The translations under genes were made by a program, and so were the position numbers. Shown one piece after another: positions 1 through 24,141 of a DNA stretch of 24,141 nucleotides. The first letter of the stretch is position 1, and each line of letters opens with the position of its first letter. The DNA comes from Candidatus Micrarchaeia archaeon. GTDB taxonomy: Archaea; Micrarchaeota; Micrarchaeia; Micrarchaeales; CABMGC01. The notes beneath the pieces are model-generated. The model searched no databases. It had not been told where the DNA came from and worked only from the letters and a program-made list of their open reading frames with translations. The stretch is from positions 1 through 24,141 of the forward strand of contig JBMFHL010000011.1 in NCBI GenBank assembly GCA_049976845.1, given 5' to 3'.

Positions 1-117
1 AGGCTGCTCGGAAGTTTCATTAGATTCTGCCTGCTCTGAATGTGTTTTTGTCGCTTGCTGCTTGTTTTGTTGTGGTTGTTGTCCCCAATTTTTAACTTCT
101 TCCTCGAAGGCATATTT

Positions 118-265
118 TGGGGTTGCTGGGATTTGAACCCAGACCAACAGGTTACTTCATTAATCGTAATTCCAGAATCAAATCATCGCACGAAGCTCAA
201 ACATTTTTCCAGGCTTTACGCCATTTTCTGGAGCCTATTGCGCTGCCAGGTTACGCCACAACCCC
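118..265 (-). tRNA. tRNA-Trp(CCA) with a 75-nt intron at canonical 37/38 (intron 153-227)
   Basis: The reverse complement folds as a cloverleaf: acceptor GGGGTTG/CAACCCC, discriminator A, anticodon stem ATAGG/CCTGT, loop CT-CCA-G^A, T arm CTGGG-TTCAAAT-CCCAG. Mature length is 73 nt and CCA is not encoded. Confidence 0.95.
153..227 (-). ncRNA. Intron-encoded box C/D-like guide RNA for Cm34 of tRNA-Trp (degenerate)
   Basis: Contains D'-like TTGA (197-200), C'-like GCGATGA (183-189), antisense TTCTGGA (171-177) complementary to the anticodon/junction TCCAGAA, and D-like ACGA (164-167). The +5 rule points to C34, as in euryarchaeal pre-tRNA-Trp introns. No clear C box was found. Confidence 0.6.
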
Positions 266-383
266 TTGATTTAAATTTAATTATCTAAAATAAATACCTT
301 TTGATATGTGTAGAAGATGAAATTATACTGCACAATCCCATGATATTTATAATATTTATATTTAGTGATTTATTTATATTTCC

Positions 384-860
384 ATGGGAGTCGAAGAAGT
401 TGAAGCATTCATAAAAAGCAATTCGATAGATGCAGAGGTGAAGGTGTTAGAGCCTGAGAGCACAAGGACGTCTGCGCTTGCTGCCGAGGCTCTGAAATGC
501 ACTGTTGCTGAGATTGCAAAAAGTATAGTGTTTTTTTATACTAAGAAAAGTGAGATGCTACCTGTAGTTGTCGTGCTCAGCGGAGACAAAATGGTTGATG
601 AGAAAAAGTTAACTATATTCCTTGGCGCAGAAGATATTGAGAGGATGAATGCGGAGGAGGTTAAGAGGGAAACCGGTTACGCAATAGGCGGAGTTCCGCC
701 TTTCCCACACAAAAAGAATGTTAGGATATTAATAGACAAATCACTTTTCAGGTTCAGGCGCGTATGGGGCGCTGCAGGAGCCCCTAATGCAGTTATGCAC
801 ATTTCACCTGAAATACTTGCAAATAAGCTTCACATCGAGATTACAGACGTTTCGAAATAG
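384..860 (+). CDS. YbaK/EbsC/ProX-family aminoacyl-tRNA deacylase (trans-editing)
   Basis: 158 aa with the IAKSIVF lysine motif, TGYAIGGVPPF and GAG near the C-terminus. Confidence 0.9.
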   Translation: MGVEEVEAFIKSNSIDAEVKVLEPESTRTSALAAEALKCTVAEIAKSIVFFYTKKSEMLPVVVVLSGDKMVDEKKLTIFLGAEDIERMNAEEVKRETGYAIGGVPPFPHKKNVRILIDKSLFRFRRVWGAAGAPNAVMHISPEILANKLHIEITDVSK

Positions 861-901
861 ATGAACTTAGGATATTTATAATTGAACTTACAAATAATAT
901 T

Positions 902-3004
902 ATGCTTGTTTCTGAACTGAAAGGAATCGTACCGAACGAGTTTCTGGAATCGTGCAAGGAGCGCGGTATAAGTGCACTCACCCCTCCGCAGGAATTGGCA
1001 TTAGCTGCTGGATTGCTTAAAAAGAGAAATATTGTTGTAGCAAGCCCTACTGCCAGCGGCAAAACCTTGATAGCTGAGATTGCAATGATAAACACAGTTA
1101 TAAGGGAGCAGAAGAAAGCAATTTATGTTGCACCGCTGAGAGCACTGGTTAGCGAGAAATACGACGAATTCAGGGGCGCTTACCCTTACCTTAAAATCGC
1201 AATTTCTATAGGAGATCTGGATTCGCTTGACCAGTGGCTTCCGAAATATGATATAATATTGGTCTCTACCGAGAAGCTTGATAGTTTGATAAGGCATGGG
1301 GCAACATGGGTCAGCGATGTCGGCTGCGTGGTCTTCGATGAGATACACATGCTTGGCGACGTGAGCAGGGGCTCGGTGCTTGAGATACTTGCAACGAAGC
1401 TTAGGAGGTTAGTAAGCAGCGCACAGATACTTGCGCTGAGCGCGACGATAGGCAATGCAAAAGAAATTGCAGAATGGCTTGGCGCCGGTCTTGTAGAGAG
1501 CGATTACAGGCCGGTGAAGCTTGAGAAAGGCATAGTGCTCAATGACAAGGTGTATTATCAGGATAGCGAAGAGGCGCTTCTCGGAAGAAGCAAGATACCG
1601 GAGATAAGGGTTGTAGAGGATACTATAGAAAAGGGCAAGCAGATAATTGTCTTTTACGCAACAAAGAGAAATGCTGAAGCGGGGGCTGAAAAAATAGCAA
1701 AGATAGTTGGGGAATATGTAAAAGATGATGAAAAACTTGTGGAAATAGCTAAGGAGGTTAAAGGTGTTTTGGGCAGGCCTACAAGCCAGTGTGAAAAGCT
1801 TGCAAGGCTTATTGAAAAGGGAGTTGCATTCCACCACAGCGGCCTTGTAAATGAACAGAGGAAGATTGTCGAGAATTCTTTCAGGCAGGGAAAGATAAAG
1901 GTTGTCTGCTCAACTACCACACTCTCTTTGGGAATAAACATGCCTGCACACACTGTCCTTGTCAGGGATACGAGCAGGTACAGCGAGATGAACGGAGCAG
2001 AGAAGCTCAGCGTGAACGAGGTGACGCAGCTCTTCGGAAGGGCAGGAAGGCCTAAATATGACAAAGAGGGCAGGGCATTGCTCATATCAAAATCAAAAAG
2101 TGAAGTTATTGATTTCTACAATAGGTATATGGTGGCAGAGCCTGAGCCAATAGATTCTACGCTAGGCATGCTGCCTGTGCTTAGGAGCCATATACTTGCA
2201 TTTGTCGCCACCGAGTTTCTGAGGAGCCGCGAGGCTATGTCAGGATTCTTCAGCGAGACCTTCTACGGCTACCAATATGCGAGCATGAGCGAGATCAATG
2301 CAATCATAAATGACATACTCACTGAATTTGTAAGCTGGGGATTCATGGAGAAATCGGGCAGCGTGTACAATGCGAACAGATTAGGCAAAAGGGTAAGCGA
2401 GCTTTACATAGATCCGCTTTCGGCTAAATGGATATTGGATACGCTGCCAAAGGAGAGGGATGTTATTGCAAACCTTTTCATGATAACAAATGCAATAGAG
2501 ATGAGGCCTTACGTAAAGGCGGTGGAGGAGGCGGAGGAAATGTTCTACGCTTATAAGAATTTTATCGACAGCTGGCTGGAAGGCGCTATGAACGAAGTTG
2601 GCCTGTATGATCCACTGCGGGCGCTCAGCACTGCGCTAATGCTAAATGACTGGATAAACGAGAGGAGCGAGCAGGAAATAATAGAAAAATACTCGACAAC
2701 ACCGGGCGCGCTTCATTCGAAACTTGCGAATGCCGACTGGCTTATATACGCTGCGACTGAGCTTGCCAAGATAGTGCATGTGCCGACTATGAAACTCATA
2801 GAGCTTAGGCTCAGGCTAAGATATGGCATAAAGGAGGAGCTTCTAGACCTTGTTAGATTAGAGCAGGTCGGAAGGGTAAGGGCAAGGCTCATGTATAGTA
2901 ACGGGATAAAAGGCGTTGCTGACTTAAGGAAGGAGGGTTCTGATAAAATTGTCGAGAGGCTTTTTGGAAAGGAGATTGCAGTTAAAATACTTTCGCAGGT
3001 TTAG
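902..3004 (+). CDS. hel308: Ski2-like SF2 DNA helicase Hel308/Hjm
   Basis: 700 aa with Q motif LTPPQ, Walker A PTASGKT, DEIH, LSAT, FHHSGL, QLFGRAGRP and a C-terminal VGRVRAR motif. Confidence 0.95.
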   Translation: MLVSELKGIVPNEFLESCKERGISALTPPQELALAAGLLKKRNIVVASPTASGKTLIAEIAMINTVIREQKKAIYVAPLRALVSEKYDEFRGAYPYLKIAISIGDLDSLDQWLPKYDIILVSTEKLDSLIRHGATWVSDVGCVVFDEIHMLGDVSRGSVLEILATKLRRLVSSAQILALSATIGNAKEIAEWLGAGLVESDYRPVKLEKGIVLNDKVYYQDSEEALLGRSKIPEIRVVEDTIEKGKQIIVFYATKRNAEAGAEKIAKIVGEYVKDDEKLVEIAKEVKGVLGRPTSQCEKLARLIEKGVAFHHSGLVNEQRKIVENSFRQGKIKVVCSTTTLSLGINMPAHTVLVRDTSRYSEMNGAEKLSVNEVTQLFGRAGRPKYDKEGRALLISKSKSEVIDFYNRYMVAEPEPIDSTLGMLPVLRSHILAFVATEFLRSREAMSGFFSETFYGYQYASMSEINAIINDILTEFVSWGFMEKSGSVYNANRLGKRVSELYIDPLSAKWILDTLPKERDVIANLFMITNAIEMRPYVKAVEEAEEMFYAYKNFIDSWLEGAMNEVGLYDPLRALSTALMLNDWINERSEQEIIEKYSTTPGALHSKLANADWLIYAATELAKIVHVPTMKLIELRLRLRYGIKEELLDLVRLEQVGRVRARLMYSNGIKGVADLRKEGSDKIVERLFGKEIAVKILSQV

Positions 3005-3173
3005 CATCTTCGCTGCATGTGTATTTTACAATTGCATTTTGGATATTTCGGCTTCAAAAATTTAATTTTTCTACATGCAGGGCAATTACTCTCTTACACT
3101 GCTAATAAGCAAAAGAATATAAAAATTAACCTTTATATTCAATACGACCGTTAATACGGCGACCGTGATATGA

Positions 3174-3545
3174 ATGGGAGTTTTTGATAAACTTGGCCAA
3201 GCATTTGGGACATCTAAGGAGATAAATATAGAGGAGTATATGGGCTCAGCGGAGATGGAAGACGTCGACGTGCTGAATGAGCCTGCTGACATGTACGTGA
3301 AGCCAGTAGCTATAGTAGGAGAAGAGGACCTGAAGCTCATAGAGAGCGAGCTTGAGAAGAAAAATATACTTCTTCTGAACATAGACGAGATAAACAAGAG
3401 GCCCAACACGAGGAATAACATGCTTGCGTCGCTCAAGAAATACGTTGAAAAGATAAATGGCGACATAGCACAGATAGATGCTTCTAGAGTGATAGTGACG
3501 CCAGCCAAGGTAAAGATAATAAAGAGGAAGAAACAGGGCAGATAA
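3174..3545 (+). CDS. sepF: Archaeal cell division protein SepF (DUF552)
   Basis: 123 aa with an N-terminal amphipathic helix (MGVFDKLGQAFG) and C-terminal GDIAQI...VIVTPAKVKI. TATA-like TTTATAT at 3132-3138. Confidence 0.9.
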   Translation: MGVFDKLGQAFGTSKEINIEEYMGSAEMEDVDVLNEPADMYVKPVAIVGEEDLKLIESELEKKNILLLNIDEINKRPNTRNNMLASLKKYVEKINGDIAQIDASRVIVTPAKVKIIKRKKQGR

Positions 3546-3624
3546 TTATTTGAGCAACCCACGATCTTTTCGTGGGCTTTCTACTTTTTGAGACTTATGA
3601 GATTTATTTGTCTAGTGATATACT

Positions 3625-4335
3625 TTATTTGAATGCGATTATAAGGGTCTTTATCTCGTGCAACGTCGGTTGAGAATTGCTTATTATTCTTTTAAAAGCG
3701 TTGTAGACTGCATCCTTGTCCCTTATATTCTTCCTGCTTATGCTACGCCTGAAAAGCTTGAGCAAAGCATTCACTTCTCTTGAATACTCTGAATGATCGG
3801 GCACTGCGGCTTTCTTTATTCTAGATGCATATGCATCTTTAAATTCGCTTTTTGTGAAAAGGTACAGCAATATTGCAAGCGCGTGCGATATGTTGAGAAC
3901 AGGGTAACTCTCGTTCGTTCCTATGTATGTGACTATGTCGCATTTTGACAGCTCTTCTATAGTTAATCCTATGTCATCCCTGCCTATAACCAGAGCTATT
4001 ACTGCATTTTTCCTCTTTTTTAAAAGCTCGCTTACTTTATCTGCCGCCTCTTCAGCTAAGCAAACTTTTCTCGTGCTTGGAGAAGCCTTACTCAATACTC
4101 CGGTGGTACCTATTATTAAGTCGCAGCCCTTTATTGCATCATCAAAATTACTAAATATTCTTGCATCCTCAAGAAGAGCATGGGCATGCTTCGAAAACAT
4201 TATTGCCTTGCTGCCAGTCAATTTTGCCCTGGGCTTGACAACAAAAAGATTCTTTACTCCAAAGTTCTTTGCGACCCTCGCTATGTAGCCGAGATTCATC
4301 TGATATTTTGGCTCTACTAGTATAAGCCTGAGCAC
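3625..4335 (-). CDS. trmJ: SPOUT RNA methyltransferase, TrmJ family (tRNA position 32 2'-O-methylation)
   Basis: Motifs ILVEPKYQMNLGYIARVAKNFG, GRDDIGLT.EEL and YPVLNISHA. The GTG start directly follows the upstream TAA. Confidence 0.85.
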   Translation of the reverse strand: MLRLILVEPKYQMNLGYIARVAKNFGVKNLFVVKPRAKLTGSKAIMFSKHAHALLEDARIFSNFDDAIKGCDLIIGTTGVLSKASPSTRKVCLAEEAADKVSELLKKRKNAVIALVIGRDDIGLTIEELSKCDIVTYIGTNESYPVLNISHALAILLYLFTKSEFKDAYASRIKKAAVPDHSEYSREVNALLKLFRRSISRKNIRDKDAVYNAFKRIISNSQPTLHEIKTLIIAFK

Positions 4336-5019
4336 TTACAAACACCCTATTACAGCTATAGCGTTTACAAGTATATGTGCAATAAGCGTCGGATAAATAG
4401 ACTCTGTCTTTTTGAAAACATAGCCTGCTACAAGTCCGAAGATTAAGGCTGCTATGATGTCTATCCCGAAGGTAGAGCCGTAACCTGCGTGCAGCACAGC
4501 GAAGAGGAGCGCGCTTGGTATTATACCTATCCTTTTTACAAGGAAGCCCCTGAAGAATATTTCCTCATCTAGAGGGCCTATTAACGCCACAAAAAGTATA
4601 AACCACAAAGGCATTCCTGTTACAATAGAGCAAGAATTTGTGTTTATGCTTATGCTTGTTATATCGCTCCAAATAGAAATCATGATTTCTAGCACAAAGA
4701 TTATCACAAAGACCATTAAGCCAAGAAGCACTATCCTTTTCACGCTTAGCTTTTGTATCAAGCCCATGTTAGAAAGAGCTTGGCTGAAGCTCATGCCTTT
4801 ATGTGCCAGGTAAGCAAAAGACAATGCAGGCAAAAGCAGGGAGAACAATGCAGTTGTTAGCACTTCGGCCAATAAGGTAGAGATATAACTGTAGTTATAA
4901 AGAATTATTGCAGCTATGAATAGCATAAGCAAGAAGTAGAAAGAGAGATAGGATACTATCTTGTAAGCTGATCCCTCCTTATTTTTATTTCTTTTTCTGC
5001 TGCTTTTCAGTTGAATCAT
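4336..5019 (-). CDS. CPBP (CAAX prenyl protease-like/Abi) intramembrane glutamic endopeptidase
   Basis: Multi-pass hydrophobic protein with [12 protein letters not shown] and HILVN motifs. The start is uncertain because it overlaps S27ae by 35 nt. Confidence 0.88.
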
Positions 5020-5179
5020 CCTCCTTTTTAGCTACCTTCCACTCTGTATAGCCGCATTTTCCGCATGTATACCTGTCTGCATGCTCGGCAAGCCTCGAGC
5101 CGCACTTTGGGCACAGCTTGACTGCCGGCTTGTATGCCTTTATCTCTTTCTCTTTCTTTGCAGTTTTTGCCTCTGCCAT
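4985..5179 (-). CDS. rps27ae: 30S ribosomal protein S27ae (eS31)
   Basis: Zn ribbon CPKCG...[18 protein letters not shown], directly downstream of S24e as in the conserved archaeal order. Confidence 0.95.
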
Positions 5180-5190
5180 ATTATTACCTT

Positions 5191-5559
5191 TTATTCTTGC
5201 GCAGCCTTGCTGTCTTCTGCTTCCTTCTTCTCTTCTGCATTGCTAGCTTCTGGTTTGTTCTTTGCCGCGGCGCCGGATTTCTTTTCAGCACGCTTCTGCC
5301 TGAAAGACGGCTCGACGCTCATGGCACTTTCGCTCTTATACGAGTATAGTATTATGTCGCTCTTTGTCACACCATACATTGGATTTACCTTTACTATTAC
5401 TGTGAGTTTGGGGTCAAGATTAAGCTTCTTGCACACCTGCTCTTTTATGGCTTCCCTTGAAGGCGTGCCGCCGGCATATAGCGCCTCGGCAATTACCTCC
5501 CTCCTCTCCAAAAGCTTGTTTTCAAAATCCTTCTTTATAGATATGTCAATCTCTTCCAT
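5191..5559 (-). CDS. rps24e: 30S ribosomal protein S24e (eS24)
   Basis: Motifs [15 protein letters not shown] and a charged C-terminal tail. ATG at 5559, one base after the aIF5A stop, is preferred over 5568. Confidence 0.92.
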
Positions 5560-5560
5560 A

Positions 5561-5962
5561 TTATGCACCCACTATCCTTGCTATGGCTCGCTTGTCCATG
5601 CTTTCTATTACCTCTACCTCGCTTCCTGGCTTTATTGAGTTCTTCAATTCCTCAGGTATGTCTATTTCGTATGTTTCATATGTCTCTAGATCCATGAGCT
5701 GCGCTGTAGCACCAGATACAGATACAACCTGAGCGCGCTTTTTGTTTATCACTGGAGCCTCTACATCAGCGCTGCTGGGCTTTAGCAAGGTTCTCTTTTG
5801 GCCGTCAAAAAGGCCTATTGCTGTTATCCTAACCTTTGCGGAGCCATGCTTGCCAGGGGCAGAGGTCTCTATGTCAACCACTTTGCACGGTATATTGTCT
5901 ATCAGTATAAATCTCCCTTCCTTTATTTCCTTGACTGAAACATACATAATTTCATTTGACAC
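5561..5962 (-). CDS. eif5a: Translation factor aIF5A
   Basis: Hypusine loop PGKHGSAK and AQLMDLETYET. GGTGA RBS precedes the GTG start. Confidence 0.96.
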   Translation of the reverse strand: MSNEIMYVSVKEIKEGRFILIDNIPCKVVDIETSAPGKHGSAKVRITAIGLFDGQKRTLLKPSSADVEAPVINKKRAQVVSVSGATAQLMDLETYETYEIDIPEELKNSIKPGSEVEVIESMDKRAIARIVGA

Positions 5963-6035
5963 TAAATCACCAAAATATAGAGTATAGTATTAGCACTAAA
6001 AAATTTTAAATACCCGTATGTAGCTTGCAACAGCA

Positions 6036-6073
6036 GAAAATAAAAAGCTGTTGCACCGCACTAAGGTGCAACA
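6036..6073 (-). terminator. Candidate terminator downstream of the ftsZ pair (hairpin plus U-tract)
   Basis: Minus strand reads TGTTGCACC-TTAGTGC-GGTGCAACA (9-bp stem) followed by GC-TTTTTATTTTCT. Confidence 0.5.
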
Positions 6074-6095
6074 ACACAACATAAATCCAATTGAT

Positions 6096-7115
6096 TCAGT
6101 AGATGCTTTCGATTCCTTCTACTCTCAGGGGCGCAGACGCCTTTTCCCTGTCTATCTTGCTCCCGAACTTCGCCTTAACGCCAGTCACCACTGACATGAC
6201 TCTTATTTGGTCATTGAATTCTGGCATCATCCTTGCCCCGAATATCACGTTTGCGTTTGCTGAAAGGCCTTCAGTAACTCCATTGCCTATCCTTGTGGCT
6301 TCGCTTATAGTAAGATTTCCTCCTCCTGCCACATGGATCAATGCTCCTTTTGCCCCTTCTATCTCTACATCGAGAAGCGGGTGCTCAAGCGTTGACTTTA
6401 TGGCTTTTTCTACTCTGTCTGGCCCTGAACCAGAGCCTATGTTTATGACTGCTGTTCCTGTGTTCATTACCACATTCCTTAGATCAGCAAAATCCAAGTT
6501 TATCAGGCTTGGCAATGTTATTGTATCTGCTATGCCCTTAACCGCATTCCCAGTTACGTTGTCTACAAGCGAGAAAGCTTTTTCAATTGGCAGATTAGGC
6601 ACATATGAAAGCAGTCTGTCGTTCTCTATTATTATTGTTGTATCTGCCTCCTTGCTGAGCCTCTCTATGCCCCATTCTGCCTTCTGCTTTCTGCTTCTTT
6701 CCAGAGAGAAAGGATAGGTTACTGCCGCTATTACTGTTGCCCCCTGCTCCTTGGCAAGCCTTGCAACTGTAGGGGCTGCGCCTGTGCCTGTGCCGCCACC
6801 CATGCCCGCTGCTACAAAGACAAGATCATATCCTTGTATTGCGGATTCTATTTCTGCTCTGCTGGCATCTGCACATTTCTCTGCAACTTCAGGATATCCT
6901 CCAGCTCCAAGGCCATTTGTAATATCCTTGCCTATCAGCAGCTTCTTGTTAGCATTTATTATATTGAGATGCGCAAGGTCTGTGTTTATAGCAATAGTAT
7001 CAGCACTTTTTATACCACTTGAGAAGAGCCTGTTTACAAGGTTGCTTCCCTGCCCTCCAACTCCAACGACTGCGATCCTAGGGGTAAATAACCCGTAGTC
7101 TATTTCTTCGGCCAT
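6096..7115 (-). CDS. ftsZ: Cell division protein FtsZ, FtsZ2-like (downstream copy)
   Basis: Motifs GVGGQGSN, GLGAGG, AGMGGGTGTG, PFSLER and T7 loop PSLINLDFAD. GGTGA RBS supports ATG at 7115. Confidence 0.95.
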   Translation of the reverse strand: MAEEIDYGLFTPRIAVVGVGGQGSNLVNRLFSSGIKSADTIAINTDLAHLNIINANKKLLIGKDITNGLGAGGYPEVAEKCADASRAEIESAIQGYDLVFVAAGMGGGTGTGAAPTVARLAKEQGATVIAAVTYPFSLERSRKQKAEWGIERLSKEADTTIIIENDRLLSYVPNLPIEKAFSLVDNVTGNAVKGIADTITLPSLINLDFADLRNVVMNTGTAVINIGSGSGPDRVEKAIKSTLEHPLLDVEIEGAKGALIHVAGGGNLTISEATRIGNGVTEGLSANANVIFGARMMPEFNDQIRVMSVVTGVKAKFGSKIDREKASAPLRVEGIESIY

Positions 7116-7156
7116 TTTTTTCACCACTAAATATAAATAAAAGAAAATAAAATGAA

Positions 7157-8206
7157 TCAGATCATTTCTAGGTCGTTGTATTCGTTCTCTTTCCTTTCCT
7201 CTCCCTTGCCGATTATGCTGGAGCCTTTAACGCCTGTTACTATTGCCACTATCTCTATCTGGCCCTCATATCCAGGTATTATTCTTGCGCCCCACTTGAC
7301 GTTTGCCTTAGGGTCCATGCGCTCTGTTATAAGCTCTCCTGCCTTTATTGCGTCTCCCAAAGTGAGATCTGAAGCGCCTGATATGTGAATCAATGCTCCC
7401 TTTGCATTCTCGAAGTCTACATCAAGCAGCTTGTTCTTCAACACTGCTTCTGCTGCTGCAGTAACTTTCTCATTGCCCTTGCCATTGCCTACTGAGATGA
7501 AGCCCACATCTCCGCTTCCCATTATTGACCTGACATCCGCAAAGTCTATGTTTATCAGGCTTGGCTGGGTTATTGTCCAGACTAAACCTCCTATAGCCTT
7601 AGCAAGTATATCGTCAGCCACTGCAAATGCCTCTGGCATTGGAAGGTTTGGTACAAGCTTCACAAGCCTGTTGTTATCTAGTATTATAACGCTGTCACTG
7701 AACTTTCTGAGCTTTTGTATACCCTCTTCAGCCTTCAGCTTTCTTACTCTTTCAAGATCAAAAGGATAGGTTACCATTGAGACTACTATTGCACCTTGCT
7801 CCTTTGCTATTTGTGCAATTACAGGTATGGCACCTGTGCCTGTGCCGCCACCCATGCCCGCGCATAGGAACACCAGCTGCGCTCCTGCCAATACCTCTTC
7901 GAGGTTCTGCCTGTCTACTTCAGCAGCTTTTGCCCCTACATTCGGGTCTCCTCCTGCACCCAGGCCTCTTGTTATGCCCTTCCCAATAAGTATCTTTTTG
8001 ATCCTGTCATCAATTATTTTGAAATGCTGTGCATCCGTGTTAACAGCCACAAGTTCAGTGCCTTTCACACCAACCTTTATGAGCCTATTAACAGTGTTGT
8101 TTCCTGCTCCTCCAACGCCCACAGTAACTATTTTTATCTGTGGTGAGTTCCCTAGATCTTGCTCGTTGCCACTCTTGCCCAAGAATTCATTCGCGAAATC
8201 TACCAT
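7157..8206 (-). CDS. ftsZ: Cell division protein FtsZ, FtsZ2-like (upstream copy)
   Basis: Motifs GVGGAGNN, GLGAGGDP, AGMGGGTGTG, PFDLER, LDNNRL and TITQPSLINIDFAD. Confidence 0.96.
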   Translation of the reverse strand: MVDFANEFLGKSGNEQDLGNSPQIKIVTVGVGGAGNNTVNRLIKVGVKGTELVAVNTDAQHFKIIDDRIKKILIGKGITRGLGAGGDPNVGAKAAEVDRQNLEEVLAGAQLVFLCAGMGGGTGTGAIPVIAQIAKEQGAIVVSMVTYPFDLERVRKLKAEEGIQKLRKFSDSVIILDNNRLVKLVPNLPMPEAFAVADDILAKAIGGLVWTITQPSLINIDFADVRSIMGSGDVGFISVGNGKGNEKVTAAAEAVLKNKLLDVDFENAKGALIHISGASDLTLGDAIKAGELITERMDPKANVKWGARIIPGYEGQIEIVAIVTGVKGSSIIGKGEERKENEYNDLEMI

Positions 8207-8504
8207 ACCGATCGCCGATTATAAATGTTTAGTATAAATTTAAAAAGCTTTTGTAAAAAAAATGAATAGTGGAAATACAATATATTTGTATTATAAAAAC
8301 AAAGACGCGAATATTAGAGCGCAGGTTGCGCTTTTATTTTGTGCCTTTTTTTGAAAAAAAAGCTTGCAGTTTGGCTTTTTTGTATCTTTTAGATAAAAAA
8401 ATTAAGAGATTAAATTTATTATAGTATTATTATGTATGATTTAAGTTATATGTTTTATTTAGATATAGATAAATTAACCTTTATATCTATTTTGTACTGC
8501 ATTT

Positions 8505-10268
8505 CTACTTTTCTTCAAGTTTCTCTTTTTTCTGCAACTTGAACATTTCTATTATTTCCTTAGTTGTGGTAGCTTCTTCTGCGCTCTTATCGCTCCTTAC
8601 GCCATCAACCATACGTGGAAATCTGAGCGCATAGCCCTGCTCCGCTTCAGTCCTTCCGCATGTATGCGTTGGAGACCTTGTTATCTCATCGGCTTTTACC
8701 GTAACTATATATTTCGGCTCGACCCAGAAATCTGGCGCAACATCAGCTATTACCCTTGCCGGCTTTGACTTTACTTTTATCTTGTCAAGCATGCTCCTGA
8801 ATTCTTTCATCTGCTCCTCGGTGAAGCCGGTGCCTATCTTTGTTATTGTTTCGAACAGGTCTTTTTCCTCATTGTAAACTCCGCAGAGCAGCCCACCAAA
8901 CTTAAATTCTGCCCTTGTTCCTTTGCCAAGGAAATAGCCCAGTATGACTAAGTCCACTGTATCTGAAAGCTCGCCCTTGTAGCTCCTCTTCATCTTTATC
9001 CAGCTGAACTTCCTTGCCCCTGCTATATACTTAGATTCTAGGTCTTTTGCTACTATGCCCTCAAGGCCCTTTTCGATTGCTTCCTGAAAATATTTCTCGA
9101 TTTCCTTAGGGCTAGATGCTATTATTCTATTTGACAGCATTATTGTGCCGTTCCCTTTTACTATTGACTCGAGCTTGCTCCTGCGCTCCTTATAGGGCTT
9201 GTTTAGATAGTCTTCGCCATTGAGATACATCAAATCGAAAGCAAAAAGGTGCAAAGGTAGTTCTATGCTCTTTTCCATTATACCGTGCTTCCTCTTCCTC
9301 TGTATAGTCTCTTGGAAAGGAGAAAACTCCTCTGTAACCTCGTTGTATGATATCGCTTCCCCTTCTATTATTGCAGTTTCCGCTTGTATCTCTTCTATTG
9401 CTGCCTTTGCTATTTCTGGAAACATCGGCGTAAGTTTCTCTAGCCTTCTTGAGAAAATTTCTACCTTTTTCGATTTTTTATCCACGTGCACCTGCGCCCT
9501 TAAACCGTCATACTTGCTCTCCACTGCGCACTTGCCGTGCATCTTCTCCAGTATTTCTTCGGCTGTTGGTAATCGCTCTGCCAATGCCGGCCTTATAGGG
9601 CTGAAAAGCTCGACCTTGAAATTCTCTATGCCTTTTACGCCTTCATTCGCCAGTATATCCGCAACCTTTCCCAAGTCGCTGCAGATATTGTAGGCATTTT
9701 CCAGATAATCCTTTATCTTCCTTTCGCCTGTTGCCATTTTTGAGAGCGCTTCTAGTATTGTAGCGTCGCCAACGCCAAGCCTTAACGTGCCTAGCGAGAA
9801 TCGCACTATATACCTTGCCTCTATAGGGCTTGAGGCGGAAAGGAGCTCTGAAAGCATTTTTATCTTTGTTTCCTGGCTACCTGAACCGCCAGTATCTGCT
9901 ATCTTCCTCATTGTGTCAAAGACTTCGGATACTTCAAACTTCCTAGAGCTCATGCGCCGCAGCTTGCTCTTTGAGACCATAATACCGGCAGTTTCTCCCA
10001 GATCCCCGCTTTTTTTGAACTCTGCATCTACCTGCGCCCGAGTATAGCCAGTTGCAGATGCTATTGCCTCCTCTGTGAGCTTCTCTGCAAGTCCTATCTC
10101 TATGCCTTCGAATGGCGGACCCAGTATGCCTTGGGTCATGTAGACAAGCTTTTTGATCTCGTTCTTGCTTGCCAGGCTGAGCAGCTCCGAGAGTATGTCT
10201 ATCATTTCAAGCCTTGAAGACACTTTCTCAAGCTTTTCATAGTACTTTGAAACCTCATCAAAAAGCAT
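8505..10268 (-). CDS. lig: ATP-dependent DNA ligase
   Basis: 587 aa with adenylation motif KYDGLRAQVH, EGE, FDLMY, EGIVAK, WIKMK and ALRFPR. Confidence 0.97.
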   Translation of the reverse strand: MLFDEVSKYYEKLEKVSSRLEMIDILSELLSLASKNEIKKLVYMTQGILGPPFEGIEIGLAEKLTEEAIASATGYTRAQVDAEFKKSGDLGETAGIMVSKSKLRRMSSRKFEVSEVFDTMRKIADTGGSGSQETKIKMLSELLSASSPIEARYIVRFSLGTLRLGVGDATILEALSKMATGERKIKDYLENAYNICSDLGKVADILANEGVKGIENFKVELFSPIRPALAERLPTAEEILEKMHGKCAVESKYDGLRAQVHVDKKSKKVEIFSRRLEKLTPMFPEIAKAAIEEIQAETAIIEGEAISYNEVTEEFSPFQETIQRKRKHGIMEKSIELPLHLFAFDLMYLNGEDYLNKPYKERRSKLESIVKGNGTIMLSNRIIASSPKEIEKYFQEAIEKGLEGIVAKDLESKYIAGARKFSWIKMKRSYKGELSDTVDLVILGYFLGKGTRAEFKFGGLLCGVYNEEKDLFETITKIGTGFTEEQMKEFRSMLDKIKVKSKPARVIADVAPDFWVEPKYIVTVKADEITRSPTHTCGRTEAEQGYALRFPRMVDGVRSDKSAEEATTTKEIIEMFKLQKKEKLEEK

Positions 10269-10402
10269 AGAAACACGCTACTAATTCGATAAGAGATTAT
10301 ATATTTATATTATTTTCTAAAAATAGGCAGTTCTTAAAATCTTGCCTAAACCGCAATAGGCATTTTTATATGTTGAGCCATGCATTAAGTTTGGGTGAGA
10401 AA

Positions 10403-10576
10403 ATGAAGAGTTTCGCATGCAAAGACATAGGAATGAATTGCGGATTTGTTGCAAAGGACAAGAATGAGGACAAGCTAATGAAGAAGATTGCAGAGCATGC
10501 AAGGACTGCGCACAATATGACAAGCATAGACGACGCAACAATGGCGAAGATAAAGGCCGCAATAAAGGAAGTTTGA
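10403..10576 (+). CDS. DUF1059-family small metal-binding protein
   Basis: MKSFACKDIGMNCGF...EHARTAH gives two Cys plus two His. GGTGA RBS precedes ATG 10403 and a T-rich terminator-like tract follows. Confidence 0.88.
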   Translation: MKSFACKDIGMNCGFVAKDKNEDKLMKKIAEHARTAHNMTSIDDATMAKIKAAIKEV

Positions 10577-10664
10577 ATTTTTGCTTCACTTCCCTTTGCT
10601 TTCTTTCTTTTTTATTTTTTTGTTTTTTAGACTGTTTTTTTAACTCTTATGTAGCAATAGTATC

Positions 10665-11276
10665 ATGCTAGAGGTAGAAGGAGTAAAAATAGAGAACAGC
10701 GCTTTAGTTTACGAACCCGCAGAGGACACGCTCTTGGCTATGAATGCCATAAAAAAAGCTGCTGAAGGGCTCAAAGCGCCTGCAAGCATTATTGACATTG
10801 GCACAGGCACAGGCATACTGGGCATTTACGCGGCAAGCATAACGCATGCAAAAAGGCTTGTATTGTGCGATATAAACAAGCATGCCATAGAGCTTGCACA
10901 AAGGAATTATGAGCTCAACGGTTTAAACTGCAAGGATGTGGAAATAAAAGAGAGCGACCTTTTTGAAAATATCGATGGTGTTTTCGATCTGCTGATCTTC
11001 AATGCCCCTTATCTTAGGAGCACCTATTCCAGTCCCAGCATGCTAAACAAGGCCTGGGAAGGCGGCAGAAGAGGCATAGAGATTTCTATTAAATTCCTAA
11101 ATCAGGCAGCTGCGCATTCAGACGCCAATTCCAGAATTATACTTATAGCGAGCTCGCTGAGCGACTTTGATGGATTGAAAAAGAGTATTGAAGAGCTTGG
11201 CTACGAGGTAAAAGACTTGGCAAAGGAGCATTATTTCTTCGAGGATATAATCGCACTTACGCTGGCAAAAGCTTAA
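10665..11276 (+). CDS. HemK2/Mtq2/aPrmC-like SAM-dependent protein (Gln-N5) methyltransferase
   Basis: Motifs VYEPAEDT, DIGTGTG, SDLF, FNAPY (normally NPPY), WEGG..G and FFE. Confidence 0.85.
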   Translation: MLEVEGVKIENSALVYEPAEDTLLAMNAIKKAAEGLKAPASIIDIGTGTGILGIYAASITHAKRLVLCDINKHAIELAQRNYELNGLNCKDVEIKESDLFENIDGVFDLLIFNAPYLRSTYSSPSMLNKAWEGGRRGIEISIKFLNQAAAHSDANSRIILIASSLSDFDGLKKSIEELGYEVKDLAKEHYFFEDIIALTLAKA

Positions 11277-11306
11277 GATTAATAATATTATTAATGCATT
11301 TTTATC

Positions 11307-11972
11307 ATGCAGCAGGACCAATTCTACAATGAAAGGCAGGCACTTGTTGACTATTTAATTTCGCGCGGCTCTCTTAGGACAAAGGAGGTTATAGAAGCTT
11401 TTATGAATGTGCCAAGGCATCTGTTTGTAGGCAAAGAGGAGGTAGATAATGCGTATAAGGATATGCCATTGCCAATACTCAAGGGTATCACCATATCTCA
11501 ACCTTCGGTAGTGGCTACAATGATTGAAGCTCTTGGCATAGAGAAAGGGGACAAAATACTTGATGTAGGCACTGGTAGCGGATGGGCTGCCGCATTGCTT
11601 GGATATTGCACTGGCAAGGATGGGATAGTAGTCTCTATTGAAGAAGATATGTATGTGGCAGAATTCGCGCGCTCCAACCTGAAAAGCCTTGATATAGAGA
11701 ATGTTGAAGTTATTATAGGGGATGGCACTGCAGGTTACGGAGATAAAGCACCTTATAATGAGATAATTTACGACGTGGCTATGCCAAAAATTCCAATCTC
11801 TGTCCTAAAGCAGCTGAGCATAGGCGGAGTCCTTATAGCGCCTGTCGGAGAAGAGGGCATGCAGGAGCTAGTTAGGATAGAGAGGAAAAAAGAGGACAGA
11901 TTCAATGAGGAAAAACTTGGTAGTGTGGTTTTCACCTGTGCATTCGGCAAATTCGGATTTGCACCGAGATAA
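11307..11972 (+). CDS. pcm: Protein-L-isoaspartate O-methyltransferase-like
   Basis: Motifs VPRHLFV, AY.D.PL, TISQP, DVGTGSG, GDGT.GY...APY and QLSIGGVLIAPVG. Confidence 0.88.
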   Translation: MQQDQFYNERQALVDYLISRGSLRTKEVIEAFMNVPRHLFVGKEEVDNAYKDMPLPILKGITISQPSVVATMIEALGIEKGDKILDVGTGSGWAAALLGYCTGKDGIVVSIEEDMYVAEFARSNLKSLDIENVEVIIGDGTAGYGDKAPYNEIIYDVAMPKIPISVLKQLSIGGVLIAPVGEEGMQELVRIERKKEDRFNEEKLGSVVFTCAFGKFGFAPR

Positions 11973-11973
11973 T

Positions 11974-12870
11974 TTACTTCCTGCTCACTTTTTTCTCTAT
12001 TTCCAAAAGCAAGTCTATTATAAAACCTGCGATTATTAGCAATATGCCTGTGATGAAAAGCATAAACGCTATTAGGGACCTTCCTATCAAGGTGAATGAC
12101 CCTGACATTATATAATTTATTAAAACATATATCCCAAGCGCAAGGCCGGCAATTATGAATATTAACCCTAAACCTCCAAATATTAGCAGCGGGCTGTAGT
12201 CCCTGGCAAGCCTTATCATATGAGATACCACGTTGACACCGTAGAAAAACTTTGATTTTGTGAGCTTTGACTCACCATACTTCCTCGGATAATAATTTAT
12301 TGGCACCTCCATTATTTTATAGCCTTTCTTAGCCAGCTCTATTGCGAATATGCCTGCATGGCCTGCCCTATACGGCTCGACATCCTTCACACTTTCGTAT
12401 GCAGACCTCCTCATCACAAAAAGCCCTACAAGGAAGTCGTGAATGTTTGTGTTGTAGAGCTTGTTGAATACATTCGATATTACAGAATTTCCAAATTTTA
12501 TATAGCTGCTCATCGCATCTTTCTTTATGTGAGACAGCCTGTTACCGAGAACTAGATCGGCCTTTCCGCTCTCTATGAGTTTTATCCCTTTGAATATGCC
12601 TTCTATGTCGTGTGTACCATCTGCATCTATGCTCGCAAGTATGTCTCCGTGTGCATGCTGCAAGCCAAGCAGCACTGCTTTTTCTACACCCCTGTCGTGC
12701 TGTCTTATTACTGTTGCACCGGTAGACCTTAGCCTTTCCTCGTATTCCTTGCTGCTCTTGTCCACTATAATAATTTCCGGATCCTTTATCCTCCTCCTTA
12801 TGCTGTCTATTAAGCCAAAAACAGCTTCTTCTTCTATTGTTGGTATTACAATGCTGACTTTAGGTTCCAT
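11974..12870 (-). CDS. GT2 glycosyltransferase, polyprenol/dolichol-phosphate glycosyltransferase-like, with two C-terminal TM helices
   Basis: Motifs VSIVIPT, IIIVD, DADGTHD, DLVLGNR and EVPINYYPRKYGESKL, then two hydrophobic helices. Confidence 0.9.
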   Translation of the reverse strand: MEPKVSIVIPTIEEEAVFGLIDSIRRRIKDPEIIIVDKSSKEYEERLRSTGATVIRQHDRGVEKAVLLGLQHAHGDILASIDADGTHDIEGIFKGIKLIESGKADLVLGNRLSHIKKDAMSSYIKFGNSVISNVFNKLYNTNIHDFLVGLFVMRRSAYESVKDVEPYRAGHAGIFAIELAKKGYKIMEVPINYYPRKYGESKLTKSKFFYGVNVVSHMIRLARDYSPLLIFGGLGLIFIIAGLALGIYVLINYIMSGSFTLIGRSLIAFMLFITGILLIIAGFIIDLLLEIEKKVSRK

Positions 12871-12919
12871 TTAATCCTCACTTTAATCGAGTATTCCGCT
12901 ATGACATAAGGGTTTTGCC

Positions 12920-13140
12920 CTTATAAACTTATCGCGTGCGGACCTTCTCCGCCAACGAGGTCGGCGGTATCCCCGCACTTGGTAAGCCTTTTTGCGAGTT
13001 GCTGTGCATCTCCACAAACTTCCTACATACTTCTTCGTTCAGGAGATCTGGGTTAACTTGCAGCCCTGTCTGTCGCAGATTGCTTGCGAATGCAAGCAGC
13101 CCCGTCACTAGGGCATTCAGCGAGAGGTAGCGCTCCATTA
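12920..13140 (-). ncRNA. Putative omega/reRNA (TnpB guide RNA scaffold) with IS200/IS605-type right end; boundaries approximate
   Basis: Directly follows the tnpB C-terminal motif. Stems: GCCCT/GGGGC, TGCTTGC/GCAAGCA (13081-13098), nested TGCAAGTT/AACTCGCA and ATCTCC/GGAGAT, and a terminal hairpin CCGCCGAC-CTC-GTTGGCGG (12949-12967) followed by AGAAGGTCCGCAC. Confidence 0.6.
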
Positions 13141-13212
13141 TGTTAATAGCCGAATTAAGGTCTCTTTCTATGCGGTTGCCACACTCGCACTCTTTTATTT
13201 TTAATTTGCGTA
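12929..13212 (-). pseudogene. tnpB: IS200/IS605-family tnpB 3' remnant (Zn-finger end and RuvC-III, open through the right end)
   Basis: Extending the 12929-13138 frame upstream gives IRKLKIKECECGNRIERDLNSAINIMER, which matches the TnpB CxCG...(D)RDxNxAxNI signature. An in-frame stop lies just upstream and the rest of the gene is absent. Confidence 0.8.
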
Positions 13213-13232
13213 TTTATGTTTTAGGTGATTTG

Positions 13233-13757
13233 ATGAAAATTGCAATAGGAACTACAAATAAGCTCAAGGTAGATGCAATCACATCTGCATTGAGACCGAT
13301 TTTTAGGGATGCGGAATTTGTGTCTGCAAGTGTGGAATCCGGAGTTAGCGATGATCCAAAAGGTGATGAAGAAGGCATAAGAGGCGCATTAAACAGGGCA
13401 AGAAATGCGATGGATAAGGAGCATGCGGATATGGGTGTTGGCCCAGAGGGGATTACTTCAAAGAACAGCTACGGCACTTTTGTATACGGCTATGTAGTTA
13501 TAGTAGATAAAGAGGACAGGATAGGCATTGGCGCAAGCGCAAAGGTCATGCTGCCTGACAAATTGGCAAAGATGATAGATTCCGGAGATGGGCTTGCAGA
13601 TGCTATTGCAGAGCTCTCAGCAAAAACAAAAGAACAAGTTAGGACAGAGCTTGGCACCAATGGCATATTGACAAATGGCATGTACGATAGGAATAAGGAA
13701 TTTGCAGATGCGGCTTTGTGTGCAGCGGCCAGATTCATAAACAAGCTATATGAATAA
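13233..13757 (+). CDS. yjjX: Non-canonical purine NTP phosphatase (ITPase/XTPase, YjjX/DUF84)
   Basis: Motifs IAIGTTNKLKV, VESGVSDDP, GALNRARNA, GVGPEG and G..GILT.G..DR. AGGTGA RBS places the start at 13233 rather than 13140. Confidence 0.9.
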   Translation: MKIAIGTTNKLKVDAITSALRPIFRDAEFVSASVESGVSDDPKGDEEGIRGALNRARNAMDKEHADMGVGPEGITSKNSYGTFVYGYVVIVDKEDRIGIGASAKVMLPDKLAKMIDSGDGLADAIAELSAKTKEQVRTELGTNGILTNGMYDRNKEFADAALCAAARFINKLYE

Positions 13758-13852
13758 ATGCGACTGCTGAAAAGCGGTTTCTACAACGCCTGCGCTTGAT
13801 GTGCTAGGCAAATGGTGTCTTCCCTCCAATTAATTGACACTGTTTTAGCTGC

Positions 13853-13993
13853 TCACTTGCCCCCAATTTTAAACATCTTGGTTCCACATACAGGGCATGT
13901 GCCAGTATATGCAGTCTTGCCGTTCTTCATTGTTACCTCTTTTACATCCTTCATCTCGCGTTTCTGCTTGCATTTCATACAATATGCTTCCAT
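13853..13993 (-). CDS. 46-aa Zn-ribbon protein, DUF5679-like (missing from the ORF track)
   Basis: MEAYCMKCKQKREMKDVKEVTMKNGKTAYTGTCPVCGTKMFKIGGK has two CxxC motifs. GGTGA RBS lies 4 nt before the ATG. Confidence 0.88.
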   Translation of the reverse strand: MEAYCMKCKQKREMKDVKEVTMKNGKTAYTGTCPVCGTKMFKIGGK

Positions 13994-14288
13994 GTTATCA
14001 CCAAATCTTACAATCTATAATTGCATAGTAGGTTTTTTAAACACATGCAAAGTATATTGGAGCGTGCGCAGGTTTTAAATAAACTTGCTAGAAGAGGAGC
14101 TAAAGAAAAACGCCACTTTTTGTTTTCTCTATAAAGGCTAAAAGTCCGCTTCTTTAGTTCGATTAGATTTCTGTAATTCACTACTTAAAGCTTAGGGATA
14201 TTTTTGCATTTTTTATGCTGATTTTATGAGCAATTTCTTTTAAAAAAAGGTATAAATATGGTAAAGGTTATTTTTATAAGGTGTTGGC

Positions 14289-14975
14289 ATGGCGAACAGA
14301 ATAATGTCGCATGGGAATAACGATAGTGGCTATATTTTACAAAGAGAGCTGGAAAAAGAGCTGTATGGGATAATTCCTAACAAAATGGCAAACCGTGCAG
14401 AAGTGGCAAGATTGATTATAAGTTATATTAACACCATTGAAAGCGATGGAGGGTATAAAAAGCTAAAAGAGATAATAGATTTATCGAGGTCATTAGAACG
14501 TCCTATTTTCTATTTCAGTGCTATTTTTAAAACAAAAGATGTTGAGAGATTAGTAAGTAAAGAGGTTATAGAGCTTGCAAAACTATTAGGTAGTTATTCC
14601 GCCTATATCTATTTCGATGCTATTGCAACAACAAAGGATAGCAAAGGATTAACAAGCAACGATGTCATAGAGCTTGCAAAGCTATTAGGAGATATTTATT
14701 CCGATCCGTACTTCCTTGCTATTGAAATGACAGGCAAGGTTGAATTACTAAAAGATAAAAGGATATTCAGAAATGTAGAACGCATAAAGTTATTGACTAG
14801 GGATGCTGCCTATGCCTACTTTAGAGCTGTTGCAGATACAAACGGCACATTACTAAATGATGAAGGGATATTAGGAAACATAGAATCTATAAAAATTATG
14901 AATTTATTAGTTGATGCCGAATCTGTTTATGGATATTTAATGACTATTGCAAATAAAAATATACTGAGAAAGTAA
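14289..14975 (+). CDS. Hypothetical protein with ~33-aa helical repeats
   Basis: 228-aa AT-rich ORF with repeated YFxAI...VIELAKLLG units. The DNA repeat ATAGAGCTTGCAAA occurs at 14568 and 14667, 99 nt apart. Confidence 0.75.
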   Translation: MANRIMSHGNNDSGYILQRELEKELYGIIPNKMANRAEVARLIISYINTIESDGGYKKLKEIIDLSRSLERPIFYFSAIFKTKDVERLVSKEVIELAKLLGSYSAYIYFDAIATTKDSKGLTSNDVIELAKLLGDIYSDPYFLAIEMTGKVELLKDKRIFRNVERIKLLTRDAAYAYFRAVADTNGTLLNDEGILGNIESIKIMNLLVDAESVYGYLMTIANKNILRK

Positions 14976-15040
14976 TAGGGGATTCTGACAAATTGAAAAT
15001 CTTTTCTTCATTATTAAATATAATCTTTCTTTAAAAGTTC

Positions 15041-15148
15041 AGCCCCAGGAGGGAATTGAACCCTCGGCCTCCTGTTTTCCTGCGCTTCTTGCCCAAGCTT
15101 CTTTGAGAAGCTTACGAGACAGGCGCTCTACCACTGAGCTACTGGGGC
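15041..15148 (-). tRNA. tRNA-Thr(CGT) with a 36-nt intron at 37/38 (intron 15077-15112)
   Basis: Acceptor GCCCCAG/CTGGGGC, discriminator T, D arm GCTC-AGTGGTA-GAGC, anticodon stem CCTGT/ACAGG, loop CT-CGT-A^A, T arm GAGGG-TTCAATT-CCCTC. Mature length is 72 nt. Confidence 0.95.
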
Positions 15149-15200
15149 GGTGAGATAAATATAAATATGTATGATAATAATTTAAAAATACGTTGATTGA

Positions 15201-18200
15201 ATGAGCGAACCCAGTACGCCACAACAGGATAATAATCCAGGCACTGCAGATGCTACGCAGAGACCACCGCTTGAGAGTTTTATTCCTAATACACCTAATG
15301 CTAACAATTTTAACACTGCAAGCCAGGGCCCACAGGCAGGCCCTAGTCCAAGCCCGCAGGCAGGGCCAAAGCCAACAGCTCCAAAATCTGGCTCGCATAT
15401 GCCAATTATCTTTGCGATTGCAATAATTGTAATAGTTATTGCTGCAGCTGCGGCGTTCATGCTTAGCTCACATTCAAAAACTACAAGCAGCACGACAAGC
15501 ATATTGACTACTACTGTAAAGCAGCCTACTATGGCAGAGATAACTAGCTGCATGGATATTAAGAGCCCCGGAAGGTATTACTTGACAAAAAACCTGAGCG
15601 TCAGCTTGTCTAGCGGCGCATGCATAAACATAACCTCAAGCAATGTTGAATTGATTGGCAACTCCAATATGATAAAAGGGAGCGGGCCTTTCGTTGGGAT
15701 TCCGCCGTTTACATATGGCATAGAGGCAAGCAACGTAAGGAATGTTAGCATAACAGGATTCAATATTACGCAATTTTCATATGGTGTATACTTTGAAAAT
15801 GTGCAGGACTCAAGCTTGCGCGCGAGCAATATAACTAAGAACACCATGTCAAATATTTATTTGTCTAATTCATCATCAAACATATTCGCAGATGACTACG
15901 CGATGCTTGCAGCAAGCAAAGAAGGAGGCGTAAACATAAACGGGGGCGGCGATAATATTTTTATGAATGATACAGTATCTAACAATGCTTACCAGGGCTT
16001 TGTTGTCAACTCTACTGGCAACAGGTTCATGAATGATACGCTTACAAATAACCCCAACGATTTCATCTGCAATGGTGTTGCAGGATTTTCATCGTCTAAC
16101 TTATTCAGCAACACTGCATGCAAGAGGAGCAGTGGCTGCAGCTTCGCGCAGTGCTCCGTATCTAATGTACCTTTCAATCTTAGCAGCATAAAGCTTTCAA
16201 ATAGTATATCGACATGCGGGGCCATAATTGCTCCGGGCAGATACACGCTCGATTCAAATCTTTACGAAAATGAGTATTTGAACATGTCAAACCCACTTTC
16301 TAAAAGCGTAGCGTGCATAAACATACTCGCGCCCGATGTGGTGCTAAACTGCAATAGCCACAGGATAAGCAACGGTGGCTATGGCATATTATTGTCCGGC
16401 AATTTTAACACAAGCATAAGCAACTGCACTGCTTATAACAACACCTATGGCTTGTATATTAATGGCACATTTTACCCAAGGATAAGCAACGTGACCTTGG
16501 CAAATAACACATATGGCATGTACGTGAGCAACATGAATTCTGGCACCGCCATGTATACGAAAGCGGCAGGCAATAAATATGGCATGTTCATAAACAACAC
16601 AAACGGATTCACATTGAACAACTTTAATTACTCAGACAACGGCTACGGAATTTATGAAAACACAGGAGGAAGCGACATATTCAACAATGGAGCGGTGCTT
16701 GGAAACAAATACAGCGATTTATACTGCACCGCCGCTTCATACAATGTCACGCCAAGCCTATTCCAAGGCGTATCTTGCGGATTGACCGATTGCAGCTGGG
16801 GCACCTCGTGCGCAAGGCATGCGCTGCCTCCAATAAGCATGTATCCGATAGACAGCTGCATGAATATAACGCTGTCTGGCACGTACGGCTTGACAAGCAA
16901 CATGCAAGGAACACCTGGTTGCATAAACATAAAGACCAGCAACGTAAGCTTAGAGTGCAATGGCAAAAGCATAGTGGGCACCGCAGGCGGAAGCGCCATA
17001 GTGATATCTAATCAATCGAATATTGACATATCAAACTGCAGGATAAGCAGGTTTGGAACTGGTTTCTACGTAAGCAATTCTAGCTACATAACAATACAGA
17101 ACAGCAACATAAGCTCAGCTTCATATGGGATATTGCTTAATAATGTTAGCTATAGCAAGATGCTTGATGACAATGCATCGATGTTCACAAATGCAGGTTT
17201 CATGCTCAAGAAGGTTTACAACAGCGTTGTTAGTAGGGATATTGCAATGAATGGCTTTGCTAATGCAAGCGGCTTTTATATAAGTAATTCTAGCAAAAAC
17301 CTGATTACATTCAACAACGCTACTGCAAACATATTCTATGGATTTGTCATATCAAACTCCAGGGGCAACAACGTATTCAACAACACCGCCACCAGCAATC
17401 TCAAATCGGACTATTACTGCTCTCCAGATTCCTCAGGATTATATGCAGAATCTGGAGGGGTTAATTTCGGCAATACCAAGGTTGACTGCAAGTGGCTCGT
17501 TGAATTGAACTCCTTGAACCTCGTTCCTACGTGCCTCTCGATAAGCTCTTCGTCTACACTTGTGCTAAGTCAGGACATGCTATATCCATATGACAACATA
17601 TGCTTTGACGTTTACAATACCAAAACAAGCAGCGCCAATGGCACAGTGATAAACTGCAATGGCCACACAATGCTTGCATCCAATGGCGGAACGCTCGTGA
17701 ACGTTGCAAATGCGAGCGGGGTTGAAGTTGAAAACTGCTACATAAAAGGATTCACGACACCTATAACGGCAAGGGGCGGCAGCATAACCGCATTGAACAA
17801 TACAATAGTCAATTCAAATGTATCTATAGCAATCACCAACAGCTCATATCCAAAGGTAATGAAAAATGTTATGCTCAATTCTTCGTATGGCGCGATATTG
17901 GTAAACAGCAAATATGGCACTATAGAGAACAATTTTGCTGCTGATGCGAATATTTCATATGAGATTGCAGGCGGCTCTGGATTCACTGTATCAAACAACA
18001 AGGCGCTTTATGGCAATATAGGCATGTACATAATAAACTCCACAACAAACATATTCCAGAACAACACGCTAGAGGATATGGGGAGGTATGGCATAGCATG
18101 CACAGGCTATGCTACGAACAATACGAGCCTTAACAAGGACTTCGGCAAAAATGCATGCTCTTCTAATTACGGGTGTTACTGGCTTTCTTCTTCGCCGCTT

Positions 18201-18215
18201 TGCAGCCCAAGTTGA
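15201..18215 (+). CDS. Membrane-anchored surface protein with four right-handed beta-helix (NosD/CASH/PbH1-like) modules
   Basis: Pro/Gln-rich N-terminus, a single TM helix (~15400-15465), a Thr/Ser linker, YGI.L/NN-type repeats, four Cys-capped modules and many N-x-S/T sequons. Confidence 0.85.
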   Translation: MSEPSTPQQDNNPGTADATQRPPLESFIPNTPNANNFNTASQGPQAGPSPSPQAGPKPTAPKSGSHMPIIFAIAIIVIVIAAAAAFMLSSHSKTTSSTTSILTTTVKQPTMAEITSCMDIKSPGRYYLTKNLSVSLSSGACINITSSNVELIGNSNMIKGSGPFVGIPPFTYGIEASNVRNVSITGFNITQFSYGVYFENVQDSSLRASNITKNTMSNIYLSNSSSNIFADDYAMLAASKEGGVNINGGGDNIFMNDTVSNNAYQGFVVNSTGNRFMNDTLTNNPNDFICNGVAGFSSSNLFSNTACKRSSGCSFAQCSVSNVPFNLSSIKLSNSISTCGAIIAPGRYTLDSNLYENEYLNMSNPLSKSVACINILAPDVVLNCNSHRISNGGYGILLSGNFNTSISNCTAYNNTYGLYINGTFYPRISNVTLANNTYGMYVSNMNSGTAMYTKAAGNKYGMFINNTNGFTLNNFNYSDNGYGIYENTGGSDIFNNGAVLGNKYSDLYCTAASYNVTPSLFQGVSCGLTDCSWGTSCARHALPPISMYPIDSCMNITLSGTYGLTSNMQGTPGCINIKTSNVSLECNGKSIVGTAGGSAIVISNQSNIDISNCRISRFGTGFYVSNSSYITIQNSNISSASYGILLNNVSYSKMLDDNASMFTNAGFMLKKVYNSVVSRDIAMNGFANASGFYISNSSKNLITFNNATANIFYGFVISNSRGNNVFNNTATSNLKSDYYCSPDSSGLYAESGGVNFGNTKVDCKWLVELNSLNLVPTCLSISSSSTLVLSQDMLYPYDNICFDVYNTKTSSANGTVINCNGHTMLASNGGTLVNVANASGVEVENCYIKGFTTPITARGGSITALNNTIVNSNVSIAITNSSYPKVMKNVMLNSSYGAILVNSKYGTIENNFAADANISYEIAGGSGFTVSNNKALYGNIGMYIINSTTNIFQNNTLEDMGRYGIACTGYATNNTSLNKDFGKNACSSNYGCYWLSSSPLCSPS

Positions 18216-18255
18216 AACTAGCGCTCTTTTTATATTTTATTTGCAAAGTAGTATT

Positions 18256-18561
18256 ATGCACCAGATAAGTACCAAAGAAGTTGTGGATACGCTTAGGAAT
18301 TGCACAGACCCAGAAGTGGGAGTCAATATTGTGGACCTTGGATTAATATATGGGATTAACATTGACAATGAGAACAATGTGAAGGTTAAGCTTACAATGA
18401 CTAGCCCAATGTGCCCTTTGACAAGCACCATACTTGCAGATGCAGAGCTTAGGCTTGAAAACATTCCGGAGATAGGAAAAGTTGAAATAGAGCTTGTCTG
18501 GGATCCGCTATGGAACCCTGAGATGATGAATCAGGATGTGCGCCAGAGCCTTGGTGCCTAG
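18256..18561 (+). CDS. SufT/PaaD/DUF59 metal-sulfur cluster assembly factor
   Basis: Motifs DPEVGVNIVDLGLIY, MTSPMCP and LVWDPLWNPEMM. The start is placed at ATG 18256 because the longer ORF overlaps the upstream gene. Confidence 0.92.
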   Translation: MHQISTKEVVDTLRNCTDPEVGVNIVDLGLIYGINIDNENNVKVKLTMTSPMCPLTSTILADAELRLENIPEIGKVEIELVWDPLWNPEMMNQDVRQSLGA

Positions 18562-19127
18562 ACCGCTTTGAACATCGCATCCTCTTCTGCGCTTTTATAA
18601 TCGATAATTTCTTCCTTGCTGAACCATATTGGTATTTCCCTTTCTGCATCTTTCTTGTCCCCTGATGCGTGCACTATGTTCCTTACAGACCTGCCCTCCA
18701 GGTCTCCTAACTGATATGAATCGCTTGAGAACATGCCCCTTATGCTTCCTGGATCTGCAGTCCTTGGCTCGGTTGAGCCGATAAGCTTCCTCACTATGAA
18801 TATAGCCTCGTTTCCCTCTATTATCATTGCCACGACAGGCTTTTCTGCAAGATATGTGATAAGCGTATTCCTCACGCGCATCCCGATTTCAAGTGGTGTT
18901 TCTGCCAATTTTTTGCCCTCTTTTTCTGCAGACGCTATGGATTTATTTCCCATAGACTCGAGCCACTCTTTGTCTTCATAGTAGTGCTTCCCAACAAGGT
19001 CTTTGCTAGGCTTTAGCATCTTCAGTGCAACAACTTTCAGCCCGGCTTGCTCAAACTTCCTTATCACCTCGCCTATTAGATTCCTGTATACACCGTCTGG
19101 CTTTATCAACACAAGAGTTCTTTCCAT
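18558..19127 (-). CDS. ndk: Nucleoside diphosphate kinase (long-insert form)
   Basis: Motifs ERTLVLIKPDGV, PGSIRG and catalytic RNIVHAS, with an insertion after HY. Confidence 0.96.
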   Translation of the reverse strand: MERTLVLIKPDGVYRNLIGEVIRKFEQAGLKVVALKMLKPSKDLVGKHYYEDKEWLESMGNKSIASAEKEGKKLAETPLEIGMRVRNTLITYLAEKPVVAMIIEGNEAIFIVRKLIGSTEPRTADPGSIRGMFSSDSYQLGDLEGRSVRNIVHASGDKKDAEREIPIWFSKEEIIDYKSAEEDAMFKAV

Positions 19128-19209
19128 AAAATCCCCGCTAAGTTTAAATTAAGAGAAGTTATATAGTTATAGGAGAGAAAATTTATAATACATCCTCTTG
19201 GTGCTTATT

Positions 19210-20955
19210 ATGATAAGGCAGCCGATAATTGTAGTCATGGGGCACGTTGATCATGGAAAAACTTCGCTGCTTGACAAGATAAGAAACACTGCAATAGCCC
19301 ATAAAGAAGCAGGAGGCATAACGCAGCACATAGGGGCTAGCGAGGTTCCAATAGAGGCAATAAACAAGATATGCGGCAATCTGCTTGCAAAATTCAACGT
19401 CAAGATAACAATACCTGGGCTCTTATTTATAGACACGCCTGGGCACGAGGCATTCACCAATTTGAGGAAACGCGGAGGCAGTGTTGCAGACCTAGCTATA
19501 CTTGTCGTTGATGTTACAAAGAACTTCGAACCGCAGACGTATGAAGCAATAAACATACTCAAAGAGTATAAAACACCGTTCATAGTGGCAGCCAATAAAA
19601 TAGACTTAATTACAGGGTGGCGCAGCAACAAGACTGTAAGCTTTCTTGAATCGCTTGGCATGCAGCAACAGAATGTGGCTGCAGATTTAGAAAACAAGGT
19701 ATATGATATTATAGGGAAGCTGAGCGAAGTTGGCTTCAACAGCGAGAGGTTCGACAGGGTCAAGAACTTCCAGAAAGAGATTGTCATAGTGCCTGTGAGC
19801 GCTAAGACAGGTGAAGGCATCGCCGAACTGCTTGTCTATGCCACAGGGTTGGCGCAGAAGTTCCTCGAAATGAGGCTAAATATAGAGGTTAACGGGCCTG
19901 GAAAAGGCAGCATCATAGAAAGAAAAGAAGAGAGAGGATTGGGCACCACAATAGATGTAATACTTTATAATGGCACGCTCAAAGTAAATGACAGTATCGC
20001 ATTCGCCACGAGCACCGGTGTAGGCATATCAAAAATAAAAGCTTTGCTCAAGCCGAGGCCGCTGCAGGAGCTCAGGGAGTCTTCAAGCAAATTCTATTAT
20101 GTAGATTCTGTGAGCGCAGCTTCAGGGGTAAAAATAAGTGGAACGGGATTAGACGATGCATTGCCAGGATCGCTTGTAATTTCTACTGATCTTCAGGATT
20201 ATGAGAAGGAGATAAGCTCTGAAATAGAGGAGGTTTTCACTACAGAGAAAAAAGGCATAATTCTCAAGGCTGACACTATCGGCACTTTGGAAGCGATATC
20301 AAAGCTGCTTGCAGGCATAGGGGTCAGCGTGAGCAAGAAGGGGCTTGGCAACGTAACCAAAAGGGACGTGCTTGATGCGTATGCGATGCGAGCACTTGAT
20401 CCGTATAGCTCAATTATACTTGCATTTAATGTCAAATTAGACGAAGACGCCCTTGCCGAAAGCGAGGCAACTGAAGTTAAGATAATAAACGAAAATATTA
20501 TATACAAGATAATAGACGATTACAAGGAGTGGCTCGAGAAGGAGAAGGCGGATGCAAAGAGCAGGGTTGAAAGATCGCTTATATTTCCTGGCATAGTGCG
20601 CGTTATTCCAAACAACTGCTTCAGGGTCTCGCATCCTGCGATATTTGGAATAAATGTAATTGCAGGTAGGCTTAGGCAATCATATCTGCTCATGAAGAAA
20701 GATGGTAACATTATAGGCAGGGTAAAGGAGATGCAGGATAATGGCATAACGCTGCAGGAGGCTAAGAAGGGTGACAGCGTAGCCATATCCATAGAAGATA
20801 TAACATTTGGAAGGCAGATAAAAGACGACGATATACTATATACTTTCATAAATGACGAAAATGAGAGGCTGCTCCGCTACAAATTCAGCGACATGCTGAG
20901 CGATGAGGAAAAAAGCGTATTAGACGAGATCTCAAAAATAAAGGCGCACAAGTAA
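19210..20955 (+). CDS. infB: Translation initiation factor aIF5B (IF-2)
   Basis: Motifs IRQPIIVVMGHVDHGKT, EAGGITQHIGA, DTPGHEAF and NKID. No intein is present. Confidence 0.97.
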   Translation: MIRQPIIVVMGHVDHGKTSLLDKIRNTAIAHKEAGGITQHIGASEVPIEAINKICGNLLAKFNVKITIPGLLFIDTPGHEAFTNLRKRGGSVADLAILVVDVTKNFEPQTYEAINILKEYKTPFIVAANKIDLITGWRSNKTVSFLESLGMQQQNVAADLENKVYDIIGKLSEVGFNSERFDRVKNFQKEIVIVPVSAKTGEGIAELLVYATGLAQKFLEMRLNIEVNGPGKGSIIERKEERGLGTTIDVILYNGTLKVNDSIAFATSTGVGISKIKALLKPRPLQELRESSSKFYYVDSVSAASGVKISGTGLDDALPGSLVISTDLQDYEKEISSEIEEVFTTEKKGIILKADTIGTLEAISKLLAGIGVSVSKKGLGNVTKRDVLDAYAMRALDPYSSIILAFNVKLDEDALAESEATEVKIINENIIYKIIDDYKEWLEKEKADAKSRVERSLIFPGIVRVIPNNCFRVSHPAIFGINVIAGRLRQSYLLMKKDGNIIGRVKEMQDNGITLQEAKKGDSVAISIEDITFGRQIKDDDILYTFINDENERLLRYKFSDMLSDEEKSVLDEISKIKAHK

Positions 20956-21095
20956 AACCGAAACAACTGCAAGGGCTAGATTTTAAAAACCGAAATATAT
21001 CATGTGCTTTTTATATTTGATTTTATAATATTAAAAGTGGTTTTGCAGCTTGCCTTTCTTTTATTTATTGGCATGAAATTGTTTTCGTGATTACA

Positions 21096-22637
21096 ATGGG
21101 AAAATTTGGAGAAACGAAGAGTAAGATTGTTGACTTGCTTAACCAGAGGAATATGACATTATCTGAGATAAGCGAGAGGCTTAATCTTGCGCCTTCGACA
21201 GTGTCGCAGCACCTCCAGGAGCTTGAGCAATCGGGAAAGATAAAGAAAAGTGACGAGCAGCATTCGAGGAAGTGGCAGTACTATGAGCTTGACAGAAGGG
21301 ATTCTGAGAGAGGACTCAGCATTGCTGCAAGCCAGAGAGGCAGGGCCAGCATATTTGCCGCAGTCGCCATATTTGCCACATTCATAATTGCATATGTTCT
21401 TTCATCCTACATGCCTGTAGAGCCAATGCTCCTGCAAATGTCTCCTAATATGGCTGTGCCGGCAGGCGCAACTGTATTCACTATTTCAGATTCGCCAATG
21501 CAGTATAATATAAGTGCCGTTTATGTAAAGCTCAACAGCATTGCAATACACAGCCAGACAACAGGCAAATGGTATACTATACCCTCATATGCAACGTTCA
21601 ACCTTGTTGAGCTTAGGAATATTTCAAAAGTGATTGCCGGGGCAGACATACCCTATGGTATCTACAATGAGGTTGTGCTCAACGTATCGAATGCAGAGGC
21701 GACAATAAATGGAGTCAATGAAAGCGTATTCTTGCCTAGCGGCAGGTTCAGAATATTTGACGATTTTAATATCTCTGGCAACTCTACAAACATAATAAAC
21801 TTTGATTTCAATCTAGAAAGATCCATACATGTTACAGGCAATGGAAGAATAGTTATGATGCCTGTGGTTACATTAGGCTGTGGTGGAAACAATACGTTAA
21901 ATGTGAGAGGAGATTTTATAATGGGTTTCGGACATTTCAAGACTTTCCATACTGAGGTGTTTGGCATGTCTGCAAACGGCACGATGCAGAGAAACGCTTC
22001 GGCGCCTTACAATATTGAGATAAATGGAAACAGGATCTTAGAGTCTTCAAACAATAGCATACCAAATATTATAGTCGATTGCCCTCATGCCATATTCATC
22101 GAATCAAATCCAGGTTTAAAGGTTTCTAACCAGGGCAATATTAATATTACTGTTGGGGCTTTGGGCAGAAATATTACATGCAGCATAGAAGATGAACATA
22201 TTTTAATATGCAGGACCAGTTATAATTGGAGCAGCAAAGACATGCTTAATGTTACGAAACAGATAAACAGGAGTATCTCAGCGCTAAACAATTTCACAAA
22301 TGTTAATGGATATTCAAATGGAACGCAAATATATAATTCAGGATACGAGATAATGAGAATTGGTTATATAGATCCGAATGCTAGCATAGGTATGTTTTCT
22401 TGCGATACCTCGAGCCAATGCGCTCTAGTGCCAACTACATTCTGCCAGAATAATCTGCCAGGGCAGGAAGCATGCATAAACATAGCATATGTTCCTGAGT
22501 ATATGCAGCTATACCAAAGCATTAGGGATCATAAACCCATTATGTGCCCTATGTTCATCGTTGCCGGCTCATCAAGCTGCTCCTGCATAAACAATTCTTG
22601 CGCACTTGTCTATAATAAATACTTTACAAAGCCTTAG
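21096..22637 (+). CDS. Membrane-tethered ArsR-type wHTH regulator with extracellular DUF4382-like domain and C-terminal 8-Cys module
   Basis: N-terminal MTLSEISERLNLAPSTVSQHLQELEQSG..KWQYY, TM helix IFAAVAIFATFIIAYVL, DUF4382-like ISDSP...W...FNLVEL...G.YNEVVL...LPSGR...FDFNLERS, and a Cys-rich tail. Confidence 0.82.
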   Translation: MGKFGETKSKIVDLLNQRNMTLSEISERLNLAPSTVSQHLQELEQSGKIKKSDEQHSRKWQYYELDRRDSERGLSIAASQRGRASIFAAVAIFATFIIAYVLSSYMPVEPMLLQMSPNMAVPAGATVFTISDSPMQYNISAVYVKLNSIAIHSQTTGKWYTIPSYATFNLVELRNISKVIAGADIPYGIYNEVVLNVSNAEATINGVNESVFLPSGRFRIFDDFNISGNSTNIINFDFNLERSIHVTGNGRIVMMPVVTLGCGGNNTLNVRGDFIMGFGHFKTFHTEVFGMSANGTMQRNASAPYNIEINGNRILESSNNSIPNIIVDCPHAIFIESNPGLKVSNQGNINITVGALGRNITCSIEDEHILICRTSYNWSSKDMLNVTKQINRSISALNNFTNVNGYSNGTQIYNSGYEIMRIGYIDPNASIGMFSCDTSSQCALVPTTFCQNNLPGQEACINIAYVPEYMQLYQSIRDHKPIMCPMFIVAGSSSCSCINNSCALVYNKYFTKP

Positions 22638-23287
22638 AATTGAACCATGCCTCGCCTTGAATTCAGCTCGTCTATTATTTTTGGAACTTCTTCAAGGCTT
22701 TTTATAAATAGATCGGCTCTTGGCTCTTTGTAATAAGATTCCCTGTCTACAAGTATGGAGAAAGCGCCGATGCTCAACGCAGGAATGGTGTCAGTCTCCC
22801 TATCGCCAACGACAACACCTTCTTTAGGAATAATATTTAGTTTCTTGAATGCAAGCTCAAATATCTCGGGATTTGGCTTCTGCATTGAAACCTCTTCTCC
22901 GCTTGCATACGCATCGATTAACTCGGCAAAGCCTTCCTTCTTGGATATGTAGTCAATCCATTCAATGCGGGAGGTAGAAGCGATTGCAATCTTTAGACCT
23001 TTGCTTCGTATAAGCTGCAGCACTTGTTTCGCCTCTGGAAATGCCTTTACTTTCTCTGCATAGCTTTTGCTTATTTTTTCTCTTTCGGCCATAATTTTTT
23101 CTATGTCTGCGTGTTGGTAGCCTAGGTTCTTCAATATGCTTTTCAAATCTGTTCCTATAAACGGCTTTATACTCTCAGGATTTACATTTATTCCTACATT
23201 CTTCAGCACTTTTGACCACATTTCGCACCATATGCCGACAGAATCAACAAGCGTACCGTCAAGATCAAAGACAACTCCTTTTATCAT
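22634..23287 (-). CDS. HAD-superfamily phosphatase (Gph/beta-PGM-like)
   Basis: Motifs FDLDGTLVDS, IASTS, KPNPEIF and VGDRETD. GAGGT RBS precedes ATG 23287. Confidence 0.92.
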   Translation of the reverse strand: MIKGVVFDLDGTLVDSVGIWCEMWSKVLKNVGINVNPESIKPFIGTDLKSILKNLGYQHADIEKIMAEREKISKSYAEKVKAFPEAKQVLQLIRSKGLKIAIASTSRIEWIDYISKKEGFAELIDAYASGEEVSMQKPNPEIFELAFKKLNIIPKEGVVVGDRETDTIPALSIGAFSILVDRESYYKEPRADLFIKSLEEVPKIIDELNSRRGMVQF

Positions 23288-23354
23288 ATTATTACCTCTA
23301 AGATGCATGAGTTATACTAGGCATGAAAGATATAAAAAATAAAAAGATGGAGAA

Positions 23355-24141
23355 AGTGAGCTTGTGTGTTAGGATTTAGTAGTGGTGCGCTCGCAAGTCG
23401 CCGAAGCTCCCTGCTTACACGCCCACCCTATCAAGGCCATGTACTATGGCCACCCTAAGTATCTCGTTTCGGATGCGGCTTCGTCCTTAGATGCTTTCAG
23501 GGCTTATCCGCTTGGCGCGTGGCTACCCGGCAGTGCCAAAATGACAACCGGTAGACTAGAGGCGCCGGTGTTTCGTTCCTCTCGTACTAAAAACACCTTA
23601 TCCTCTGATACTAACACTTCCAGTAGATATTACCGTACTGCCTCGCGGCGTACTTAACTCAGCTCATGTAGGTCTTTGATGGACGAGCAGTCCAGCCCTT
23701 GGTGGCTCCTGCACCACCAGGATGACCTAAGCCCATATCGGTGTATCAAACGGCTGGGTCGATATGTACTCTCACCAGCCACGAACCGGTTACCTCTAGA
23801 GTAACTTGTCTGACAGCTTGGAGCCCCATTAAAAGAGCTTCCAACGTTCGTTAAGCCCCTGTTTCCAGTCTGCATCTCCCGCTTTTTGAGATACAGTCAG
23901 CCCTGCATTTGCCTTTGCGCTTTGCGGTGGGTTCCCAACCCACCTAAGCAGAGCATTGGCCACTTTCGTTTCCTTATCGAAAGCAACCGCCCAGTCTAAC
24001 TATCCACCTGCAGCTGTCCTATTTCTAGTAAGATGCGCAGCAAACGGAGAGTGGTGTTACAAGTTCGCTCCACATAGGCCGAAGCCCATGCTTCGACGCT
24101 CCCACTTACGCTTTGCAGCGTCCGCAGCACAACAACAACAG
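23355..24141 (-). rRNA. 23S rRNA, 3' portion (domains V-VI; truncated by the window; 3' end approximate)
   Basis: The reverse complement contains the sarcin-ricin loop AGTACGAGAGGAAC, CTGAAAGCATCTAAG, CATATCGAC and PTC segments. No 5S rRNA follows it. Confidence 0.97.

Follow-up and report, generated by a model that had tools for sequence, protein, structure and literature searches.

The natural target of a TnpB omega-RNA is the element-free donor joint, and the guide is the element's own 3′ flank. Cas14/Cas12f is found in DPANN archaea. Published reports describe the systems closest to the locus studied below. Omega-RNAs overlap both the tnpB 3′ end and the element's right end, and gene-less PATE-like derivatives 'often encode omega-RNAs', TnpB being required in trans (Meers et al. 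2023, PMC10055086). TnpB processes its own mRNA into omega-RNA (PMC10278001). In Halobacterium, a probable sotRNA lies within a 120-bp truncated tnpB pseudogene, and its authors speculate that the sotRNA accounts for the retention of this truncated gene (Gomes-Filho et al. 2015, PMC4615843). Finally, TldR proteins are nuclease-dead, TnpB-derived RNA-guided repressors (PMC10705468). Remnants of truncated tnpB genes have thus been published before, as have gene-less elements in which the guide-RNA part is retained.

We analysed a 24,141-nucleotide stretch of archaeal DNA, hereafter the window, which forms contig C11 of the genome assembly G000. A sequence-only reading had proposed an orphan omega-RNA locus in the gap between a GT2 glycosyltransferase gene and yjjX. 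Our analysis shows that the gap contains a 5′-truncated IS200/IS605-family copy on the minus strand, probably a dead one of the tnpB-only (IS1341-like) type. The features of the locus are as follows.

11974-12870, minus strand: GT2 glycosyltransferase gene, directly downstream of the remnant and in the same orientation (PF00535, E=1.2e-17).
12871-12899, minus strand: 29-nt flank that separates the right end from the GT2 ATG; would-be guide of an omega-RNA, leader of GT2 in any case (from sequence).
12900-13192, minus strand: whole remnant, the 3′ 293 nt of a tnpB element, 5′-truncated and without left end (alignments to the G078 element and to sister copies).
12900-12924, minus strand: terminal right-end hairpin (P4) AUAAGGGC-AAA-ACCCUUAU and end GUCAUA (copies, helix counts).
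12920-12927, minus strand: TATA-box-like motif TTTATAAG, which lies within the right end and precedes the GT2 start codon by 57-50 nt (from sequence; predicted promoter).
12925-12989, minus strand: nested stems P1 AGGCUUA/UAAGUUU, P2 GUGCGGG/UCCGCAC and P3 CCGCCGAC-CUC-GUUGGCGG (fold and 23 copies).
12929-13192, minus strand: last 87 codons of tnpB and TAA stop (translation; 84% identity to residues 349-437 of the G078 TnpB).
13081-13098, minus strand: upstream scaffold hairpin UGCUUGC-AUUC-GCAAGCA within the tnpB tail (pairing and compensatory pairs).
13136-13192, minus strand: second CxxC of the zinc ribbon and RuvC-III motif (ECECGNRIERDLNSAINIM) (PF07282 positions 42-60 of 60; guided_TnpB 363-389 of 389).
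13193-13232, no strand: spacer of 40 nt with 80% A+T and no relation to the IS, which separates the truncation point from the start of the yjjX-like gene (alignment).
13233-13757, plus strand: yjjX-like NTPase (DUF84) gene, divergent from the remnant (PF01931, E=9e-40).

The tnpB remnant and its two boundaries

Translation of the minus strand of the gap gave a single open frame of 94 codons, from 13213 to 12932, with a TAA stop at 12931-12929. The corresponding peptide reads IRKLKIKECECGNRIERDLNSAINIMERYL...AEKVRTR*. Within it, CECGNRIERDLNSAINI at 13189-13139 represents the C-terminal zinc ribbon and RuvC-III motif (CxxC ... DRDxNAAxNI-like), and the protein part of the remnant consists of ECECGNRIERDLNSAINIM and a 69-residue tail. 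The 94-residue peptide scored below the cut-offs of the family models, with E=0.0027 and 18.3 bits for Pfam PF07282 (cut-off 26.3) and E=0.019 and 14.3 bits for NCBIfam guided_TnpB (NF040570, cut-off 100). These family scores alone are marginal. The identity of the remnant was settled by its match to the full-length TnpB of G078, a one-contig genome from the same order. The 438-residue ORF of G078 matches C11:12935-13201 with E=3.3e-44 and 84% identity over ORF residues 349-437. This ORF lies above the TnpB cut-off (guided_TnpB, 188.7 bits against 100) and carries the domains PF12323, PF01385 and PF07282. The sequence-only reading was therefore right that the gap encodes the last TnpB motifs. 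A complete TnpB, with HTH/WED, REC, RuvC-I and RuvC-II, is not retained, since only the equivalent of residues 350-437 of 438 is left.

The possibility that the 94-codon frame encodes a small protein in its own right was considered and rejected. The first seven codons of the frame, up to 13213, have no homology to tnpB. In addition, a 2-nt deletion changes the frame of the tail in the sister copy C27, and a TAG codon interrupts the corresponding region in the G053 copy.

In DNA alignments, homology to the intact G078 element begins at 13192 (GAGTGCGAGTGTGG...). The AT-rich sequence that had been noticed upstream of the RNA-like region corresponds to the spacer at 13193-13232. The boundaries were also compared with three DNA contig sets from one hot-spring sample, each of which contains small shares of the window sequence; the search of sequencing runs that led to these sets listed no RNA run. 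Metagenome contigs with diverged longer or intact tnpB copies part from the window just past 13192 and continue into tnpB. No contig of the three sets spans 13193-13232, and the 13192/13193 junction was seen in the assembly alone. One metagenome contig, X1 record 3, does show the junction between the right end and GT2 independently, and over 280 nt it differs from the window at 4 positions.

At the other side, the right end of the element lies at 12900 (...GTCATA). More than 20 copies in the window genome and its relatives all lose similarity at the equivalent position; those compared were three close copies in the window genome and about 20 in 8 of 41 relatives, and all of them stop at ...TTATGTCATA. 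A search for copies with differing 3′ flanks had been suggested as a means to define the right end, and it served this purpose. The position obtained differs from the one proposed earlier, a hairpin followed by GGTCCGCAC at about 12932. The element extends 36 nt beyond ...GGTCCGCAC, through one more hairpin, ATAAGGGC-AAA-ACCCTTAT (12924-12906).

The IS family and the structure of its right end

The family of the remnant is IS200/IS605. Two sister copies are present in the window genome, C27 (95%; 95.5% identity to the window copy) and C12 (93%), and the window copy is 88.4% identical to the G078 element. A covariance model of the right end identified six right-end modules in the window genome and had matches in 22 of the 151 genomes of the order. 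In a relative whose genome is 96% complete, eight right-end modules were counted and TnpB was present as fragments only. Copies of the IS from different taxonomic families of hosts are still about 88% identical, an indication of recent spread by horizontal transfer. When the G078 TnpB was searched against the genome contigs, its own record was the sole match. Literature searches, which did not name this IS family in Micrarchaeota, returned no description of it.

Intact and mini copies open with a left end of the form ...TTAATA(C/T)TT...GAATT-CCCTCAACTTCGTTGAGGG-TTGGATTTTATGTCATA. In intact copies, TTATGTCATA is also found after the left-end hairpin. From the left-end flanks, the TAM of the family would be about TTAAT. 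The left-end hairpin CCCTCAACTTCGTTGAGGG, searched with at most 5 mismatches, was located at C12, C23 and C42, and the tnpA-type elements of C1 and C3 carry a diverged version (CCCCCAATATCGTTGGGG[G/A]). The hairpin is absent from C11 in the same search with up to 5 mismatches, and the sequence upstream of 13192 is unrelated. The right end was also located behind IS200-type tnpA genes at L015, L016, L019 and L005. Non-autonomous copies are many. They include mini-elements of about 170-235 nt composed of a left end and a right end (L023, L025, L027). C12 is an in-frame fusion of 90 codons that joins the first 61 and the last 28 codons of tnpB, and L013 and L020 carry internally deleted tnpB genes similar to C12.

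The 293-nt sense strand of the remnant folds with -100.7 kcal/mol (z=-3.37), the antisense strand with -96 kcal/mol (z=-2.58). P1 is rich in G.U pairs and pairs on the sense strand only. The stems named by the sequence-only reading exist, both in the sequence and in the fold. The inner hairpin CCGCCGAC-CTC-GTTGGCGG at 12967-12949 contains the G.U pair g12962.u12954 and is enclosed by GTGCGGG (12978-12972) and TCCGCAC (12942-12936), which include the reported GTGCGG/CCGCAC pairing. The g12962.u12954 wobble stems from a window-specific C-to-T change, and a second wobble, in P2, involves a window-specific T at 12942. About 200 nt of nested stems had been described as following the TnpB motifs. 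The stems are indeed present, though the stretch that contains them is still coding sequence for the TnpB C-terminus and not a non-coding spacer.

Conservation of the pairing was examined in an alignment of 23 copies. Because RNAalifold predicted the terminal hairpin alone from this alignment, pairs were counted on the fold of the window copy. With counts thus biased towards the structure of that copy, 84-87% of cells were paired per helix for P1 to P3, with 8 pairs altered on both sides, and 93.4% for P4 (helix 4). For the four helices together, the same counting gave 87.9% of cells paired against 30-52% when slid, with 9 pairs altered on both sides. In the upstream hairpin, the paired cells amounted to 97.6%, as compared to 19-45% when slid, and 3 of its 7 pairs are altered on both sides in G165 copies. 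The covariation that had been suggested as a check is therefore found, with nine such pairs in the four helices and three in the upstream hairpin. In the covariance model of the right end, the window copy scored 112 bits, as compared to 115 and 114 for the sister copies. The 23-copy pairing and the 112-bit score agree with the earlier proposal that most of the nuclease gene was lost and that the RNA-encoding 3′ part was kept with its stems paired.

By its position, the region fits an omega-RNA: it spans the tnpB stop at 12931-12929 and reaches to the right end at 12900, and the 3′ flank would serve as guide. In intact copies, the stretch from 13192 to 12900 would encode the omega-RNA scaffold and would also carry the hairpin recognised by TnpA. 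The terminal hairpin together with GUCAUA is likely this TnpA-recognised end, and the signal of the terminal hairpin is at least as well explained by a single-stranded DNA hairpin for TnpA.

An alternative GACCT/AGGTC pairing had also been proposed. It is not common to the other copies and was treated as chance, being present in the window copy alone, where it needs the window-specific T at 12942. At this site the sister copies read GGG--C, GGGCC or GGACC.

Rfam was searched at gathering thresholds over the whole window. Only rRNA and two tRNAs were returned, and the comparison with HEARO and other Rfam families that had been suggested thus gave no match for the remnant. Between 12700 and 13400, with E values up to 10, nothing but chance-level matches of at most 16.2 bits was obtained. 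ARAGORN called zero tRNAs in the window, as compared to the two found by Rfam.

Probable history of the locus and its possible present-day effects

In all five same-genus loci that have a GT2 orthologue (74-79% identical), the genes PCMT, DUF763 and GT2 follow each other on one strand. The remnant is absent from this locus in the five genomes. In the window, GT2 is inverted, so that its 3′ end adjoins the PCMT gene (11307-11972, plus strand), and DUF763 was not found in the window genome. The yjjX-like gene occurs in none of the six other genomes of the genus. Since GT2 is inverted, DUF763 is missing and the yjjX-like gene is lineage-specific, the remnant marks a deletion or rearrangement breakpoint. 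This position suffices by itself to explain the truncation. An empty-site allele was also looked for, but the sequences that precede GT2 in the five same-genus genomes gave no alignment to the flank in the window. The best local match to an empty site (G003, ATT-AAGTGAG) was rejected because 196 of 1000 shuffles reached it.

We infer the following order of events. An intact element would have landed 29 nt before the ATG of GT2, in the orientation of that gene. A later deletion or rearrangement would then have cost the element its left end, its tnpB promoter and about 1.05 kb of the tnpB gene, and would have removed the neighbouring DUF763 as well. The same event may have placed the lineage-specific yjjX-like gene beside the remnant.

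The remnant can neither transpose nor make TnpB. In the G000 assembly, which is 90% complete, full-length TnpB was not found with the TnpB HMM, the PF07282 domain or the G078 protein. Four TnpB fragments were detected: that of the window, an N-terminal piece in C12, one at the contig end of C13 and one in C28, the last being a mini-element of another TnpB family. The sequence-only reading had named the lack of a cognate full-length TnpB in the genome among the outcomes that would speak against it, and this is the outcome in the assembly. No full-length Cas12f-like gene was found there either. Similarly, no intact Y1 transposase TnpA was found, as all PF01797 matches in G000 have internal stops or are fragmentary. 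Within the genus, one genome of seven reaches the TnpB cut-off (G004, 99.4 bits) and the others hold pieces; within the order, 87 of 151 genomes are above the cut-off. As to the assembly itself, the last 77 nt of C27 coincide exactly with the window copy, while C23 and C42 each overlap the start of C12 by 77 nt, inside the left end. These three contig ends within the IS indicate at least one further left-end-bearing copy with an unassembled middle, and this partly assembled copy could be an intact tnpB.

We also considered what a transcript of the remnant could do. Because the left end is absent, no excision takes place and no donor joint arises that the fixed guide could cut. In a search that allowed up to 3 mismatches, guide 16-mers taken from 12900, 12899 and 12898 matched their own site only, apart from unrelated genome matches with 3 mismatches. 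The spacer at 13193-13232 is presumably the yjjX promoter region and would be the sole candidate promoter for the remnant. From 13192 to the start of GT2, T runs do not exceed 3 nt, so that a transcript from this AT-rich spacer would continue into GT2, with no discrete end of a guide RNA.

Changes private to each copy were then compared. Six such changes of the window copy lie in the 130 nt for which at least 4 other copies are available. In the alignment as a whole, there are 13 in the window copy, 2 in C27, 8 in G078, 7 in G088 and 20 in G053. Of the six, the change at 12954 retains its pair as G.U, the change at 12913 opens the closing pair of P4, and the change at 12992 lies in the conserved GCAGAAAGG linker, where A is unique to the window among the five close copies compared. 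The changes at 12916 (P4 loop), 12945 (between P3 and P2) and 13029 (upstream) lie outside the four tested helices. This mix is neutral-looking. Because the copy is young (95.5% identical to its sister) and its private changes are about as many as those of other copies, the intact pairing is no evidence of selection. We infer that the remnant no longer acts as a guide RNA.

The effect of the remnant on GT2 has to be weighed separately. The ancestral upstream region of GT2 is gone, and GT2 is therefore now transcribed from within the remnant or across it. Its transcripts may start from the TATA-like TTTATAAG box, or they may come from further upstream and run through the remnant. GATAAG precedes TTTATAAG, which gives a BRE/TATA-like arrangement at 12933-12920, that is -63 to -50 from the ATG. 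The only plausible present-day effect of the remnant is that of an incidental cis promoter or leader for GT2. A stronger version, in which the right end was retained as promoter or obligatory 5′ leader of GT2, appears rather unlikely. It would fit with a right end that stops 29 nt before the ATG, at a position where DUF763 and another intergenic region lie upstream of GT2 in the five same-genus genomes. It would also fit with a GT2 frame that is intact, as judged from its orthologues, and hence needs a promoter, and with the finding that no TTTAWA motif occurs at -40 to -26 from the GT2 ATG. The recurrence of the right-end-GT2 junction in the metagenome contig is compatible with it as well. 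The near invariance of TTTATAAG in the 23 copies could be taken in the same sense, but it is accounted for by the fact that this motif forms the 5′ arm of the terminal hairpin, to which TnpA would bind. TATA positions were tallied at 351 gene starts from crude calls and had their mode at -40 to -26; the box at -57 falls outside this mode, which neither favours nor excludes it. The first downstream ORF of at least 90 residues was recorded at 27 right-end copies and showed mixed orientation, according to crude and noisy calls in which the nearest ORF at the window copy was not GT2, and this mix does not bear on an outward promoter in either direction. Finally, about 60 nt would suffice for a promoter or leader, not 293.

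A functional orphan omega-RNA is, in our view, very unlikely. Such an RNA would start in the AT-rich spacer and be loaded in trans by the product of another locus, for instance of the partly assembled C27 copy, either a TnpB or a relative with a dead nuclease. The scaffold is intact by the covariance model (112 bits against 114-115 for the sisters), the G.U-rich P1 pairs on the sense strand alone, and two private stem changes (12954 and the T at 12942) give G.U pairs and not mismatches. An upstream spacer of 80% A+T is available, one IS copy is incompletely assembled, and precedents exist in published reports, namely PATEs that need TnpB in trans (PMC10055086) and the sotRNA of the truncated Halobacterium pseudogene (PMC4615843). 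However, the assembly has no full-length TnpB or Cas12f-like gene and six of the seven genus genomes hold fragments only, there is no donor joint without a left end, the guide has no second target in the genome, and the remnant is missing from the locus in relatives. The copy is also too young for its intactness to signify selection, two of its private changes open the closing pair of P4 (12913) and alter the GCAGAAAGG linker (12992), no terminator precedes GT2, and TnpB normally matures omega-RNA from its own mRNA (PMC10278001). The stand-alone guide RNA acting in trans, as suggested by the sequence-only reading, is thus not supported, with no cognate full-length TnpB found in the 90%-complete assembly, no left end and no second guide match. 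In its most explicit form, the remnant would be kept as a working, immobile guide RNA. It would be transcribed from the AT-rich spacer, acting in both directions, and its scaffold would be loaded by a TnpB supplied by the partly assembled sister copy or by an element of another cell, and the guide would then sit in the promoter or leader of a glycosyltransferase gene. We give this form only a very slight chance. If the RNA were transcribed and bound by TnpB, it would be a natural trans-acting, immobile omega-RNA in a reduced DPANN genome, and a step between transposon guide RNAs and domesticated RNA-guided regulators. A chimeric join at 13192/13193, with a real genome that has either the full element or none, is extremely improbable. 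IS repeats do break the assembly at several contig ends with 77-nt overlaps, and no independent contig covers 13193-13232, but the junction joins the IS to unique sequence and does not lie within a shared k-mer, the contig continues for 11 kb on each side, and the junction between GT2 and the right end was seen independently.

With the locus read as a dead, truncated IS copy, the unannotated gap between the two genes becomes an IS200/IS605 tnpB scar that marks a rearrangement breakpoint. This is a routine annotation result. Its value is modest and lies in documenting how TnpB elements decay in very small archaeal genomes. Here the module made of the guide-RNA part and the right end outlasts the nuclease: the assembly of the window genome contains six right-end modules but neither an intact tnpB nor an intact tnpA.

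Comparison with known systems

TldR systems resemble what had been proposed for the window in that they represent a domesticated use of TnpB-type guide RNAs outside transposition. They differ from it in that their protein gene stands beside the guide, while the window has no TnpB-like ORF beyond fragments.

The sotRNAs of haloarchaeal IS1341-type elements are closer. As in the window, the RNA region is located at the 3′ end of tnpB, and there is a truncated tnpB that keeps just this part. The haloarchaeal case rests on transcripts and lies in a genome with intact tnpB genes, whereas the window remnant is known from its sequence and no intact tnpB was found with it.

The TnpB modules of ISDra2 and of the G. 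stearothermophilus ISGst elements share their organisation with the window family. In both, the guide-RNA scaffold extends over the end of tnpB into the right end, a subterminal hairpin is followed by a short conserved motif that closes the element, the 3′ flanks vary, and gene-less or tnpA-less derivatives share the ends of the complete elements. In contrast to ISDra2 and ISGst, the window copy consists of the last 293 nt only, without left end, without intact tnpB or tnpA in the assembly and without Rfam match.

PATE and MITE-like derivatives are carriers of omega-RNA without protein. They have both ends and can be mobilised, unlike the window copy, which is immobile and has no left end. Within the family described here, the copies that are alike to PATE and MITE-like derivatives are the sister copies C12, L023, L025, L027, L013 and L020.

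Mini-elements and rearranged right ends

The genome that carries the remnant (G000) holds two TnpB mini-elements on other contigs:

G000:C12:20770-21171, mini-element with an in-frame 90-codon ORF in which the first 61 and the last 28 tnpB codons are fused
G000:C28:2784-3005 and upstream, second TnpB mini-element, unrelated to the window's family

In the C12 copy, the 115-nt right-end module is located just downstream of the deletion junction; some 110 nt further downstream, the sequence resembles the 3′ end of a tRNA. The C28 mini-element opens with a left-end-like hairpin (CCCTACC-TGAA-GGTAGGG). Next come an open frame encoding only the last ~95 TnpB residues (Pfam PF07282, 49.6 bits) and a structured 3′ region. 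At a locus of a relative (L024, G001:C49), a right end of the window's family is directly followed by sequence resembling this 3′ region.

Eight right-end/omega-RNA modules, belonging to mini-elements and internally deleted copies, were found in the 96% complete genome of another relative (G027), where the best TnpB match was a fragment only (E=3.2e-22). There too, the nuclease has seemingly been outlived by non-autonomous copies.

Two right ends, each located 3′ of a tnpA pseudogene, had their inner P2/P3 stem module inverted relative to the terminal hairpin (L005, G000:C3:8808-8910; L026, G001:C34). At both loci, the right-end covariance model matched both strands (47.5 and 47.2 bits).

Gene order and neighbouring features

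PCMT, DUF763 and the glycosyltransferase gene GT2 are all on one strand in five genomes of the same genus (L060-L064). As compared to these loci, synteny is broken at window positions 11307-13757. GT2 is inverted in the window, its stop codon and that of PCMT being 1 nt apart, and a search of the window's genome did not find DUF763. The yjjX-like gene was found in none of the six other genomes of the genus; it is present in other genera of the same family (69% and 57% identity).

Further features of the window are:

118-265, tRNA gene of 148 nt (Rfam match)
14289-14975, 228-aa ORF with internal repeats
15041-15148 (-), tRNA gene of 108 nt (Rfam match)

ARAGORN reported neither of these two tRNA genes, both of which probably contain introns. 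The ORF adjoins the 108-nt tRNA match and lies within a stretch of low GC content (14001-15148; 0.32-0.33 versus about 0.42), which may be the remnant of an element integrated at a tRNA gene.

Elsewhere in the genome, the 752-nt contig C48 carries the same ~77 nt, encoding a pilin-like signal peptide (MEYLMTYGWAILIIAVVLGAL), at both ends. This contig is an assembly product, tandem or circular, of a repeated gene start.

Possible recent spread of the IS family

The copy L029, from a same-order genome with an intact 438-aa TnpB (G078), shares 88.4% DNA identity with the remnant (window 12900-13192); the two genomes belong to different families of the order. Within the genus, in contrast, GT2 proteins are just 74-79% identical. 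This comparison of sequences suggests that the IS recently spread horizontally among these archaea.

Follow-up and report, generated by a model that had tools for sequence, protein, structure and literature searches.

How many bases of the peptidyl-transferase center (PTC) can be exchanged in an rRNA that a living lineage still uses is the question raised by a partial 23S rRNA gene at the end of a contig from a Micrarchaeota genome, a member of the DPANN archaea. The PTC is regarded as biology's most conserved RNA, and multi-site PTC mutants of E. coli are hard to make. The window analyzed here is the entire source contig of 24,141 bases, one of 52 contigs of a 731 kb genome that is 90% complete. 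Its right end is occupied by the 3' part of a 23S rRNA (800 nt, minus strand, window 23358-24141), which in a cmscan of the window matches the archaeal LSU model (Rfam RF02540) at model positions 2188-2987 with a score of 635.9 bits (E 1e-198), in excess of the gathering threshold of 50 bits. This span corresponds to E. coli positions from roughly 2100 up to the 3' end, and the match is truncated only by the contig end. A search with the 5' part of a relative's gene did not locate the 5' part of this 23S on any other contig of the genome; with the 5' 2100 nt missing from its own genome, positions 2057-2067 were read from relatives whose shared part has 93% identity to the window. A search of the whole genome with RF02540 returned no matches, which is put down to a miss by the tool given the 636-bit cmscan match and the match in a DNA search.

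The E. coli numbering was calibrated against an E. coli 23S locus, and position names such as A2451 refer to that numbering. Three strands of the PTC ring, all read on the minus strand, carry substitutions. The first (E. coli 2444-2456, AGAGGUAACCGGU, 23785..23797) contains G2444A (23797), G2446A (23795), A2448G (23793), A2453C (23788) and C2456U (23785), with G2447 (23794), A2450, A2451 (23790) and C2452 (23789) unchanged. The second (E. coli 2495-2510, AUACACCGAUAUGGGC, 23731..23746) contains G2495A (23746), C2496U (23745), C2499A (23742), U2500C (23741), G2505A (23736) and C2507G (23734), and retains A2503 (23738), U2504 (23737) and U2506 (23735) together with a canonical C2501. The third (E. 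coli 2576-2586, GAGCUGAGUUA, 23655..23665) contains U2586A (23655) and G2582A (23659), the latter standing opposite G2507 as a G.A combination that Infernal flags as non-canonical, and retains G2583, U2584 and U2585 (23656). Further downstream (minus strand, 23626..23639) A2602 is present at 23639, and the segment at 23634-23626 reads GGU-AA-UAUC, one nucleotide fewer than GGUCCCUAUC of E. coli; the 2609-2613 strand is one nucleotide shorter than in both E. coli and the other archaea sampled, and the partner of 2057 is the second base following U2609. The inner-shell PTC bases, A-loop G2553 and the sarcin-ricin loop are all intact, and the last of these (UAGUACGAGAGGAAC) agrees letter for letter with the consensus in the RF02540 alignment. 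An earlier note on this DNA had listed many of these substitutions with their positions, the missing nucleotide in GGU-AA-UAUC, and the retention of A2451, U2506, U2585 and A2602; on re-reading of the minus strand with the calibrated numbering every coordinate and substitution proved correct, the shortening is borne out, and the four retained bases are present here and invariant in the covered Micrarchaeia. Its list did not include G2444A, C2496U, U2586A, the A-loop change U2554C, the short P loop, or A2062U, which is seen in relatives.

The distribution of these states was determined in 90 distinct Micrarchaeia sequences, of which 37 belong to the GTDB family designated f1 (the window included), 34 to the GTDB family designated f3, and 19 to 12 other families; four MAG loci were omitted, two of them lying on contigs already sampled and the other two assumed to do so. 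At position 2507 all 19 other-family sequences have C, whereas all 71 f1 and f3 sequences have G or A (f1 G 36, A 1; f3 G 34/34), and at 2582 the other families uniformly have G (19/19) whereas A, C or U is found in 71/71 of the clade (f1 A 35, U 1, C 1; f3 C 19, A 15). Similarly, 2446 is A in 35/36 f1 and 34/34 f3 sequences and G in 17 and A in 2 from the other families, and 2505 is A in 37/37 f1 and 32/34 f3 sequences, with G in 15 and A in 4 elsewhere. G2505A has a second origin in a clade of families f11, f15 and f17, alongside G2576U. Position 2062 is U in 25 of the 28 relatives that carry the 5' half. Only part of the changed set is clade-specific, and A2448G, C2499A and C2496U, which occur in all 90 Micrarchaeia or all that cover the site, are phylum-wide rather than lineage-specific, as is the short 2609-2613 strand (90/90). 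Conversely, A2503C is present in 19/19 other-family sequences and absent from f1 and f3. The conserved core is retained throughout, with A2451 in 89/89 covered sequences and U2506, U2585, A2602, G2553, G2583 and U2584 in 90/90; C2452 is mostly kept in f1 and f3. Basal states are found in family f2, which carries the label of the same order, and a uL3 tree splits f1 and f3 from f2 and the rest with support of 100/99, so that the derived set maps to a single branch. Within f3 the states vary at 2447, 2452, 2555 and 2556, some members having G2447A and C2452U. A scan of the genome collection with a 14-mer of the window gave at least 120 loci, with chance matches among those listed; of the loci checked, only four among the matches listed are 23S, and these are Micrarchaeota/Micrarchaeia (L006, L078, L091, L108).

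The loops that receive the tRNA ends are also affected. The P-loop hairpin of helix 80 (minus strand, 23985..23996) reads GACU-GGGC-GGUU, with a 4-nt loop at 23989-23992 in place of the universal five (GGGGC), and the alignment shows one G fewer than CUGGGGCGG of E. coli, a form also present in 15/15 Thermoproteota examined and 17/17 covered Micrarchaeia of the other families (GGGG in each case). The shortened loop is found in 69/69 covered f1 and f3 sequences (GGGC in 35/35 covered f1, GGAC in 34/34 f3) versus 0/17 of the other Micrarchaeia, and its letters in the window are confirmed by contigs of other public runs. The GG dinucleotide is retained, and we take these to be the bases that hold the tRNA CCA end. 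The A loop of helix 92 (E. coli 2548-2560, GGACUGCUCGUCC, minus strand, 23681..23693) has U2554C at 23687 and an A-U stem pair at 2550/2558, with U2552 and G2553 unchanged; U2552 is kept in the clade. C2554 is present in 35/37 f1 and 19/34 f3 sequences, and some f3 members have a shortened A loop (CUG-AAG).

Several of the substitutions are paired. At 2453/2499 E. coli has A/C, most basal Micrarchaeia A/A, and f1 and f3 C/A in 66/70 covered sequences, the others being G/U (3) and U/C (1), with one further sequence gapped at 2453. The 2507/2582 pair, C-G outside the clade, is G.A in 50, G-C in 20 and A-U in 1 of the f1 and f3 sequences, which amounts to an inverted pair with frequent relaxation to two purines. 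At 2456/2495 C-G is replaced by U-A in 69/70. In the 28 relatives carrying the 5' half, covariation links 2064 to 2446, 2066 to 2444 and 2067 to 2443: 2064/2446 is U-A in 27/28 (C2064U with G2446A), 2066/2444 is C-G in 17 and U-A in 11, and 2067/2443 is A-U in 27/28. Position 2057 and its partner in the same 28 relatives form three Watson-Crick types (U-A 14, C-G 8, A-U 3) together with U.G (2) and A/G (1). With one partial row and two rows containing introns set aside, 14 named pairs have a covariation score of 0.299, a value that none of 500 shuffles attains (0.169 +/- 0.007); slid controls lie at 0.012-0.105. Among the pairs compared there is no visible compensating partner for A2448G, U2500C, G2505A, U2586A, A2062U or the missing P-loop G, and none was identified for the G.A at 2507/2582. 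The proposal in the earlier note that the changes are coordinated therefore stands in part: C/A at 2453/2499, the alteration of both partners at 2507/2582 and the compensation at 2456/2495 all recur across the clade, and the relatives supply in C2064U a compensating partner for G2446A, for which the note had given none. The suggested tie of G2505A to the short 2610-2612 stretch does not hold, since the shortening is phylum-wide, including the 15 of 19 other-family sequences that retain G2505, and predates G2505A.

Outside the Micrarchaeia the comparison covered two archaeal phyla, Thermoproteota (n=30) and Halobacteriota (n=30). None of the 30 sequences of either phylum departs from G2505, C2507 or G2582. 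By contrast, 2453/2499 varies in both phyla, A2448G is found in a few sequences, and A2453C and U2500C are shared with Thermoprotei; in a Thermoproteus-like group G2447A, A2453C, U2500C, C2501A and U2504C are present. In an index of 33 core positions, whose reference is the majority of the 60 other archaea and is the same as E. coli at all 33, the window differs at 9 positions, f1 at 8-9 and f3 at 6-14, compared with 4-6 for other Micrarchaeia, 0-9 for Thermoproteota and 0-2 for Halobacteriota. In a metagenome collection G2507 in the canonical ACCUCGAU context was found in 4 places, two of which are not rRNA; the remaining two are in bacterial-like 23S with G2507 opposite G2582.

Divergent PTCs have already been described in archaea. 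A 2024 preprint (10.1101/2024.11.12.623245) reports that Thermoprotei and Methanomethylicia diverge at up to six PTC positions in 2447-2453 and 2500-2504, and that in a cryo-EM structure of Pyrobaculum calidifontis rearranged base triples hold the non-varying nucleotides in place. Like f1 and f3, these archaea have clade-wide changes at positions nearly invariant in bacteria with the catalytic bases kept; A2453C and U2500C are identical in divergent-PTC Thermoprotei and the window, and the Thermoproteus-like group and f1 have core-index divergence alike, with 8-9 changes each. With 9/33 core positions changed the window is a divergent PTC in the sense of that preprint. However, it does not match the described 2447-2453/2500-2504 set, as it is without G2447A, C2501A and U2504C, and f1 and f3 have a different set of sites, made up of G2505A, the C2507/G2582 and G2446/C2064 changes, A2062U, the short P loop and the short 2609-2613 strand. 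The two families also belong to a different phylum (Micrarchaeota/DPANN) and have a mesophile-like rRNA G+C. The main text of the preprint does not contain the terms 'DPANN', 'Micrarchae', 'G2505', 'C2507' or 'P loop', and does not name 2582; a literature search found no paper on PTC variation in Micrarchaeota or DPANN, and the figures and supplements of 10.1101/2024.11.12.623245 might show the clade. Its conservation analysis (entropy, logo) is restricted to sequences ungapped in the PTC regions, a filter that could exclude the f1 and f3 clade. The novelty of the window is thus reduced by the preprint as to divergent archaeal PTCs in general, and remains as regards this phylum, 2505, 2507, 2582 and the P loop, insofar as its main text goes. 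The divergent archaeal PTC phenomenon, known earlier only in unrelated heat-loving archaea, is extended to DPANN and to new positions.

Other known systems overlap with parts of the set. Nissley et al. 2023 (PMC9976906) deal with the A loop at 2554 and 2555 only, with a 'CU' state mainly in Thermoproteota; the window shares this state (C2554, U2555), although in f1 and f3 U2554C lies in a DPANN clade and is joined by many PTC changes. In E. coli cell-free work (PMC7049736, d'Aquino 2020) A2448, A2503, G2505, A2062, C2496, U2586 and G2253 are mutation-tolerant, and an abasic A2453 still permits poly(Phe) synthesis (PMC2919715). By contrast, single A2453C and U2500C substitutions inactivate or cripple E. 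coli ribosomes (10.1101/2024.11.12.623245). Engineered E. coli ribosomes with a multiply mutated PTC have been described in a preprint whose title refers to assembly defects (10.1101/733584). Like f1 and f3 they are altered at several positions of the same two PTC strands at once, whereas viable organisms have the natural set in their only rRNA, together with compensating partners. The engineered segments are reportedly 2057-2063 and 2502-2507.

We consider it probable that this gene is the sole genuine LSU rRNA of the f1 and f3 clade, and that its PTC was rewired on the clade stem with the catalytic inner shell untouched. Second-shell contacts are swapped for other pairs, A2453.C2499 to C.A and C2507-G2582 to G-C or G.A, and the closing pairs of H74 and H89 and the 2057/2611 pair are compensated. 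By analogy with P. calidifontis, the changed bases may form alternative hydrogen-bond networks that place the invariant bases normally, in which case catalysis would be normal. The set probably arose by near-neutral evolution with compensation, in an archaeal context that is permissive and a lineage that evolves fast and has a small genome; the PTC continues to change inside the clade, with up to 14/33 core positions altered in some f3. A likely by-product would be an altered A-site cleft and tunnel-entrance pocket, which may lower the affinity for anisomycin-, oxazolidinone- and phenicol-like PTC inhibitors, whether or not this was selected. Both drug resistance and an altered substrate tolerance, as the earlier note had proposed, could follow for the clade's ribosome.

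Whether resistance might be the function of these changes rather than a by-product, with selection imposed by natural PTC inhibitors from neighbors, turns in part on the alleles themselves. Three of them are known to confer resistance: A2453C and U2500C are cited in connection with anisomycin, linezolid and halophilic archaea in the discussion of 10.1101/2024.11.12.623245, and G2505A has been linked to linezolid in enterococci, in agreement with the earlier note. The window has the same substitutions at the same positions as these laboratory and clinical alleles. Moreover, Micrarchaeia acquired G2505A on two occasions, once on the f1 and f3 stem and once in the f11/f15/f17 clade that also has G2576U, and inhibitor evasion is suggested in the same preprint as a consequence of the changes in Thermoprotei. 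However, the laboratory and clinical alleles are single mutations with a fitness cost, whereas in the clade they are fixed along with up to a dozen others, and the H74 pairs, 2057/2611, the P loop and the A-loop stem fall outside the cited resistance-allele sites. The drift in f3 at 2447, 2452, 2555 and 2556 also resembles relaxed tolerance and not one selected solution. Selection for drug evasion is thus an unlikely origin for the set.

It is less likely still that the rRNA was functionally re-tuned by co-evolution with proteins or substrates, such as the finger of uL3, PTC-reaching factors, or the holding of the CCA ends; A- and P-site behavior would in that case differ, for instance as regards the substrates tolerated, stalling or termination. 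In the clade the P loop lacks one nucleotide, C2507-G2582 adjoins A-loop G2553, and the basic thumb of uL3 contacts H90 and C2611. The mutability of 2453, 2500 and 2504 is modulated by uL3 (10.1101/2024.11.12.623245), and just past its finger uL3 has NY in place of H(K/R) in 10/10 f1 and f3 proteins versus 0/11 others (one other family has NK), a motif that may be a weak hint of protein co-evolution. Against this, the finger-tip tryptophan, present in 4/6 f1, 0/4 f3 and 5/11 others, does not track the rRNA states, and the hypusine loop of the window's aIF5A is canonical. Loss of the uL3 tryptophan was considered as a correlate and rejected, the finger tip varying in all Micrarchaeia groups.

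Rewiring of a genuine gene on the clade stem requires that the letters and the copy be sound. Logan contigs from other public runs agree with the window with 0 differing letters at 23508-23839 (X2 record 9), 23611-23840 (X6 record 26) and 23961-24141 (X2 record 16). Among run contigs 8 places vary (23435, 23678, 23703, 23708, 23716, 23839, 23856 and 23858), and 0/8 coincide with the PTC, P-loop or A-loop sites in question. Independent runs thus support the bases without a difference at these sites, and the identity of the letters excludes assembly error. The runs carrying identical contigs are hot-spring RNA-library and DNA runs, and the RNA library alone is no proof of transcription; comparison of RNA-library with DNA contigs gave no sign of RNA editing (0 differences). 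In a DNA search the genome itself yields one 23S match, as does each of 8 clade genomes assembled as a single contig (G023, G077, G044, G051, G124, G131, G211, G250), and the changed states recur in 71 distinct f1 and f3 sequences whose identity to the window over this region is 76-95%. Single-copy status, the canonical sarcin-ricin loop and the maintenance of the states at 76-95% identity exclude a degenerate second copy, and single-copy status and conservation suggest that the clade's 23S is fully functional. Median G+C of the rRNA fragments is 0.52 in f1, 0.51 in f3, 0.54 in other Micrarchaeia and 0.63 in Thermoproteota. Thermal adaptation is not indicated, the values for f1 and f3 being no higher than in other Micrarchaeia and far under those of Thermoproteota. 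An artefact, a pseudogene, a mis-binned fragment or a thermal adaptation like that of the Thermoproteota A loop is accordingly a highly improbable source of these changes, with the first two largely refuted: the gene is cut by the contig end in a 90%-complete MAG, hot-spring runs contain the sequence and U2554C is the Thermoproteota 'CU' state, but the same letters occur in independent contigs, 71 related sequences and 8 closed single-copy genomes stand behind them, neither the sarcin-ricin loop nor the inner shell is damaged, and an rRNA G+C of 0.52/0.51 does not indicate clade-wide thermophily.

A rewired yet viable PTC is of interest in that the entire clade is viable with 8-14 of 33 core positions altered, among them G2505 and C2507-G2582, invariant in the 60 other archaea sampled, and with a P loop that has lost one nucleotide. 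Intermediates are visible, one pair occurring as G-C, G.A or A-U and 2453/2499 as wobbles of either orientation, and they outline a natural stepwise path from basal Micrarchaeia through f1 and f3 to the extreme f3 members that could be used in ribosome engineering; the trajectory predicts unusual inhibitor profiles. Conservation surveys that discard gapped sequences can miss such lineages. A bolder claim, which we regard as possible but doubtful, is that the f1 and f3 ribosome has the most divergent natural active site of any cellular organism, one that alters the holding of the two CCA ends and of the nascent chain. The features behind it are the 4-nt P loop, A2505, the purine-purine 2507.2582 beside G2553 and U2062 at the tunnel entrance, together with the shortened A loop, G2447A and C2452U of some members. 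If it were true, altered inhibitor binding, changes in stalling or termination, or a wider substrate range would be expected, and the clade would offer a natural, evolution-tested template for engineering a multiply mutated PTC.

Elsewhere in the window ARAGORN reports zero tRNAs at the places where Rfam matches two. The remainder of the window consists of housekeeping genes, including those for aIF5A, aIF5B, two FtsZ proteins, a DNA ligase and a SpoU methyltransferase.

The change A2503C (E. coli 23S numbering) is present in all 19 sequences (L152-L170) from 12 families of Micrarchaeia outside f1 and f3, the two families that share the remodelled peptidyl-transferase centre (PTC). A2503 is an otherwise conserved position, and the alignment of Micrarchaeia 23S sequences shows that it is retained in f1 and f3. 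In most of these 19 sequences A2453 faces A2499. Four loci (L165-L168, families f17, f11 and f15) form a distinct clade in the uL3 protein tree with 100/100 support, within which G2505A was gained independently; here it is accompanied by G2576U and C2579U, the C2507-G2582 pair is canonical, and the tip of the uL3 finger reads E(R/T)Q rather than WHP.

The extreme members of f3 (L171 from genome G051, L241, L246 and similar sequences) carry G2447A, C2452U and A2497C together with an A loop that is shorter by one nucleotide (CUG-AAG instead of CUGUUCG), and up to 14 of the 33 core PTC positions are changed. The G051 genome consists of a single contig, on which the 23S gene occurs once.

In two further families the 23S gene appears to be interrupted. 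Within the PTC region of L160 (G064, family f7), position 2586 is followed by a short insertion of 35 nt and position 2597 by one of 51 nt, and the 23S match of L169 (G176, family f23) is split; both look like small archaeal rRNA introns.

The 23S fragment L142, from genome G003, is only ~84–86% identical to that of the window despite its same-genus label, and has the f3-type states U2500 and A2455; as the contamination listed for G003 is 5%, this contig may belong to another genome. In two bacterial-like 23S fragments from metagenome contigs (L309 and L311), G2507 faces a G2582 that has not changed, and the rest of the PTC is canonical; each could be a rare variant, a pseudogene or an error. 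A2062U (GAAGUCCC) is also present in some Thermoproteota (L173 and L180), where it accompanies the published PTC changes of that phylum.

Rfam places two tRNA genes in the window, of 148 nt (118-265, minus strand; 48 bits) and 108 nt (15041-15148, minus strand; 64 bits), whose lengths suggest that they contain introns; ARAGORN reported no tRNA in the window, including at these two places. Genes for aIF5A (5561-5962, minus strand), with the canonical hypusine loop SAPGKHGSAK, aIF5B (19198-20955, plus strand) and a SpoU-family RNA 2'-O-methyltransferase (3625-4335, minus strand) share the contig with the 23S rRNA gene. Two adjoining FtsZ/tubulin-family genes (6096-7127 and 7157-8206, both minus strand) encode products of 343 and 349 aa respectively, and a 1004-aa protein with right-handed beta-helix/NosD repeats (15201-18215, plus strand) is probably a surface protein.
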